DNA from: Eubacteriales bacterium
GTDB lineage: Bacteria; Bacillota; Clostridia; Oscillospirales; CAG-382
Assembly (NCBI GenBank): GCA_045600105.1
Contig: JAZRXG010000041.1
Coordinates: forward strand, 43,081-107,080
Reading direction: 5' to 3'
Length of the DNA: 64,000 bases
Shown here: one piece after another, positions 1 to 64,000 of the stretch
Layout of the letters: every line of letters starts with the position of its first letter
Numbering within the stretch: the stretch's first letter is position 1
Program-made: the position numbers and the translations under genes
The notes under the pieces: generated by a model
Database searches by the model: none
Told to the model about the DNA's origin: nothing
The model's input: only the letters and a program-made list of their open reading frames with translations

Positions 1-456
1 AACGACGGGAAGCGTGGGCTCGGTACGGCACTCGATTTCGCGGTCGGGGCAGAACGTGTTGTTTTCGGGATCAGACGTGAATACCAACACGTTCTTTTCG
101 CTGCCGAAAAGTATGATTTTTTTGTCAAAAGCCGCAAGCCCCTTTACTTCCTCGGTCTTTCCGCTGCAAAGGCAGCATTCGAGCGTGACGCAGAAATAGT
201 ATCTTATCGACACCTGATAAAAGCCCTTGTTGAACGGCACGGCTTCAAGTGCGATATTGGTATCTATTACTTCAACGTTCTTGCATCTTATGGCGTTTGC
301 TCTGTCGATAAGCTCCTGATAGCAGTCGCAGAAGCATACTCTGAGGTCTTCGAGACAGTCTTTGTCTCTCGCGGAGTCGAATATTTTGTTTACGCTGACG
401 CAGCAAAGCTCGTTGGGCTTTCCGCACAATGAACGCGCCGGCTTGTTTTCGACCAT
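1..456 (-). CDS. Cysteine-rich hypothetical protein, N-terminal 152 codons (gene runs off the left window edge)
   Basis: Stop-free minus-strand frame from ATG at 456-454 to position 1. GGAGG at 470-466 lies about 10 nt upstream. My translation starts MVENKPARSLCGKPNELCCVSVNKIF. It is absent from the ORF track because no stop lies in the window. No family recognised. Confidence 0.5.
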   Translation of the reverse strand, partial: MVENKPARSLCGKPNELCCVSVNKIFDSARDKDCLEDLRVCFCDCYQELIDRANAIRCKNVEVIDTNIALEAVPFNKGFYQVSIRYYFCVTLECCLCSGKTEEVKGLAAFDKKIILFGSEKNVLVFTSDPENNTFCPDREIECRTEPTLPVV

Positions 457-565
457 ATATCTCATTCCTCCATATCTGAATAATGCGGAAAATGTCTTTC
501 CTCGCTACAGATTATGCCATGTGTCGATATGTGTGCGAAAAATTGACACGAAAATCAAAAATCAC

Positions 566-594
566 TTGACATAACGGGAAATACGTGATATATA
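566..594 (+). promoter_or_regulatory. Sigma-A type promoter for the SAM riboswitch/metK transcript
   Basis: TTGACA (566-571), 17-nt spacer, TATATA (589-594) preceded by TGa (extended -10). Sits just upstream of the riboswitch P1 stem. Confidence 0.5.
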
Positions 595-606
595 TAATAT
601 GTAAAT

Positions 607-709
607 TTCTTATCAAGAGAGGCGGAGGGAACTGCCCTGTGAAGCCCGACAACCTGCGTTTGAAGTAAGGTGTCAATTCAGCGAAAGCATTGCTTTCGGC
701 AGATGAGAA
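607..709 (+). promoter_or_regulatory. SAM-I (S-box) riboswitch aptamer
   Basis: Matches remembered S-box hallmarks: TTCTTATCAAGAGAGGCGGAGGGAACTGCCCTGTGAAGCCCGACAACC ... AAGGTGTCAATTC ... GATGAGAA. P1 pairs TTCTTATC (607-614) with GATGAGAA (702-709). Located directly upstream of metK, the classic context. Confidence 0.9.
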
Positions 710-732
710 CAATATGGGGAACCACTTGATTT

Positions 733-759
733 CGTCTGTCTTTGCAGGCGTTATTTTTA
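733..759 (+). terminator. Putative riboswitch expression-platform terminator
   Basis: Stem CGTCTG (733-738) / CAGGCG (745-750) with one G-U pair, followed by TTATTTTTA. Lies between the aptamer and the metK RBS. Confidence 0.45.
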
Positions 760-784
760 TATTCCCAACACCGGAAAGGACAAT

Positions 785-1975
785 ATGATCAAACATTATT
801 TTACATCAGAATCGGTCACCGAAGGACATCCCGATAAGATCTGCGACCAGATCTCCGACGGCGTTCTTGACGCGATCCTCAAAGAAGACCCCATGGCACG
901 CGTTGCCTGTGAGACCGCCATCACCACGGGACTCGTTCTCGTAATGGGCGAAATATCCACTTCTTCCTATGTCGACATTCCCACGATAGTCAGAAACACG
1001 ATACTCAATATCGGCTATGACTCGTCCGAAAAAGGATTTGACGCCCGTACCTGCGGCATCATCACCGCCATCGACGAGCAGTCCTCCGACATCGCTCTCG
1101 GCGTTGATAAATCGCTCGAAGCCAAAGCCGGTGAAGCCGCCGAAGACCTCGATACCGGAGCGGGAGATCAGGGTATGGTATTCGGCTACGCCTGCAGCGA
1201 AACGGCATCTCTCATGCCGCTTCCCATCTATCTTTCTCACGAACTCGCGAAAAAGCTGACCGAAGTCCGCAAAAACGGTCTTCTTTCATATCTGCGCCCC
1301 GACGGAAAGACTCAGGTGACCGTTGAATATCACGACGGCGTTCCCGCGAGAGTCGACTCTATCGTCGTTTCCTCCCAGCATTCCGCCGACGTTGAACTCG
1401 AAAAGATCAGAAAAGACATTATCGAAAACGTCATTTACAAAGTTATTCCTCCCGAAAAGAATTTCATCGACGAAGACACAAAGATATACGTCAACCCCAC
1501 CGGAAGATTCGTCATCGGCGGTCCTCAGGGCGACTCCGGACTTACCGGCAGAAAAATAATCGTCGATACCTACGGCGGATACGCCTGCCACGGCGGCGGA
1601 GCGTTCTCCGGCAAAGACCCCACCAAGGTCGACCGTTCCGCGGCATATATGGCACGTTACGTCGCAAAGAACGTAGTTGCTTCCGGCATCGCTTCCAAAT
1701 GCGAGATCCAGGTCGCTTACGCCATCGGCGTCGCGCATCCTCTTTCGGTCCGCGTCAACACCTACGGCACCGGAAGTGCCGACGACGAAAAGATCGCCGA
1801 AGCGGTCTGCAAGGTCTTTGATTTCCGTCCTGCCGCCATCATCAAAAAGCTTGACCTTCGCAAGCCCATATATCAGAAGCTTGCCGCATACGGTCATTTC
1901 GGGCGTGAAGAACTCGGCGTAAACTGGGAAAAGACCGATATGGCTGATAAGCTCAAAGAAGCGCTCTGCAAATAA
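785..1975 (+). CDS. metK: S-adenosylmethionine synthetase
   Basis: 396 aa. N-terminus [20 protein letters not shown], plus GAGDQG and [16 protein letters not shown] motifs typical of MetK. RBS GGAAAGGA upstream. Confidence 0.97.
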
Positions 1976-2009
1976 AAATCCCCCAAAATTATAATCGGAG
2001 GAACGAATA

Positions 2010-3674
2010 ATGAAAAAAACGTTATCCTTTTTCCTCTCCTTTGTGCTGACTCTGTGTTCGATCACCGCTTTTCCGGTGTGGGACGTATCGGCTGATCCAA
2101 GCGGTGTTTATACCGACGCATATACCGCCATTTGTGACGGACTGATGAATTTTGATGAAGAAATCGACCTTTCGTCTTTCGGAATACACGGATATATCGA
2201 TGACGGTTATCTTGAAAGTCCCGATTACGTTGATCTCATACACGACGTTCTTTACATGAATCCGCAATTGTTTTACGTTGATTTCGACAACATTTCGATA
2301 TCATATTCTCCGTCGAGCAAAACAGTCATAGGTATTTCTCCGGTGTATCTGATGGACGAAAACGGCGCAAAAGAAGCTCTATCATTTATTGACGGCGAAA
2401 TACAGAGGATGCTTGACGATCATCCCGACCTGAAATATATGTCGGATATCGCGAAATGTCTTACGGTCCACGACGTCATCATCAACAATTTTGAATACGA
2501 CCACGATTACGTCATTGCCGATCTTTACGGTATGATACTCAACGGCAAGGGCGTCTGTCAGGCGTACACGCTTTTGTATAAATACATCCTTGACGGTCTC
2601 GGCGTGAACTGCGCGTATTCAAAAAGCGAAGCCATGGATCATTCCTGGAATCTTGTGCAGATAGGTTCCGATTGGTATCATGTTGACTGCACCTGGGACG
2701 ATCCCGGAGATAGCTATGCGCTCGGACGCACGTCATACGAATATTTTCTCAAAAGCGACGCCGCCTTCATCAACGAAAACGACAAAAGCACGCACTACGG
2801 AGTTGAAGACGATTATGAATGCAACAACACTGCCTATGACAATTATCTGTGGAGCGATCTGACGTCTCCCGTCATTTTCACCGATTCCGATACGCTTTGG
2901 TACGTCGACGGAAATGACAGCGTCCTCAGAAAACGCGCAGGCGGTATGGAGAACGACGTTTTTGAATTTGAAGATAAGTGGCTGTATTACGACGAGTCCG
3001 GCGGCATTACGACTTATTATTACAATTTCTGTTACTCCGGTCTTGCTTACCGCAGCGGAAGCCTCTATTTCAACGGACCTTACGACATCTACCGTTACGA
3101 TACGATTTCCGGAAAGACCGAACTTATCAAAACAGTTGAACGCGAAGACGGATGTATCTGCTCGATATGCCTGCGCGGCGATACGCTTTACTATTGCGTG
3201 TCCAAAAGCATTTCTTCCGTCGGCAAGGTATATTCGTTGGTTCTTGAAAGCGATGACCCCGTTATATACGACGATATAACCGACGTCATTCCGACTGATT
3301 CTACCGTTTTCGAGTCAGACGGCGTAAAATACGTCAGAATTTCCCGCGACCGCGCGTCTTCCCTTTCGCTGCCCGAATGTGCTTTGCTGCTTGCGGGAAA
3401 CGGAACGCCTCTCAAAGGCGACGTGCTTATCACGACCGGTATGCAGATCGCCCTGACGGACGGATCGGAAACCGTTGATTCCGCTGTTATGGTCGTCCTC
3501 GGTGACGTAGTTACCGATGGTGTGCTTGACGAAGCGGATTATCAGAAAGCAAGGTCTTTCGTTCTCGGCGGCGTAACGCTTGATAACGCCGCGGCCTTCG
3601 CTTCCGACTTTGACGGAAACGGATATACCGATATGGAAGACTGCATTTCCATAAGATTAAACGCAAATAAATAA
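2010..3674 (+). CDS. Secreted transglutaminase-like (Cys-His-Asp core) protein with C-terminal dockerin-like repeats
   Basis: Signal peptide MKKTLSFFLSFVLTLCSITA. Segment GKGVCQAYTLLYKYIL...DHSWNLVQIGSDWYHVDCTWDD resembles the transglutaminase-like core. C-terminal GDVVTDGVLDEAD...DFDGNGYTDMED resembles duplicated dockerin Ca-binding loops. RBS GGAGG. Confidence 0.75.
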   Translation: MKKTLSFFLSFVLTLCSITAFPVWDVSADPSGVYTDAYTAICDGLMNFDEEIDLSSFGIHGYIDDGYLESPDYVDLIHDVLYMNPQLFYVDFDNISISYSPSSKTVIGISPVYLMDENGAKEALSFIDGEIQRMLDDHPDLKYMSDIAKCLTVHDVIINNFEYDHDYVIADLYGMILNGKGVCQAYTLLYKYILDGLGVNCAYSKSEAMDHSWNLVQIGSDWYHVDCTWDDPGDSYALGRTSYEYFLKSDAAFINENDKSTHYGVEDDYECNNTAYDNYLWSDLTSPVIFTDSDTLWYVDGNDSVLRKRAGGMENDVFEFEDKWLYYDESGGITTYYYNFCYSGLAYRSGSLYFNGPYDIYRYDTISGKTELIKTVEREDGCICSICLRGDTLYYCVSKSISSVGKVYSLVLESDDPVIYDDITDVIPTDSTVFESDGVKYVRISRDRASSLSLPECALLLAGNGTPLKGDVLITTGMQIALTDGSETVDSAVMVVLGDVVTDGVLDEADYQKARSFVLGGVTLDNAAAFASDFDGNGYTDMEDCISIRLNANK

Positions 3675-3689
3675 TAAAGGAGCATAAAA

Positions 3690-5366
3690 ATGGCTTATTT
3701 GACCGACATCGAGATCGCACAGGCGTGCAAAATGAAACACATTACGGAAATTGCCAAAACAGCTGACGTCGATGAAAAATACATCGAACAATACGGCAAT
3801 TACAAGGCAAAAATCGATCTTTCGCTTCTCAGCGAAACGAGCAAGGCGGACGGAAAGCTTATACTTGTGACCGCCATCACGCCCACCCCCGCAGGCGAAG
3901 GAAAAACCACGACTACCATTGGTCTCGCCGACGGTCTCAAAAGGATCGGCAAAAACGTTACCGTTGCGCTTCGCGAACCGTCTCTCGGTCCCGTTTTCGG
4001 CGTAAAAGGCGGAGCAGCGGGCGGCGGATACGCTCAGGTCGTCCCCATGGAAGACATCAACCTTCATTTCACGGGCGACTTCCACGCCATCGGCGCTGCC
4101 AACAACCTGCTTGCCGCAATGCTCGATAACCATATTCAGCAAGGCAATGCTCTCAACATCGATCCTCGCCGAATCACCTGGAAGCGCTGCGTGGATATGA
4201 ACGACCGCCAGCTCAGATTCATCGTCGACGGTATGGGCGGCAAAGCCAACGGCGTCCCCCGTGAAGACGGTTTCGACATCACGGTCGCAAGCGAGATAAT
4301 GGCGGTATTCTGCCTCGCAAGCTCCATCAACGACCTCAAGGAACGTCTTTCCAAGATCATTGTCGGTTACACGTATGACGACAAACCCGTCACCGCGGGC
4401 GATCTCAAAGCCGTAGGCGCTATGACCGCTCTCCTCAAGGACGCGCTCAAGCCCAACCTCGTTCAGACTCTCGAAGGCACTCCCGCGTTCGTACACGGCG
4501 GCCCGTTCGCCAACATCGCGCACGGCTGCAACTCCGTAATCGCAACCAAAATGGCTCTCAAAATGGGCGACTATACCGTTACCGAAGCAGGCTTCGGCGC
4601 AGATCTCGGTGCTGAAAAGTTTCTCGACATCAAGTGCCGTATGGCAGGTCTCAAGCCCGACGCGGTAGTCGTCGTCGCGACCGTCAGAGCGCTCAAGATG
4701 CACGGCGGACTCGCAAAAACCGAACTTGCGAACGAGAATCTCACCGCTCTTGAAAACGGTATCCCCAACCTTCTCAGACACGTTTCCAACATCAAAAACG
4801 TATACAAGCTTCCCTGCGTGGTCGCTGTCAACCGTTTCCCCACCGACACCGACAACGAGATCGAATTCATAATTTCCAAGTGCCGCGAGCTCGGCGTCAA
4901 TACAGTTCTTTCCACCGTTTGGGCTGAAGGCGGCAAGGGCGGCGAAGCACTCGCAAAAGAAGTCGTCAGACTTTGCGAAGAAGAAAAAGGCGATTTCACT
5001 TTCTCCTACGGTCTTGAAGGCACTATTGAAGAAAAGATCGAAGCTATCGTCAAAAAAATATACGGCGGATCCGGTATCTCGGTACTTCCCGCCGCAAAGA
5101 AACAGATCGAACGTCTGACCGCCCTCGGATTCGATAAGATCCCTGTCTGCATCGCAAAGACTCAGTACAGCTTCTCCGACGATCCCACCAAGCTCGGAGC
5201 TCCCGAAAACTTCACCGTTACCATAAAGAACGTAAAAGTTTCCGCAGGCGCAGGTTTCGTCGTCGTTCTTACGGGCGATATCATGACGATGCCGGGACTT
5301 CCCAAGTCTCCCGCCGCCGAAAGGATCGACGTTGACGAAAACGGACGCATAACCGGTCTGTTCTGA
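3690..5366 (+). CDS. fhs: Formate--tetrahydrofolate ligase
   Basis: 558 aa. The LTDIEIAQ N-terminus, [17 protein letters not shown]-loop region and overall length are typical of FTHFS. RBS AAAGGAG. Confidence 0.97.
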
Positions 5367-5387
5367 TAACAGTCACACAGCAAAAAT

Positions 5388-5423
5388 AAAAGCTCCGCTT
5401 CGGTTGTGAAGCGGAGCTTTTTG
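5388..5423. terminator. Bidirectional intrinsic terminator between convergent fhs and EEP gene
   Basis: Stem AGCTCCGC (5391-5398) / GCGGAGCT (5411-5418), flanked by an A-run on the left and TTTT on the right. Confidence 0.7.
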
Positions 5424-5428
5424 TTCTG

Positions 5429-6163
5429 TTAAATATCAAGCGTCGCAACGTACGGTCTGTGATCGGAAGCGATGACTGCCGGAATGTCGGCGTTGAGTAT
5501 CTTTATATCGTCCGAAACGAAAATATAGTCGATCTTGACGTTCGGATCGTCCGACGGGAAAGAAAGCAGCGGCTTTTCGAAAACGTCCGCGGTATCGGCA
5601 AGGATAATGCGAATCGGATCGAGGATGGGGCTTTCGGGAGAAAGATTGAAGTCGCCCATAAGTATCTTCGGCGTGCTGACCTTTGAAACGTTCTTTACGA
5701 TGGTTTCGGAAGCGTTCATCGCCTCTTCCGGAGAAAGTCCGAAATGCGTGACGAAGACGGTCACGGGGCGTCCCATAAAGTCTATGACCGCTTTGAGGAT
5801 GCATCGCGTTTCATACCAGCGGCCTTCCACTCTGACTTCGGGATCGGGGTCGGGGATGGGGATATTTTCGCATTGAAGGATAGGATATTTGGAAATGAAT
5901 GCGTTGCCGTAAGGACCTCTTCCCTTTATGTTGATGGCGGGAGCGAAGCAGTAGTTCATGCCGAGTCTGTCGGCTATTTCTTTTGCCTGCTCCTGAAACC
6001 ATACGGTATCTTCGCCGAGTCCGCGTACCTCGTTCAATCCGCAGATATCGGCGCCCATTGCGGCTATGGTATCTGCCATAACGTCAAAGTCGATGATATC
6101 CTTGGGGCGGAAATTGTAATTGCGGCAATGCTGGATGTTGAATGACATTACTTTGATTTTCAT
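5429..6163 (-). CDS. Endonuclease/exonuclease/phosphatase (EEP) family protein
   Basis: 244 aa. MKIKVMSFNIQH start, GLNEV, GDFN and SDHRP motifs typical of the EEP fold. RBS AAAGGAG. Confidence 0.85.
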   Translation of the reverse strand: MKIKVMSFNIQHCRNYNFRPKDIIDFDVMADTIAAMGADICGLNEVRGLGEDTVWFQEQAKEIADRLGMNYCFAPAINIKGRGPYGNAFISKYPILQCENIPIPDPDPEVRVEGRWYETRCILKAVIDFMGRPVTVFVTHFGLSPEEAMNASETIVKNVSKVSTPKILMGDFNLSPESPILDPIRIILADTADVFEKPLLSFPSDDPNVKIDYIFVSDDIKILNADIPAVIASDHRPYVATLDI

Positions 6164-6184
6164 TATTTGTAATAAACTCCTTTT

Positions 6185-7027
6185 TCAGAGAGAAATGCCG
6201 AGTATGCTGATCAAAAGTCCGCCGATGACACCGGTAACGTATAGAAGACCGAGAACGGCGAAGTTTTCTTTTATGCTTCTGTTGACCTTGAACAGTATGA
6301 GAAGCCCGACGCCGGCTCCCACAAAAAGACCTGCCATCAGAGAGCCGAAGCCAAGCAGCCCTTCGAGGTAAAGCTCGGTGATGATGACGGACGCGGCACA
6401 GTTCGGAATGAGTCCGACGATCCCGCTTATCGCTTCGCCGAGTATCGGCTTGTCGAGAACGATGCTTTTTATATTCTCTTCACCGACGTAATATATGACG
6501 GTGTTGAGGATCAGGGATATGACGACTATATAAAGAATTATCTCGCCGGTGTGACGGAGTGCCGGGATGAAGATGTTGTCTTCACAGTGGCATTTCTCAT
6601 GCTCGCAAAGCTCGTGGATACGGGGTGACTCGTTTTTGCGCCTGACGATAAGGTCAATGGCGAATCCGATGAGCATACCGTAAACGATCTTGATGCCGAT
6701 AACGGCGAATATGAGCTTTGCGCCAGCGCGTTCCGATATCATAATGGGCAGCATCTCGTCGGACGTGGAAAGATATACCGAAATAAGAGTTCCGAGAGTT
6801 ATCACGCGGCAGGCGTAAAAGTTTGAAGCGGCAGCCGAAAAACCGCATTGCGGAACGCAGCCGCAAAGCGAACCGAAAAGCGGTCCGAGGCGTCCGGAAC
6901 GATGTATTATCTTTTCGGTCTTCTCGCCCATTTTATGCTCGATGAACTCCATAAGGAGATACGTCAAGAAAAGGAACGGAAGAAGCTTGAGCGCGTCAAG
7001 CAATGTGTCAAGAATAATATCAAGCAT
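6185..7027 (-). CDS. Polytopic membrane protein with His/Cys-rich loop, resembles the putative 10-TM heavy-metal exporter (ArsP_2-like) family
   Basis: 280 aa and multi-TM. Central loop HELCEHEKCHCEDN. Family assignment is from memory only. Confidence 0.5.
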   Translation of the reverse strand: MLDIILDTLLDALKLLPFLFLTYLLMEFIEHKMGEKTEKIIHRSGRLGPLFGSLCGCVPQCGFSAAASNFYACRVITLGTLISVYLSTSDEMLPIMISERAGAKLIFAVIGIKIVYGMLIGFAIDLIVRRKNESPRIHELCEHEKCHCEDNIFIPALRHTGEIILYIVVISLILNTVIYYVGEENIKSIVLDKPILGEAISGIVGLIPNCAASVIITELYLEGLLGFGSLMAGLFVGAGVGLLILFKVNRSIKENFAVLGLLYVTGVIGGLLISILGISL

Positions 7028-7063
7028 ATATCAAGGTTATTCCTCTACAAATAAATTCATTAT

Positions 7064-7091
7064 ATTATATCACATTTTTTTGATTTGTCAA
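7064..7091 (-). promoter_or_regulatory. Putative sigma-A promoter for the 6185-7027 gene
   Basis: On the minus strand: TTGACA (7091-7086), 16-nt spacer, TGaTATAAT (extended -10, TATAAT = 7069-7064). Confidence 0.5.
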
Positions 7092-7201
7092 TATTCAGCT
7101 TTTCTTTGAGATATAATAACACAAAATTAATACTTTGTTTATTGTTTTTACGTGTACAAAAATATATAATATATATGTAATAATTTTAACGGAGGTTCGT
7201 T

Positions 7202-8719
7202 TTGTATAAAAGCAGCGCGTTCAAGGACAAGATGCGTGAATCCATCGCGTCCGTCATACCCATAACCCTTATTGTCGCCGTTCTTTGCCTGTTCCTCATC
7301 CCGGTCAGCAGCGGACTTATGCTCTCGTTCGTGCTCGGCTCGGTGATGATCATAATAGGCATGGCACTTTTCAATATAGGCTCCGAGCTCTCGATGACCA
7401 AAATAGGTTCAAGCATCGGTGCAAAGCTGACCAAATCACGCCGTCTTTGGCTGATACTCGTGCTCAGCCTGCTCCTCGGTACGATCATCACAATAGCCGA
7501 GCCCGATCTTTCGGTGCTTGCGTCAAACGTACCGGGAATAAATTCATTCGTGCTTATCATAACCATCTCGGTCGGCGTGGGCATCTTTTTGCTTATAAGC
7601 ATGATGCGGATACTGTTTTCGATTTCGCTCAAATGGCTTATTCTCGGCTTCTACGGCATACTTTTCGTTCTCGCGATATTCATTGATCCGCAGATGCTTT
7701 CAGTCGCGTTCGACTCGGGCGGCGTCACTACGGGACCGATGACCGTGCCGTTCATTATGGCGCTCGGCGTCGGCGTCGCGTCGATACGAAGTGACGTGAA
7801 AGCAAAATCAGACTCCTTCGGTCTTGTCGCGCTCTGTTCCATCGGCCCGATAATTTCGGTCATGATACTCAGCTTTATTTATGACGCCGGAAGTGCCGAG
7901 ACCGAGACCGTCATCGACAGTTTTGAAGATACTCTGCAGCTCGGCAGCGCGTATCTGAACGGCTTTCCCGAATATATGCTCGAGGTAGCAAAAGCACTGC
8001 TTCCCATATTTGCGTTTTTCATAGTTTTTCAGCTTTTCTCACTCAGACTCAAAAAAGTTCCGTTTATCAAGATCCTCATCGGAATCGTCTTTACTTACGT
8101 CGGTCTTGTGCTTTTCCTTACCGGCGTCAATGTGGGATTCTCCTCGCTCGGTTACGAGCTCGGCTTTAACATTGCGGACGGAAAATTCAAATATCTTCTC
8201 ATTCCCATCGCGATGATAATGGGCTGGTTCATAATCAACGCCGAGCCCGCCGTACACGTTCTTAACGCTCAGGTACTTGAACTCAGCGCAGGCGCGATAT
8301 CCGAAAAATCAATGGGACTCAGCCTTTCGATCGCGATAGCCGCCGCAAACGGTATCGCCATGCTGAGAGTGCTTACCGGAATATCGATAATGTATTTTGT
8401 TGTCCCCGGTTATCTCATAGCTCTCGCTTTGTCATTCGTCGTTCCCCCGACGTTCACCGCCATAGCGTTCGACTCGGGCGGAGTCGCGTCCGGCCCGCTT
8501 ACCGCGGCGTTTATGCTGCCGTTCGCAATGGGCGCGTGCTCGTCTCTCGGCGGCAACATTATGACGGACGCGTTCGGACTTGTTGCTCTCGTTGCCATGA
8601 TGCCGCTTATAAGCGTGCAGGTGATGGGTGCGGTCTACGTTCTCAAATCGCGCAGAAAAGTCACCGAAGTCGTGCATGAAGATATCGACGACGAGGTCAT
8701 CGAGCTTTGGGAGGTGTGA
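7202..8719 (+). CDS. DUF1538-family integral membrane protein (internally duplicated)
   Basis: 505 aa with a TTG start after ACGGAGG. Two homologous halves each carry an AFDSGGV(T/A)(T/S)GP(M/L)T motif (near nt 7705 and 8465). Highly hydrophobic. Confidence 0.8.
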   Translation: MYKSSAFKDKMRESIASVIPITLIVAVLCLFLIPVSSGLMLSFVLGSVMIIIGMALFNIGSELSMTKIGSSIGAKLTKSRRLWLILVLSLLLGTIITIAEPDLSVLASNVPGINSFVLIITISVGVGIFLLISMMRILFSISLKWLILGFYGILFVLAIFIDPQMLSVAFDSGGVTTGPMTVPFIMALGVGVASIRSDVKAKSDSFGLVALCSIGPIISVMILSFIYDAGSAETETVIDSFEDTLQLGSAYLNGFPEYMLEVAKALLPIFAFFIVFQLFSLRLKKVPFIKILIGIVFTYVGLVLFLTGVNVGFSSLGYELGFNIADGKFKYLLIPIAMIMGWFIINAEPAVHVLNAQVLELSAGAISEKSMGLSLSIAIAAANGIAMLRVLTGISIMYFVVPGYLIALALSFVVPPTFTAIAFDSGGVASGPLTAAFMLPFAMGACSSLGGNIMTDAFGLVALVAMMPLISVQVMGAVYVLKSRRKVTEVVHEDIDDEVIELWEV

Positions 8720-8722
8720 ACG

Positions 8723-9394
8723 ATGGAACTTTATATGATCATAAGCATAACCGACCGAATGAATTCCGCTGATATGCTTGATATCTGCAATGAGCTCAGC
8801 CTGCCGATGACGTTCACGTCACTCGGAAAAGGCACCGCGAAGAGCGAGCATCTCTCGCTTCATAATCTGAGCAGCAGCCCGAAAGCGGTTCTTTCGGCAA
8901 TAGCGGGACACGACGATATGAAGCGTATGATACGTCTCGCAAAAGAAAGATTGTATATAGATATTCCCGGAAACGGCGTCATAATGGCCGTTCCGCTCAA
9001 AAGCGTCAGCGGCAAAAAGACGCTTGAATATCTTTCAAACGGTGTTGAATCGAACGGAGGTGCGCCGAAAATGGAATTTGAACACGAACTTATCATAGTG
9101 ATCCTCAACGAAGGCTATTCGGATACGGTCATGGAGGCCGCCGTTGCGGCGGGTGCGGGAGGCGGCACGGTCCTGCACGCGAAAGGCACGGGCAGAACGA
9201 AAGCCGAAAAATTCTTCGGTGTCTCGCTCGCCGAAGAAAAGGATCTGATCTATATCATTTCCCCAAGCAAAAAGAAATCCGCGATAATGAACTCGATAAC
9301 AAAAAACGCGGGTACGTCCACAAAAGCCGGTGCCATCTGCTTTTCGCTTCCGGTAAGCGAAGTTGCGGGACTCCGCAAGCTTGACGAAGAATAA
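8723..9394 (+). CDS. Tandem P-II-like signal-transduction protein (two P-II-like domains)
   Basis: 223 aa. Two roughly 110-aa halves, each with a beta-alpha-beta start (MIISITD / LIIVILNEG) and a GKGT/GTGR loop. GGAGG RBS. Starts 3 nt after the DUF1538 stop. Confidence 0.7.
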   Translation: MELYMIISITDRMNSADMLDICNELSLPMTFTSLGKGTAKSEHLSLHNLSSSPKAVLSAIAGHDDMKRMIRLAKERLYIDIPGNGVIMAVPLKSVSGKKTLEYLSNGVESNGGAPKMEFEHELIIVILNEGYSDTVMEAAVAAGAGGGTVLHAKGTGRTKAEKFFGVSLAEEKDLIYIISPSKKKSAIMNSITKNAGTSTKAGAICFSLPVSEVAGLRKLDEE

Positions 9395-9417
9395 TTTTTT
9401 CTGGAGAGGTTAAAATT

Positions 9418-11499
9418 ATGAATTTTTCAAACGCGGTAGTAAAACTCAGGATACCGATAATTATCATCATCGTTCTTCTTCTCATTCCGTCCGTTTTCGG
9501 AATGATATCGACGCGCGTCAACTACGATATGCTCACCTATCTTCCCGAGGACATCGAAACGGTAAAAGGTCAGAACGAACTGCTTGATGAATTCGAAAAA
9601 GGTGCCTTCACCTTCATAATATTTGAGGATATGTCGGATGAAGACGTAGTAAAACTCGAAAACAAAATAGCAAAAATCGATCACGTCGATACGGTGCTTT
9701 CGGCAAACAAGCTCGAAAAAATGGCGATACTTCTCGGACTTCCCATCGAACTGATGCCGGCTGAACTTTTTGGATTGTTCAAAAGCGAAAACGCGTCTAT
9801 GATCGCCGTCTTTTTCGACACCACCACCTCAGCCGACGCCACTATGGAAGCGGTCGAAGAGATACGCTCAGCATGCGGAAAGCAATGCTTCGTTTCGGGG
9901 CTTACCGCTCTCGTCGTCGACCTCAAGAATCTGTGTGAAGAAGAAGAGCCCATATACGTCGGTCTTGCCGTCATCCTTGCGCTCGCGGTAATGACGCTGC
10001 TTCTCGACAACTATCTCATCCCTTTCGTTTTCCTCGGTTCGATAGGCGTGATGATACTTCTCAACCTCGGTTCCAACTATTTCTTCGGTGAGATCTCCTA
10101 CATAACCAAGGCGCTCTCCGCCGTCCTCCAGCTTGCTGTCACGATGGACTACTCGATATTCCTCTGGCACAGCTACAACGCAAAATGCGAGACCGAAAGC
10201 GACCGTAAGACCGCGATGGCAAAAGCCATAAGAGAAACGCTTTCGGCAGTCATCGGAAGCTCCGTTACCACGATAGCCGGATTTGCCGCTCTTTGCTTCA
10301 TGGCGTTCACGCTCGGGCGCGACCTCGGAATCGTTATGGCAAAAGGCGTTCTTCTCGGAGTTATCGGCTGCGTCACGTTCCTGCCGTCGCTCATACTCGT
10401 CCTTGACAAGCCGCTCCGCAAAACGCATCACAAGCCGCTTATCCCCGACATAAAGAAATTCTCCGCAAAAATCGTCAAGATATTCCCGGTGTTCCTCATC
10501 GTTTTCGTTATCATCACCATCCCTGCTTATTACGGATACAGCGAAGCAAATGACGAAGTCTACTATGACATCGGTCAATGCCTCCCGCAGGACATAAATT
10601 TCGTCATCGCGAACTCCAAGCTGCGCGATGAATTCGATATCGCGACCACGCACATGGTACTCGCGGACGCCGATTTGCCGACCGAAACAGTTGCCCAAAT
10701 GGTTTCCGAAATGGAAAAGGTCGAAGGCATCAAGCACCTTATCAGCCTTGAATCTGTCCTCGGCACCAAGGTACCGACGGAAGCCGTTCCCGACGCACTC
10801 AAAGGCATGCTGAGAAGCGAAAATTACGAGCTGATTCTCATCAACTCGGTATACCGCGTGGCGAGCGACGAAGTCAACGCACAGATCGACGAACTCGAAT
10901 CCATAATGAAAAAATACGATCCCAAGGGTATGCTCATCGGTGAAGCGCCCTGCACCAAGGACCTCATCGAGACTGCCGACCACGATTTCAGAGTGGTAAC
11001 GTTCATTTCGGTGATCGCCATATTCATCATCATACTGCTCGTCGAAAAGAGCCTCTCGCTTCCCTTCATACTCATCGCCATCATAGAAGTCGGTATTTTC
11101 ATCAACCTCGGACTTCCCCACTATCTCGGTCAGAATATGGCGTTCATAACTCCCATCTGTATCAGTACCATTCAGCTCGGCGCCACAGTCGACTACGCGA
11201 TACTTATGACGACGCGCTATAAATCCGAAAGGATAGGCGGAAAGAACAAATATGACGCGGTTCACACCGCTCTCCATACGTCGTTCCCGTCCATCATCGT
11301 TTCCGGCTTCGGGCTTTTCGCAGCCACCGTCGGTGTCGCGATATATTCCGATATCGAAATAATCAGCTCGATGTGCATGCTTCTCGCAAGAGGCGCGCTT
11401 CTCAGCATGCTGCTCGTGCTGTTCGTGCTCCCCGCGGCGTTCATGTTGTTTGACAAGATCATCTGCAAGACCACGCTGGGCATGACAAAAATAAAATAG
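9418..11499 (+). CDS. MMPL/RND-superfamily transporter
   Basis: 693 aa. Two blocks of about 6 TM helices, each preceded by a soluble loop. Duplicated LQLAVTMDYSIF / IQLGATVDYAILM motifs typical of MMPL proteins. Confidence 0.85.
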   Translation: MNFSNAVVKLRIPIIIIIVLLLIPSVFGMISTRVNYDMLTYLPEDIETVKGQNELLDEFEKGAFTFIIFEDMSDEDVVKLENKIAKIDHVDTVLSANKLEKMAILLGLPIELMPAELFGLFKSENASMIAVFFDTTTSADATMEAVEEIRSACGKQCFVSGLTALVVDLKNLCEEEEPIYVGLAVILALAVMTLLLDNYLIPFVFLGSIGVMILLNLGSNYFFGEISYITKALSAVLQLAVTMDYSIFLWHSYNAKCETESDRKTAMAKAIRETLSAVIGSSVTTIAGFAALCFMAFTLGRDLGIVMAKGVLLGVIGCVTFLPSLILVLDKPLRKTHHKPLIPDIKKFSAKIVKIFPVFLIVFVIITIPAYYGYSEANDEVYYDIGQCLPQDINFVIANSKLRDEFDIATTHMVLADADLPTETVAQMVSEMEKVEGIKHLISLESVLGTKVPTEAVPDALKGMLRSENYELILINSVYRVASDEVNAQIDELESIMKKYDPKGMLIGEAPCTKDLIETADHDFRVVTFISVIAIFIIILLVEKSLSLPFILIAIIEVGIFINLGLPHYLGQNMAFITPICISTIQLGATVDYAILMTTRYKSERIGGKNKYDAVHTALHTSFPSIIVSGFGLFAATVGVAIYSDIEIISSMCMLLARGALLSMLLVLFVLPAAFMLFDKIICKTTLGMTKIK

Positions 11500-11513
11500 C
11501 AAAAACGCAATGC

Positions 11514-11549
11514 AAAAGACCTTCAGGTTGCCCGAAGGTCTTTTGTTTT
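11514..11549. terminator. Bidirectional intrinsic terminator
   Basis: AAAAGACCTTC ... GAAGGTCTTTTGTTTT between the convergent MMPL and lipoprotein genes. Confidence 0.7.
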
Positions 11550-11558
11550 GTCGTTATA

Positions 11559-14500
11559 TCAATAGCTGAAAAGCGAGGTCGAAGGAACCGATCTGTCGTT
11601 GGAACCGTTTGTCGATGCCCATGTCGAATCAGCACCGTCGATATACTGGATCTTCACGCCTATCGCTCCGCCGTTACCGCTTTCGGGAGTCTTGATGCCG
11701 ATGGCGTCAAACGGAACGGTGACGAGAACGTAATCGTCGACCGACTCAACATTGAAAAGATCAAGTTTTATCTTATCCGAGCCTTCGCCGCCATTTGCCC
11801 AGCCTTTGGACTGTCTGTGCGCGTAGAATCTTATGCCGTAATCGCTCTGCGATACGTCGCCGACGGTAGTGCCGTCAGCAGTCATCCATATCTGAACAAG
11901 GTCGTCCTTGCCTTCCCACCATTGTCCTTTGCCATAGCTTGCGGTTTCGTCATTCGTCTTGATGACGATATAAAGGTCATTGTCGTCATAGCAGAGCGCG
12001 AACTCGGGAGTTCCCGCTTTGTTGCCCGCCTGGAACGCCTTGTAATCAAGTGACGTCACGTCGTTGATCGTAATTGTCTTTTTCTTCAGGAATCCTTCGT
12101 TATACTTGGTATCGTGCTTGACGGGATCCACGTTCTGATTGCCGTTCGACCTTTCCACGACTCTGCCGTCGTCGTTTATAACGACGGGTGAATCGGCGTC
12201 GTCTCCGGCTTTGTCAAGAGACGCGAAAGTCGAATAGTAACGTATGTAATCACGCATTATCCTCGTCTTGTAATACGCTTTTTCGTTATTTACGGGGGTT
12301 ACGGGGTACTGAGTGAAGTAGTGCGGGATATCGAATACGATTATCGTGCCCGAAAGCTTGGCTTCGATGCCGAGCGTTTTGACGAGCTCGTCGTAACGCT
12401 TGGAAGTGTATATCTGTTCAAACACCTCGGCGTCGTGCCAGAATTCGGCGCCTGCGCGTCTGACCGCCTTTGCCCATTCGGTGCAGTAGGTATTGAACGA
12501 ATCGTAGGTATTCTTGGGTACCGTAAGCTCGCTCGTTCTGCCGAGGCAATCCTGAGCCGCTACGATGTCCACCACGGGCCTTTCGCCGTCATTGTCGGGT
12601 GCTATAAGGCGATAGAGGTTATCTGCGCCCTTGACAGCGTCACCGCTTCTCCAGATGGCAGGCGCGATCATCACTTTGGCGTCGGGAGCGATCTCGTGAA
12701 TGTAATCGGACTGTCCTTTGTAGACTATCCTTCCGGCTTCGACGCCGCCGTTGTAGTTGAGCCACTGGTCGCATTCCTCGTCCGAGAGATAATAACCGGC
12801 AAACGATTCGTGGTGTGAATACTTTTCGTATATGTCCTTGATGACGGGCTTCGACGCTTCGACGATGTCGTAATAGAACGGCTTGTTGGTGATTGGAGAG
12901 TTGAAATCGCTGTCGTGTATGGTGCCGAGGTAAACTTCCATTCCGAGCTTGTCGGCAGCGGTAAGTATCGCCTCGTATACATCTGCCGAGCCGTAGCCGC
13001 CTACGTATCTGAATCCTGCCTTCAGCGCGTTTTCTCCATTGACGAGAGTGGTCTTTGCGTTGAAGTTCGCGGTGTACTGCATTACGACGTAATCCATCCC
13101 GAGGTCCTTCATGCCCTTGAGCATAAGATACCACGAATAGTCGCTGTTTTCGGACGACGCGCCGCCGCCGTTGCCGCCGGTAGGCATCTGGAAGAAGCCG
13201 CCTCTTACAATAGGAAGCTGAGCCCTTCCTTCGTATATCGAAACTTCGGTGAGGCTCGTCTTGGTGTCTGAGTCGAATTCGACCGTCACCTTGCTGCCGG
13301 GGAGAGCGTCAAAATAAATATTGAAGTTCGTTTCGCTTCCGACTTCGGTCTTATATGTCGTGATCCCCGTTGCTTCCTTGCCGTCCACCTTGACAACAAC
13401 GTTGTCGGCGGTGCATTTTTTGCCGGTGAGCGTAACGCCGCAGATGGCTTTGCATTCGGAAGATGCGGTTATCTCGAGAGTGTTCCTGCCGTCGGCGCAT
13501 TTGACGGACGAAGAGAAGGTCATATCGACGAGCGTCTTGGAGTCGGTTCCGTTAAGAGACGCTTTCGAGAACGCCGCGACGTTCGAATTGGAGAACTGAT
13601 TCTTTCTGTTTATGAATCCGTAGTCGGGTTCGCTCACCTCGTTCTCCGCGCCGTAAACGTAAACCTCATCGGTGAGGAAGGTGCCGCTTATGTAATCGTA
13701 TATTCTGATGTATCTTGCTTTTACGGTGTGGTTGCGCGTGACGCAGTAAACGTTGCAGGCGCTTCCCTTCTGTCCGTCGGTGCTTCTGAGGAACGACTGA
13801 CCGAAGTCCGTCCAATTTTCACCGTCGGAAGAATATCTTACGTCTATCTTGTCAGGGAGAGTGACCGACGTTCTTGCCGGACGGTACGCTTTGACGTACA
13901 ATTCGGAAACGTTCTTTATCTCTCCGAGATCAAGCGTGAGAACCGCTCCGGTCTTGCCCGTGAGGTCGTCCTTGACGCTGCCGTTTATGACCGTGATAGT
14001 ATCTTCGGACACGCCGTCAAAAGAAACGCCGTCGGTGAGTTTTGTGCCGTTTTCGTCGGGATATTTGGTGCTGCCTTTTCCGTCGTAGCTGTACTTCGCG
14101 CCCTTTGAAACAAGTATCTTCTCGGCGCTTTTGGTGCCGTATACGGCAATGTCGGAAATCTTTATTTCTTCGCCTGCGTCAAGCGGGAAAACGAACATTA
14201 TTCCCTTTGCCGTGAAAGCGATATCAACCGAAAGCACGTTTCCGCTGTATTCGCCCATCTTTCCGGCGTAAAACGAATAGTTGTATCCGTCGGTAGAATA
14301 GAATATCTCGCATTCTTTTCCCGAATACTGCTCGAACGTGACGGCGAATTTGGTAACGTCAGCCATAAAGCCGAGGTCGACGCTGATCGCCGCGCAGTCG
14401 TTTACGAGTTTTTCTTTTCTCGGGCTGCTGTTCCAGTCAACGAACGAAAGCTCGTATCCCTTGCCGTCCTTGTCGAACGCGTGGGCGAGAGTGACCGAGG

Positions 14501-14768
14501 CGTCGTTTTTTCCGTCCGTGAGAACGGTCGCGGTATTGTCGCCTGTTATGGTGATCCCGCAGTCGTAAAAATACGGGCATCCGTATGCAATGTTTCCTTT
14601 ATCCACGGGTATATCCTCCGAAGCTTCAGACGTTTCCGCTTGTGATGTGACGCCGGACTGTTCGCCCGGCGTTTCCGATACTTCTCCGCCGCTTCCTCCG
14701 CATGACGCAAGGCAAAGCGAGCTGAGCAAAAGTGTCGTGACGAGCAAACGTGAAATCGCTTTTTTCAT
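11559..14768 (-). CDS. Large lipoprotein with discoidin-like domains, a DUF4434-like glycoside-hydrolase-like barrel and a CBM9-like C-terminus
   Basis: The ORF track starts at 14807. I prefer ATG at 14768 (MKKAISRLL...LASCGGSGG lipobox) with AGGAGG 7 nt upstream. The segment GMDYVVMQYTANFN...LGMEVYLGT resembles DUF4434. Domain names are from memory. Confidence 0.7.
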   Translation of the reverse strand: MKKAISRLLVTTLLLSSLCLASCGGSGGEVSETPGEQSGVTSQAETSEASEDIPVDKGNIAYGCPYFYDCGITITGDNTATVLTDGKNDASVTLAHAFDKDGKGYELSFVDWNSSPRKEKLVNDCAAISVDLGFMADVTKFAVTFEQYSGKECEIFYSTDGYNYSFYAGKMGEYSGNVLSVDIAFTAKGIMFVFPLDAGEEIKISDIAVYGTKSAEKILVSKGAKYSYDGKGSTKYPDENGTKLTDGVSFDGVSEDTITVINGSVKDDLTGKTGAVLTLDLGEIKNVSELYVKAYRPARTSVTLPDKIDVRYSSDGENWTDFGQSFLRSTDGQKGSACNVYCVTRNHTVKARYIRIYDYISGTFLTDEVYVYGAENEVSEPDYGFINRKNQFSNSNVAAFSKASLNGTDSKTLVDMTFSSSVKCADGRNTLEITASSECKAICGVTLTGKKCTADNVVVKVDGKEATGITTYKTEVGSETNFNIYFDALPGSKVTVEFDSDTKTSLTEVSIYEGRAQLPIVRGGFFQMPTGGNGGGASSENSDYSWYLMLKGMKDLGMDYVVMQYTANFNAKTTLVNGENALKAGFRYVGGYGSADVYEAILTAADKLGMEVYLGTIHDSDFNSPITNKPFYYDIVEASKPVIKDIYEKYSHHESFAGYYLSDEECDQWLNYNGGVEAGRIVYKGQSDYIHEIAPDAKVMIAPAIWRSGDAVKGADNLYRLIAPDNDGERPVVDIVAAQDCLGRTSELTVPKNTYDSFNTYCTEWAKAVRRAGAEFWHDAEVFEQIYTSKRYDELVKTLGIEAKLSGTIIVFDIPHYFTQYPVTPVNNEKAYYKTRIMRDYIRYYSTFASLDKAGDDADSPVVINDDGRVVERSNGNQNVDPVKHDTKYNEGFLKKKTITINDVTSLDYKAFQAGNKAGTPEFALCYDDNDLYIVIKTNDETASYGKGQWWEGKDDLVQIWMTADGTTVGDVSQSDYGIRFYAHRQSKGWANGGEGSDKIKLDLFNVESVDDYVLVTVPFDAIGIKTPESGNGGAIGVKIQYIDGADSTWASTNGSNDRSVPSTSLFSY

Positions 14769-14892
14769 AGACGCACCTCCTGATTTTATGATTATATAAT
14801 ACCACAAAATATCAAAATGTCAATGACGAGGTTCGAGAAAGTAGCGAAACCGTCTTGACAAAACGCATCCACGGTGGTATTATATACAAGTC

Positions 14893-14966
14893 GCAGGCGT
14901 AGTTTAGTGGTAGAATTTCAGCTTCCCAAGCTGACTGTGCGGGTCCGATTCCCGTCGCCTGCTCCA
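14893..14966 (+). tRNA. tRNA-Gly (anticodon CCC)
   Basis: Hand-folded cloverleaf. Acceptor GCAGGCG/CGCCTGC, anticodon stem TCAGC/GCTGA with loop TTCCCAA, T stem GCGGG/CCCGT, discriminator T and encoded CCA. The T-loop reads TCCGATT rather than the usual TTCGATT. Confidence 0.88.
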
Positions 14967-15059
14967 ATAAAAATGCGCTTGTATTGAAACGGTGTTCTAA
15001 AGGACAGTTACAAAGTACAAATGCCTCATAAGTGGTGAGTAAGTGCGCACTTATTAAAG

Positions 15060-15095
15060 AAACAGACTGATAAATCAAAATATCAGTCTGTTTTT
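15060..15095 (+). terminator. Intrinsic terminator downstream of tRNA-Gly
   Basis: AACAGACTGATA (15061-15072) / TATCAGTCTGTT (15081-15092), followed by a T-run ending at 15095. Confidence 0.7.
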
Positions 15096-15132
15096 AGTTT
15101 TCAGCAGGTGTTTATTTCGACATAGCATTTTA

Positions 15133-15306
15133 GTGATGTTTGCCCTGACGGGCAAGTGATGTTGTTCGCTATGCTCACAGTGATGTTTTTGCTTCGCAAA
15201 AGTGATGTGATGTGTTCCACTCACGCGCCGTCGAGGCGCACATCACTCGCCACAAGCGAACATCACGCCGTAAGGTACATCACGTTCCACGCAGTGGAAC
15301 ACATCG
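15133..15306. repeat. Mirror-ordered heptamer/hairpin array (4x GTGATGT, apical hairpin, 3x ACATCAC plus ACATCG)
   Basis: GTGATGT at 15133, 15156, 15180 and 15202. ACATCAC at 15240, 15260 and 15277, and ACATCG at 15301. Each interval holds a distinct short stem-loop. Central hairpin GCGCC-GTCGA-GGCGC at 15225-15239. Confidence 0.85.
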
Positions 15307-15355
15307 TTCGCCGAGTGTCCTTAAGAGCACTCGGCGTTTGCAAGTGCTTTTTTGA

Positions 15356-15415
15356 ATGATGTTTGCCCTTTCGGGCAAATGATGTACGCTTCGCGTATGA
15401 TGCTGCCTTCGGCAA
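15356..15415. repeat. Second block of three ATGATG(T)+hairpin units
   Basis: ATGATGT at 15356 and 15379, and ATGATG at 15397. These are followed by TTGCCC-TTTC-GGGCAA, ACGC-TTC-GCGT and TGCC-TTC-GGCA. 15357-15385 matches 15134-15162 at 26 of 29 positions. Confidence 0.8.
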
Positions 15416-15420
15416 AGAGA

Positions 15421-15452
15421 CTCCCACTGCCCTATTCAAACGGCAGTGGGAG
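15421..15452 (-). terminator. Probable terminator hairpin of the polyamine operon
   Basis: Perfect 11-bp stem CTCCCACTGCC (15421-15431) / GGCAGTGGGAG (15442-15452), 13 nt beyond the stop of the last operon gene. The U-tract on the minus strand is weak (TCTCTTT). Confidence 0.5.
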
Positions 15453-15464
15453 TTTATATATATA

Positions 15465-16679
15465 TCAATTCTTCTGTTTTTTGCCGAGACGATTTTTGAA
15501 ATCCTGATATCCGAAATCCGTCAGCTTTTTCAGTTCCCCGGATTCCGTTCGTAACCAAATGTCCGGAAGCTGCATTCCGTTGAATGTGTTGTTTTTACAG
15601 GTCGTATAAATCGCCATATCTCCGAATGTCAAAACCTTTCCTTCCTTCAAAGGCGCATCAAAGCTGTAATCGCCGATCACATCCCCGGACAGACAGGTAG
15701 GTCCGCCCAGACGATAGCAATATGGTTTTTCGCCGTCTTCTCCGGTTCCGAAGAGCGGCGGTCGATACGGCATTTCCAAAACATCCGGCGTATGGCAGGC
15801 GGCACTCATATCCAGAATCGCAAGCTGTATATTGCCGTTTTTCGGAAAGTCGAGTACCCGCGTGACGAGGTATCCCGCATTCAGTGCCCATGCCTCACCG
15901 GGTTCCAGATATACTTCCGTTCCCCATTTTTCCCGTGCGTAACGGATGCAGCGTTCCAGTCTCGGAATGTCATAGCCCGGACGTGTAATGTGATGGCCTC
16001 CACCGAAATTCACCCATTTCAGACCGGGGAGAATATCGCCGAACTTATCCTCAACGGCATACAGCGTGGTTTCCAATGCATCGGAATCCTGCTCGCACAG
16101 CGTATGGAAATGCAGACCGTCCAGAAGGGCGCACAATTCACCCGTCATGGACTCATTCCACTGCTGACGTGTCGTTCCGAGACGGCTGCCGGGCGCGCAG
16201 GGGTCATATATATCATGTCCCTCCTGCGTGGAGCATTCCGGATTGATGCGCAGACCAACTGATTTTCCCGCAGCCTTTGCCAAGGCGCCGAATTTTTCAA
16301 GCTGTCGGGGAGAATTGAATACGATATGATCGGCATACCGCAAAAGCTCGCCGAAATCCTGTTCTCGGTAGGCGGCACAGAAGACATGTACCTCTTTTCC
16401 GGGCATTTCTTCCGCGCCGAGATGTGCTTCAAAAAGACCGCTTGCCTCGGTGCCGGTCAGATAAGGGGAAAGCACAGGATAGAGGTCGAAATTGGAAAAA
16501 GCCTTCTGCGCGAGGAGGAATCTGGCGCCGGTTCGCTTCGCCGTTTCGGAAATCAGTTCTCCGTTGCGGCGAAGCTTTGCTTCATCCAGAATATACGCAG
16601 GTGTCGGAATGCCGCGAAAAAGCTCTGACGGATCTTTGCCGTCGAGTGATGCAAAAGGCGCGCGATGATCTGCAGCCAT
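15465..16679 (-). CDS. nspC: Carboxynorspermidine/carboxyspermidine decarboxylase
   Basis: 404 aa. The N-terminal IPTPAYILDEAKLRRN and overall alanine-racemase-fold PLP decarboxylase pattern match remembered CANSDC sequences. Its start overlaps the upstream stop by 1 nt. Confidence 0.88.
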   Translation of the reverse strand: MAADHRAPFASLDGKDPSELFRGIPTPAYILDEAKLRRNGELISETAKRTGARFLLAQKAFSNFDLYPVLSPYLTGTEASGLFEAHLGAEEMPGKEVHVFCAAYREQDFGELLRYADHIVFNSPRQLEKFGALAKAAGKSVGLRINPECSTQEGHDIYDPCAPGSRLGTTRQQWNESMTGELCALLDGLHFHTLCEQDSDALETTLYAVEDKFGDILPGLKWVNFGGGHHITRPGYDIPRLERCIRYAREKWGTEVYLEPGEAWALNAGYLVTRVLDFPKNGNIQLAILDMSAACHTPDVLEMPYRPPLFGTGEDGEKPYCYRLGGPTCLSGDVIGDYSFDAPLKEGKVLTFGDMAIYTTCKNNTFNGMQLPDIWLRTESGELKKLTDFGYQDFKNRLGKKQKN

Positions 16680-17938
16680 CAGTCAACAAGCACCGGCGCG
16701 TGGGTCTCACTGCGCGGCAGACCGTATTTATCCAGCGCATCGAGGAACGGGTCGGGATCAAATTCCTCTACCGTATGCACGCCGACGGTGTTCCATTTTC
16801 CGGTAAGCAGCATCAGCGCGCCGCACATTGCGGGAACGCCGGTGGTGTAGGAAATGGCCTGAGAGCCGACTTCACGGTAGCATTCCTGATGGTCGCAGAC
16901 ATTGTAGATGTAATAGGTCTTGTCTTCATCGTTCTTTTTACCGGTAAAGATGCAGCCGATGTTGGTTTTGCCGTGAGTACGGGGTCCGAGGCTTGCCGGA
17001 TCGGGCAGGAGCGCTTTGAGGAATTGAATGGGAACTATTTCTCTGCCTTCGAACATCACGGGAGCGGTGGAAAGCATCCCGACGTTTTCAAGACACTTCA
17101 TGTGCGTCAGATAGCTCTGACCGAAGGTCATAAAGAAGCGGATGCGCTTTACCTCCGGAATATTCAGCGCGATCGACTCGATCTCCTCATGGTGGAGCAG
17201 ATACATATCCTTCTGCCCGACCTGATCGAACTCATATTCGCGCTTGATGGACATTGCCGGGATCTCGACCCAGTGACCGTCTTCCCAGTAGCTGCCCGGA
17301 GCGCTGACTTCGCGGAGATTGATTTCGGGATTGAAGTTCGTGGCAAAGGGATAACCGTGGTCACCGCCGTTGCAGTCGAGAATATCAATGGTATCAATGG
17401 AATCAAATTCATGCTTTTTTGCATATGCGCAGTACGCCTGAGTGACGCCGGGATCGAAACCGCAGCCAAGCAGGGCAACCAGCCCGGCTTTTTCGAACTT
17501 TTCACGATATGCCCACTGCCAGGAATAATCGAAATAAGCCGAGAATCCTGCCTCTTTGCAGCGCTTTTCATATATTGCGCGCCATTCCGGATCGTCGGTG
17601 TTTTCCGGCTCGTAGTTTGCAGTATCCATATAGTTGACACCGCAGATCAGGCAGGCGTCCATGATGGTCAGATCCTGATACGGAAGGGCGATGTTCATAA
17701 CAAGGTCGGGCTGATAGTTTCTGATGAGTGCGACAAGTTCATCTACATTGTCCGCATCGACCTGTGCGGTGGTTATTCTGGTAGAAGTTTCAGGGGCGAG
17801 CTTTGCTGCCAGCGCGTCGCATTTGGATTTGGTACGGGAAGCGATGCAAAGCTCCGTGAAGACCTCGCTGACTTGGCAGCACTTGGTAATGGCGACAGAT
17901 GCAACGCCGCCGCAGCCGATAACTAATACTCTGCTCAT
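16679..17938 (-). CDS. Saccharopine-dehydrogenase-family carboxynorspermidine/carboxyspermidine synthase (dehydrogenase)
   Basis: 419 aa. Rossmann start VLVIGCGGVASV. Length and its position immediately upstream of the decarboxylase fit the CASDH/CANSDH pairing. Confidence 0.85.
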   Translation of the reverse strand: MSRVLVIGCGGVASVAITKCCQVSEVFTELCIASRTKSKCDALAAKLAPETSTRITTAQVDADNVDELVALIRNYQPDLVMNIALPYQDLTIMDACLICGVNYMDTANYEPENTDDPEWRAIYEKRCKEAGFSAYFDYSWQWAYREKFEKAGLVALLGCGFDPGVTQAYCAYAKKHEFDSIDTIDILDCNGGDHGYPFATNFNPEINLREVSAPGSYWEDGHWVEIPAMSIKREYEFDQVGQKDMYLLHHEEIESIALNIPEVKRIRFFMTFGQSYLTHMKCLENVGMLSTAPVMFEGREIVPIQFLKALLPDPASLGPRTHGKTNIGCIFTGKKNDEDKTYYIYNVCDHQECYREVGSQAISYTTGVPAMCGALMLLTGKWNTVGVHTVEEFDPDPFLDALDKYGLPRSETHAPVLVD

Positions 17939-17954
17939 GTTTATGTCTCCTTTT

Positions 17955-18818
17955 TTAATGTTTCAATAATGCCAATAGCAGTTCCCGCAATACTTTGCAG
18001 GCAGCGGCTGTCGATGTGCCGGAGCTGTCAAGCATGGGGGCTAATTCATTGATATCCGCGCCGACAATGCGGCAGGCGGCTGTTGTCCGAATCGCATCCA
18101 ATAGCTGCAGAAAAGTGATTCCTCCCGCTTCCGGTGTTCCGGTTCCGGGAAAAACGGATGGATCAAGACAATCCAGATCAATTGAAAAATATACGGGTGC
18201 GTCCGCTTTCCGAAGCTCCTCTGCTGTTTCATTCAGACCGTCCAATGTCAGCGGGTGCATATCGGTATGCTCTTTCGCAAAACGGAATTCGTCCCGCTCG
18301 CCGCTTCGGATGCAGAACTGATGGATGCGTCCGTCTCCCAAAAGATCGTGACAGCGGCGCATAACGCAGGCATGGCTGAGCTTTGCACCGAGATATTCGC
18401 TGCGCAGATCGGCGTGTGCGTCAAAATGGATGATGTGAAGATCAGGGTATTTTTTCAGTACCGCACGGACGCTGCCAAGTGTCACAAGATGCTCGCCGCC
18501 GATCAGAAGCGGCAGCTTCCCGTCCGCTAAGATCGTTTGTGCCCGTTCTTCGATCGCGTCGAGCGCACATTCAGGGCTTCCGAAGGAAAGCTCCAGATCT
18601 CCGCTGTCAAAAACGGCATGATCCGTCAGGTCAGCATCCTGATAGGGGCTGTAGGTTTCCAGTCCGAAGCTCTCGTGCCGGATTGCAGCAGGACCGAAAC
18701 GCGCTCCGGGACGAAAAGATGTGGTGGAATCAAACGGTGCTCCGAAGAGGACGATATCCGCATTTTCGTAGGTGCTGTCACACCCGATAAAGGTCTCGAT
18801 ATTAGGCTGCAAGGGCAT
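17955..18818 (-). CDS. speB: Agmatinase / ureohydrolase family protein
   Basis: The ORF track extends to 18926. I prefer the Met at 18818 (MPLQPNIETFIG...), which overlaps the speE stop by 1 nt (TGATG). Mn-binding motifs HFDAHADL, SIDLDCLDP and GGITF are typical of arginase-fold enzymes. Confidence 0.88.
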   Translation of the reverse strand: MPLQPNIETFIGCDSTYENADIVLFGAPFDSTTSFRPGARFGPAAIRHESFGLETYSPYQDADLTDHAVFDSGDLELSFGSPECALDAIEERAQTILADGKLPLLIGGEHLVTLGSVRAVLKKYPDLHIIHFDAHADLRSEYLGAKLSHACVMRRCHDLLGDGRIHQFCIRSGERDEFRFAKEHTDMHPLTLDGLNETAEELRKADAPVYFSIDLDCLDPSVFPGTGTPEAGGITFLQLLDAIRTTAACRIVGADINELAPMLDSSGTSTAAACKVLRELLLALLKH

Positions 18819-19678
18819 CAGTTTTCCACCTCCATGAGCATTTCCTCCAAAAACGCGGGGAGCGCAAACGCGCCGATATGAAGACGCGGCGTATAATAAC
18901 GGGTATGCAGATTCAATTTCAGCCATTCTTCCGCATTAACGTCGTTGGTCGGATGATACTTTTTGCTTGCAAATCCGAAAAGCCAGTACCCTGCTGCGTA
19001 GGTCGGAATATGTGCCTGATAGACCTTACTGATCGGGAAGGTTTCCACGATCCGCTTGTGGCTGCGCTTCATGGCTTCGGCATCGTGCGTATAAAAAGGG
19101 CTGCCCTGCTGATTGACCATGATGCCGTCCGCTTTCAGCGCATTATAACAGCTTCCGTAAAATTCTTTTGTGAAAAGCCCCTCTGACGGACCGAAAGGGT
19201 CGGTGGAATCCACGATGATCAGATCGTATTCGCCTTCGCATCTTCGTATAAAGCGAAGCGCATTTTCAAAATAGATGTGAACTCTTCTGTCATCCATCCG
19301 GCAGGCGTTTCCCGGCAGAAATTCACGGCACGCTTCAACAACCTGCGGGTCCATTTCAACCAAATCAATGCGCTTGACACGATCATAGCGCGTCAGTTCC
19401 CGGACAACGCCGCCGTCTCCGGCACCGATGACCAGAATATCCCGAATCCCCGTGTGAACGGACATGGGAACGTGCGTGATCATCTCGTCATATATGAATT
19501 CATCACGTTCGGTAAGCTGTACATTTCCGTCAAGTGCGAGTACACGACCGTATTCCGGCGTCTCAAAAATATCGATCTGTTGGAAATCACTTTTTTTCGC
19601 GTAAAGATGTCTGGCAACACGGATCGAATGCTTGACATCGGGTGTATGAAATTCACTGAACCACATTTCCATAGCCAT
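18818..19678 (-). CDS. speE: Spermidine synthase-like aminopropyltransferase
   Basis: 286 aa. MWFSEFHT start, the LDGNVQLTERDEFIYDEM motif and GDGGVVRE AdoMet-fold motifs are typical of SpeE. Confidence 0.92.
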   Translation of the reverse strand: MAMEMWFSEFHTPDVKHSIRVARHLYAKKSDFQQIDIFETPEYGRVLALDGNVQLTERDEFIYDEMITHVPMSVHTGIRDILVIGAGDGGVVRELTRYDRVKRIDLVEMDPQVVEACREFLPGNACRMDDRRVHIYFENALRFIRRCEGEYDLIIVDSTDPFGPSEGLFTKEFYGSCYNALKADGIMVNQQGSPFYTHDAEAMKRSHKRIVETFPISKVYQAHIPTYAAGYWLFGFASKKYHPTNDVNAEEWLKLNLHTRYYTPRLHIGAFALPAFLEEMLMEVEN

Positions 19679-19683
19679 TTCTC

Positions 19684-21138
19684 CTATTTCAACACATTCA
19701 GACGAAGAATCGAGGGGTCTTCGGGGCCTGTCATGCTGCAGCCCTTGCTTTTTGCATATTCAATATAATCCAGAATTTCTCCGGTGATCCGCTCACCCGG
19801 CGCAAGGATCGGTATTCCGGGAGGATAACACATAACGAATTCACTGCAGACCTGTCCCTCCGTTTCACGAAGAGGAAGACTGACTTTTTCGGCATAGAAC
19901 GCCTCCTGCGGAGACATGACAACGATCGGGTCGATATATTCCTGGGAGAGCAGTCCGGAACCGTCCTTTTGAAAACGTCTGCGGATTTCCGCAAGAGCGC
20001 TGACAAGCCGTTCAAGCTCCTGCGGGCGGTCCCCGATGGAAAGATACGCGAGAATATTGCCGATGTCACCAAATTCGATCTGAATGTCGTATTCATCACG
20101 CAGAAGATCATAGACCTCAATCCCCGCAAGTCCGATATCCAGCGTATGAACCGAAAGCTTTGTTGCGTCGAAATCAAATACGGAATCGCCGTTTCGTAAT
20201 TCACGCCCAAACGCATAATATCCGCCGATCGCGTTGATTTCTTCGCGTGCATATTCCGCCATATCCGCGACCTGATGAAATACCTTCTTTCCGCGCAGAG
20301 CAAGATTTCTTCGTGAGATATCCAAACTGCTCATCAAAAGATAACTGCCGGATGTGGTCTGTGTCAGGTTAATAATCTGTCGGACATAACCTTCGTTGAC
20401 ATTGGGTCCGATCAGAAGCAGGCTGGATTGTGTAAGACTGCCTCCGCTTTTGTGCATTGAAACAGACGCCATATCCGCACCGGCTTCCATAGCGGACATC
20501 GGGAGACCGTTTCCGAAATAAAAATGCGTTCCGTGCGCTTCATCTGCGAGACAAAGCATTCCGGCTTCGTGCGCCATTTTTACGATTGCCCGTATATCGG
20601 AGCAGATTCCGTAATAAGTAGGGTTGTTTACCAAGACCGCAACGGCACCGGGATGTTCACTGATAGCTTTTTGCACGGCCTCACGCGTCATTCCGAGTGA
20701 AATGCCGAGTCTCTGATCAACTTCGGGATTTACATAGACAGGGACGGCACCGCACAGAACAAGCGCATTGATCACGCTCCTATGAACATTTCGTGGCATG
20801 ATGATCTCATCGCCGCGTTTACAGGCAGTCAGCACCATGCCCTGAACCGAGCTTGTCGTGCCGCCCACCATCAGAAATGCATGGGAAGCGCCGAAAGCCT
20901 GTGCCGCAAGTTCCTCTGCTTCTCTGATCACCGAAACGGGGTGACAGAGATTGTCAAGCGGTTTCATGCTGTTGACATCGACTTCAAGACATTGCTGCCC
21001 CAAAAAAGCAGTCAGCTCCGGATTTCCCCTCCCGTGCTTATGTCCCGGTACGTCGAACGGTACGACGCGCATATTCCTGAATTTCTGTAATGCTTCAAAA
21101 ATCGGTGCACGCCGCTGATCCAGTCTGGTATCTTTCAT
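19684..21138 (-). CDS. speA: Orn/Lys/Arg decarboxylase family PLP enzyme (Bacillus SpeA-type arginine decarboxylase-like)
   Basis: The ORF track starts at 21222. I prefer ATG at 21138 (MKDTRLDQRR...) with GGAAGGAG RBS. FDVPGHKHG and SMHKSGGSL (PLP lysine) motifs are present. Confidence 0.85.
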   Translation of the reverse strand: MKDTRLDQRRAPIFEALQKFRNMRVVPFDVPGHKHGRGNPELTAFLGQQCLEVDVNSMKPLDNLCHPVSVIREAEELAAQAFGASHAFLMVGGTTSSVQGMVLTACKRGDEIIMPRNVHRSVINALVLCGAVPVYVNPEVDQRLGISLGMTREAVQKAISEHPGAVAVLVNNPTYYGICSDIRAIVKMAHEAGMLCLADEAHGTHFYFGNGLPMSAMEAGADMASVSMHKSGGSLTQSSLLLIGPNVNEGYVRQIINLTQTTSGSYLLMSSLDISRRNLALRGKKVFHQVADMAEYAREEINAIGGYYAFGRELRNGDSVFDFDATKLSVHTLDIGLAGIEVYDLLRDEYDIQIEFGDIGNILAYLSIGDRPQELERLVSALAEIRRRFQKDGSGLLSQEYIDPIVVMSPQEAFYAEKVSLPLRETEGQVCSEFVMCYPPGIPILAPGERITGEILDYIEYAKSKGCSMTGPEDPSILRLNVLK

Positions 21139-21157
21139 AATTTCTCCTTCCGTATAA

Positions 21158-21192
21158 CAAAAAAACCCAGTCTGCATAAAGCACAGACTGCG
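21158..21192 (-). terminator. Intrinsic terminator inside the 5' leader of the polyamine operon (attenuator candidate)
   Basis: The minus strand reads CAGTCTG-TGCTTTATG-CAGACTG followed by GGTTTTTTT. It ends about 20 nt upstream of the speA-like RBS. Confidence 0.6.
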
Positions 21193-21496
21193 TGTATCAA
21201 CTACAAAACACACTCCCACCATAATAATATGGGAGACTTTCGTATTGTACGGGATTTTCAGAGTCTATATAGCAATAACTTTTACTACTCTTATTGACCG
21301 TTTCACAAGTTTGTGCTTTTAACACCGGTTTTAAGTAACCAACTCATAAAATTTGCGCTTCTAACGCAATCAACAAGGCATTACGCCATTCGGCATTGGA
21401 CCCGGCTGTCCGTATGGCCTCGATCCTCAAGGAGGATGGTCCGTGAAATTGCTTGAATAGATACTCGCATATAACCCGTATCGATTTTCTATTCCT
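21193..21496 (-). promoter_or_regulatory. Long structured 5' leader of the polyamine operon (unassigned cis-regulatory RNA candidate)
   Basis: About 300 nt lie between the predicted TSS and the leader terminator with no credible CDS. Several local hairpins are present (ATCCTC/GAGGAT, TTGCG/CGCAA, CAATAA/TTATTG, CTCCCA/TGGGAG). Confidence 0.4.
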
Positions 21497-21502
21497 GTGA
21501 AT

Positions 21503-21531
21503 ATAATATCATATATCTCGATTCTTGTCAA
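21503..21531 (-). promoter_or_regulatory. Sigma-A type promoter of the polyamine operon
   Basis: On the minus strand: TTGACA (21531-21526), 17-nt spacer, TATTAT (21508-21503). Confidence 0.55.
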
Positions 21532-21587
21532 TGGTTTTTGAATAATATCTGATTTATGATGAATAAATATTTTTTATAATTTAGCGG

Positions 21588-23906
21588 TCACTGCCCGACG
21601 TACCGGCCCGCGCTGTAACGGACCGTTTTGGCTTCGCCGTAGAAAACAGCGGTCTCGGTTTCGACGATGGGGGTCAGTTCAAACGTGATCTCTCCGACAT
21701 CCGCGGGAAGTCCGTCCACGGTCAGAGCGCAGAGATAACTTCCGAACAGATCCTCCGGCGTTACGGATCCCATCTGTCCGTTTTCACTGGCGGCGTTGAT
21801 GCTCTTGTAGAGACTCAGATCGTATTTTGTTTCGCTGAATTCAACTTTTTCCGTTCCGTTCATATAGGAATATCTGAGTTTATAACCGATCTTGGTATAA
21901 TTTGCGGTATTCAGCGCGATTATGAAACGTACGCGGTATGTTCCGTCTTCGGGTTCGGTATTCTGAACGCCGCGGAGAACGGGAGACGCGATAACGGGAG
22001 CGTTCTGTTCATTCAAAGTAAATTTCATATCAGGGAACATACTTTCGAGAAGTGCGACGGAAGATTCGGGAGAAACCGCGGCAGTTTCTCCGACGCCTTT
22101 ACTGTTTCCCGCGCTTTCCGGGGCGATATATTCAAGGCTTTCCGCTGAAGCGAATTCCTTCGATCCCGTTCCGGCGAAGGGACCGACGTTTGCCGCCGTA
22201 CCAATAATATTGCCGAACGCGAAACTGTTCTTGACTTTCATTGTCTCGACGTTCACAACACCTACGAAACCGCCGATATTGCTCGATCCGCTCAGAGTTC
22301 CGATATTTGCGGAATCCTCAACGGTCACCTGCGCGTTCGTCCAGCCGAAGAAACCTCCGGTGTGAGAGAAGCCGTTCAGCGAGCCGGTGTTCAGGAAAGA
22401 TCTCAGTTTGATGTTTCCGCCTCCGGTACCGACCGCGCCTCCCGTGGTCGCGCTGTTCATTTTTCCGTGGTTCGCACAGTTTTCGATATTCAGATTCCCG
22501 CCGGTGCTTCCGACTATTCCTCCGCCGTTGTTCTTAACGCGGGAAATCGTTCCGAAATTCACGCAGTTTCGGATCGCGGCGCCCGCTTCGGTCTGTCCGA
22601 CGATACCGCCGAGATGATTTCCCGCCGAAACCGCACCGTAGTTTATATCGTTTTCAAGGATGGGGGACTTGCTCCAGAAGTTGCCCGCGATACCGCCGAT
22701 CCTCGTATTCGTTACGTCGGCTTTTCCGGATACCGGAGCGTAGTTGACGCAGTTCACGACTTTCGGGCCGGCAGTGGATCTTCCGAGTATCCCGCCGCAG
22801 CAGGTCTCGGAGCCGACGATGTTTCCGTGGTTTTCACATCCGTCAAAAGTCAAAGTCAAAGAATTGCATTTGCCGTCGTCCAGACCGTAAATGCCGCCGA
22901 CGCCCTGATAAATATTCGGATCCGTCAGCGAAACGGTACCGAAGTTCGCGCAGGAGGTGAACGTGATCTTCGCGTCTGCGTTCTCATTGGCGTTCTGGCA
23001 GCCGTAGATACCGCCTGCCGCAGACTTTGCTTTTACGCTGCCGCAGTTGACACAGTCGGAAAAATCTCTGACGACGCCGGAGCTTATCTTTGCGTAACCG
23101 ACGATACCGCCCGCGTTGTGGGCGGCGGAAGTGATAAGCGCGTTATTCGTAAAGCCCGAAACCGTGCAGGAGCCCTGCATCTCGCCCACGAAGCCCGAAG
23201 CGCTTCCGTTTGCATCTACAGTCCCCGCGAAAGAACAGTCGGCAGCGTTTATCACGCCGGTCGCTTTGAGTATCCCCGCAAAGGGAGCGGCTGCTCCCGA
23301 CGCGGATTGCGTAATGACCGCGTCAACCGTGCATCCTGTAAAAGTATGTTTTCCGCTCATAGCGGAGAAGACGGCACCTGAATAACATTCGGTGCTGCCG
23401 GTGGAGGTGACAGACGCGTAAAAATGAACGTTTGTCCAGGTCACGACATTGTTTTTCGTATCGTTCGCAAAGATCGAGCACCCCTGTTCGCTTGTCACGG
23501 CGATGGGAGAAGCTTTGCTCCCGAAGGTGAGATTCTTTATCTCGATCCCGGTCCCCGAATCGGAGAAAGCAAACAGCGCGGCTCCCGAGGAGCCTTTGAG
23601 TCCGAGGATCGAATGACCGTTTCCGTCGATGGTCGTACCGCCGGCAATGGTCAGTACGGTTTCGGTCTGAGCTTCGTCGGAAAAGGAAATATCATTTGCG
23701 AGAATATATTTTCCCGAAGAAGTCGCCCCCTTCAGATCGGATGCGGAACGAATGATCGTCCACGTGTCCGATCCGATCGTCATCGTACTGCCGCTTTCCG
23801 GAATATCGGCAGGCGAAGCATCGACCGGGACGTTGGAAAAGGTAAAGGAAAATGCCAGCACAAGGATCAGAAATGCGGAGACAGTCTTTTTCATATTATT
23901 CACCAT
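21588..23906 (-). CDS. Secreted surface protein with about 10 GLUG-like (GGIVG/GGFVG) repeats, probable beta-helix
   Basis: 772 aa with a signal peptide (KKTVSAFLILVLAFSF). Recurrent GGIVG, GGIYG, GGILG, GGIAG, GGFFG and GGFVG motifs at roughly regular spacing. The start may be the internal MKK at 23894. Confidence 0.7.
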   Translation of the reverse strand: MVNNMKKTVSAFLILVLAFSFTFSNVPVDASPADIPESGSTMTIGSDTWTIIRSASDLKGATSSGKYILANDISFSDEAQTETVLTIAGGTTIDGNGHSILGLKGSSGAALFAFSDSGTGIEIKNLTFGSKASPIAVTSEQGCSIFANDTKNNVVTWTNVHFYASVTSTGSTECYSGAVFSAMSGKHTFTGCTVDAVITQSASGAAAPFAGILKATGVINAADCSFAGTVDANGSASGFVGEMQGSCTVSGFTNNALITSAAHNAGGIVGYAKISSGVVRDFSDCVNCGSVKAKSAAGGIYGCQNANENADAKITFTSCANFGTVSLTDPNIYQGVGGIYGLDDGKCNSLTLTFDGCENHGNIVGSETCCGGILGRSTAGPKVVNCVNYAPVSGKADVTNTRIGGIAGNFWSKSPILENDINYGAVSAGNHLGGIVGQTEAGAAIRNCVNFGTISRVKNNGGGIVGSTGGNLNIENCANHGKMNSATTGGAVGTGGGNIKLRSFLNTGSLNGFSHTGGFFGWTNAQVTVEDSANIGTLSGSSNIGGFVGVVNVETMKVKNSFAFGNIIGTAANVGPFAGTGSKEFASAESLEYIAPESAGNSKGVGETAAVSPESSVALLESMFPDMKFTLNEQNAPVIASPVLRGVQNTEPEDGTYRVRFIIALNTANYTKIGYKLRYSYMNGTEKVEFSETKYDLSLYKSINAASENGQMGSVTPEDLFGSYLCALTVDGLPADVGEITFELTPIVETETAVFYGEAKTVRYSAGRYVGQ

Positions 23907-23912
23907 AGCGTA

Positions 23913-24929
23913 TCAGTATATGGGATGCACGGGACCGAATCCCGTTTCATCATCGGTTTTATAGTTGATCCCTCCGGATTCTTCCGCTAACATCTCTGCC
24001 CAGTTTCTCGCTTTCCCGCTCACGGACGATTTCAGCGTGATCTCGCAGTAGACCGCGGGATGGTCGGAAGGCATGGTTCCGTTTATCTCGTCTTTCACGT
24101 ATACCCAGTTTGAAGCGGCGCAGGTATCGGGGGTATAGAATACCCAGTCGATATTGCCTACGCTGTGTCCCGCGTATACGAACTTGCATCTTGTCAGAAA
24201 TTCCAGACCTTCCTCGGTGATTCCCGAGTTCATATCTCCGGCGAAGATCATCGCGTCGTTCGGATACAGTTCGTTGAGTATCTCGACGATCTTGACGATC
24301 TCGCGTTTTCTGATGGAATGATGCGCCGTATCCAGATGGTTATTGACCGCAACGAACGTCTTCCCCGTGGTATTATCCTTCATCTTTGCGTAAGTAAGGA
24401 TCCTGTAATAATCCGCTTCGGCGAATTTGGAAACCGTGTCGGGAGTGTCGGAGAGCCACTTGGTACCCCACTCGATCACTTCGTATCGGTCTTTTGCGTA
24501 AAGGATGGGCTGGAAGGAGTTCGCGCCTCTGGCGCCCTCGGCATCGTTATTGACACCGTGACGCTCCAGACCGTAAACAAATCCGTAATGCTCGGAAAGA
24601 TTCGCTTCAAGCCTTGTCATCCAATCTTCTGCGGGTTCCTGCAGAAAAACTATATCCGGCATATAAGACCCGATAAGCTGCGATACTGCGGCGGTCCTTT
24701 CTTCGGTCACGTCAAACCCGTTGATGTTATAACTCATCACCGATATTTTTTCGGCTTCCGATTCGTCATTTTCGTCTTCGGATACGGTTATTTCGGCTTC
24801 AGACTCATAGGACGAGGCTTCAGCCTCGGATCCCGCGGGTTCGGGATCGGGCGTGGTCGAGCAGGAGCCCATAAGGAGAGCCGTCAGCATAAATGCAAGG
24901 GCAAGACACAGAAAATTAGTTTTCCTCAT
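23913..24929 (-). CDS. EEP-family lipoprotein
   Basis: Lipobox LLMGSCS and an acidic Ser/Glu linker. SYNINGF, LQEP, GDMNS and SDHPAV motifs fit the EEP fold. I prefer ATG at 24929; the ORF track uses GTG at 24935. Confidence 0.8.
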   Translation of the reverse strand: MRKTNFLCLALAFMLTALLMGSCSTTPDPEPAGSEAEASSYESEAEITVSEDENDESEAEKISVMSYNINGFDVTEERTAAVSQLIGSYMPDIVFLQEPAEDWMTRLEANLSEHYGFVYGLERHGVNNDAEGARGANSFQPILYAKDRYEVIEWGTKWLSDTPDTVSKFAEADYYRILTYAKMKDNTTGKTFVAVNNHLDTAHHSIRKREIVKIVEILNELYPNDAMIFAGDMNSGITEEGLEFLTRCKFVYAGHSVGNIDWVFYTPDTCAASNWVYVKDEINGTMPSDHPAVYCEITLKSSVSGKARNWAEMLAEESGGINYKTDDETGFGPVHPIY

Positions 24930-25110
24930 TTTCACTTTTTCCTTTGATTAGGGATTGGCTGCATTGAAAAGCGGGTAACGCAGCAACCGTACGCATTACA
25001 CCCGTATACGGAAATCAGCTGTTCACATATCCGTCAGCGTCATTCTAACATCGCAAAAAAGCGTTGTCAATAGGGGGTAAGATATTTAGCCGGAAAATAA
25101 GTGAAAGGGC

Positions 25111-25139
25111 TTGAAATAATCTTGTGAATATATTATAAT
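25111..25139 (+). promoter_or_regulatory. Sigma-A type promoter for the GH2 gene
   Basis: TTGAAA (25111-25116), 17-nt spacer, TATAAT (25134-25139). Confidence 0.55.
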
Positions 25140-25206
25140 CCGAGAAAAGAAAATCACAAAACCCTGTAACGACGCTTTCGGAAATCACTCTATACAAAAA
25201 GGAGAA

Positions 25207-26916
25207 TTGTTTATGTACAGCAGAGCAGAACACCCGAAGCCCCAATTTGAACGCAGCACGTGGCTGAACCTCAACGGCGAATGGCAGTTTATGATCGACC
25301 GCGGATGTACCGGCGAAGAAAGAGGTGTATACGCTGACGATATCACGTTTGACGGAAAGATCAACGTGCCGTTCTGCCCGCAAAGCAGGCTTTCGGGCAT
25401 CGGCGACGTGGATTTTATGAACTCCGTATGGTACAAGCGTACCGTGACGCTGACGGATGAAAACGTAAAAGGCAAAACGTATATCCATTTCGGCGCCGTC
25501 GACTATAAAGCGACGGTATACATAAACGGAAAGAAATGCGGGACGCACCTCGGCGGATATGTTTCCTTCAGATTCGACATAAGCGATTACGTAAAGCCGG
25601 GCGTCAACTATATCTGCGTCAACGCGGAAGACGATGAAAAAGACCGTCTCATCCCCTGCGGAAAGCAGAGCCGCTCGTACTATTCTCAAGGCTGCGATTA
25701 TACGAGGACGACGGGAATATGGCAGACCGTCTGGCTCGAATTCGTCGCGGAAACGCATATAGAAAAAGTTAAATATTTCCCTTCGGTCGAAAATCAGTCG
25801 CTTACCGTCATCGCCGACGTTGCGGGAGACGGCATTTTTACCGTCACGGCGTCGTACGCCGGAAAGCCGATGGGAAGCGTTTCGACCAAGTCCCGCGGCG
25901 AGCAGATAACGGTAACTCTCCCTCTTGCCGAACAGCATCTTTGGGAGATAGGCAAAGGCGGGCTTTACGATCTCACGCTCACGTACGGTGACGATAAGGT
26001 GAAGAGCTATTTCGGTCTCCGCTCGATCTCCTACCGCGACTATAAATTCTTCCTTAACGGCAAGAGCGTTTTCCAGCGTCTCGTACTCGACCAGGGGTTC
26101 TATCCGGAAGGAATATATACCGCTCCCTCCGATGCCGAACTCGAAGCCGACGTAACGCGTTCAATGGCAATGGGCTTCAACGGCGCAAGGCTTCACCAGA
26201 AGGTATTCGAGGAAAGATTCCTCTATCACGCCGATAAAAAAGGCTATATAGTGTGGGGCGAATACCCTAACTGGGGACTTGACCACAGCTATGCCGACTC
26301 GATCTACGGCATACTTCCCGAATGGCTCGAGGAAGTCGACCGCGACTTCAACCATCCGTCGATAATCGGCTGGTGTCCCTTCAACGAGACGTGGGATCTG
26401 GACGGCAGAAAGCAGTTCGACGGACTTCTTGCCTCCGTATATAAGGCGACGAAAGCCGCGGATCCGACTCGTCCGTGCATCGATACGAGCGGAAACTATC
26501 ACGTTATCACCGATATATACGACGTTCACAACTATCAGCAGGACCCCGTAAAATTTGCCGACGATTACAAAAATCTTGCCATCGACGGCTCGCATTACGA
26601 CTGCTTCGGAAACCGTCAGCACTACGACGGAAAAATGCCGTTCTTCGTAAGCGAATACGGCGGTATCCGCTGGACGGACGACACGGATGGATGGGGCTAC
26701 GGAGAAGCGCCGAAGACGACCGAAGAATTTCTTGCCCGTCTCAAGGGACTTACCGACGTGCTGCTTGATAACCCGGGAATGTTTGCGTACTGCTATACTC
26801 AGCTTACCGATATCGAGCAGGAACAGAACGGGCTTTACACCTACGACAGACGTCCGAAATTCCCGCCCGAAGTCATTGCCGCGATCCTCGGCAGAAAAGC
26901 CGCCGTTGAAGACTGA
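25207..26916 (+). CDS. Glycoside hydrolase family 2 protein (beta-galactosidase/glucuronidase-like)
   Basis: 569 aa. The sugar-binding N-terminal pattern (WQFMID...VPFCPQS), TGIWQTVWLE and NHPSIIGWCPFNE (acid/base region) are typical of GH2. RBS AAAGGAG. Confidence 0.85.
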   Translation: MFMYSRAEHPKPQFERSTWLNLNGEWQFMIDRGCTGEERGVYADDITFDGKINVPFCPQSRLSGIGDVDFMNSVWYKRTVTLTDENVKGKTYIHFGAVDYKATVYINGKKCGTHLGGYVSFRFDISDYVKPGVNYICVNAEDDEKDRLIPCGKQSRSYYSQGCDYTRTTGIWQTVWLEFVAETHIEKVKYFPSVENQSLTVIADVAGDGIFTVTASYAGKPMGSVSTKSRGEQITVTLPLAEQHLWEIGKGGLYDLTLTYGDDKVKSYFGLRSISYRDYKFFLNGKSVFQRLVLDQGFYPEGIYTAPSDAELEADVTRSMAMGFNGARLHQKVFEERFLYHADKKGYIVWGEYPNWGLDHSYADSIYGILPEWLEEVDRDFNHPSIIGWCPFNETWDLDGRKQFDGLLASVYKATKAADPTRPCIDTSGNYHVITDIYDVHNYQQDPVKFADDYKNLAIDGSHYDCFGNRQHYDGKMPFFVSEYGGIRWTDDTDGWGYGEAPKTTEEFLARLKGLTDVLLDNPGMFAYCYTQLTDIEQEQNGLYTYDRRPKFPPEVIAAILGRKAAVED

Positions 26917-26997
26917 GGCAGCACTGTAATACCATAACATAGCAAAAAGCATCCGAACGGGTGCTCTTTGCGTATGGTTTTATCTTTTCGTCTCATC

Positions 26998-27026
26998 TTG
27001 ACAACAACGCTTTTTTCTGATAAAAT
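26998..27026 (+). promoter_or_regulatory. Orphan sigma-A type promoter in the GH2/cotJC intergenic region
   Basis: TTGACA (26998-27003), 17-nt spacer, TAAAAT (27021-27026). There is no CDS downstream on this strand. Confidence 0.45.
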
Positions 27027-27031
27027 TATAT

Positions 27032-27108
27032 AAGAATCAGTAACAGGGTGAGCAAGTGCATTGCAATTTTCAATGGCGCACTCCCTTCCATGACGCTGAT
27101 TCTTTTTT
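27032..27108 (+). ncRNA. Candidate small RNA (long irregular hairpin ending in a U-tract)
   Basis: It starts about 6 nt after the -10 box. A 9-bp closing stem AAGAATCAG (27032-27040) / CTGATTCTT (27096-27104) runs into TTTTTT. Inner helices are AGGG/CCCT, GTGC/GCAC and CATTG/CAATG. Confidence 0.3.
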
Positions 27109-27116
27109 ATCGCAAT

Positions 27117-27155
27117 TTCAAAAGGTTCGCGGTAGTCTGCCGCGAACCTTTTTAT
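27117..27155. terminator. Bidirectional intrinsic terminator (serves cotJC on the minus strand)
   Basis: 12-bp stem AAAGGTTCGCGG (27121-27132) / CCGCGAACCTTT (27140-27151) with flanking A and T runs. Confidence 0.75.
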
Positions 27156-27156
27156 T

Positions 27157-27759
27157 CTATCTTTTCTTATCGAACGAAGGGTTATAGGCGTAGAAATTCT
27201 TTGAGTTCAGGTCGTCCTGAATAAGGCGCAGACCGTCGCCGAAGCGCTGGAAATGGGTGACTTCCCTTTGCCGTAAGAATCTGAGCGGATCGATAATATC
27301 GGGGTCGTCGGTGAAACGGAGCAGGTTGTCGTAGGTGGTACGCGCCTTCTGTTCCGCCGCGAGGTCCTCGAATATATCGGTCAGCGCGTCGCCCTTTGAC
27401 TGGAACGCCATGGCGCTGAATGGTACGCCGGAAGCAGACACGGGATAGATGCCCATGGTGTGATCGACGAAATAGGCGTCGAGCCCGCCTTCTTTGATCT
27501 GTTCGGGAGTGAGTCCGCGAGTGAGCTGATATACCATCGCGGCTATCATTTCCTGATGCGCGAGTTCTTCCGTTCCGATATCCGTAAGGATCCCGACGAC
27601 TTCTTTGTTGGGCATCGAATAGCGCTGCGACAGATAGCGCATCGCGGCGCCGTTTTCACCATCGGGACCGCCGAACTGCGTTATCATCAGCTTGGCGAAC
27701 GCCGGATTCGGGTTTTTGATGTTTATCGGGTACTGCAGTTTCTTTTCATAGCTCCACAT
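27157..27759 (-). CDS. cotJC: Manganese-catalase-family spore coat protein CotJC
   Basis: 200 aa. MWSYEKKLQYPINIKNPNP...GENGAAMRYLSQRY...TDIGTEELAHQEMI closely resembles Bacillus CotJC. Confidence 0.92.
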   Translation of the reverse strand: MWSYEKKLQYPINIKNPNPAFAKLMITQFGGPDGENGAAMRYLSQRYSMPNKEVVGILTDIGTEELAHQEMIAAMVYQLTRGLTPEQIKEGGLDAYFVDHTMGIYPVSASGVPFSAMAFQSKGDALTDIFEDLAAEQKARTTYDNLLRFTDDPDIIDPLRFLRQREVTHFQRFGDGLRLIQDDLNSKNFYAYNPSFDKKR

Positions 27760-27762
27760 ACT

Positions 27763-28023
27763 TCAGCCCTCCTTCTCGTTCTGCCAGGGCCACGGACCGT
27801 CCGTCCACGTCCATCTGCCGTTTCTGACCTGAGTGTAATCGATGGGACCGTATTTTTCGGTGTATTCCTTATAAAGCTTTTCGCGTCCTTCGCCGACCTT
27901 TTTATAAAAGTTCAGTGCCTTTGCGTTGTTCTTGTGTCCGTCGAGATAAAGCACCGTTTCGTGGAGCACGAAATCGGTCTCCATTATCTTCTTCAGAAGA
28001 GCGTTCTGTTCCCTCGTCATCAT
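27763..28023 (-). CDS. cotJB: Spore coat protein CotJB
   Basis: 86 aa. The LLKKIMETDFVLHETVLYLDGH pattern and C-terminal W-rich PWPW tail are typical of CotJB. Confidence 0.88.
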   Translation of the reverse strand: MMTREQNALLKKIMETDFVLHETVLYLDGHKNNAKALNFYKKVGEGREKLYKEYTEKYGPIDYTQVRNGRWTWTDGPWPWQNEKEG

Positions 28024-28289
28024 CTTTCTCCTTTTCCGCCGTAAAACGGCTTGACGAGCGGTCTGAAAAGTGAACCGTTCGCGAGAGCTTCGGAATAGTC
28101 TTCGTAAAGACCGTCGAACCCTTGGGCGGGAACGTATCCCATGGCAAGCGACATTCCGCTTTCCGGATTTACGTTTTCGCTTTCTCCGCCGTTTCCGCTG
28201 TCCTCGCAGAAAGGACAGCTCCCGTTTTCGGGAAGCGGAAAAAGACCTTCTCCGATATCGGGGAACATATCAAAATCAAACATGATCAT
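28020..28289 (-). CDS. cotJA: Spore coat-associated protein CotJA
   Basis: 89 aa. The LAMGYVPAQGF...EALANGSLFRPL motif is typical of CotJA. It overlaps the cotJB start by 4 nt. Confidence 0.8.
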   Translation of the reverse strand: MIMFDFDMFPDIGEGLFPLPENGSCPFCEDSGNGGESENVNPESGMSLAMGYVPAQGFDGLYEDYSEALANGSLFRPLVKPFYGGKGER

Positions 28290-28512
28290 TTCTCCGTGAA
28301 TTTATTGAGCTCTGACGCTCACTAAAGATTATGCTGACACTTCACGTTTTGACAAAATATCGCGTTTTTCGGCACAAAAAAACAGGAAGAGCGAAAAAGA
28401 ATAAAAATTAATTTGCGTTTTTGACTTTTTTTCCGCAAAAAAAGAGGATTTTTCATTATTTTTGCGTATCTTATATTGTATGATTATTTTTTATCGGGAG
28501 GACTGTGCCTTT

Positions 28513-29493
28513 ATGAAAGAACAGGTATATGAAGCGGAACGGATATTGTTCTGCAAAAACGCGTTTTTCTCGGAAAACACCGCAGGCAGACTCGTCCCGA
28601 CAGAAGAATGTCCGCTGCGTACTCCGTTCCAGCGTGACCGCGACAGGATAATCCACTGCAAATCGTTCCGCCGTCTCATGCACAAGATGCAGGTGTTCCT
28701 CGCTCCCGAGGGCGACCATTACCGCACGCGGCTGACGCATACCCTTGAGGTGACGCAGATAGCCCGCACCATCGCACGCGGGATGCGGCTCAATGAGGAC
28801 CTTGCCGAAGCGATTGCTCTCGGTCACGACCTCGGTCACACGCCGTTCGGTCATTCGGGTGAACGCGCCCTTGACAAGCTCTGCACGTTCGGCTTCCGTC
28901 ACAACGCACACAGCATAAGAGTCGCCGACAAGCTTGAAAAGCTCAACCTTACGCTCGAGGTACGCGACGGAATACTTCAGCACACCGACGGTATCGCCGC
29001 CACCAAGGAAGGGCAAATCGTTCGTTTTGCAGACAGGATAGCATACATAAATCATGATATAGACGACGCGCTCCGTGCCGGGATACTCAAAAACGAGGAC
29101 ATCCCGACGGAAGCCAACGAGATACTCGGAAAAACTCACGGTCAGCGCATTTCGAGCATGGTGAACGCGGTCATAACCCACGGTTCGGACGGCAATATCG
29201 GCATGGACGAGCCGTTCCTCACCGCGACGAACGACCTTCACTCGTTTATGTTCGAGCGCGTTTACCGCAACCCCATCGCAAAAAGCGAGGACAGCAAGGT
29301 CGAAGCGATGATCGCGTCGCTTTACGAGCACTTCATGCAGCACCCCGATTCGCTCCCCAAGGAGTATTTAAGCAATCTCGAAGAAGACGGTATCGAAAGA
29401 GTCATCTGCGACTACATCGCCGGAATGACCGACAGATACGCTCTTTCCGTGTTTGAAAATCTTTACGTTCCCAAGGTCTGGCAAGGAAAATAA
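28513..29493 (+). CDS. dGTPase-like HD-domain triphosphohydrolase
   Basis: I prefer ATG at 28513 (MKEQVYEAERI) with GGGAGG RBS over the ORF-track start at 28462. RTPFQRDRDRIIHC, RTRLTHTLEV and HDLGHTPFGH motifs are present, in the typical position upstream of dnaG. Confidence 0.88.
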   Translation: MKEQVYEAERILFCKNAFFSENTAGRLVPTEECPLRTPFQRDRDRIIHCKSFRRLMHKMQVFLAPEGDHYRTRLTHTLEVTQIARTIARGMRLNEDLAEAIALGHDLGHTPFGHSGERALDKLCTFGFRHNAHSIRVADKLEKLNLTLEVRDGILQHTDGIAATKEGQIVRFADRIAYINHDIDDALRAGILKNEDIPTEANEILGKTHGQRISSMVNAVITHGSDGNIGMDEPFLTATNDLHSFMFERVYRNPIAKSEDSKVEAMIASLYEHFMQHPDSLPKEYLSNLEEDGIERVICDYIAGMTDRYALSVFENLYVPKVWQGK

Positions 29494-29502
29494 GGAGTAG
29501 AA

Positions 29503-31269
29503 ATGGCGTTTTCAAAAGCTTTTCTCGACGAAGTAAAAGAGAGAAACGAAATAACCGAAATAATAAACCGTCACGTTCCGCTCAAACGCGCCGGCAGCAA
29601 CTTCACGGGGCTTTGTCCTTTCCATTCGGAAAAGACGCCATCCTTCACGGTCTTCCCCGCGACGCAGAATTATTACTGCTTCGGCTGCGGTGCCGGAGGC
29701 GACGTGGTCACCTTCGTCATGAACACCGAAGGTCTCGACTACCCTTCCGCCATCGAATTCCTCGCGAACCGTGCGGGCATCCCCATGGAACGCGACGACA
29801 GATCCTACCGTGAAGCCGCACCGACCGTAAAAAAAGAACGAGTTATCGAGGCGATGCGCGAAGCGGGAAAATTCTTTTACGCAAAGCTTCTGTCGCCCGA
29901 AGGCGAAAAAGCCCGCGAATATCTTAAAAAGCGCGAGTTTTCCGACCTCACCGTCAAGCGGTTCGGCATCGGCTATTCGCCCGATTCGTGGGATTCTCTG
30001 ACGAACCACCTGCTTGCAAAAGGCTTCACCGCCGAAGAGCTCAAGGCGTCTTTCCTTTCGGGTACTTCAAAAAGCGGAAAGCTTTTCGATATATTCCGCA
30101 ACCGCGTGATGTTCCCCGTTTTCGACCTCACGAACAACCCCGTCGCGTTTTCTGCCCGCCGCCTCAACGAGGAGGACGAGCGCAAATACGTCAACACGTC
30201 GGATACTCCGGCGTTCAAAAAATCAAAGATACTTTTCGGTCTCAACATCGCCAAGAACAACAACGACGGCAGCATAATCCTTTGTGAAGGCGCCGTTGAC
30301 GCGATAATGCTGCATCAGGCGGGATTTTCCAACGCCTGCGCCACTCTCGGCACCGCCATCACGAACGACCACGCGAGGATAATCGCCCGTATCGTGAACA
30401 CGGCGTATCTCGCGTACGATATAGACAAAGCCGGCAGAAAAGCCACGGACAAGGCGATAAGATACCTTAACGAAGCGGGGATAGCCACAAAGATCATAAA
30501 TCTCGGAAGCGAGACGAAGGACCCCGACGAGTTCATAAAAAAATACGGTGCCGACGCTTTCAGACGCCGCCTCAAGTCATCTGAGGGACAGAACGAATAC
30601 ACGATAAACACGATAATCGGCAAATATTCAATAGACATCCCCGAAGAAAAATCTTCTGCAGCCCGTGAAATATGTGCTTATCTTGCCACATTATCTTACA
30701 AACCCGACCTCGATATATTTACAAACTTCGCTGCAAGTAAGCTAAATATACCTCAAAAAACCCTCGCGGAAGAGGTTGAACGAATAATTCTAAAAAATAC
30801 AAGAAGTGAAACCAAGAAATTCGGTGAAGATATTGTATTGTTAGCGGAGGGATATGGCGACAAAATAAACCGCGACAAGGTGAAATTCTCGTCGGCGGCG
30901 ACGATAGAGGAAAAAATACTCGGCATACTGCTCACGCATCCCGACCTCGGTCCGGACACCGTACCTTCCCTTTCGGCAACGGATTTCGTAACGTCGTTCA
31001 ACGCGAAGATATACGAAAAATTCCTTGACGATTTCAGAAACGGAAACGCGGTCAACATTTCGTCCGCGGGGCTCGAAAGCGCCGAAGTCGCCGCCGTGTC
31101 GCGTATGATGGCGGAACGCGAAATGAGCTCCGACAACAGCAAAAACGCGCTGAACGAGCTTATAACGAAGCTGAAACGCCAGAAGGAAATATCGGAAGCC
31201 GATTCAAAGCTCAAAGACGATCCGTCCTCACTCGCGGATTACATAAACAAACTCAGAAATAAAAAATAA
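29503..31269 (+). CDS. dnaG: DNA primase
   Basis: 588 aa. Zinc ribbon CPFHSEKTPSF...CFGCGAGGD and a TOPRIM region (ILCEGAVDAI, YDIDKAG). Confidence 0.95.
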   Translation: MAFSKAFLDEVKERNEITEIINRHVPLKRAGSNFTGLCPFHSEKTPSFTVFPATQNYYCFGCGAGGDVVTFVMNTEGLDYPSAIEFLANRAGIPMERDDRSYREAAPTVKKERVIEAMREAGKFFYAKLLSPEGEKAREYLKKREFSDLTVKRFGIGYSPDSWDSLTNHLLAKGFTAEELKASFLSGTSKSGKLFDIFRNRVMFPVFDLTNNPVAFSARRLNEEDERKYVNTSDTPAFKKSKILFGLNIAKNNNDGSIILCEGAVDAIMLHQAGFSNACATLGTAITNDHARIIARIVNTAYLAYDIDKAGRKATDKAIRYLNEAGIATKIINLGSETKDPDEFIKKYGADAFRRRLKSSEGQNEYTINTIIGKYSIDIPEEKSSAAREICAYLATLSYKPDLDIFTNFAASKLNIPQKTLAEEVERIILKNTRSETKKFGEDIVLLAEGYGDKINRDKVKFSSAATIEEKILGILLTHPDLGPDTVPSLSATDFVTSFNAKIYEKFLDDFRNGNAVNISSAGLESAEVAAVSRMMAEREMSSDNSKNALNELITKLKRQKEISEADSKLKDDPSSLADYINKLRNKK

Positions 31270-31309
31270 AATTACATAGATGTGTCAAACCACATGAAAG
31301 GAATCCAAA

Positions 31310-32413
31310 ATGAACGAAAAGCAAAATGTTCTGAATGACCTTGTCGAACACGGCAAATCAAAAGGAACTATCACGGCATCGGAAGTTCTCGAAGCTCTTG
31401 ACTGCACGGACTGCACGCTCGACCTTCTCATCAAAGCGTGTGAAATGCTCGAAGCGAACGGCATCGAGATAGTCTGTGACATGAGCGACCCCGACGCTTT
31501 CGACATCCCCGAAGACGAGCTGCTTGACGAGCAGATCGACGAAGACCCCGAGACCGTCGTCAACTATCTCGCTCAGGAAGGCGTTTCGATCGACGACCCC
31601 GTGCGTATGTATCTGCGCGACATCGGTAAAGTTCCCCTTCTTACCGCCGACCAGGAGCTTGAACTTGCCGAGAAGATGTCCAACGGCGACACTGCCGCAA
31701 AGCACGCGCTCGTCGAAGCCAACCTCCGTCTCGTCGTCAGCATTGCCAAACGCTACGTCAACCGCGGTATGTTCTTCCTTGACCTCATCCAGGAAGGCAA
31801 CCTCGGACTTCTCAAAGCGGTCGAAAAATTCGACTACGGCAAAGGTTATAAATTCTCGACTTACGCGACCTGGTGGATCAGACAGGCGATCACCCGTGCG
31901 ATAGCCGATCAGGCGCGCACCATCCGCATCCCCGTCCACATGGTCGAAACCATAAACAAAGTGCTCAGAGTTTCGAGGCAGCTCCTGCAGGAGCTCGGAC
32001 GCGACCCCACCGATGAAGAGATCGCCGCCGAAATGGGCATTCAGGTAGAAAAGGTCAGAGACATCCTCAAGATCGCCCAGGAACCCGTTTCTCTCGAAAT
32101 GCCCATCGGTGAGGAAGAGGATTCCCACCTCGGTGACTTTATCGCCGACGACAACGCTCCCGCGCCTCAGGACGCGGCGTCTTATTCGATGCTGCGCGAG
32201 CAGCTTCTTGAAGTGCTCCACACGCTCACCCCGCGTGAAGAAAACGTGCTCAAGCTCAGATTCGGTCTTGAAGACGGACGTCCGAGAACACTTGAAGAAG
32301 TCGGCAAGGTCTTCAACATCACGCGTGAACGCATCCGTCAGATAGAAGCAAAAGCGCTCCGCAAGCTCCGCCATCCGAGCCGTTCCAAGAGGCTCAAGGA
32401 TTATCTTGAATAA
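31310..32413 (+). CDS. rpoD: Primary RNA polymerase sigma factor (sigma-70/SigA)
   Basis: 367 aa. Regions 2-4 are recognisable ([76 protein letters not shown]). Conserved dnaG-rpoD context. Confidence 0.96.
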
Positions 32414-32432
32414 AATATAGTGAGGAATTATC

Positions 32433-33452
32433 ATGCTTGACAAACTTAACGAAATAGAAGCTTCTTCGCTGACAGAAGTAGCGTCCGCGTCTTCGACCGC
32501 AGAACTCGACGCGCTCAAAGTAAAATATCTCGGCAAAAAAGGCGCTCTCACCGCGATACTCCGCGGACTCGGCTCGCTTACGCCCGAAGAACGTCCCGTT
32601 ATCGGAGCCGCCGCAAACGTGGTCAGACAGAAGATCGAGGAAAGCATTGCCGCAAAAACTGAAGAGCTTTCGGCTCTCCAGCTCAAGGCAAAACTCAAGA
32701 GCGACGCGGTCGACGTCACGCTTCCCGGAAAGAAAAAGGAACTCGGGCACTTACACCCCCTCCGTTCCACCGAAAACAAAATGATCGAAATATTCGTCAA
32801 TATGGGCTTTGACGTAGTCGAAGGTCCGGAGGTCGAATCGATACATAACAATTTCGACGCGCTCAACGCGCCCGCCGACCATCCGTCGAGAGACGAGACC
32901 GATACGTTCTATATCACCGACGACGTCGTTCTCCGCACTCAGACTTCCCCCGTTCAGATCAGAGCAATGCAGACCCGCAAGCCTCCGATCCGCATAATCT
33001 CCCCGGGACGCGTTTATCGCTGCGACTCCCCCGACGCCACCCATTCGCCCATGTTCCATCAGCTTGAAGGCCTTGTCATCGACAAGCATATAACCCTCAG
33101 CGACCTCAAGGGCATCCTCGATCAGTTCGCGCAGAGTATGTTCGGCGAAGGAACGAGAACGAGACTCCGTCCGCATAACTTCCCGTTCACCGAACCGTCC
33201 GTTGAAGTCGACTTCTCGTGCTTTGCCTGCGGCGGAAAAGGCTGCAAGCTCTGCAAGGGCGAAGGTTGGATCGAAATGCTCGGCGCGGGTATGGTACACC
33301 CCAACGTGCTTTCGGGCTGCGGTATCGATCCCGATGAATATACCGGATTCGCTTTCGGTATGGGCATCGAACGTATCGCCATGAGAAAGTACAACATCCA
33401 CGACCTGCGCATCGTTTATGAAAACGACGTACGTTTTCTTGAACAGTTCTGA
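32433..33452 (+). CDS. pheS: Phenylalanine--tRNA ligase alpha subunit
   Basis: 339 aa. HPLRSTENKMIEIF, FDALNAPADHPSR and FTEPSVEVD class II motifs. Confidence 0.97.
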   Translation: MLDKLNEIEASSLTEVASASSTAELDALKVKYLGKKGALTAILRGLGSLTPEERPVIGAAANVVRQKIEESIAAKTEELSALQLKAKLKSDAVDVTLPGKKKELGHLHPLRSTENKMIEIFVNMGFDVVEGPEVESIHNNFDALNAPADHPSRDETDTFYITDDVVLRTQTSPVQIRAMQTRKPPIRIISPGRVYRCDSPDATHSPMFHQLEGLVIDKHITLSDLKGILDQFAQSMFGEGTRTRLRPHNFPFTEPSVEVDFSCFACGGKGCKLCKGEGWIEMLGAGMVHPNVLSGCGIDPDEYTGFAFGMGIERIAMRKYNIHDLRIVYENDVRFLEQF

Positions 33453-33466
33453 GGAGGTAAGCGCAA

Positions 33467-35842
33467 ATGAAAGTTTCACTCAATTGGATAAAAGATTACG
33501 CCGATTTCCCCTCCGGGATCCGCGAATATACCGAAGCCATGACCATGTCCGGCACCAAGGTCGAAGGCGCCGAAACGCTTTACGAAACCACCACCAATAT
33601 CGTAGCGGGCAAAATCCTGTCTGTTGAACCCCATCCGGATTCCGACCACCTCGTTGTATGCAAGGTTGACGCGGGACAGGAAAAAATACTGCAGATAGTT
33701 ACCGGCGCGTCTAACGTCAATGCCGGCGACATGGTTCCCGTTTGCCTTGACGGCGCTCATCTCCCCGACGGCAAGGTCATCAAGACCGGAAAACTCAGAG
33801 GCGTCCTTTCCGAAGGTATGCTCTGCTCAATCGGAGAACTCGGACTCACGACTCACGATTTCCCCTATGCCATCGAAGACGGCATATTCATAATGCAGGA
33901 AGACTGCAAGCCCGGCGACGACATCCGCGACGTGCTCATGCTCCGCGACACCATCGTTGATTTCGAGCTTACCTTCAACCGTCCCGACTGCCTTGCCTAT
34001 CTCGGTATCGCACGCGAGACCGCTGCCACATTCGGGACCGAATTCAAATACAAAGAGCCCGTTATCGCCGAAAAGAACAACGGCGAAAAGGCGTCTGATT
34101 ACGTATCGGTAAAAGTCGAAAACGACGTTCTCTGCCCGAGATATACCGCGAGAGTCGTCAAAAACGTCAAAATCGGCACTTCTCCGCTTTGGATGAGAGC
34201 AAGACTTCGTGCCTGCGGCGTTCGTCCCATCAACAACATCGTGGACATCACCAACTACGTTATGCTCGAATACGGTCAGCCGATGCACGCGTTCGACTAC
34301 AACTACATCACGAGCAGATCCATCATCGTAAGAAACGCCAAGGAAGGCGAAAAGATCACCACTCTTGACGGAGCCGTCAGAGACCTCGACACCTCGATGC
34401 TCTGCATTGCCGACGGCGAAAAAGCCATCGCGCTCGCAGGTGTCATGGGCGGCGAAAATTCCGAAATAAACGAAAACACGACTACCGTAGTGTTCGAATC
34501 CGCCAACTTCAACCGTGAAAACATCCGTTTCACTTCCCGCGCCGTGGGTCTTCGTACCGACGCTTCAAAGAGATTCGAAAAGGGACTTCCCGCGTACAAC
34601 TGTCTGCCCGCCATCAACAGAGCGTGCGAACTCGTTGAAATGCTCGGCTGCGGCGAGATCATCGACGGCGTCATCGACGTCTGCAGCGCGAACATAAACC
34701 CGACGAGAGTCAGATTCGACCCGAAGAGGATCAATCAGATCCTCGGCACGTCGCTCACCAAGGACGAAATGGCTGACATCCTCGCAAGAGTCGAGCTCAT
34801 CGTCGACGGCGACGAGGTCATCGTTCCGGCATACAGAAACGACATTATCAACACCGCCGACCTTTCCGAAGAGGTCGTACGTCTTTACGGCGTGAACAGG
34901 ATCGACGGAACTCAGTTCGGGTGCAGCGCCCGTGAAGGCAGCCTCACTCCGAACATGAAATACATCCGCGGGATCGGAGACGCCTGCGTATCTCTCGGAT
35001 TCTCCGAAATATATTCCTATTCGTTCGTCAATCCCAACGTCTATGACAAGCTCGGCTATGCCGAAAACGACGAAAGACGCGACGCGATAAAGATCAGAAA
35101 TCCTCTCGGCGACGAAACGTCCATCATGAGAACGGTTGCTCTCCCCTCGCTTCTCGAATGTATGGCGACGAATTACAGCCATCACAATCTTGAAGCAAAG
35201 CTTTTCGAAACGGCGACCGTATTCAGAAAAGCCGACGATATGTCCGATGAGAGAAAGATCCTCTGCTTCGGCTTCTACGGAAACGAAGACTTCTTCGACC
35301 TCAAGGGCTATACCGAAGCCATTCTCGATTCGCTCCGCATCAAAGGCTACGAATTCGTCAAGAACACCGATGAGTGCGCTTATCATCCCGGAAAATGCGC
35401 TTCCGTCGTCGTGAACGGCAAAAAGATCGGCGTCATCGGTCAGGTGCATCCCACCGTTGCCGAAGCGTTCGACGTCAGATGCGACGTTTATGCCGCCGAA
35501 TTTGAAGTGAACGAAATGATGGCACTTTCGGAAGCCGAACCCCGCTTCACCCCGATCCCCGTTTATCCCGCAAGCGAACGCGACCTCGCGCTCGTTATGG
35601 ACGAAGATATCGAAGCGGGCAAGGTCATCGGCATTATCAAAGCGAACGGCGGAAAGGCGCTCGAAAGCGCATCCGTATTCGACGTATACCGCGGAAAAGG
35701 CGTTGACGAAGGCAAGAAATCCATCGCGTTCAGACTCACCTACCGTCTTGCCGACAGAACGCTGAACGACGACGAAGTCGAAAAATCGGTAAACAAGATA
35801 CTCAAAAAGCTCGAAGCGGAAGCGATCGTGCTCCGTTCATAA
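33467..35842 (+). CDS. pheT: Phenylalanine--tRNA ligase beta subunit
   Basis: 791 aa. MKVSLNWIKDY start, tRNA-binding domain, B3/4 and B5 regions. Directly follows pheS. Confidence 0.97.
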   Translation: MKVSLNWIKDYADFPSGIREYTEAMTMSGTKVEGAETLYETTTNIVAGKILSVEPHPDSDHLVVCKVDAGQEKILQIVTGASNVNAGDMVPVCLDGAHLPDGKVIKTGKLRGVLSEGMLCSIGELGLTTHDFPYAIEDGIFIMQEDCKPGDDIRDVLMLRDTIVDFELTFNRPDCLAYLGIARETAATFGTEFKYKEPVIAEKNNGEKASDYVSVKVENDVLCPRYTARVVKNVKIGTSPLWMRARLRACGVRPINNIVDITNYVMLEYGQPMHAFDYNYITSRSIIVRNAKEGEKITTLDGAVRDLDTSMLCIADGEKAIALAGVMGGENSEINENTTTVVFESANFNRENIRFTSRAVGLRTDASKRFEKGLPAYNCLPAINRACELVEMLGCGEIIDGVIDVCSANINPTRVRFDPKRINQILGTSLTKDEMADILARVELIVDGDEVIVPAYRNDIINTADLSEEVVRLYGVNRIDGTQFGCSAREGSLTPNMKYIRGIGDACVSLGFSEIYSYSFVNPNVYDKLGYAENDERRDAIKIRNPLGDETSIMRTVALPSLLECMATNYSHHNLEAKLFETATVFRKADDMSDERKILCFGFYGNEDFFDLKGYTEAILDSLRIKGYEFVKNTDECAYHPGKCASVVVNGKKIGVIGQVHPTVAEAFDVRCDVYAAEFEVNEMMALSEAEPRFTPIPVYPASERDLALVMDEDIEAGKVIGIIKANGGKALESASVFDVYRGKGVDEGKKSIAFRLTYRLADRTLNDDEVEKSVNKILKKLEAEAIVLRS

Positions 35843-35851
35843 AATTGGTAC

Positions 35852-35880
35852 TTGAAATATCCGTTATATTGTGATATAAT
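35852..35880 (+). promoter_or_regulatory. Sigma-A type promoter for ireB
   Basis: TTGAAA (35852-35857), 17-nt spacer, TGaTATAAT (TATAAT = 35875-35880). Confidence 0.6.
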
Positions 35881-35914
35881 CAACACATAAAGTAATCTGA
35901 CAGGAGGCAAAAGC

Positions 35915-36169
35915 ATGGAGAACAAGGCAACGAAAACCAGGATGTTCAGCATAAAAGAACAAGAAGAGATCCAGATGCGGCAGACATTGCAGTGCGTTTA
36001 CGACTCCCTCATGGAAAAAGGCTACAATCCCATCGTACAGATCGTGGGCTATATCCTTTCCGAGGATCCGACGTATATCACCAACCACAACAACGCACGT
36101 GCGCTTATCCGCAGGATAGACCGCAACGAGCTTTTGCGTTCCCTTGTGCAGAACTATCTCAAACTGTAA
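35915..36169 (+). CDS. ireB: IreB-family regulatory phosphoprotein (UPF0297)
   Basis: 84 aa. YDSLMEKGYNPIVQIVGYILSEDPTYITNHNNARALIRRIDRNELL closely parallels Bacillus YrzL/IreB. Confidence 0.85.
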   Translation: MENKATKTRMFSIKEQEEIQMRQTLQCVYDSLMEKGYNPIVQIVGYILSEDPTYITNHNNARALIRRIDRNELLRSLVQNYLKL

Positions 36170-36182
36170 GAAAGGGCTAACC

Positions 36183-36470
36183 ATGAGTGAAGAAATCAAG
36201 ACTCTGACCTACAAGGGCAAACCGCTCGTAAGGCAGGGACAATTCGTCTTTTACGGCTCTCCCGAAGATAAAGCCATACTTTTCATGAATATTCTGGAGA
36301 CCAAAAAAAGCGGTGATCTCGACATTGCCACCCGCGTTCTCGTACAGATACAGTCCACCGACGAAAACGTGAGTTTTGCGAACAAGGTCATCAAGCAATG
36401 CGAAAAAAAGAGCTTTTACGATGCCTTTGAAATAGGTATGATATGGCTCGAACGCGAACTCAAGAAATAA
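36183..36470 (+). CDS. Small hypothetical protein (95 aa)
   Basis: I prefer ATG at 36183 (MSEEIKTLTYKGKPL), just after the ireB stop, over the ORF-track start at 36144, which overlaps ireB. No family recognised. Followed by a strong terminator. Confidence 0.5.
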   Translation: MSEEIKTLTYKGKPLVRQGQFVFYGSPEDKAILFMNILETKKSGDLDIATRVLVQIQSTDENVSFANKVIKQCEKKSFYDAFEIGMIWLERELKK

Positions 36471-36474
36471 AAGT

Positions 36475-36507
36475 AAAATGCCACCGTGTCAAAGCGGTGG
36501 CATTTTA
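36475..36507 (+). terminator. Intrinsic terminator
   Basis: ATGCCACCG (36478-36486) / CGGTGGCAT (36495-36503) followed by TTTT. Confidence 0.75.
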
Positions 36508-36524
36508 GAAAGTGTGTTTTTATG

Positions 36525-37346
36525 AAACTTACTTATCTCGGAACCGCCGCGGCGGAAGGATGGCCCGCGGTCTTCTGCCGGTGTGAAAGCTGCACGCGCG
36601 CTCTGAACGCCGGAGGCAGGAACATCCGCACCAGAAGTCAAGCGATAATAAACGACGATTTTCTGATAGACTTTCCCACGGACACCTACGGCCACATGCT
36701 CAAAAACAAGCTCGACCTTTCAAACGTCGAATACGTGTTTTTCACCCACAGTCACGTTGACCACTGCACTCCGATCGATCTTGAAATGAGACGCTCCGTG
36801 CTTGCTCACGGCATGACGAAAAAGCATCTCACACTGTACGGAAGTGAACGCGTAAAAAAGCGCGTATGCGACGTCACGGACGTTTTGGGGAACGACCTTT
36901 ACGACATATCGTTTGAAACCATCGAACACTATAAGACTTATGAATGCGGCAGATACAGAGTGACGCCGCTGAAGGCATTTCACGTCACGCAGGACGATAT
37001 GGTATTCATCGTTGAATCTGAAGGAAAAACGCTGCTCTACCTCCACGACACGGGCCCTCTTTACGACGAAGCTATAGATTACCTTGTAAAAAACAAGGTG
37101 CGCGCCGATCTCGTGAGTTACGACTGCACTTTTGCTTCGCGTCCCGGGGTGGGAGGTCATCTCGGGCTCGACACCGCGACGGCACTTCGCGATAAATTCA
37201 TGTCACTCGGCATCATCGACGAAAAAACCGTGAACGTGCTCAACCACTATTCGCACAACGGTCAGGCTATATACGACGATTTCGTCCCCGCTGCCGCCGA
37301 AAAAGGCTTTATCGTTTCGTACGACGGTATGACGGTCGAAATATAA
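36525..37346 (+). CDS. MBL-fold metallo-hydrolase (PhnP-like)
   Basis: I prefer the Met at 36525 (MKLTYLGTAAAEGWP). The HSHVDH metal motif and later HDTG and H residues are typical of the beta-lactamase fold. Confidence 0.8.
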   Translation, partial: KLTYLGTAAAEGWPAVFCRCESCTRALNAGGRNIRTRSQAIINDDFLIDFPTDTYGHMLKNKLDLSNVEYVFFTHSHVDHCTPIDLEMRRSVLAHGMTKKHLTLYGSERVKKRVCDVTDVLGNDLYDISFETIEHYKTYECGRYRVTPLKAFHVTQDDMVFIVESEGKTLLYLHDTGPLYDEAIDYLVKNKVRADLVSYDCTFASRPGVGGHLGLDTATALRDKFMSLGIIDEKTVNVLNHYSHNGQAIYDDFVPAAAEKGFIVSYDGMTVEI

Positions 37347-37354
37347 AAAGCATA

Positions 37355-37395
37355 AAAAGAAGACGGATATGACATCAAAACATATCCGTCTTTTG
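37355..37395. terminator. Bidirectional intrinsic terminator
   Basis: AGACGGATATG (37361-37371) / CATATCCGTCT (37381-37391) flanked by A and T runs. Lies between the convergent MBL and potD genes. Confidence 0.75.
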
Positions 37396-37411
37396 CTGTT
37401 ATATTGACTTA

Positions 37412-38704
37412 TCAGTCAGCGCTTTCGCGTTTTTTCTTTCTGATCTTAGAGAAAACGAAGAGAGCGATGAGCGCGACTACGATGACCGCGCAGATGATAA
37501 GAAGCGGCGACGTGCCGGATTCCTCGGTGGTGACGATCTTGAGGCTGTTCCAGAGATCGGTCATTTCGGCGAGTGCTTCGTCATCGAGCTTGTGGAAATA
37601 GAAATCGTTTGTATCTTCGCCGGGGAACAGTACGTCGTAGTCGGGGTACATGATCTCCATGGCGTCCGGATGCATATCCGTGAGGAACGCCTGATAATCT
37701 TCGTTTTCGACAACGGCGGTGTTGGGGCAGGTGTAGCATATCGTTTCGGCGATCTCAAGTGCTACGTTGGGATCGAGCAGGAAGTTGATGTAAAGCTCGG
37801 CTGCCGCTTTGTTCTTGGCGGAAGTCGGGATGCAGATGGAGTCAACGAAAAGGTTGAACGGTTCCTTGGGATAAGCGAACGCGAGGTCTTCGTTGTTTTC
37901 ATACATGGTGAAGAAGTCGCCTGCGTAATACGGAGCGACCGCGGCGGAGCCGCCTTCCATCTTGTTGAAAACTTCATCCATAACGTAAGCTTTGACGAAG
38001 GATTTCTGCTTGATGAGAAGCTCCTGCGCCTTTTTGAGTTCGGCTTTGTCGTTGGAGTTGATGCTTATTCCGAGATACGCTTCGGTGATCGCGAAAGCAT
38101 CGCGCTGGTTGCCGAACATAAGGATCTTTCCGTCAAGGTCTTCGTCCCAGAGAATGTCCCAACTGTCGGGCTTGTAGCCTTCGACGCCTTTGAGCTCGTC
38201 TACCATCTTTCGGTTATAGATGATGCCGACGGTGCCGCCGGTGTAAGGAATGCTGTATTCGTTGGTGGGATCGAAATAAAGATCCTTATAGGTATCGGAA
38301 ATATATTTGTAGTTGGGAACGTTTGCAAAATCGATTTTCTGAACGAGGCCTTCCTTGATGAGCTGTTCGACCATGTAGTCGGACGGGATGATAACGTCGT
38401 AGGACGTACCGCCGCTGACCAGTTTGGAATACATATCCTCGTTGCTGGTATAGTTGGTGTAATTCACCTCAATACCGGTAAGACGCGTGAATTCCTTGTT
38501 GACGTCAACTGTTCCCTCTGAACCGTCGGCAATGTATTCGCCCCAGTTATACACGTTTATGCTCATTCCGGCATAAGGTGAATAATCAATGGCCGCGGTT
38601 TCTTCGGTCACTTCGAAATCGGATTCTTCTTCCCCGCAGGAAACAAGAAATGCGGAAAGGATAACGGCTGCCATCAGAACAAAAACAAGGAACTTTTTTT
38701 TCAT
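37412..38704 (-). CDS. potD: Spermidine/putrescine ABC transporter substrate-binding lipoprotein with an extra C-terminal TM segment
   Basis: 430 aa. Lipobox FLVSCGEEE and PotD-like body (NVYNWGEYI..., IPSDYM). The C-terminal PLLIICAVIVVALIALFVFSKIRKKKR is hydrophobic then basic. Confidence 0.85.
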   Translation of the reverse strand: MKKKFLVFVLMAAVILSAFLVSCGEEESDFEVTEETAAIDYSPYAGMSINVYNWGEYIADGSEGTVDVNKEFTRLTGIEVNYTNYTSNEDMYSKLVSGGTSYDVIIPSDYMVEQLIKEGLVQKIDFANVPNYKYISDTYKDLYFDPTNEYSIPYTGGTVGIIYNRKMVDELKGVEGYKPDSWDILWDEDLDGKILMFGNQRDAFAITEAYLGISINSNDKAELKKAQELLIKQKSFVKAYVMDEVFNKMEGGSAAVAPYYAGDFFTMYENNEDLAFAYPKEPFNLFVDSICIPTSAKNKAAAELYINFLLDPNVALEIAETICYTCPNTAVVENEDYQAFLTDMHPDAMEIMYPDYDVLFPGEDTNDFYFHKLDDEALAEMTDLWNSLKIVTTEESGTSPLLIICAVIVVALIALFVFSKIRKKKRESAD

Positions 38705-38732
38705 TTATCTATCTCCCTTACTGTTAAATTTT

Positions 38733-39545
38733 TTATTTTGATTTTTCTGATGCCTTTTTGGAATGTGACTCGTCTTTCGTCATTATGTTCCTTACCAGAA
38801 GGAGCAGGAAAATGACAACGAACACAATTGTGAAAAGCGCGTTGATATCCGGCGTTATCTTTTTCTTCGTCATCGAATAAATGTAGATGGGCAGCGTCTG
38901 GAAGGACTCGCCTGCCGCGAAATAACTGATGACGAAATCGTCAAGCGAAAGAGTGAACGCCATGAGAAGTCCGGTCGCGATGCCGGGCAGTATCTCGAAG
39001 AACTCGACCTTGAAAAACGCCTGAAGAGGCGTGCATCCGAGGTCCATTGCGGCTTCCGGCAGGTTTTTGTCCATCTGCTTCAGCTTGGGCATTACGTTGA
39101 GTATGACGTAAGGCAGGTTGAAGGTTACGTGAGCGATAAGCACCGTCCAGAAACCGAAAATGCCGGCGTGTACGAGTGTCGCGACGAACGCGAAAAGAAG
39201 CATTATCGAAACACCGGTAACGATATCGGGATTCATCATCGGGATATTGGTTATCATCATGACCGCGCTCTTGAGCCGTTTGTTTTTCATATTGAAAATG
39301 CCGACCGCGGCAGCGGTGCCGATGATGGTGGAGATAAGTGCCGAAAGAACGGCGATGATGAGCGAATTGAAGAGAACTTCAAGCGTTTTTTCGCTTTTGA
39401 AAAGCTCGGTGTACCATTTGAAGGAAAATTCCTCAAAAACCGCCGTACTGTTGCTTTTGTTGAACGAAAATACGATTATGATGACTATCGGCGCGTAAAG
39501 TATGAGAAAAATGAGCGCCGTGTAGATCTTGCCCCACGTTTTCAT
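38733..39545 (-). CDS. potC: Spermidine/putrescine ABC transporter permease
   Basis: 270 aa with 6 TM helices and an EAAMDLGCTPLQAFFKV (EAA loop) motif. Confidence 0.9.
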   Translation of the reverse strand: MKTWGKIYTALIFLILYAPIVIIIVFSFNKSNSTAVFEEFSFKWYTELFKSEKTLEVLFNSLIIAVLSALISTIIGTAAAVGIFNMKNKRLKSAVMMITNIPMMNPDIVTGVSIMLLFAFVATLVHAGIFGFWTVLIAHVTFNLPYVILNVMPKLKQMDKNLPEAAMDLGCTPLQAFFKVEFFEILPGIATGLLMAFTLSLDDFVISYFAAGESFQTLPIYIYSMTKKKITPDINALFTIVFVVIFLLLLVRNIMTKDESHSKKASEKSK

Positions 39546-40381
39546 ACGAGCACACCTCCGTCCGCACTTTCATCCGAGAAGTGGTTCATGACCGCGAGAC
39601 AGATGAATATGAGTATCATCAGCACGCAGGAAATGGCAGAGCCGTAGTTGTAAACGCCCGCACTCGACTTGATGGAGCTTTCGATGACGTCGCCGATGAG
39701 GACGAAGTCAGTCGGACCGAGCTGCTGAGAAATATAGAACGTGGAAACGCTCGGAACGAACACCATCGTGATCCCCGAAACGATTCCGGGAAGAGATAAC
39801 GGAAGTATTACCTTGATAAGAGTTCTTATCTTGTTGCAGCCGAGGTCTTCGGACGCTTCGATAAGGCTTTTATCCATTTTGGACATTACCGAATAAATGG
39901 GAAGCAGCATATACGGCAGGAAGTTGTAGATCATGCCGAGTATGACGGCGCCCGAGGTATTTATCAGCTTTACGTTCGAAAGACCGAGAAGGCTCAGCAG
40001 TCTGTTGATGAGTCCCGCGTCTTCAAGCAGGAACGAAAGCGCGTAGGTGCGAAGCACGAAGTTCATCCACATCGGAAGCATGAAAAGCATTATCAGCATA
40101 TTCTGATGCTTTTTCTTTGCTTTTGTGATGAGGTACGCAAGCGGATACGCGATGAAAAGGCATATCGTTGTCGAAACGAGCGCAAACGCAAGCGATATCA
40201 TAAATACCTTTGCCGTATCGCCGTTGAACATTTTGGCAAAATTGTCAAACGTGAAGCTGCCGTCTCTGCCGGTGAAGGCGTAATAAAGTACGAAAAGGAG
40301 AGGCGCAACGACGAAAAGTACCGACCACACTACGTACGGTGAGGAAGAATATTTTTGTATCCACGTTCTCTTGGTCTTCAT
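39542..40381 (-). CDS. potB: Spermidine/putrescine ABC transporter permease
   Basis: 279 aa with an [23 protein letters not shown] loop. Has 4-nt overlaps with both neighbours. Confidence 0.9.
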
Positions 40382-41496
40382 TCTTTTGCCTCAACGTTTT
40401 CGGAAAGCCCGTCAAGCTCATCGCTGTATGAGCTGTAGTCGCCGAATTTTCCGGAATACTCGGATTTTTTCATGATATGGATGTCGTCGGGGCCTATGCT
40501 GAGACCGATCGTACTGCCGACGGGATAATAATCGGTGGTCTGGATCATCCATTTGAAACCGCGGATATCCACGATTATCTCAAAATGGACGCCCTTGAAC
40601 GTGACCGACGTGACGACTCCCTTGAGCATTCCCTGCTCGGCGGGAACGACGTCGATATCCTCGGGACGCACGACGGCGTCAATGGGTTCGTTGGGAGCAA
40701 AGCCCTTGTCGCTGCACTTGAACATCTGACCCGCGAAGGAAACGAGGTAGTCTTCCTTCATTATGCCGTCGAGGATGTTGCTTTCACCGATGAAATCGGC
40801 AACGAAAGCGTTCTTGGGTTCGTTGTAAATATCGAGAGGAGAACCGATCTGCTGAATGTTGCCGTTATCCATTACGACTACGGTGTCGGACATCGAGAGG
40901 GCTTCCTCCTGATCGTGGGTAACGTAAATGAACGTGATACCCATTCTCTGCTGAATGTTTTTGAGTTCGACCTGCATATCCTTGCGGAGCTTGAGGTCGA
41001 GCGCTCCCAGCGGTTCATCGAGAAGCAGCACCTTGGGGTTGACCGCAAGTGCTCTTGCAATGGCAACGCGCTGCTGCTGACCGCCGGAAAGCGAGGTGAT
41101 GTCGCGTTTATTGAATCCGGACAGGTTGACGAGCTTTAGCATCTCGTTTACCGTCTGTTTGATCTCTTTTTCACTTTTCTTCTGTATACGAAGTCCGAAC
41201 GCAACGTTTTCGTAAACGTTAAGATGAGGGAACAACGCATACTTCTGGAAAATGGTGTTTACCTGCCTCTTATACGGAGGTACGTCGTTGATTTTTGTGC
41301 CGTTAAAATAAACATTTCCGCTGTCGGGTGTCAAAAAGCCCGCAATGATCCTGAGCGTTGTGGTCTTGCCGCATCCCGAAGGTCCCAGGAGAGTTACGAA
41401 CTCCTTGTCCTTTATTTCGAGATCGATGCCCTTCAGTATCTGATCGTCATCAAAACGCACGGAAATATTTTCCAGGCGCAAAAGGATATTTTCCAT
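40378..41496 (-). CDS. potA: Spermidine/putrescine ABC transporter ATP-binding protein
   Basis: 372 aa. Walker [10 protein letters not shown], signature LSGGQQQR, Walker B LLLDEP and a C-terminal TOBE-like domain. Confidence 0.95.
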
Positions 41497-41545
41497 TTAT
41501 CATCCTCCTCTTTTTTCACGTTTTCACCCATTATGGTGATAATCA

Positions 41546-41574
41546 ATAATACATTCTTTGTCGGGGTTTGTCAA
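41546..41574 (-). promoter_or_regulatory. Sigma-A type promoter of potABCD
   Basis: On the minus strand: TTGACA (41574-41569), 17-nt spacer, TATTAT (41551-41546). Confidence 0.55.
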
Positions 41575-41639
41575 TATATATATCAAAAAATGATCAGCAT
41601 TTTTTTGAATATTTTTGCATATGATTCTGCGGTGATCCA

Positions 41640-42350
41640 ATGTCATTTTTCCGATACGCATCAAAGTGTTTTGCCTGCGGTGCGGCAATGTGTTTTCCGG
41701 GGCTCAGCGGGGCAAGTACGGCGTCTCTGCTCGGCGTTTACGGTGACATGCTTGACGTCTCATCGGGCATTATCAGGAATCCCAAAAAGCATTTTCTTCC
41801 GTTCGTCGGGACTGCCGTATCCGTGCTTTTAGGCGTCGCCGCGTTTTGCGCCGTATTCGCGGCACCGGCACGCACGCATCCAAAAGCGTTCCTGCACACC
41901 GGAAGCCTGATAATGGCATTCTCTCTTCCCTTTTTTATCAGAAGATCGCCGCTTTTGCGCCGTCTTCCGTCAAAAGGTACTGCCGCGTGTTTCATATCGG
42001 GCATTCTTCTGCCGCTTACGGAAAAGCTGCTTGAAAAGCAGAACGTTTTCATCGGAAAATCGTCCGATCTCTTTCTGCTTGCACTATGCGGAGTTTTTCT
42101 GTCGATATCCATAATACTTCCCGGAATAAGTTTCACATATATGCTCTCGTTCCTCGGACTTTACGAAAGGCTGATAACCGACGTGGGAAGCGGAAAATTC
42201 GCGGCTGTGATCGCAGTGGGCATGGGCATTTTTCCGGGCTGCGCGGCGTTGTCGTCGGTGCTGTCGCGTTTTATGAAACGGTATCCCGCCGAAAGCGACG
42301 CGTTCATAACGGGGTTTATATTGTCTTCGCTGATAAATTCGTATATTTAA
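41640..42350 (+). CDS. DUF368-family membrane protein
   Basis: 236 aa and polytopic. The N-terminal PGLSGASTASLLGVYGDML and second PGISFTYMLSFLGLYERL repeat resemble the duplicated PGVSGG motif of DUF368. The start codon is uncertain. Confidence 0.65.
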   Translation: MSFFRYASKCFACGAAMCFPGLSGASTASLLGVYGDMLDVSSGIIRNPKKHFLPFVGTAVSVLLGVAAFCAVFAAPARTHPKAFLHTGSLIMAFSLPFFIRRSPLLRRLPSKGTAACFISGILLPLTEKLLEKQNVFIGKSSDLFLLALCGVFLSISIILPGISFTYMLSFLGLYERLITDVGSGKFAAVIAVGMGIFPGCAALSSVLSRFMKRYPAESDAFITGFILSSLINSYI

Positions 42351-42433
42351 TATGAAAATTAACACAAAATTAATCAATTCCGCGTTCACCGATGATATAA
42401 TAAAATGAATAATATATCAAGGAAGTGTTTGAT

Positions 42434-43447
42434 ATGATATCAAAATCTTTGGAGTTTTTTGCGTCCCTCACAGGCCTTAAAGCGGGAGAAGACAGCGTCT
42501 TCGGTATATACGGCGATTTCTTCATCAACGTTACCGAAAAAAAGTCAAAAAAGATCGCCGAATTCTCGTGCTATGTAGGCGATAAGGATGAATACGCGGA
42601 CGATTACCTCGAGCTCAGCGATTCCATAAGAGACGTCGTTGACAGGTTCGGGATAACCGATTATGCAATAGATGAACATTCGATCAAAATAACGTCAAAC
42701 GCGGCGGTAAATGTTTTTACCGAAATGACTGATTTCGTCATAGGGCTTCTCAATGAAAAAGAGATCCCCAACGCGTCTTTCTGCGCCTGCTGCGGCGAGC
42801 AGTTCAAACCGGGCGAAAAGAGACGCATCGTCACCGTATCACGCGGAAGCAGCGTGACGAAATCGCTCGTATGCGAAAAATGCGCGCTCGAAACGGCTGA
42901 AAACGCCCAGAACGCCGAAAAGCCCGACGAATCCACAGTAAACGGAAATTTCAAAAACGGTCTTATCGGTTCCATAATCGCGGGCGTCATATCCGGCGGT
43001 CTTTACATACTTCTCTTCTGGCTCACCCGTACCTGCAGCAGGATCGGCATCTTCAGATTCGCGTCCTGTCTGTTTGCGCTTCTCATCAGCATTTCGGTCT
43101 ATTACGCGTTCAAACTCGCTTCCCGCAAGGTCGGCTCCAAAGGCATGATATGCGTGTCGGTCGTCACTTCCGTTTTCACGCTGCTCGCTCACTTTTTCGG
43201 TTGCGCGCTCGGAGCCGCCGCGTACTTCGGCAAGCGTGACGGGATCCCGTTTTACGCATTCAAAAACGCGTTCGGCGATCTGCTCTCCCTTCAGTTCACC
43301 GACAGCAAATCGCTTATGTTCCTCATTCTCGGCGCGGTCGTCGCTCTTTGTGCCGCGTTCATCGCGATAGTTTTCTTCTGGAGCTCCGTCAGCAAGGAAG
43401 AAAAAGCCACCGAGGAAGCGAAAGTATCCATTCAGACCGTAAAATAA
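42434..43447 (+). CDS. Hypothetical membrane protein with a cytoplasmic CxxC...CxxC zinc-ribbon-like element
   Basis: I prefer ATG at 42434 (AAGGAAG 8 nt upstream). Motifs CACCGEQF...CEKCALE, then about 4 TM helices. No family recognised. Confidence 0.55.
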   Translation: MISKSLEFFASLTGLKAGEDSVFGIYGDFFINVTEKKSKKIAEFSCYVGDKDEYADDYLELSDSIRDVVDRFGITDYAIDEHSIKITSNAAVNVFTEMTDFVIGLLNEKEIPNASFCACCGEQFKPGEKRRIVTVSRGSSVTKSLVCEKCALETAENAQNAEKPDESTVNGNFKNGLIGSIIAGVISGGLYILLFWLTRTCSRIGIFRFASCLFALLISISVYYAFKLASRKVGSKGMICVSVVTSVFTLLAHFFGCALGAAAYFGKRDGIPFYAFKNAFGDLLSLQFTDSKSLMFLILGAVVALCAAFIAIVFFWSSVSKEEKATEEAKVSIQTVK

Positions 43448-43453
43448 ATAATC

Positions 43454-43477
43454 AAACGCAGGCAATGCCTGCGTTTG
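43454..43477 (+). terminator. Putative intrinsic terminator
   Basis: AAACGCAGGC-AAT-GCCTGCGTTT perfect 10-bp hairpin with a short T-run. Confidence 0.5.
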
Positions 43478-43534
43478 TCATTTAAGCCGAATTTAATGAT
43501 TTTATGTTTTAATTTGCTTTGAGGATGTGATGAT

Positions 43535-44224
43535 ATGAATATACTCGTAGTTGACGACGAAAAGCATCTTGCAGACAGTATATGCGAAATACTCAACGCA
43601 AGGCACATAAACGCCGAAGCCGTGTACGACGGGAACGACGGATACGACTACGCTTCGTCGGGAATATACGACGTGATACTTCTTGATATAATGCTGCCGA
43701 AAATGAACGGCTTTGAAGTGCTGAACAAGCTGCGTTCCGACAAAATAACCACACCGATAATCCTGCTCACGGCACGCGATTCGGTAGGTGACAAAGTCAA
43801 GGGACTCGACCTCGGCGCCGACGACTATCTCACGAAACCATTTTCGAACGAAGAACTGCTGGCGCGAATACGCGCCGTTTCACGCAGAAAAGGCGAAGTG
43901 GTGCTGAACGAGCTTGAATACGGCGACATCTCGCTCGGCATCGACAGTTTTCTTCTCAAATGCGGCGAGCTTTCCGTTCGTCTCGGATACAAGGAATTCG
44001 AAATAATGAAGCTTCTCCTCACGAACCCTGACGTCATCATCGGCAAAGAAGAACTCATCACCAAGGTCTGGGGCTATCTTTCCGACGCCGAAGACAACAA
44101 CGTTGAGGTGTATATTTCCTTTTTACGCAAAAAGCTCGCGTTTCTCAAGGCAAAGGTGAACATCGCGACGGTACGCAAGCTCGGTTATCATCTGGAGGTA
44201 CAGTCTGATGATAAAAAAGCTTAA
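43535..44224 (+). CDS. OmpR/PhoB-family response regulator
   Basis: 229 aa. Receiver domain (ILVVDDE, LLDIMLP, phospho-acceptor Asp context) plus a winged-helix C-terminus (VEVYISFLRKKL...TVRKLGY). Confidence 0.92.
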   Translation: MNILVVDDEKHLADSICEILNARHINAEAVYDGNDGYDYASSGIYDVILLDIMLPKMNGFEVLNKLRSDKITTPIILLTARDSVGDKVKGLDLGADDYLTKPFSNEELLARIRAVSRRKGEVVLNELEYGDISLGIDSFLLKCGELSVRLGYKEFEIMKLLLTNPDVIIGKEELITKVWGYLSDAEDNNVEVYISFLRKKLAFLKAKVNIATVRKLGYHLEVQSDDKKA

Positions 44225-45449
44225 GATAAAGTTCATCGTTACGATAATGATGATCGTCTTCGTCCTTCTTTCGGCGATGCTTTCGTTCGTTTACATAAGC
44301 ACGAAGCATACGCTGGAAAATGAAAGCGACGAGGCGCTCGAATGGTATCTTTCTCAGGATCCGTCGATGGTTTTCAACGACAGATTCGACACTTTTTTCT
44401 CGGGAAAGCAGAAATTTTCTCACTACAGTGTCTTCATATTCGACTATAACTATCTGCTCCGCACGGTGACGCCGTACGGATTTGAAAACGAGATAACCGA
44501 AGACGAAAAAGAATACATATTTTCACTTATGAACACCGTGCTCGAGCGAAAAGCGTACTCGGGTATACTCAGGGACCGTGAGCTCAAATACCTCGCTTCC
44601 GATCTGAGGAACGGCGTGAGGATCGCTTTTCTCGATACGAGATACGAAGATCAGACGCTTTCAAAGCTTTTCTGGCTGCTGCTGCTTATCGGCATCGCGG
44701 GGCTGATCTGCTTTTTCTTCATAACTCTGCTGATAGCGGCAAAAGCGGTCAGACCTCTCGAAAAGTCGTGGAAGCAGCAAAAGCAGCTCATTGCCGACGT
44801 ATCGCACGAGCTCAAGACACCGCTCGCCGTCATTTCGGCGAACACGTCTATCATTGAATCGCACCATGACAGCACCGTTTCGGAAGAAAGCAAATGGATA
44901 GGTTTCATCAAGGACGAAACCGACAAAATGAACGAGCTCATCGCCGGGCTTCTTTACCTTGCGAAAAGCGACGAGACGCAGTCCGAGATCGAAAAAGAAA
45001 ACTTTGATCTGAGCAGCGTGATAATGGCGTCTCTGCTTCCGTTTGAAAGCGTATGCTTTGAAAAAGGGTTGATGCTTGAATACGATATCCGGCCCGACGT
45101 ACCGTTCTGCGGAAACAAGGAACTTATCTCGCGCCTCGTTTCGATCCTCACCGACAACGCGTGCAAATATTCGCACCCTGCCACTCAAATCACGGTAGAC
45201 CTTCACACCGCTGCCGATAAAGTGATATTCTCGGTAAACAGCAAGGGCGATCTTCTTTCTCCCGAAACTCTCAAGCATATATTTGAAAGATTCTACCGTT
45301 CCGATCCTTCCCGTGCTTCATCGGGGGCGAGCTTCGGGCTCGGACTTTCGATCGCGAAGACCATCGTCGAATCGCATGACGGAAAGATCAACGCGTACAG
45401 CGACGTCGAAAACGGCAACACGTTTGTCTGCGTCTTCAAAAAGTCATAG
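44208..45449 (+). CDS. Sensor histidine kinase (HisKA/HATPase_c)
   Basis: 413 aa with two TM segments. H-box ADVSHELKTPL, N-box DNACKYS and G-box GLGLSIAK. Overlaps the regulator gene by 17 nt. Confidence 0.9.
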   Translation: MIKKLKIKFIVTIMMIVFVLLSAMLSFVYISTKHTLENESDEALEWYLSQDPSMVFNDRFDTFFSGKQKFSHYSVFIFDYNYLLRTVTPYGFENEITEDEKEYIFSLMNTVLERKAYSGILRDRELKYLASDLRNGVRIAFLDTRYEDQTLSKLFWLLLLIGIAGLICFFFITLLIAAKAVRPLEKSWKQQKQLIADVSHELKTPLAVISANTSIIESHHDSTVSEESKWIGFIKDETDKMNELIAGLLYLAKSDETQSEIEKENFDLSSVIMASLLPFESVCFEKGLMLEYDIRPDVPFCGNKELISRLVSILTDNACKYSHPATQITVDLHTAADKVIFSVNSKGDLLSPETLKHIFERFYRSDPSRASSGASFGLGLSIAKTIVESHDGKINAYSDVENGNTFVCVFKKS

Positions 45450-46214
45450 CTCGGCGCGTATTTTGCCGAGCGCGCTCTTTTCAAGCCTCGACACCTGCGC
45501 CTGAGATATGCCGATCTCATCCGATACCTCGTTCTGCGTCTTTCCTTCGTAAAAACGAAGCGACAGTATGCGCTTTTCACGGCTCGTCAGTTTTTTTATT
45601 GCTTCCGAGACCGCGATGTTCGTTATCCAGTTGTCGTCCGTATTGACCTTGTCGCTTATCTGGTCCATCACGTAAAGGCTGTCGCCGTTATCGGTGTAGA
45701 CGGGTTCGTAAAGCGATACCGGCTCCATCACGGCGTCAAGCGCCGCCGTCACTTCTCTGCTGCTCACGCCGATCGCCGACGCTATCTCTTCCGGGGTCGC
45801 GTCGCGCATCAGCTCGGTCGACAGCTTTTCACGAACCGAAAGCGCTTTATACGCGACGTCGCGCAGCGAACGCGAGACCCTCACGTACGAATCGTCTCTC
45901 AGATGTCTTCTGCATTCACCGAGGATAAGCGGCACCGCGTAGGTAGAGAATTTCACGTCGAGCGACAGATCGAAATTGTCGATCGCTTTGAGAAGCCCAA
46001 TACATCCGACCTGAAACAGGTCGTCGGCACACGAAGCCCGCGACGAGAACCCTTGAATGACCGAAAGCACGAGTTTGAGATTTGTGTTCACGAGTCTATC
46101 CCGCGCCGCTTTATCGCCGTTCCTGCTCTTTTTGAGCAGCTCCCTCTTTTCGTCCTCGCTGATCGTAACGAGCTTCGATGTGTTCACTCCGCATATTTCA
46201 ACTTTATTATACAT
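45444..46214 (-). CDS. sigG: Sporulation sigma factor SigG-like
   Basis: 256 aa. NKVEICGVNTSKL, LVLSVIQGF, DDLFQVGCIGLLKAIDNFDLSLDVKFSTYAVPLILGE and VRVSRSLRDVAYKA closely parallel Bacillus SigG. Confidence 0.85.
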   Translation of the reverse strand: MYNKVEICGVNTSKLVTISEDEKRELLKKSRNGDKAARDRLVNTNLKLVLSVIQGFSSRASCADDLFQVGCIGLLKAIDNFDLSLDVKFSTYAVPLILGECRRHLRDDSYVRVSRSLRDVAYKALSVREKLSTELMRDATPEEIASAIGVSSREVTAALDAVMEPVSLYEPVYTDNGDSLYVMDQISDKVNTDDNWITNIAVSEAIKKLTSREKRILSLRFYEGKTQNEVSDEIGISQAQVSRLEKSALGKIRAEL

Positions 46215-46312
46215 GGCATCCTCCGGAAAATCTTCTTGTTTCTATTTTTCCCTCGTTTTCCGAAAACGAATACCCATCGATAAAATGATACATTTTTATA
46301 AGGAGTTATACA

Positions 46313-46531
46313 ATGTTCTGGTCTGTTGACGAAATAGAAAACGGCATCGTGACGATAGTCGGCGACGACGGATCGAAAGCCGTACTGCTGCAATCCGATT
46401 ACGCCGTCCGTTTCAAAGTCCGCGACGTCCTGCGTTTTGCCGATCCCTGCACGCTGTGCATCGACGGTGCCGAGACCGAAAAACGCATTGGCGACGCAAA
46501 AAAACGGCTGAACGCACTTTTCAGCCGATAA
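46313..46531 (+). CDS. DUF3006-family small protein
   Basis: 72 aa. The pattern VDEIENGIVTIVGDDG...IDGAETEKRIGDAKKRLNALF resembles DUF3006. Confidence 0.65.
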   Translation: MFWSVDEIENGIVTIVGDDGSKAVLLQSDYAVRFKVRDVLRFADPCTLCIDGAETEKRIGDAKKRLNALFSR

Positions 46532-47144
46532 TATTTCTTATTCTTATCCAGACGTCGTTTCTGCCTTGCGGAAACAGACCGTCGCTGACGGTCATAACGT
46601 AGTTTTCCGATTTCAGCGTTATTTCAGATAATTTCTCGTTCTTGAGAACATTCAGGACTTTTATTGCCATATCGCAAAAAGCGTTCCTGCTTCCGCCGTC
46701 GGCAAGTGTAACTATCACTTCATCCGGAACGATCTCTTCCGAAAGCCGCAAAGCGTCGCGGACAAGGCATAGTTTGTTTTCATATATCACGTGAACGTCC
46801 TCCGCAAGCACTCCGGAGGACGTTATTTTGTTTGTCATTCTGCCGCGCACCAAATAATAAAGTACCCTTGAAGAGACTTCCGCGTAACCGTCCGAAAACG
46901 TATTGCTTTGCGTATCGTATACGAAATCGGCTTCGACTCCGTCAGCGTCACGTGTACGAAAGACGTATCTTCTGCCTGCGGCGTCGTATTCGCAGCCGAT
47001 TTTTTCAATGCTGCCGCCGTACTTTGAAAGACTTACCCTTTTGAGTTCTTTGAAAGTAAAAAGAAAGGCGTAGACATTGCCGACCGCGGCATACGTTACG
47101 AGCGCCGCCGCAAAGAATACAAAAAGCACTTTTGCGAATCTCAT
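46521..47144 (-). CDS. Hypothetical protein with N-terminal signal/anchor
   Basis: 207 aa with a hydrophobic N-terminus AKVLFVFFAAALVTYAAVG. No family recognised. Confidence 0.5.
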   Translation of the reverse strand: MRFAKVLFVFFAAALVTYAAVGNVYAFLFTFKELKRVSLSKYGGSIEKIGCEYDAAGRRYVFRTRDADGVEADFVYDTQSNTFSDGYAEVSSRVLYYLVRGRMTNKITSSGVLAEDVHVIYENKLCLVRDALRLSEEIVPDEVIVTLADGGSRNAFCDMAIKVLNVLKNEKLSEITLKSENYVMTVSDGLFPQGRNDVWIRIRNIIG

Positions 47145-47198
47145 ATCCTCACCTTTAGGTATTATTCCGACGAAAAGCGAATATAATCCAGAAGGGAT

Positions 47199-47825
47199 AT
47201 GAATATGAAGCGGAAAAAGAAAGCAAAAAAGATATGTTTTTCCATACTTGCTTTTGTCGTCATCATTACTGTGACGTTTTGCGTTCTTCTTGACAAAGCG
47301 GCAGAGGAATACGCTTACAGCGACGTCAGAAACGCGCTTTATGCGCGCATCAACGAAATATTCGTTTCAAATCTCAATAAGCATTCCGACTCGATCGACG
47401 GCGCGTTTATCACGCAAAAAGAAAGCGGCGACGTCAGAAGCGTCACCGTTGAAGCGTATAAACTTGATTTATTCGTGTCCGATATGATAAACGACACGGC
47501 GATTTGTCTTGACGGGACGCACGACTCCTTTTCGTTTCCCGTCGGAAATATTTTCGGGATAAAGCTGCTTTCAGGACGCGGACCGCGAATACCGTTCAGG
47601 GTGATCCCTCTCGGTCACGTCAGCGCCTCGATCGACAGCGAAATAACGTCCTCGGGGATCAATCAGAGCCTTTACCGCGTCGTTCTGAGGATAAACGCGC
47701 TTGCGAAACTGATGTCACCGTTCGGCGGCAATGAAATTGAAATAAGCATTGAATACGCGCTTTGCGAAATTCTCATCATCGGCAAAGTGCCTGACGTTTA
47801 TTTCAACCGCGACGCTACGCCGTAA
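47199..47825 (+). CDS. yunB: Sporulation protein YunB-like
   Basis: 208 aa with an N-terminal TM. GRGPRIPFRVIPLGHVSASIDSEITSSGINQSLYRVVLRI resembles the YunB core. Confidence 0.7.
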   Translation: MNMKRKKKAKKICFSILAFVVIITVTFCVLLDKAAEEYAYSDVRNALYARINEIFVSNLNKHSDSIDGAFITQKESGDVRSVTVEAYKLDLFVSDMINDTAICLDGTHDSFSFPVGNIFGIKLLSGRGPRIPFRVIPLGHVSASIDSEITSSGINQSLYRVVLRINALAKLMSPFGGNEIEISIEYALCEILIIGKVPDVYFNRDATP

Positions 47826-48559
47826 ATGATTATCGCCGCGGCGGAAGACGCGGAAAGCGACATTGCGTAACTGTTTTTGTAATCGATGGAGATCACGTCG
47901 TCGGCTTTTGCCATAAGAGCCTTATTGATGCCGCGCTTTTCGCCGCCTATGACGACGCATATCGGTGACGTGGGCGAATATTCCGAAAGAGCCACGGAAT
48001 CGTCGGTCTTTGCCGTGCAGGCGACGCGTATTCCGGATCCGCGCAGTACGTCGCAGACTTTTTCGACGTCGTTGTAATACGCGACACGCATCAGCTCAGA
48101 CGCGCCGGCGGAAGAGCGTATCACTATGTTCGACGACGTGAAATAGTTCCTTTCAGGAAGAAGCACGCCGTCACAGCCGCAGGCAAACGCCGTTCTGAGT
48201 ACGTAACCGAAATTGAACGGGTCCTCGATACCGTCGATTATGAGAAAATATTTTCCCCTTTTCACGAGTTCTTCGGGAGAAAGCGTCCGTCTTTCTCCGA
48301 CGTACGCGGCAATACCGCCGTAAGCCTCGCCGTTTGTGAGAGACGCGAACTCTTTTTCGCCGACGTATTCCACGGGAATATGACGTTTTTTGGAAAAAGA
48401 GGCTATCTCACGGTACTGCGCTTTTTCGGGATAATGATATGAGGCAGAGCAAATGCGGCTCTGCCTTTCTTTATCAAGTATTATTTTTTTGACTTCTCTG
48501 CTGTCAGCGTTGAGGACGGACGCGAGTGAAATATATCCGCCTATGAGAGTGTCATCCAT
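47798..48559 (-). CDS. rlmB: SpoU/TrmH-family rRNA 2'-O-methyltransferase (RlmB-like)
   Basis: I prefer the Met at 48559 (MDDTLIGG...), which overlaps the upstream stop by 8 nt. IIDGIEDPFNFGYVLRTA and IGGEKRGI motifs are present. Confidence 0.8.
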   Translation of the reverse strand: MDDTLIGGYISLASVLNADSREVKKIILDKERQSRICSASYHYPEKAQYREIASFSKKRHIPVEYVGEKEFASLTNGEAYGGIAAYVGERRTLSPEELVKRGKYFLIIDGIEDPFNFGYVLRTAFACGCDGVLLPERNYFTSSNIVIRSSAGASELMRVAYYNDVEKVCDVLRGSGIRVACTAKTDDSVALSEYSPTSPICVVIGGEKRGINKALMAKADDVISIDYKNSYAMSLSASSAAAIIIYGVASRLK

Positions 48560-49847
48560 TGACTTTTCCCGCCATTGCATTGATATTTTTGTAAATGAGT
48601 CTTCCCGCATTGGTGTTGTAGCTGATGATCAGAACGTCGTCAAACGAAGAAGCAAGGATATCCGAAATATCTTCGGTCTGGAGCGTGGAGTTGACGAACG
48701 TGATGCTGTCGTAATGCGGAACGAGAAGAGTCACGAGAGGAGACGCCGAAGTGTCACCGATGACGAGAAGCTTTTTGCCCGATTTGGTATTTGTCGCAAC
48801 GTCGATCCTTCGTGCGTCCTCGCCGAGGAAGCAGTAGTAGGAATACGACGGCACGTCCGTGAAAATGACTCCGTCACGGTTGACGATGCCGGATTTTCTG
48901 TATACCTTTTCGCTTGTAGTATACGCGGAATCGATATCGTAATAATAAAGGATATCGGCGTTTTTCTTGACGCTTTCGCTGCCGGTAGCCGTATAGAATC
49001 TGCCGAGGAAGCTGTCGTCGACTATCTTGAGGTCGTACACGGTATCGCTGACCGCCTTGAGTCCCGCCGCCTTGCAGAATTCGGTATATACGGTATACGC
49101 GCCGAGGCACGTGTAGTTCGGGTCGGAATTGTAATACATATAATCGTTGGCGTCAACTCTTGCCGAGATGGCGTCGTATACGTTGACATTCACTATCTTG
49201 CCGTCGGTGAGCGAATAGACCTTTTCGGTGAAGTTCTTCTGGCTCGAGCAGTAAAAATCGTCTTCCTGCTTTATCGAGCTCGGTATACCGCCGAATTCAC
49301 AGCTCGTGGGGACGAGTATGCTGTAAACTTTCGCGCTTCCGCATTTAGCCGCGAGGTTCGCGAGAGAAGACGCGTAGCTTTCGGCGATGGAAGAGCTGTA
49401 AGTGAACTGTTCGAATCCTCTGCCGTTGTAAAGGTAGGTGTAGCCGAGGTTGTTTATTACCCAGCCGTGTTCGGGCTCTCCCGCTTCTTCAGACGTTTCA
49501 TCTGAAGATTCCTCGGAAGGCTCGGAAACTTCGGGAACGCTTTCTTCGGTTTTGGAAACGGGCTCCGCCGACTGTTCGGGCGTGCTCGCTTCGGGCTCCG
49601 AAACGTCTCCCGCTTCGGAGTTTTCCGTCACGGGAACTGATTCTTCCGATGAAACGTTTTCAACTTCGGAAATCTCGGGCTCTTTTGACACAGACGATTC
49701 GTTGTTTTGGGGTTCGTCCTTGTCAAAGACGAAGATATAAAGGCAAAGCGCAATGATCAGAACGACGAGCAGCCCGATGACGGCAAACATCAGACGCGAG
49801 TTGTTGTCGTTGTTGTTGATTCTGGAAAGCTTATTGTTTCCGTCCAT
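48552..49847 (-). CDS. Membrane-anchored DHHW-family-like protein with a degenerate signature
   Basis: 431 aa. N-terminal TM and a long acidic Ser/Glu/Pro linker. The body resembles DHHW (AlgJ/AlgX-like) proteins, but the motif position reads SDPNYTCLGAY instead of DHHW. Assignment is from memory. Confidence 0.45.
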   Translation of the reverse strand: MDGNNKLSRINNNDNNSRLMFAVIGLLVVLIIALCLYIFVFDKDEPQNNESSVSKEPEISEVENVSSEESVPVTENSEAGDVSEPEASTPEQSAEPVSKTEESVPEVSEPSEESSDETSEEAGEPEHGWVINNLGYTYLYNGRGFEQFTYSSSIAESYASSLANLAAKCGSAKVYSILVPTSCEFGGIPSSIKQEDDFYCSSQKNFTEKVYSLTDGKIVNVNVYDAISARVDANDYMYYNSDPNYTCLGAYTVYTEFCKAAGLKAVSDTVYDLKIVDDSFLGRFYTATGSESVKKNADILYYYDIDSAYTTSEKVYRKSGIVNRDGVIFTDVPSYSYYCFLGEDARRIDVATNTKSGKKLLVIGDTSASPLVTLLVPHYDSITFVNSTLQTEDISDILASSFDDVLIISYNTNAGRLIYKNINAMAGKVNG

Positions 49848-49856
49848 AGCCTCTCC

Positions 49857-51887
49857 TTAAAACGGCCCTTTATTACCGTCTTGATCCGGCGCTTTCGCAT
49901 CGTTTTCGGATGCTTGCGCCGCTTCTTTTTCTTTCTCTTCTTTTTCTTTTGCTTCTTTGGCTTCCTGTTCGGCCTTGTTGATGTTCTCGGTCTTGCTTCT
50001 CTGACGCTTTTCGGCTTTTATTGCGTCAAGCTTTTCAAACGAAGCGTCTTCTTCGAATACCGCAAGGAACTGGTCCTTATCCATGACTTCGTTCTTCACG
50101 AGGTATTCGGCAATAAAGTGGAGTTTGTCGATGTTTTCGCTGAGTATCTTTTCGGCGATCTCGAAGCCCTTGGTGATGATTGCGTGGACTTCTTCGTCTA
50201 TCTTGGCGGCGACGGTCTCGGAATAGTTGCGGGTGGACGAGAAATCTTTTCCGAGGAAAACTTCGTCGTGACCGGTACCGAATACGATGGGACCGAGTTC
50301 GTCGCTCATACCGTACTGAGTGACCATCTTGCGTGCCAGCTCGCTCGCACGCTGGATATCGTTGGAAGCGCCGCTCGAAATGTCGTTGAGGATGAGCTTT
50401 TCGGCAACACGTCCGCCGAGCATCATGGCGATCTTTTCGATCATTTCGTTCTTATAAACGTGGTTTTTGTCTTCCTGCGGAAGCGCTATCGTATAGCCGA
50501 GAGCCATACCGCTCGGAATGATGGAGACCTGATGAACGGGGTCCTGCGACGGGAGAAGATGACCGACGATGGCGTGGCCCGCCTCGTGGTACGCGGTGGC
50601 GCGTTTGTCTTCTTCTTTTATTACTTTGCTCTTCTTCTGAGGTCCGACGATGACTTTGATCTCGGCTTCTTCGATCTCTTCGATGCCGATGAGCTTCTTG
50701 CCTTTTCTTGCCGCAAGCAGTGCCGCCTCGTTCATGAGGTTTGCGAGATCGGCTCCGGTGAATCCGCTCGTGGCTTTTGCGATGGTCTCGAAATCGACGG
50801 TATCTTCAAGAGGTTTGTTTCTGGAATGGACTTTGAGTATCTCCACTCTTCCCTTTATGTCGGGATAATTTACGGTGACCTGTCTGTCGAAGCGGCCCGG
50901 TCTGAGAAGTGCCGGGTCAAGGATGTCGGGTCTGTTGGTGGCAGCCATTACTATGACGCCGTCGTTGACACCGAAGCCGTCCATTTCGACGAGCAGCTGG
51001 TTGAGGGTCTGTTCGCGTTCATCGTGTCCGCCGCCCCAGCCTGCGCCTCTGTGACGTCCGACCGCGTCGATCTCATCTATGAATATTATGGAAGGTGATG
51101 TCTTTTTGGCGGTCTCAAAAAGGTCTCTGACACGGGAAGCGCCGACACCGACGTACATTTCGACGAAGTCGGAACCCGAAATGGAATAGAACGGTACGCC
51201 CGCTTCACCGGCGACCGCTTTTGCAAGCAGCGTTTTACCGGTTCCGGGAGCACCCACAAGGAGCACGCCGCGAGGGATCTTTGCGCCGAGTGACGAGTAT
51301 TTGGACGGGTCTTTGAGGAATTCGACTACTTCCTTGAGTTCTTCTTTTTCCTCATCCGCGCCGGCGACGTCGGTGAAAAGCACCTTATGCTTTTCGTCGC
51401 TGCCGAGCTTGGTACGCGCCTTTGAGAAAGAGTTCATTCTTCCGCCGAGTCCGCCGCCCGAGGCACCATTGCCCGATTTGCCGGATGCTTTGGAAATGAA
51501 ATACCACCACATGGCAATAAACGCGATGATGACTATAACGAACGGGAGTATGCTGACCCACCACGGAAGTTCGGTAACGGGCTGATAGTCGTATTCGGTT
51601 ATCGTGCCTGCCTTGTACTGTTCGTCGATCAGTTCGTGAAGGTCTTCGTAGAACACGTCAAAATATTTGAGCTGGTATTCGACTTCCTTCTTGTCCTTAA
51701 GTTTGAGAATAAGTACGTTGTCTTTGTCGATCACGAACGAGTCGACTTCTTCTTTATAAAAATAATCCTTTATATCGCTGTACGTCAGTTTTTCGACCTT
51801 ACCATCGGACGCCGCGAGCGTTCCGATGATTATTATGGCAACGATGAAGAAGATGTAGAAAAATACGAGCTTGCGATTTGATTTCAT
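49857..51887 (-). CDS. ftsH: ATP-dependent zinc metalloprotease FtsH
   Basis: 676 aa. Walker [14 protein letters not shown], the SRH region and the HEAGHA zinc motif. Confidence 0.97.
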
Positions 51888-51893
51888 AGACCT

Positions 51894-53267
51894 TTACCGA
51901 CCTTTTTCAATACTTTTATCAGATATATCGAACCCGAAGCATACGATAAAACGGTTATTTTCACCGTCGCCTGCCCTGTATCCGTCGGCGACTCCGACGA
52001 AGGGCACGGCAATGACCGTATCTCCCGAACAGATGACGGGGATGGCGTCACGGTATTCCTTCGGTATCTTTTTGTTTATAAATTCTTTTTTGAGCGACTT
52101 TGTCATTCCGTTGATCTTTATGCCGTCGCCGTTATTGCGGCTCCTCGCATATATCTTACCGCTTATTTTAGCAGAACATAACGTGACTGTTGTTGAAAAT
52201 TTGTTAAAATCGTAAGAATTTTTGGAAACATTTAGAAACACCGTCGTAGCGGGTCCGAAATGATTTTCGCCATCCTCAAGGTAAATATATTCAACTCGAG
52301 AACATTTTTCGTTCCTTTCGCTTTCGCAAATTCTCACACGTCCGTCCGAAATAACGAGTTTTCTTCCGCCGTCTATGTCAAACGAAATGTTTTTCTTTTC
52401 CTTGACCGCGTTTATCGCTTTTTTCAGCGTTTCACGCTCAAGCTTTCCGCATTCGGAAATTATCACCGACGATATGACTGCGGGATGGCAGGACGAAAGA
52501 TCTTCACCCGCTTTCGCGGCGGATCCATCAACGAAATCCGAAAGCAGCGCAAAATTCCTGCTCGTATTTAAGAGCGTCTCGGAAAATGACGGGTTTATCT
52601 CTTTGATGAGCGGAATGACTTCGAGCCGCAGTTTATTGCGCGTGCAGTCAGGCAAAGCGTTTGTCGAATCAAAAACGTGGCTGACACCGAATTCGGACGC
52701 GTATTCGTCGATCTCTTTGCGGGCAACGTCGCGGAGCGGACGTATGATATTGCCTCTTTTATAAGGGATGCCGCTCATTCCTTTGAGATGCGTCCCTTTG
52801 ATGAGGTCGTACAGCACGGTTTCGGCGTTGTCGTCCGCGTTGTGCGCAGTCGCGATAACGTCTATCCCGTTTTCTTTTGCCGTTCTTTCAAACGCTTCAT
52901 ACCTTGCGTCGCGCGCGGCAAGCTCAAGCGATTTGCCGCTTTCTTTGCAGAGAGCCGGCACGTCGGCGTGAGACACGAAAAGCTCCACCCCGTTTGCCTC
53001 ACACGTTCTGCGGACGAAATCCTCGTCCGAATCGCTTTCATCTCCGCGTATCATGTGGTTTACGTGAAGAGCGTAAAGCGTGAACGAATACTTTTCACGA
53101 AGTGTCAGCAGAACGTCGAACAACACCGACGAATCGACACCGCCCGAAAAGCCGAGAAGCACGCTTTTCACGTTGTCGAGGAGTCCGTTTTCATCGATCG
53201 TCTTTATTACCTTCAGCCGCAGCGCGCTCCGGCTTTTGTTACTGCTTGGGTTCTTGTCTGTCATCAT
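51894..53267 (-). CDS. tilS: tRNA(Ile)-lysidine synthetase
   Basis: 457 aa. The PP-loop SGGVDSSVL and the conserved position upstream of ftsH. Confidence 0.9.
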   Translation of the reverse strand: MMTDKNPSSNKSRSALRLKVIKTIDENGLLDNVKSVLLGFSGGVDSSVLFDVLLTLREKYSFTLYALHVNHMIRGDESDSDEDFVRRTCEANGVELFVSHADVPALCKESGKSLELAARDARYEAFERTAKENGIDVIATAHNADDNAETVLYDLIKGTHLKGMSGIPYKRGNIIRPLRDVARKEIDEYASEFGVSHVFDSTNALPDCTRNKLRLEVIPLIKEINPSFSETLLNTSRNFALLSDFVDGSAAKAGEDLSSCHPAVISSVIISECGKLERETLKKAINAVKEKKNISFDIDGGRKLVISDGRVRICESERNEKCSRVEYIYLEDGENHFGPATTVFLNVSKNSYDFNKFSTTVTLCSAKISGKIYARSRNNGDGIKINGMTKSLKKEFINKKIPKEYRDAIPVICSGDTVIAVPFVGVADGYRAGDGENNRFIVCFGFDISDKSIEKGR

Positions 53268-54606
53268 ATTTTTCTTCGAGCTGAACGTATTTGAAATACT
53301 GACCGTACCACGCGAACTTTACCGTTCCCGTCTGACCGTGTCTGTTTTTGCCGATTATGCATTCAACTATCTGCTGTTCGCTCTTCGGCTCGTTTTTCTG
53401 TTCTTCGCCCGTGTCGTAATCGTCACGGTAAAGAAGCATGACGATGTCGGCGTCCTGCTCGATGGCACCCGAGTCACGCAGATCCGAGAGCGTCGGACGT
53501 TTTTCTTTCAGTCCTTTTGCCGGACGCGAAAGCTGCGACACGAGGATGATGGGTATCTTCATTTCCTTTGCCATCAGTTTGAGCGAACGCGTGAGGTCCG
53601 CGACTTCAAGGACGCGGTTGTCCTTGTGAGATTCGGACTGCATGAGTCCGAGATAGTCGATTATGATGAGTCCCACGTTCTTGAGGCGGCGCACCTTCGA
53701 CTTCATTTCGGTGACCGTGATCTCGGACGTATCGTCAAGATATATCTGCGTTTCGCTTATCTTTGAGCAGGCGTCGGCAAGAGTTCCCCATTGTTCGCTC
53801 GTGAAAGACGCCTTTTTGATGGTGTAGTTGTCGATGAGCGCCTGGCAGGAAATAAGGCGGTTGACAAGCTGCTCTTTGGTCATTTCGAGCGAGAATATGG
53901 CGATCTCTTTTTCGGGATATTTTATCCCCACGTTGAGCGCGAGGTTGAGCGCGAACGTCGTTTTGCCGACACCGGGGCGTGCGCCGATAAGCACGAGGTC
54001 GCCTTCGCCGAGGCTGACGAAATATTCGTCGAGCTCTGAAAAGCCTGTCTTGATGCCCTCGTATATATCGGGGTTGCCCGCAAGGGTCTGGAATTTGTCG
54101 TAGTTTTCTTTGATCGTTTCGGAAATATGCGTAAGTCCCGTGCGGTATCTTTCGTCCGCGACTTCGAAAATCCTGCGTTCGGAATAATCGACGAGGCTTC
54201 TGACGTCGCCGCTTTCGGAATACGCCTTTTCGGAAATGTCTCTGCTGGCGCCGATAAGAGCGCGAAGAGTCGCTTTTTCTTTGATTATTCTGATATATTC
54301 GCCGATATTCGTGTTTTCGACGGCAACGTCGCAGATTATCTTTATGTATTTGGCGGCGTCGAAATCGGTGTCACCGAACGCCTTTTTTATCTCGTCGATA
54401 AGCGTGACGACGTCGATGGTGCGGCTTTCGGCAAACAGATTCTTTATCGCCTTGAATATCGTTTTGTGCGTTTCGGGATAGAAATGATCCGCGCTGAGTT
54501 CTGCAGCTTCGACAAGCTTTTCGGGGTCGATTATTATCGCGCCCAGAACAGCCTGCTCCGCCTGCAGCGAATGGGGCAGCTGTCTTATGCTGTCAAGTTC
54601 GCTCAT
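53239..54606 (-). CDS. dnaB: Replicative DNA helicase (DnaB family)
   Basis: 455 aa. LPHSLQAEQAVLGAII N-terminus and Walker A GARPGVGKTTFALN. rplI-dnaB synteny. Confidence 0.96.
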   Translation of the reverse strand: MSELDSIRQLPHSLQAEQAVLGAIIIDPEKLVEAAELSADHFYPETHKTIFKAIKNLFAESRTIDVVTLIDEIKKAFGDTDFDAAKYIKIICDVAVENTNIGEYIRIIKEKATLRALIGASRDISEKAYSESGDVRSLVDYSERRIFEVADERYRTGLTHISETIKENYDKFQTLAGNPDIYEGIKTGFSELDEYFVSLGEGDLVLIGARPGVGKTTFALNLALNVGIKYPEKEIAIFSLEMTKEQLVNRLISCQALIDNYTIKKASFTSEQWGTLADACSKISETQIYLDDTSEITVTEMKSKVRRLKNVGLIIIDYLGLMQSESHKDNRVLEVADLTRSLKLMAKEMKIPIILVSQLSRPAKGLKEKRPTLSDLRDSGAIEQDADIVMLLYRDDYDTGEEQKNEPKSEQQIVECIIGKNRHGQTGTVKFAWYGQYFKYVQLEEKYDDRQEPKQ

Positions 54607-54613
54607 GATATCA

Positions 54614-55057
54614 TCACCCTTCGACGATAAGTTTGATCTTTGCGTTGATCTCCGGATAAAGTTTGATGCTCACCGTATACTCGCCGACGGTCTTTATGAC
54701 GTCCTCGACGGATATCTTCTTTTTGTCAACGTCGATGCCGAGTTCGGCTTTTATCTTGTCGGAAATATCCTTTGCGGTCACGGCGGAATAGAGTCTGCCA
54801 TCGCTGCCTCCGCTCGTCTTGTAAACGAGCGTGGTCTTTTCGAGTTTTTCTTTGTTTGCGGCAGCCGCTTTTTTATCTTCGCTTTTTCTGAATTCATCGG
54901 CTTCGTTTTTGAGTTTGATGTCGTTGAGTGCGGACGCGCTCGCTTCTTTGGCGAGTTTCTTGGGGAAAAGGAAGTTCATGGCGTATCCGTCGGATACGTT
55001 GACCACGTCGCCCTTTTTGCCCTGAGCCTTGACGTCCTGCAATAAAATTACCTTCAT
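54614..55057 (-). CDS. rplI: 50S ribosomal protein L9
   Basis: 147 aa with the typical start MKVILLQDVKAQGKKGDVVNVSDGYAMNFLFPKKLA. Confidence 0.95.
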   Translation of the reverse strand: MKVILLQDVKAQGKKGDVVNVSDGYAMNFLFPKKLAKEASASALNDIKLKNEADEFRKSEDKKAAAANKEKLEKTTLVYKTSGGSDGRLYSAVTAKDISDKIKAELGIDVDKKKISVEDVIKTVGEYTVSIKLYPEINAKIKLIVEG

Positions 55058-55127
55058 ATCTGTGTTCCTCCGTTAGTTCTGTCGTTACGAATCACGTCTG
55101 CAAAACACTTTTTCGCAGACGTCTGTT

Positions 55128-57116
55128 TTACTCTGCTTCGCAGTATTTGACGATCGCGTCGCGAAGCATCGTCATTGCCTGCTTCATGGTGACACCGGTG
55201 AGCTTTGCGCCCGCGGAGTCGAAATGACCGCCGCCGTGGATCTGCTCGAGAATGAGCGACACGTTGACGCTGCCGTCGCTTCGTGCCGAAATGTGGATGG
55301 CGTCGTCTATCACGGTAAGAGTGAAGGACGCGCGTATACCTTCGATCTGAAGCATGCGTTCTGCCGCCTGAGCCGCGGTGATGCGGTTTTCGGGCGTGTT
55401 GTCGTTGTCGTACTGGGTTATCGCGAATATCTTGCGGAATACGAATATACTGCGTTCGAATTCGGCAAGTTTCTTGAACTCGCCCATCTTATACTTGAAC
55501 ATCGACTGCGCTCTCATGGTATTGGCGCCTTCGCCGCGCAGATAAGTAGCCGCCGCGAACGTGCGTATACCTACGCTGCGTACGAAATTCTGCGTATCAA
55601 GCAGTATTCCGGCAAGCATGAGTTCCGCTTCTTCCTTGCATATCGTGTTCGGCGGAAGCACTACCTCGAGCATTTCGCTCACTATCTCGCTCGCGGACGA
55701 AGCCGTCGGTTCGATGTAGGTTATCTCGTGCTTCCTATCGAATTCCTGCGTTTGTCTGTGATGGTCTATCACGACGACGTGCTCGGCTTTGCGGTATATC
55801 TCGGGAGACTCGAATATCTTTTCGTTGCTGACGTCGGTTATGACGACGAGGGTCTCGGGCGTGAGAAGTTCCTGCCCGTAGACCTTGTCGATGAACATAT
55901 CGTCGTATTCCTTGATGGGAAGCAGACGCGCCGAGCAGAGCTCAAAATTCTGACATTTCAGGTCGGTGACCATCTTGACGTTCTTGCCGAGCCACAGCGC
56001 AAGACGCGCGATACCGACGCCCGACGCTATCGAGTCGAAGTCGGGGTTCGAGTGGCCCATGATGATTATGTTTGAAGCTTTGCGTATCTCGGACACGAGC
56101 TGTGTCGCGACGACACGCGATTTGATCTTGGTGCGTTTCTGTATCGTCTTTGTCTTTCCGCCGAAGAATTCGTTGTCCGCTCTCGTTTTGACGACCGCCT
56201 GAGCGCCGCCGCGCTGAAGCGCGAGCTGGAGCGAGTTCTTTGCCGCCTCGTCCTTTTCGGAAAGCGTTCCGTCGATCCTCGAAAGACCTATCGAGACCGT
56301 GAGGGGCACGCCCTCGTCGGTATCGGAAACGTCGTAAACCTTATCAAGAATGTCGAACTTGGAATCGAGCTGCTTCTGGATATAGCGTTCCTCGAGCAGA
56401 ATGATGTATTTATCGCGCTCGTATTCCTTGATGACGCCGTTCATCGAGGCGACCCATTCGTTGAGCACGCCGGATATTTTCGCGGATATCTCGCGGTATC
56501 TGTCCTGCTGCATGCCGGACGCAAGCTCCGTGATGTTATCTATCGCGGCGTAAGCGACGAGCGTGTTGGAATCGAGATATTCCTTGTAAAGGTCTTCGTA
56601 TTCGGTCGATTTCATCCATACGACGAGATAGAAGCTCTTTCTCATCGTTTCGATGAGATGCGGGCGTATGCGGTAATGGTCGCTGCCGATCTTCACGGTA
56701 ACGTACTCCGTACCGTTTTTCTGCATCTCGGTAAATTTCTGTATATCGACCTCCCCGTTTCCTATCGTCCCGCATTGTTCGCCTATCTTGATGCCGTCGT
56801 TGTAAAGGTCACGGAGCGCCTCGTTGTACCACGAAACGGCACCGTTGGCGTCGCAGAGCAGAACGGGCATATCGCAGCCCGAGATGAAATCAAAGGTGTG
56901 TGACGCGAGCGACTTCCCTGCCATACTGTTCTTTACGTCACCGCTGCCGAAATAGAGGTAGATAAACACGTAAAGAACGTAAAGGAGCAGAAGAACGCAG
57001 CACATTATTCCCGCTTTGACGTTGAAAAGCAGCGCGATGACCGAAAGGGCGACCATGAACGCGATGCTTATTATGAAAGCGAAAAGATTGTTTTTGAAAA
57101 AATTCTTGGGATTCAT
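55128..57116 (-). CDS. gdpP: GdpP/YybT-like DHH-DHHA1 phosphodiesterase (c-di-AMP phosphodiesterase family)
   Basis: 662 aa. Two N-terminal TM helices, a degenerate GGDEF-like middle, DHH (VVIDHH) and GGGH motifs. Conserved gdpP-rplI-dnaB order. Confidence 0.85.
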   Translation of the reverse strand: MNPKNFFKNNLFAFIISIAFMVALSVIALLFNVKAGIMCCVLLLLYVLYVFIYLYFGSGDVKNSMAGKSLASHTFDFISGCDMPVLLCDANGAVSWYNEALRDLYNDGIKIGEQCGTIGNGEVDIQKFTEMQKNGTEYVTVKIGSDHYRIRPHLIETMRKSFYLVVWMKSTEYEDLYKEYLDSNTLVAYAAIDNITELASGMQQDRYREISAKISGVLNEWVASMNGVIKEYERDKYIILLEERYIQKQLDSKFDILDKVYDVSDTDEGVPLTVSIGLSRIDGTLSEKDEAAKNSLQLALQRGGAQAVVKTRADNEFFGGKTKTIQKRTKIKSRVVATQLVSEIRKASNIIIMGHSNPDFDSIASGVGIARLALWLGKNVKMVTDLKCQNFELCSARLLPIKEYDDMFIDKVYGQELLTPETLVVITDVSNEKIFESPEIYRKAEHVVVIDHHRQTQEFDRKHEITYIEPTASSASEIVSEMLEVVLPPNTICKEEAELMLAGILLDTQNFVRSVGIRTFAAATYLRGEGANTMRAQSMFKYKMGEFKKLAEFERSIFVFRKIFAITQYDNDNTPENRITAAQAAERMLQIEGIRASFTLTVIDDAIHISARSDGSVNVSLILEQIHGGGHFDSAGAKLTGVTMKQAMTMLRDAIVKYCEAE

Positions 57117-57146
57117 ATAATATCCCTCCCGTAAATGGAGCAGGCT

Positions 57147-59384
57147 TTACATCAGTTTCTGCTGCATGAATTCAATGTCGTCCTCCTCAAAGATCCCTCC
57201 GGTGGACGGAAGCGCGGTCTTGCGGTAGCGGCTCTCTTTTTCAAGCGGCCTCGTATCCTTGTCATAATACTCCGCCGACACCACCTTCTGATCTTTCTTG
57301 AGAGTGAATATCGCGGCTCCGTACGACGTGCGCGTCGATTTTTCGGAAAGCTGTTTATCCTTGATTATAAGCGCGCGGTAATTATCCGATCTTACGAGAT
57401 ATTCCTTGTCTTTTGAGGACGGAAGTATCGCGACGCAGGGAGAACCGTCGAAGAAAGCGTTTTTGAGTTTCTTTCTGTTGGTCTTGGTCTGGTACGTTTC
57501 GATCGAGAACTTGACGGCTTTTCCGTTTTCGAAGAAGAACGCGAGGTCGTAATCGTAGTTTCCGGCAGGATAACACGCGATTATCCTTTCGTCCTGCTCG
57601 AACCCGAGCATCGCAGGAACGAAGGTGCCGAGAGCGCTTGCCTTGGTGTCTTCGAAATCATAGGCGTGCGCCTTATAAAGCTGCGCCTTGTCGGTGAAGA
57701 ACAGCAATTCTTCTCTGTTCGTGGATTCCACGGTATAAAGCAGGCTGTCGCCTTCTTTGTATTTCTGCACGTCGTTGCCTCTGAGCGACGCCGCGGTGCA
57801 TTTCTTGAAATATCCCGCTTTGGTGACGAACAGAGTGACAGGATAATCTTCGATCTTTGACGCTTCCTCGAATATCTCGTCAACGTCATCATCGTATATG
57901 ATGTCGGTGAACCTGGGCTTGCCGTATTTTTCTTTGATGGCGGTAAGCTCCTTGATGATATACTTCTTTATCTTCGAGTTGCTCTGTATGAGAGAGTAAA
58001 GCTCTTCGATATCCTTTTCGAGCCCTTCGATCTCGTCGATGTTGTCGAGCAGATATTCTTTGTTGAGGTTGCGGAGCTTGATGTTGGCGATATATTCAGC
58101 CTGTATCTCGTCGATGTCGAAGCCGTTCATCAGGTTGGGGATTACTTCGGCGTCTTTCGACGTCTGTCTGATTATACGTATCGCCTTGTCGATATCGAGA
58201 AGTATCTTTTTGAGACCTTCGAGCAGATGGAGTCTGTCCTTCTTCTTGTTCCAGTCGAAGGTGAATACCCTTCTGAGGCACTCGATGCGGAACGCGATCC
58301 ATTCGTCGATGAGGTCGGGGATGCCGAGCGTACGCGGAGTCCCGCCGACGAGCACGTTGAAATTGCACTTGAACGTGTCCTCGAGATGGAGCTTGCCCAT
58401 CTTGAATAGCTTGGACATGAACTGATCGGGATCGACGCCCCGTTTGAGGTCGATGGTGATCTTCATGCCGTTGATGTCGATCTCGTCGCGTATATCGGAA
58501 ATTTCCTTTATCTTTCCCTCTTTGACGGTTTTGGTTATGGCGTCGATTATCTTTTCGGCAGTCGTGGTATACGGTATTTCGTATATTTCGATGCAGTTTG
58601 CCGCTTTGTCATAACGATATTTCGAGCGGAATCTGAGGTTGCCGACACCGGTCTTATAGACCTGGAGCAGCTTTTCGCGGTCGTAGATAAAGCTTGAACC
58701 CGTGGTGAAGTCGGGGGCCTTGACCGTGGCAAGCAGTTCCTCGTCGGTTATCTCGCCGTTTTTGAGCATTATTATCGTGGCATCGCAGATCTCGGCAAGG
58801 TTGAACGAGCATATCTGGCACGCAAGTCCCACGGCAATGCCTGCGTTGGGCGACACGAGTATGTTGGGGAACGCCACGGGGAGCAGCACGGGCTCGGTGG
58901 TGGTATTGTCGTAGTTCGGAACGAGGTCGACGGCGTCCTTGTCGATACCGGTGAAAATAGTGTCGCAGAACTTATCGAGCTTGACCTCGGTATAACGTGA
59001 GGCGGAGTACGCCATATCGGAATACTGCTTGCCGAAGCAGCCCTTTGAGTCAACGAACGGATGAAGCAGCGCGGCTTTACCCGTAGTAAGACGCACCATC
59101 GTTTCGTATATCGCGGCGTCGCCGTGCGGATTGAGCTTCATGGTGGCGCCCGCCACGTTTGCCGATTTCGTCCTCGGCCAGTTCATGAGCCCCATTTTGA
59201 ACATCGTATAAAGAAGCTTGCGGTGCGACGGCTTGAATCCGTCTATTTCGGGTATCGAGCGCGACACTATTACCGACATGGCGTACGGCATATAGTTGGT
59301 CTCGAGTACCTCGGATATTTCCTGGTATATTATTTCCGCCGGTTTTTCTTCGACGGTCGGGGCAATTTTTTTCTTTTTAGCCAT
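57147..59384 (-). CDS. Type IIA topoisomerase subunit A (GyrA/ParC family, divergent)
   Basis: I prefer ATG at 59384 (MAKKKK; AAGGAG 9 nt upstream). YMPYAMSVIVSRSIPEIDGFKPSHRKLLY and the catalytic-Tyr region (AYSASRYTE) are present. At about 745 aa it is shorter than typical GyrA. Confidence 0.85.
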   Translation of the reverse strand: MAKKKKIAPTVEEKPAEIIYQEISEVLETNYMPYAMSVIVSRSIPEIDGFKPSHRKLLYTMFKMGLMNWPRTKSANVAGATMKLNPHGDAAIYETMVRLTTGKAALLHPFVDSKGCFGKQYSDMAYSASRYTEVKLDKFCDTIFTGIDKDAVDLVPNYDNTTTEPVLLPVAFPNILVSPNAGIAVGLACQICSFNLAEICDATIIMLKNGEITDEELLATVKAPDFTTGSSFIYDREKLLQVYKTGVGNLRFRSKYRYDKAANCIEIYEIPYTTTAEKIIDAITKTVKEGKIKEISDIRDEIDINGMKITIDLKRGVDPDQFMSKLFKMGKLHLEDTFKCNFNVLVGGTPRTLGIPDLIDEWIAFRIECLRRVFTFDWNKKKDRLHLLEGLKKILLDIDKAIRIIRQTSKDAEVIPNLMNGFDIDEIQAEYIANIKLRNLNKEYLLDNIDEIEGLEKDIEELYSLIQSNSKIKKYIIKELTAIKEKYGKPRFTDIIYDDDVDEIFEEASKIEDYPVTLFVTKAGYFKKCTAASLRGNDVQKYKEGDSLLYTVESTNREELLFFTDKAQLYKAHAYDFEDTKASALGTFVPAMLGFEQDERIIACYPAGNYDYDLAFFFENGKAVKFSIETYQTKTNRKKLKNAFFDGSPCVAILPSSKDKEYLVRSDNYRALIIKDKQLSEKSTRTSYGAAIFTLKKDQKVVSAEYYDKDTRPLEKESRYRKTALPSTGGIFEEDDIEFMQQKLM

Positions 59385-59396
59385 TGTCATTGCTCC

Positions 59397-61376
59397 TTAT
59401 ATATCTGCCATCGGCATATATTTCGCGCCGTAGTCTTCGATGAATTTCTTGCGCTTATCGATATCGTCGCCGAGAAGCGTGTTGAACATTTCCTCGGTCT
59501 TTTCTTCGTCCTCAAAGGTGATGCGGAGCAGGTGGCGCGTTGACGGCGCCATCGTGGTGCGCGACATCATATCGGCGTCGTTTTCGCCAAGCCCCTTGGA
59601 ACGCTGGACGGTATACTTGACCGAACCGAGTTTTTCGATTATTTCGTTCTTTTCCTTTTCGTCGTACGCGAAATACGTTTCGTCCTTGGTGTTTATCTCA
59701 TAAAGCGGGGTGAGCGCGATATAGACGCAGCCCTCGCGGATGAGAGTCGGCATAAGACGGAAGAACATCGTAAGTATGAGCGTGCGGATCTGATATCCGT
59801 CCTCGTCGGCATCGGTGCAGAGTATTATCTTGTTCCAACGGAGAGACTCAAAATTGAAAAGCTGCTGACCCTTGAGCTGCTTTCCCTGCATTTCGATACC
59901 GCAGCCGAGGACCTTGATGAGGTCGGTGATTATCTGGCTGTCGAGGATATCGTTATAGGACGCCTTGAGGCAGTTGAGCGTTTTGCCTCTGACGGGGATA
60001 AGCGCCTGGAATTCGGCGTTTCTCGCAAGCTTGCAGCTCGAAAGAGCGGAGTCGCCCTCTACGATATAAAGCTCGCACACGTTCTTGTCCTTTGAACGGC
60101 AGTTGACGAACTTTTCGACGGTGTTGGTTATGTCGAGGCTCGTGGTAAGCTGCTTTTTGAGGTTCTTTCTCATCTGCTCGCTGTTCTCACGCGATCTCAT
60201 ATTGACGAGCACCTGATTGCAGATCCTGTCGGCAGACTGCGGGTTTTCGATGAAATACACCTCGAGCGAGTGCTTGAAGAACTCGGTCATCGCCGTGGTG
60301 ATGAATTCGTTGGTTATCGCCTTCTTGGTCTGGTTGGCGTATGACGTCTGGGTCGAGAACGAATTGGAAACGAAAACGAGGCAGTCGCGCACGTCGTCGA
60401 ACGATATCTTGTTCTCTTTTGCCTTGTATTTGTTGTTGGTTTTCAGATATTTGTCGATGACGAAGGTGAACGCGCTCCTCAGCGCCTTGTCGGGAGAGCC
60501 GCCGTGCTCGAGGAACGAGGAGTTGTGATAATACTCTATCATCTGCACTTCGTTGGAGAAGCAGAACGCGAAGTTCATTTTGAGCTTGTAATCGTTCATA
60601 TCCGCTCTGTCTCTGCCGACGCGTTCGGCGGAATAGAACACGGGCTCGTTGAGATAGTTGACGCCGACGTTTTCGCAGATATAGTCGACGATGCCGTTCT
60701 CGTACGAATACTCGGTCTCCTCGAATTTGCCGTCGGGGTTCTGATAGGAAAGCGCGAGCACAAGACCCGAGTTGACCACCGCCTGCTTTCTGAGTGTGGA
60801 CTCGAGGAATTCCTTGGATATGTTTATATCGGTAAATACCTTGATATCCGGTTTCCAATGTATGACCGTGCCGGTCTTGTTCTTGGGGCAGGGCTCCTTG
60901 GAAAGCTCGGTGACGGGATTTCCCTCTTTGAAGGAGATGGAATATTTCGTTCCTCTCGTGTACGCCGTGACTTCCATGAATTCGGAAGAATACTGCGTGG
61001 CGCACGCGCCGAGTCCGTTGAGACCGAGCGAATACTCGTAGGCACCGCCGGACGCGTTCTGATATTTTCCGCCGGCGTAAAGCTCGCAGTAAACGAGCTC
61101 CCAGTTGTATTTCTGTTCTTTTTCGTTCCAGTCAAGAGGAACGCCGCGTCCGAAATCCTCGACCGTTATGGATTTGTCTTTATAAAAAGTGATATTGATA
61201 CGGCTGCCGTAGCCTTCGCGGTATTCGTCGATAGAGTTTGAAAGTATTTCAAAAAACGAATGCTCGCAGCCTTCGAGACCGTCCGAGCCGAATATTACGG
61301 CGGGACGTTTTCTTACTCTGTCCGCTCCCTTGAGGGACTGTATGCTTTGTTCGTTGTAATCGCTTTTTTTAGCCAC
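59397..61376 (-). CDS. Type IIA topoisomerase subunit B (GyrB/ParE family, divergent)
   Basis: 659 aa. GHKL ATPase N-terminus (KRPAVIFGS...FEILSNSIDE), TOPRIM (IVEGDSA, DADEDGYQI) and GLGEN motifs. Confidence 0.88.
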   Translation of the reverse strand: MAKKSDYNEQSIQSLKGADRVRKRPAVIFGSDGLEGCEHSFFEILSNSIDEYREGYGSRINITFYKDKSITVEDFGRGVPLDWNEKEQKYNWELVYCELYAGGKYQNASGGAYEYSLGLNGLGACATQYSSEFMEVTAYTRGTKYSISFKEGNPVTELSKEPCPKNKTGTVIHWKPDIKVFTDINISKEFLESTLRKQAVVNSGLVLALSYQNPDGKFEETEYSYENGIVDYICENVGVNYLNEPVFYSAERVGRDRADMNDYKLKMNFAFCFSNEVQMIEYYHNSSFLEHGGSPDKALRSAFTFVIDKYLKTNNKYKAKENKISFDDVRDCLVFVSNSFSTQTSYANQTKKAITNEFITTAMTEFFKHSLEVYFIENPQSADRICNQVLVNMRSRENSEQMRKNLKKQLTTSLDITNTVEKFVNCRSKDKNVCELYIVEGDSALSSCKLARNAEFQALIPVRGKTLNCLKASYNDILDSQIITDLIKVLGCGIEMQGKQLKGQQLFNFESLRWNKIILCTDADEDGYQIRTLILTMFFRLMPTLIREGCVYIALTPLYEINTKDETYFAYDEKEKNEIIEKLGSVKYTVQRSKGLGENDADMMSRTTMAPSTRHLLRITFEDEEKTEEMFNTLLGDDIDKRKKFIEDYGAKYMPMADI

Positions 61377-61410
61377 TTTTTCCTCCGATGATCAAAATAA
61401 TTGGGGGGCA

Positions 61411-62412
61411 TCAAGGTCTGTAAAAACCAACCTTTTTATAAACCTTGGAAAGAGTTCTGTACGCGAGCTTCGCCGCGTTTTCGGCGCCTTTGGTGATAAC
61501 GTCGTTGAGGTACGCCTTATCGGCAAGAAGTCTCTTGGTCTCTTCGCGTATCGGCGACAAGGTATCGATGACGGCGTCGCCTACGGCAGATTTGAAATCG
61601 CCGTAGCCTCTGCCGGAGAACTGAGTTTCGATTTCTTCAAAGTTCATGCCGGTGCAGGCGGAATATATGGTCATAAGGTTGGAAATGCCTTTTTTGTTTT
61701 CGGGGTCATATCTGACGCAGGTCTCGCTGTCGGTGACGGCGCGTCTGAATTTCGCTTTGATGATATTCGGCTCGTCCATGATGAGAACGCTGCCGTTCGA
61801 TTCCTCGGATTTGCTCATCTTGCTTTCGGGGTCGTCAAGGCTCATTATCCTGGCTCCTACCTTGGGAATGAACGGCTCGGGGATCTTGAACACGTCGCCG
61901 TAAACGCCGTTGAAGCGGTTGGCGATGTCGCGGCAGATCTCGACGTGCTGCTTCTGGTCTTCGCCCACGGGAACGAGGTCTGCCTGATAAAGCAGAATGT
62001 CAGCCGCCATAAGTACGGGATAATCGTAAAGACCGGCGTTGATGTTGTCAGTATGCTTAGACGCTTTATCCTTGAATTGCGTCATACGGTTGAGCTCGCC
62101 CACCATCGTGTAGCAGTTGAGCACCCAGCCGAGTTCGGCGTGTGCCGGAACGTGGCTCTGTATGAACAGTATGCACTTTTCGGGGTCGAGCCCCGCGGCG
62201 ATATACTGCGCAAGCTGCTCGAGCGTGCGGCGGCGGAGAGTTGCCGGGTCGTGACGGACGGTGATGGAGTGCATATCCGCGAGCATATAGAGGCAGTCGT
62301 AGTCGTTTTCAAGCGCCACCCAGTTTTTGATGGCTCCGATATATGAACCGAGGGTGAGTTCCCCGGTGGGTTTGATTCCCGAAAGTATACGCGGTTTTCT
62401 TTCATTTTCCAT
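61411..62412 (-). CDS. trpS: Tryptophan--tRNA ligase
   Basis: I prefer ATG at 62412 (MENERKPRILSGIKPTG). HIGH-like region TLGSYIG and KMSKS motif present. The ORF-track N-terminal extension runs through the promoter region. Confidence 0.95.
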   Translation of the reverse strand: MENERKPRILSGIKPTGELTLGSYIGAIKNWVALENDYDCLYMLADMHSITVRHDPATLRRRTLEQLAQYIAAGLDPEKCILFIQSHVPAHAELGWVLNCYTMVGELNRMTQFKDKASKHTDNINAGLYDYPVLMAADILLYQADLVPVGEDQKQHVEICRDIANRFNGVYGDVFKIPEPFIPKVGARIMSLDDPESKMSKSEESNGSVLIMDEPNIIKAKFRRAVTDSETCVRYDPENKKGISNLMTIYSACTGMNFEEIETQFSGRGYGDFKSAVGDAVIDTLSPIREETKRLLADKAYLNDVITKGAENAAKLAYRTLSKVYKKVGFYRP

Positions 62413-62469
62413 AATGATACATCCTTCTTGCACAGCAGTCCATACTATGCCTATTATTATACAATCTAT

Positions 62470-62498
62470 ATTGTAACATATATTTTTGAGATTTTCAA
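62470..62498 (-). promoter_or_regulatory. Putative sigma-A promoter of trpS
   Basis: On the minus strand: TTGAAA (62498-62493), 17-nt spacer, TACAAT (62475-62470). Confidence 0.5.
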
Positions 62499-62518
62499 CA
62501 AAAAAATCAAAAAAGTCA

Positions 62519-62547
62519 TTTACAAGCAAAAAAAAATGTTGTATAAT
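62519..62547 (+). promoter_or_regulatory. Sigma-A type promoter of the pduL operon
   Basis: TTTACA (62519-62524), 17-nt spacer, TATAAT (62542-62547). Confidence 0.6.
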
Positions 62548-62586
62548 ACTCTGTCAGAAGAAATACATACGAAAGGACTATCAGCA

Positions 62587-63159
62587 ATGAACAAAATTCT
62601 CGTTGAAACATCTGCACGTCACGTTCACGTTACTGCGGAATCCCTTGAGATCCTGTTCGGCAAAGGACACGAGCTCACCGTCAAAAAATATCTTTCTCAG
62701 CCCGGTCAGTTCGCTTCCGAAGAAAGGATCGACGTAGTCGGCCCCAAGAATACGCTCAAGAACGTATCCATTCTCGGACCCATCCGCAAGGCAAACCAGA
62801 TCGAGGTTTCCCTTTCCGACGCGCGTACTCTCGGCGTTGCCGCCCCCGTACGTGAATCCGGCGACGTTGCCGGCTCCGCTCCCGTCAAGCTCGTAGGCCC
62901 CTGCGGCGAGATCGAACTCACCGAAGGCTGCATTGCCGCAAAGCGTCACATCCACCTCACCCCGAAGGATGCCGAAGAATACGGCGTTGAAAACGGTCAG
63001 ATCGTCAGCGTCAAGCTCGACGATACCTCCCGTCCCCTCATCTTCGGTGACGTAGTCGTCAGAGTAAGCGAAAAATTCGCTCCCGCCATGCACATCGACA
63101 CCGACGAATCCAACGCGGCAGGCTGCGCAGGCACCGTATACGGCGAAATAATCAAATAA
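62587..63159 (+). CDS. pduL: Phosphate propanoyltransferase/phosphotransacylase PduL
   Basis: I prefer ATG at 62587 (MNKILVETSARHVHV). The duplicated PduL signature (SARHVHV ... AKRHIHL) and HIDTDESNAAG are present. Confidence 0.9.
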   Translation: MNKILVETSARHVHVTAESLEILFGKGHELTVKKYLSQPGQFASEERIDVVGPKNTLKNVSILGPIRKANQIEVSLSDARTLGVAAPVRESGDVAGSAPVKLVGPCGEIELTEGCIAAKRHIHLTPKDAEEYGVENGQIVSVKLDDTSRPLIFGDVVVRVSEKFAPAMHIDTDESNAAGCAGTVYGEIIK

Positions 63160-63189
63160 CGTCAATCAAATTAACGAAAGGAATACACT

Positions 63190-63885
63190 ATGCTTAACTA
63201 CTCCAAAGAAGTCAACAATATGTGCTGCATAGCAAAAGGCTGCGACCACGGTCCCGCCCCCATTCCCGAAGAAGGCAAATGGGTTCAGTCTAAGCAGATC
63301 ACCGACATTTCCGGCTACACCCACGGCGTGGGCTGGTGCGCACCCGAGCAGGGCGCCTGCAAGCTTTCCCTCAACGTCAAGAACGGCGTTATCGAAGAAG
63401 CTCTCGTAGAGACCATCGGCTGCTCCGGCATGACCCACTCCGCAGCTATGGCAGCCGAGATCCTTCCCGGCAAGACCATCCTCGAAGCTCTCAACACCGA
63501 CCTTGTCTGCGATGCCATCAACACCGCAATGCGTGAGCTCTTCCTCCAGATCGTCTACGGCAGAACTCAGTCCGCTTTCTCCGAAAACGGCCTCGTTATC
63601 GGCGCAGGCATGGAAGACCTCGGCAAAGGTCAGCGTTCCATGGTCGGTACCATGTACGGCACCAAAGCCAAAGGCGTCAGATACCTCGAAATGACCGAAG
63701 GCTACTGCACCAGAATGGCTCTTGACGAAAACGACGAAGTCATCGGTTACGAATTCGTTTCTCTCGGAAAAATGACCGACTTCATCAAAAAAGGCATGGA
63801 ACCCAACGAAGCATACGAAAAATCAAGGGGCACGTACGGCCGCTTCTCCGAAGCCGTCAAATACGTAGACCCGAGACTTGAATAA
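63190..63885 (+). CDS. NifU/IscU-like domain protein (annotated in relatives as iron-sulfur cluster assembly scaffold protein)
   Basis: 231 aa. A Cys-rich N-terminus (MCCIAKGCDHG) and a U-type scaffold-like segment (LVETIGCSGMTHSAAMAAEILPGKTILEAL). RBS AAAGGA. Confidence 0.6.
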   Translation: MLNYSKEVNNMCCIAKGCDHGPAPIPEEGKWVQSKQITDISGYTHGVGWCAPEQGACKLSLNVKNGVIEEALVETIGCSGMTHSAAMAAEILPGKTILEALNTDLVCDAINTAMRELFLQIVYGRTQSAFSENGLVIGAGMEDLGKGQRSMVGTMYGTKAKGVRYLEMTEGYCTRMALDENDEVIGYEFVSLGKMTDFIKKGMEPNEAYEKSRGTYGRFSEAVKYVDPRLE

Positions 63886-63899
63886 GGAGGTCCCGACAA

Positions 63900-64000
63900 T
63901 GGCTAATTTTGAAGGTTACGAAAGACGTGAGGCTAAGATCCTCGCCGTCCTCAAAGAATACGGTATCTCCTCCATCGACGAATGCAAAGAGATCACTCTC
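63900..64000 (+). CDS. N-terminal fragment of a probable GGGtGRT-family protein (runs off the right edge)
   Basis: ATG at 63900 after AAGGAGG. The translation MANFEGYERREAKILAVLKEYGISSIDECKEITL resembles my memory of GGGtGRT protein N-termini. Only 33 codons are visible. Confidence 0.4.

Follow-up and report, generated by a model that had tools for sequence, protein, structure and literature searches.

The array and its surroundings

In the window, by which we mean the whole 64,000-nucleotide stretch analysed, an array of about 175 nt lies between a tRNA-Gly gene and the 3' end of a polyamine operon, and in it all spacers between heptamers are mini-hairpins. The tRNA-Gly(CCC) gene (14893-14966, + strand; found by ARAGORN, 62.6 bits in Rfam) is at the L1 end of the array, which we call the head. 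Its unit has a sigma70-like promoter at 14855-14883 and is closed by a terminator-like hairpin and T-run, read directly at 15060-15099 on the + strand (aaacagactgata / tatcagtctgttt, then ttttagtttt).

The forward heptamer GTGATGT occurs on the + strand as linkers L1 (15133-15139), L2 (15156-15162), L3 (15180-15186) and L4 (15202-15208), at spacings of 23, 24 and 22 nt, with a fifth, overlapping copy at 15207. The reverse heptamer ACATCAC follows as L1' (15240-15246), L2' (15260-15266) and L3' (15277-15283), and the last reverse linker, L4' (15301-15307), is the variant ACATCGT, the CGT ending of which recurs in most window-type and canonical copies. Direct reading bears out all of the heptamer positions given in the original prediction, including that of the ACATCG variant. 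On both strands of the window together GTGATGT is found 18 times, against 5.09 +/- 2.17 in shuffled sequences (largest 12), and 8 of these 18 occurrences are clustered within 15133-15283.

With a repeat unit of only 7 nt, the spacers are 10-17 nt long and self-complementary. In the forward half there are hp1 (TTGCCC-TGAC-GGGCAA, 15140-15155), with a helix that covaries, hp2 (15163-15179), which is interrupted and weak in this copy, and hp3 (TTTTGC-TTC-GCAAAA, 15187-15201). These are followed at 15209-15220 by a duplicated linker GATGT and X1 (GTTCCAC), a region conserved as GAAATAAATCC in canonical elements, and then by a conserved TCAC just before the centre hairpin hpC (GCGCC-GTCGA-GGCGC, 15225-15239). 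The reverse half has hpa (15247-15259), hpb (GCC-GTAA-GGT, 15267-15276), with a G.U pair and a GNRA loop on the + strand, and hpX (X2-GCA-X', 15284-15300). Covariation supports hp3, hpa and hpX in addition to direct reading. The 3' strand of hpX can alternatively pair with X1, and 15209-15220 is then the 5' strand of a 12-bp long-range helix, helix B, with 15294-15305 as its partner. All of these hairpins lie where they were predicted, as does the competing helix, which is conserved in relatives. The resemblance of GTTCCAC-GCA-GTGGAAC to parS was considered and rejected, as GTTCCGC is the form in most relatives and the palindrome is interrupted by the 3-nt insert.

The span originally flagged holds the array but falls short of its full extent. 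Beyond L4' there is a terminator-like hairpin (15309-15336) with a T-run (15348-15353), read directly on the + strand, and this segment, 15309-15353, is common to the full array and to a solo half copy on the opposite strand (15356-15414, - strand), the two being tail-to-tail; it corresponds to a bidirectional terminator found after L4' in relatives. On the minus strand the half copy reads as a hairpin with C(GAA)G then GCATCAT, a hairpin with C(GAA)G then ACATCAT, and a hairpin with C(GAAA)G then ACATCAT. A long hairpin at 15420-15453, between the half copy and the nspC-like stop codon (15465), is probably the terminator of the polyamine operon. The window thus has a solo full copy with an adjacent half copy. 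Relatives do not share the association with the polyamine operon: no array lies downstream in the nearest nspC relatives (80-84% identity), and only one of 82 nspC loci, L151, has one, which is about the background rate.

Relationship to Gut-1

The original prediction did not recognise the array as any named RNA family, but it is a relative of Rfam Gut-1 (RF01706), and the Rfam model itself detects it at sub-threshold scores. The cmscan of the window gave Gut-1 matches of 33.1 bits (15131-15213, +), 34.4 bits (15354-15426, +, at the half copy) and 23.1 bits (15213-15287, -), all under the curated gathering threshold of 50 bits, and at gathering level no Gut-1 match is reported for the array. 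The alignment places three hairpins and four linkers over Gut-1 model positions 1-77. The window array thus has the three short variable hairpins and conserved 7-nt linker of Gut-1, but not its (G)UGAAAU linker consensus, the window linkers being GUGAUGU/AUGAUGU and fitting the wider RUGAWRU.

Gut-1 was described in 2010 by Weinberg et al. (PMC2864571) as a 77-nt, three-hairpin motif on one strand, from the human gut only and without function, gene association or cultivated host. The flanks in their alignment have a mirrored second half, and a tRNA and terminator upstream. In canonical full-length elements one half gives 68-77 bits with the Rfam Gut-1 model. We built a covariance model, R1, from 9 canonical GUGAAAU elements with the GUGAUGU copies excluded, and it matches the window at 15133-15307(+) from end to end (model positions 1-176; 71.4 bits, E 5e-18). 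The half copy is also matched by R1, on the - strand and aligned to the reverse-half part of the model (23.8 bits, E 6e-5).

We are very confident that gut and rumen Clostridia carry a widely conserved, modular element in their chromosomes and that 15133-15307(+) is one complete example of it. The catalogued Gut-1 motif, in Rfam since 2010 as three hairpins, is one half of this larger mirrored element of about 175 nt, and the window element is a divergent full-length member of the family with GUGAUGU linkers.

A family of mirrored elements

Forty further GUGAUGU copies were found in metagenomes with the architecture of the window array, the same parts being present in the same order and at the same spacing: four forward linkers, duplicated linker, centre hairpin, four reverse linkers, 12-bp helix and terminator. 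The window copy has the complete series from L1 to X2-loop-X' and a last linker ending in CGT (alignment A1; parse of 41 copies). The contrast drawn in the original prediction, between a conserved linker and self-complementary inserts that vary, is the defining grammar of the whole family.

Four linker types have been seen, with halves that match and fit RUGAWRU/AYWUCAY: GUGAUGU/ACAUCAC, as in the window, the canonical GUGAAAU/AUUUCAC, GUGAUAU/AUAUCAC and AUGAAGU/ACUUCAU. The family, with at least four linker types, is thus much broader than the Rfam model detects. Within any one element all linkers share one motif within RUGAWRU, and where a linker copy deviates its mirror partner mostly has no compensating change.

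The copies are mosaic. The window array and that at locus L473 share the centre and an identical hp1 but differ in the other hairpins, and two L464 copies have only the right half in common. Solo halves also exist, at 15356-15414 in the window, in the L278 arrays and at L452. Scans of viral contigs for three spaced GTGATGT or ATGAAGT found only coding or tandem repeats, none with dissimilar hairpin spacers, and IMG/VR matches sit at provirus edges beside tRNA genes. Curated collections of 50,697 phage and 72,556 plasmid records gave no real element matches, and a phage- or plasmid-borne element was rejected on that basis.

Secondary structure

Compared with shuffled controls on both strands, as the original prediction had proposed, the 177-nt element is more stable than all of the 200 shuffles, with fold z-scores of -4.9 for + strand RNA, -5.0 for - strand RNA and -6.3 for DNA. 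The RNAalifold consensus of 30 homologs, predicted de novo, is the mirror-order ladder with local hairpins. In the homolog alignment the local hairpins are 88% paired and 33 of 37 pairs are changed on both sides; the covariation score, percentage paired and double-change count were reached by none of 500 shuffles, and slid controls were far lower. Helix B is 95.5% paired; in 7 of its 12 pairs both bases have changed, and two positions show three pair types.

The mirror pairing of heptamers that had been proposed is supported by this consensus and by the 96.9% complementarity of the mirror linker pairs, but not as four independent helices. The minimum free energy fold of the single sequence has L1:L3' pairing, which leaves the mirror register ambiguous. 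The proposal of selection on structure likewise stands in part: the hairpins covary, but, with one linker motif shared throughout each element and deviant linkers mostly uncompensated, selection on structure alone is not sufficient, and either a partner that reads the sequence or concerted evolution is needed.

The two strands are equally stable, giving -153 and -152 kcal/mol for the forward half and -109 and -118 kcal/mol for the reverse half. On the + strand the forward-half hairpins have 9 A.C appositions to 2 G.T, while the reverse half and the L1:L4' helix have G.U. GNA/GNRA loops appear when the reverse half is read on the + strand and the forward half on the - strand. The reverse-half loops read on the + strand are C(GAA)G in 29 of 58, with C(AAA)G, C(GCA)G and GNNA tetraloops also present, and the forward half carries the complements of these types. 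A single-transcript model does not predict this split of loops between strands.

Genomic context and the linked protein

The element is always between transcription units and has a defined address, running from tRNA terminator to element to promoter. In 24 of 40 copies the tail is 23-90 nt from the 3' end of a convergent tRNA gene, and the hairpin between them is flanked by both an A-run and a T-run, as in a bidirectional terminator. A strong promoter often begins right at the head and points outward, and in the standard module L1 abuts its -35 hexamer within 0-5 nt. Orientation relative to neighbours varies, and the window differs from the typical arrangement of tail to convergent tRNA and head to outward promoter or protein gene: its tRNA gene shares the element's strand and lies 160 nt from the head, and no TTTACA-17-TATAAT promoter is found at the element. 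No convincing candidate was found for a promoter of the element itself; 'attatagcat' and 'ttgtaaag' were considered and rejected, being the -10 and -35 of an opposite-strand promoter that fires away.

The element also travels with a specific small protein, a four-helix-bundle (4HB) protein of PF05635/TIGR02436. Starting from DNA, the 4HB gene was found directly beside the element at 12 GUGAUGU loci and 1 GUGAAAU locus, with the gene start 50-62 nt from L1 in 10 of the 12. Starting from the protein, the element was beside the gene at 7 of 7 loci. Protein clade matches linker type: 4HB clade A is always with GUGAUGU and clade B, 57% identical to clade A, always with GUGAAAU, while a third-clade remnant goes with GUGAUAU. 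A single contig can carry two or three linker types, each accompanied by its own 4HB clade. A near-consensus promoter between element and 4HB gene fires away from the element, so that the two are not one transcript. The window has no PF05635 open reading frame in its 64 kb, and many other copies are also without one nearby.

PF05635/TIGR02436 proteins were found inside rRNA intervening sequences and have been unexplained since. The closest solved homolog of the 4HB protein is 2RLD, deposited with five chains, and there is weak similarity to Avd (21 bits with the Avd model, for which the cut-off is 80). TIGR02436 was assigned and PADLOC gave no match; among the called genes of L506-L536 there is no reverse transcriptase. 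The names of the 4HB proteins suggest carriers among Oscillospiraceae and Ruminococcaceae. An assignment of Avd/PF05635 to HEPN was dropped, there being 0 mentions in a HEPN survey. Avd itself acts together with an RNA and forms a highly basic barrel of five subunits (PMC6182149), and this pentamer order can be set beside the number of forward-sense linker copies, which is five (L1-L4 and the duplicate).

Interpretation

Our best guess is that the element serves as a structured nucleic-acid platform and that its repeated linkers are what is recognised. We infer, with modest confidence, that it acts as a folded single strand, the simplest source of which would be RNA, either from a weak promoter of its own or by read-through at a transcription-unit boundary. 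Every spacer would fold as a separate mini-hairpin and the four forward linkers would zip in mirror order onto the four reverse linkers, giving a rod of identical 7-bp helices with four-way junctions between them, while the conserved 12-bp helix joining the centre to the 3' end would provide a second conformer. The uniformity of linkers within an element and the tracking of linker type with the clade of the adjacent gene lead us to propose that a sequence-specific partner reads the linkers, either single-stranded or in the form of a helix-junction module. For this role the PF05635/TIGR02436 4HB protein, which is small, probably pentameric and distantly like Avd, is the strongest candidate. The window copy, which stands alone, may then depend on protein supplied in trans, or may be a relic. 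A folded single strand with its linkers read by a 4HB-type partner is tentatively the best explanation as a whole; the correlation of clade and linker could, however, be simple co-inheritance of neighbours.

Gut-1 and PF05635/TIGR02436, two orphan families, in this way become one directly testable pair, and the predicted fold, of identical 7-bp helices and linker-free four-way junctions, would be an unusual natural RNA or DNA architecture. A stronger and more doubtful version of the proposal is that Gut-1-type ladders are the cognate ligands of PF05635/TIGR02436 proteins, with clade-specific linker reading, one pentamer protomer per repeated unit and a module that homes to the 3' flank of stable-RNA genes, the window copy then being a solo site served in trans. 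If true, the module would be to tRNA genes what intervening sequences with ORFs are to rRNA, and would be akin to the Avd-RNA complex but without a retroelement.

The alternative that survives best, although we consider it rather unlikely, is a boundary element that works in both directions, like REP/BIME, BOX or Correia repeats, multi-copy and intergenic, with no dedicated protein partner. A very stable rod in either direction of read-through would insulate units, back up termination or block 3' exonucleases, and the linkers would be kept uniform by concerted evolution and by shuffling of cassettes at the 7-mers. Such an element would account well for the position between units, with so many tails close to convergent tRNA genes and a strong promoter at the head, for the lack of a fixed orientation, for the same grammar and stability on both strands, and for the mosaic copies; whichever direction is read, the 3' half bears the GNA/GNRA loops. 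The contigs with 4HB genes are mostly very short, as repeats would give. However, structure as the sole function would account neither for the confinement of linkers to RUGAWRU nor for the persistence of distinct linker types on one contig, each with its own 4HB clade, and the copies are not near-identical as recent MITE copies would be, with neither target-site duplication nor transposase identified.

A role at the level of DNA is unlikely in our judgement. The heptamers would be double-stranded protein sites, forming an operator or assembly array by the -35, or the hairpins would form on single-stranded DNA for priming, recombination or mobility, each half folding on the strand exposed as the duplex opens outward from the centre. 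The favourable loops are indeed on a different strand in each half, with C(GAA)G in half of the reverse-half loops, and the G.T and A.C counts point the same way. DNA mini-hairpins with GNA triloops of the d(GCGAAGC) type have exceptional stability, whereas selected RNA hairpins tend to have tetraloops, which favours DNA, although GNRA loops suit RNA too. The closeness of L1 to the -35 hexamer, the arrangement of direct repeats in inverted sets at a spacing of about two helical turns, which typifies DNA-binding arrays, and the z-score for DNA are also in its favour. Against it, double-stranded sites need no compensated hairpin in every spacer and stems of 3-7 bp will not extrude as cruciforms, and the element is absent from the curated phage and plasmid collections, the home of ssDNA origins and oriT, and has no linked nuclease, relaxase or transposase.

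It is improbable that each half is a separate Gut-1 RNA, the two being convergent and reading inward in the GUGAUGU-hairpin sense in which Rfam orients the motif, with their complementarity a by-product of inverted duplication. The Rfam model does match either half on its own strand and solo halves are known, but neither inward promoters nor central terminators were seen, and the inward sense gives UUC, UUGC and UUAC loops and A.C appositions, which is the unfavourable reading. The asymmetric centre, with its duplicated linker and X1/X2/X' triple, is conserved as one unit, and the full-length covariance model gives 71 bits against 33 for half models.

Overlapping mini-ORFs, with RUGA in each linker making a start codon that overlaps a UGA stop and giving peptides of 7-8 codons by termination-reinitiation, can be dismissed almost entirely and were rejected on spacings, for although those of the Rfam consensus and L151 are all 2 mod 3 (giving MK(Y/F)... 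peptides) and about 10 of the 15 first examined fit, those of the window (23, 24, 22), L290 (24, 24, 24) and most metagenomic copies do not, there are no Shine-Dalgarno sequences, and the hairpins covary as structure and not as codons.

Comparison with known systems

REP/BIME, BOX and Correia repeats are like the element in being multi-copy modular hairpins at gene ends, in either orientation and often near terminators, and some carry outward promoters as here. However in these repeats it is the palindrome sequence that is conserved and the linkers that vary, whereas here the linkers are invariant and hairpin sequences differ within and between copies, and in the 64 kb of genome covered we see no RAYT or other transposase and no target duplication. 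The array, with its 7-nt repeat and self-complementary spacers, does not fit a CRISPR, which has repeats of 24-48 nt, unique non-palindromic spacers and cas genes, the sole CRISPR-DR match in the Rfam scan being at 17.9 bits (E 6.6). The element is not an array of intrinsic terminators either, as the internal hairpins are followed by a linker and not a T-run; a terminator scan within the element gave one match, a chance overlap, and the real terminator-like hairpins flank it.

In type III toxin-antitoxin systems the ToxI array consists of 36-nt repeats that are all alike and all on one strand; it is co-transcribed with the toxin, from which a terminator separates it. As in ToxI/ToxN, a short-repeat array is just upstream of the gene for a small oligomeric protein, and repeat number is close to oligomer order. 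Here, however, the units differ from each other and are mirrored, in place of identical tandem repeats with an endoribonuclease toxin, a promoter separates array from gene, and the 4HB protein has no known nuclease fold and no PADLOC match.

The 23S rRNA intervening sequences of Leptospira and Coxiella encode a PF05635 protein, and in both cases this protein is encoded with a stem-forming insert in or beside a stable-RNA gene. The present module differs in coming after tRNA genes, past the terminator, in having the ORF outside the element with its own promoter, and in lacking a continuous stem of the RNase III type.

The Avd protein of diversity-generating retroelements (DGRs) is likewise a small four-helix bundle, a basic pentameric barrel that acts on an adjacently encoded structured RNA (PMC6182149). 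In contrast to a DGR, with its reverse transcriptase, Avd and template and variable repeats, no locus here has a reverse transcriptase or such repeats, the similarity to the Avd model is far below cut-off, and the candidate nucleic-acid partner is a hairpin-linker array.

The closest known relative remains Gut-1, which shares the short variable hairpins split by a conserved 7-nt linker. The window element differs from it in having GUGAUGU in place of GUGAAAU, and in being a mirrored structure of about 175 nt that has a duplicated linker at its centre, a long-range helix as alternative pairing and a terminator.

Identity of the array

The identity of the mirrored array is settled: window 15133-15307 is a full-length, variant-linker member of a Gut-1-type family. 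Direct reading of 14700-15800 bore out the original observation of heptamers in mirrored order, with GTGATGT at 15133, 15156, 15180 and 15202 (and an overlapping fifth at 15207), then its reverse complement ACATCAC at 15240, 15260 and 15277 and ACATCG at 15301, all on the + strand. Each interval holds a short inverted repeat, located as originally described. Over its two strands the window has 18 copies of GTGATGT, where shuffles have 5.09 +/- 2.17 and at most 12, and 8 of the 18 are packed into about 150 nt. The 177-nt core has a more stable fold than 200 of 200 shuffles, with z of -4.9 and -5.0 for the two strands as RNA and -6.3 as DNA.

The feature is longer than the span originally flagged. 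The full copy is followed on its 3' side by a terminator-like hairpin and T-run (15309-15353), a second array (15356-15414) of ATGATGT, ATGATGT and ATGATGC with three small hairpins, and a long hairpin (15420-15453) ahead of the stop codon of the minus-strand nspC-like gene. Upstream is a tRNA-Gly(CCC) gene with its own promoter and terminator. The stretch of about 95 nt from the tRNA 3' end to its terminator hairpin, 14967-15059(+), holds nothing recognised, with a trailer or small RNA as possible readings. Elsewhere in the window there are a SAM (S-box) riboswitch at 607-709(+), over the Rfam threshold at 81.4 bits, and an SpF59/ldcC RNA motif (RF02440) at 21390-21442(-), 68.3 bits. The latter is 5' of the polyamine genes on the minus strand, a cluster that ends at 15465 and for which it may be the leader.

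Relation to Gut-1 and to complete elements

An Rfam scan of the array region at gathering thresholds reported no family. The array had not originally been recognised as any named RNA family; reporting by E-value gave three matches to Gut-1 (RF01706), all under its cut-off of 50 bits: 15354-15426(+) at 34.4 bits, 15131-15213(+) at 33.1 bits and 15213-15287(-) at 23.1 bits. Gut-1 was described from human-gut environmental sequence only, with 43 representatives, and was rated certainly RNA and not cis-regulatory, with no function given (Weinberg et al. 2010, PMC2864571). It has three variable hairpins with (G)UGAAAU between them. On canonical elements, those with GUGAAAU linkers, the Gut-1 model scores 68-77 bits against the reverse half, read on the opposite strand, and 36-51 bits against the forward half, so that the catalogued motif is only half of a larger element. 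In the authors' own Stockholm file the printed flanks carry this mirror as well, with GUGAUAU/AUAUCAC as a fourth type of linker, and there a tRNA and terminator precede the mirrored element. A 4.5-kb IMG/VR contig, L278, has several direct-only Gut-1-like arrays (1514-1588, 2618-2695, 2903-2979 and 4307-4354) that lack a mirrored half; at least two come immediately after ORF ends and one, at 59 bits, is over the Rfam threshold.

Relatives show that the real unit is the mirrored design. A Clostridia MAG locus reached via its nspC gene has four ATGAAGT with hairpins, a centre, and hairpins with four ACTTCAT. Viral contigs, scanned first for the canonical linker and next for the centre sequence GTGAAATGAAATAAATC, yielded 11 canonical elements. 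Their forward half has four GUGAAAU with hairpins of 16-18 nt between them, then a duplicated linker and centre hairpin; the reverse half has three AUUUCAC with hairpins of 11-13 nt, a last hairpin of 16-18 nt, AUUUCG and a strong terminator. A covariance model trained on nine canonical elements only matches 15133-15307(+) over all 176 model positions (71.4 bits, E about 5e-18). The minus strand of the second array aligns to the reverse-half part of this model (23.8 bits, E 6e-5), so that it is a solo half copy, tail-to-tail with the full copy.

One metagenome scan with the pattern GTGATGT-N-GTGATGTGATGT-N-ACATCAC gave 50 loci, 12 of them GATGT microsatellites and 38 carrying 40 genuine copies that correspond to the window copy in every part. 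The spacings are about 22-25, 20-27 and 24-26 nt in the forward half and 18, 18 and 24-25 nt in the reverse half; the centre is GATGT, X1 (one strand of the alternative helix discussed below), (C)TCAC and a hairpin, and the last linker, ACATCGT in most, is followed by a terminator. The window copy belongs, at full length, to a subfamily with GUGAUGU linkers.

Fold and covariation

Covariation was tested on a 30-sequence alignment. The local hairpins are paired in 88.3% of cells, with 33 of 37 pairs changed on both sides; none of 500 shuffles matched the covariation score, percentage paired or number of double-changed pairs, and slid registers were 31-46% paired. The mirror linker pairs are 96.9% paired, and their 8 double-changed pairs all stem from the switch between subfamilies. 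RNAalifold, unprompted, gave the predicted mirror-order ladder (L1:L4', L2:L3', L3:L2', L4:L1') together with the hairpins. The suggestion that two folds are possible also held up: the 12-bp helix of 15209-15220 with 15294-15305, exclusive of the last hairpin, is conserved (95.5% paired, double changes in 7 of 12 pairs, two of its positions showing three pair types). For the 3' strand of the last hairpin the partner is either local (X2) or in the centre (X1), and X1 and X2 vary in parallel, as in the GTTTCGC of L464, so that two mutually exclusive conformers are conserved.

Selection on structure, as originally proposed, is supported by the covarying hairpins and ladder, but structure alone is not enough. 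All linkers inside any one element have the same motif, limited to RUGAWRU across the family; deviant linkers usually have an uncompensated mirror partner (e.g. L3 of L449, L2' of L302, and L460 and L465); and the pairing register is degenerate, the window copy's own MFE using L1:L3'. Two loci, L467 and L482, have a variant L1 (GTGAAGT) alongside a variant L1', ACTTCA(C/T), which is not the mirror partner of L1. The linkers thus behave as copies of a recognition motif and not as four independently evolving helices.

Genomic context and the 4HB gene

In 24 of the 40 metagenomic copies a tRNA 3' end lies 23-90 nt past the tail, always convergent and with many isoacceptors; in 8 of the other 16 the contig end is reached. 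The head side often has a near-consensus promoter that begins 0-5 nt from L1 on the opposite strand and fires outward; its strict form, TTTACA-17-TATAAT, is present in 11 of 36 copies. At 12 loci with GUGAUGU and at one canonical locus, the element is directly adjoined by a gene of about 119 aa for a four-helix-bundle (4HB) protein, PF05635/TIGR02436; where the distance was measured (9 copies), this gene starts 50-62 nt from L1. Working from protein to DNA, the element was immediately upstream of the gene in 7 of 7 loci inspected. Clade A of the protein is always beside GUGAUGU and clade B beside GUGAAAU, the clades being 57% identical, and two contigs (L459 and L490) carry two linker types. 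The window copy is atypical, with a tRNA at its head, no outward promoter, and no 4HB gene within the 64 kb. The element was absent from curated phage and plasmid collections, and it is not linked to nspC.

Several individual loci deserve record. L490 has, at 9600-9900, a tRNA-Leu, a terminator and a GUUAUAU/GUGAUAU half element joined to a third-clade 4HB gene that is truncated at its 5' end; the contig also has a clade A gene with a complete GUGAUGU element. In L464, a 3.9-kb contig, two inverted copies, 1-200(-) and 1509-1689(+), flank the 4HB gene; they are identical from centre to terminator and differ, with compensation, in the forward-half hairpins, which suggests cassette-like recombination at the repeated linkers. 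The canonical element at about 4090-4250 of L452 ends exactly at the centre, lacking its forward half, and adjoins a gene for a 518-aa serine recombinase; the centre may have been used as an integration site. At five loci (L295, L302, L243, L248 and L313) the L1 end of a canonical element abuts what by eye appears to be an IS256-family transposase gene fragment, and the nominal first hairpin there is not one. Near-identical (87-97%) 4HB proteins number in the thousands, mostly on contigs of 0.5-2 kb, and these loci seem to be places where assemblies break, a pattern expected of multi-copy repeats adjoining tRNA genes. L147 (560-930) again combines a 4HB gene with mirrored heptamers, in a different form that lacks hairpin spacers: immediately after a distant PF05635 homolog (E 1.6e-4) come four tandem TAGGCAG and, about 110 nt further on, many CTACTGC/CTGCCTA (reverse complement) up to the ribosome-binding site of the next gene.

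Possible mechanisms

We tentatively favour a mechanism in which the element would fold into a platform and its repeated linkers would be read by a partner, for which the co-varying 4HB protein is the best candidate.

Summed hairpin energies favour neither strand. On the + strand the reverse half has C(GAA)G loops in 29 of 58 hairpins, and also C(AAA)G, C(GCA)G and, in the last hairpin, GNRA/GNNA tetraloops; the forward half has the complementary loops C(TTC)G, C(TTGC)G and C(TTAC)G. Non-canonical appositions on that strand are 9 A.C to 2 G.T in forward-half hairpins and 0 A.C to 2 G.T in the reverse half, and the L1:L4' helix has a conserved G.U. Loops and appositions agree, and each half therefore looks right where it reads as hairpin then ACAUCAC, in the 3' half of the strand read. 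This pattern fits an element that works when read from either side, and a bidirectional boundary element without a partner is possible, if less probable than the partner-read platform. A little less probable again is an element acting at the DNA level: the pattern also agrees with single-stranded DNA that becomes exposed from the centre outward, and GNA triloops with C-G closing are famously stable in DNA. The pattern does not particularly well match a single transcript or Rfam's inward orientation, and the latter counts against two convergent small RNAs, which we think improbable. Overlapping mini-ORFs are very improbable indeed.

For the folded platform with a protein partner there is a possible parallel. 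The closest solved homolog of the 4HB protein is 2RLD, with five chains in the deposition. Avd, a protein of DGRs, acts with an RNA and has the form of a pentameric basic barrel (PMC6182149), and the 4HB protein has a weak similarity to it, at 21 bits on the Avd model.
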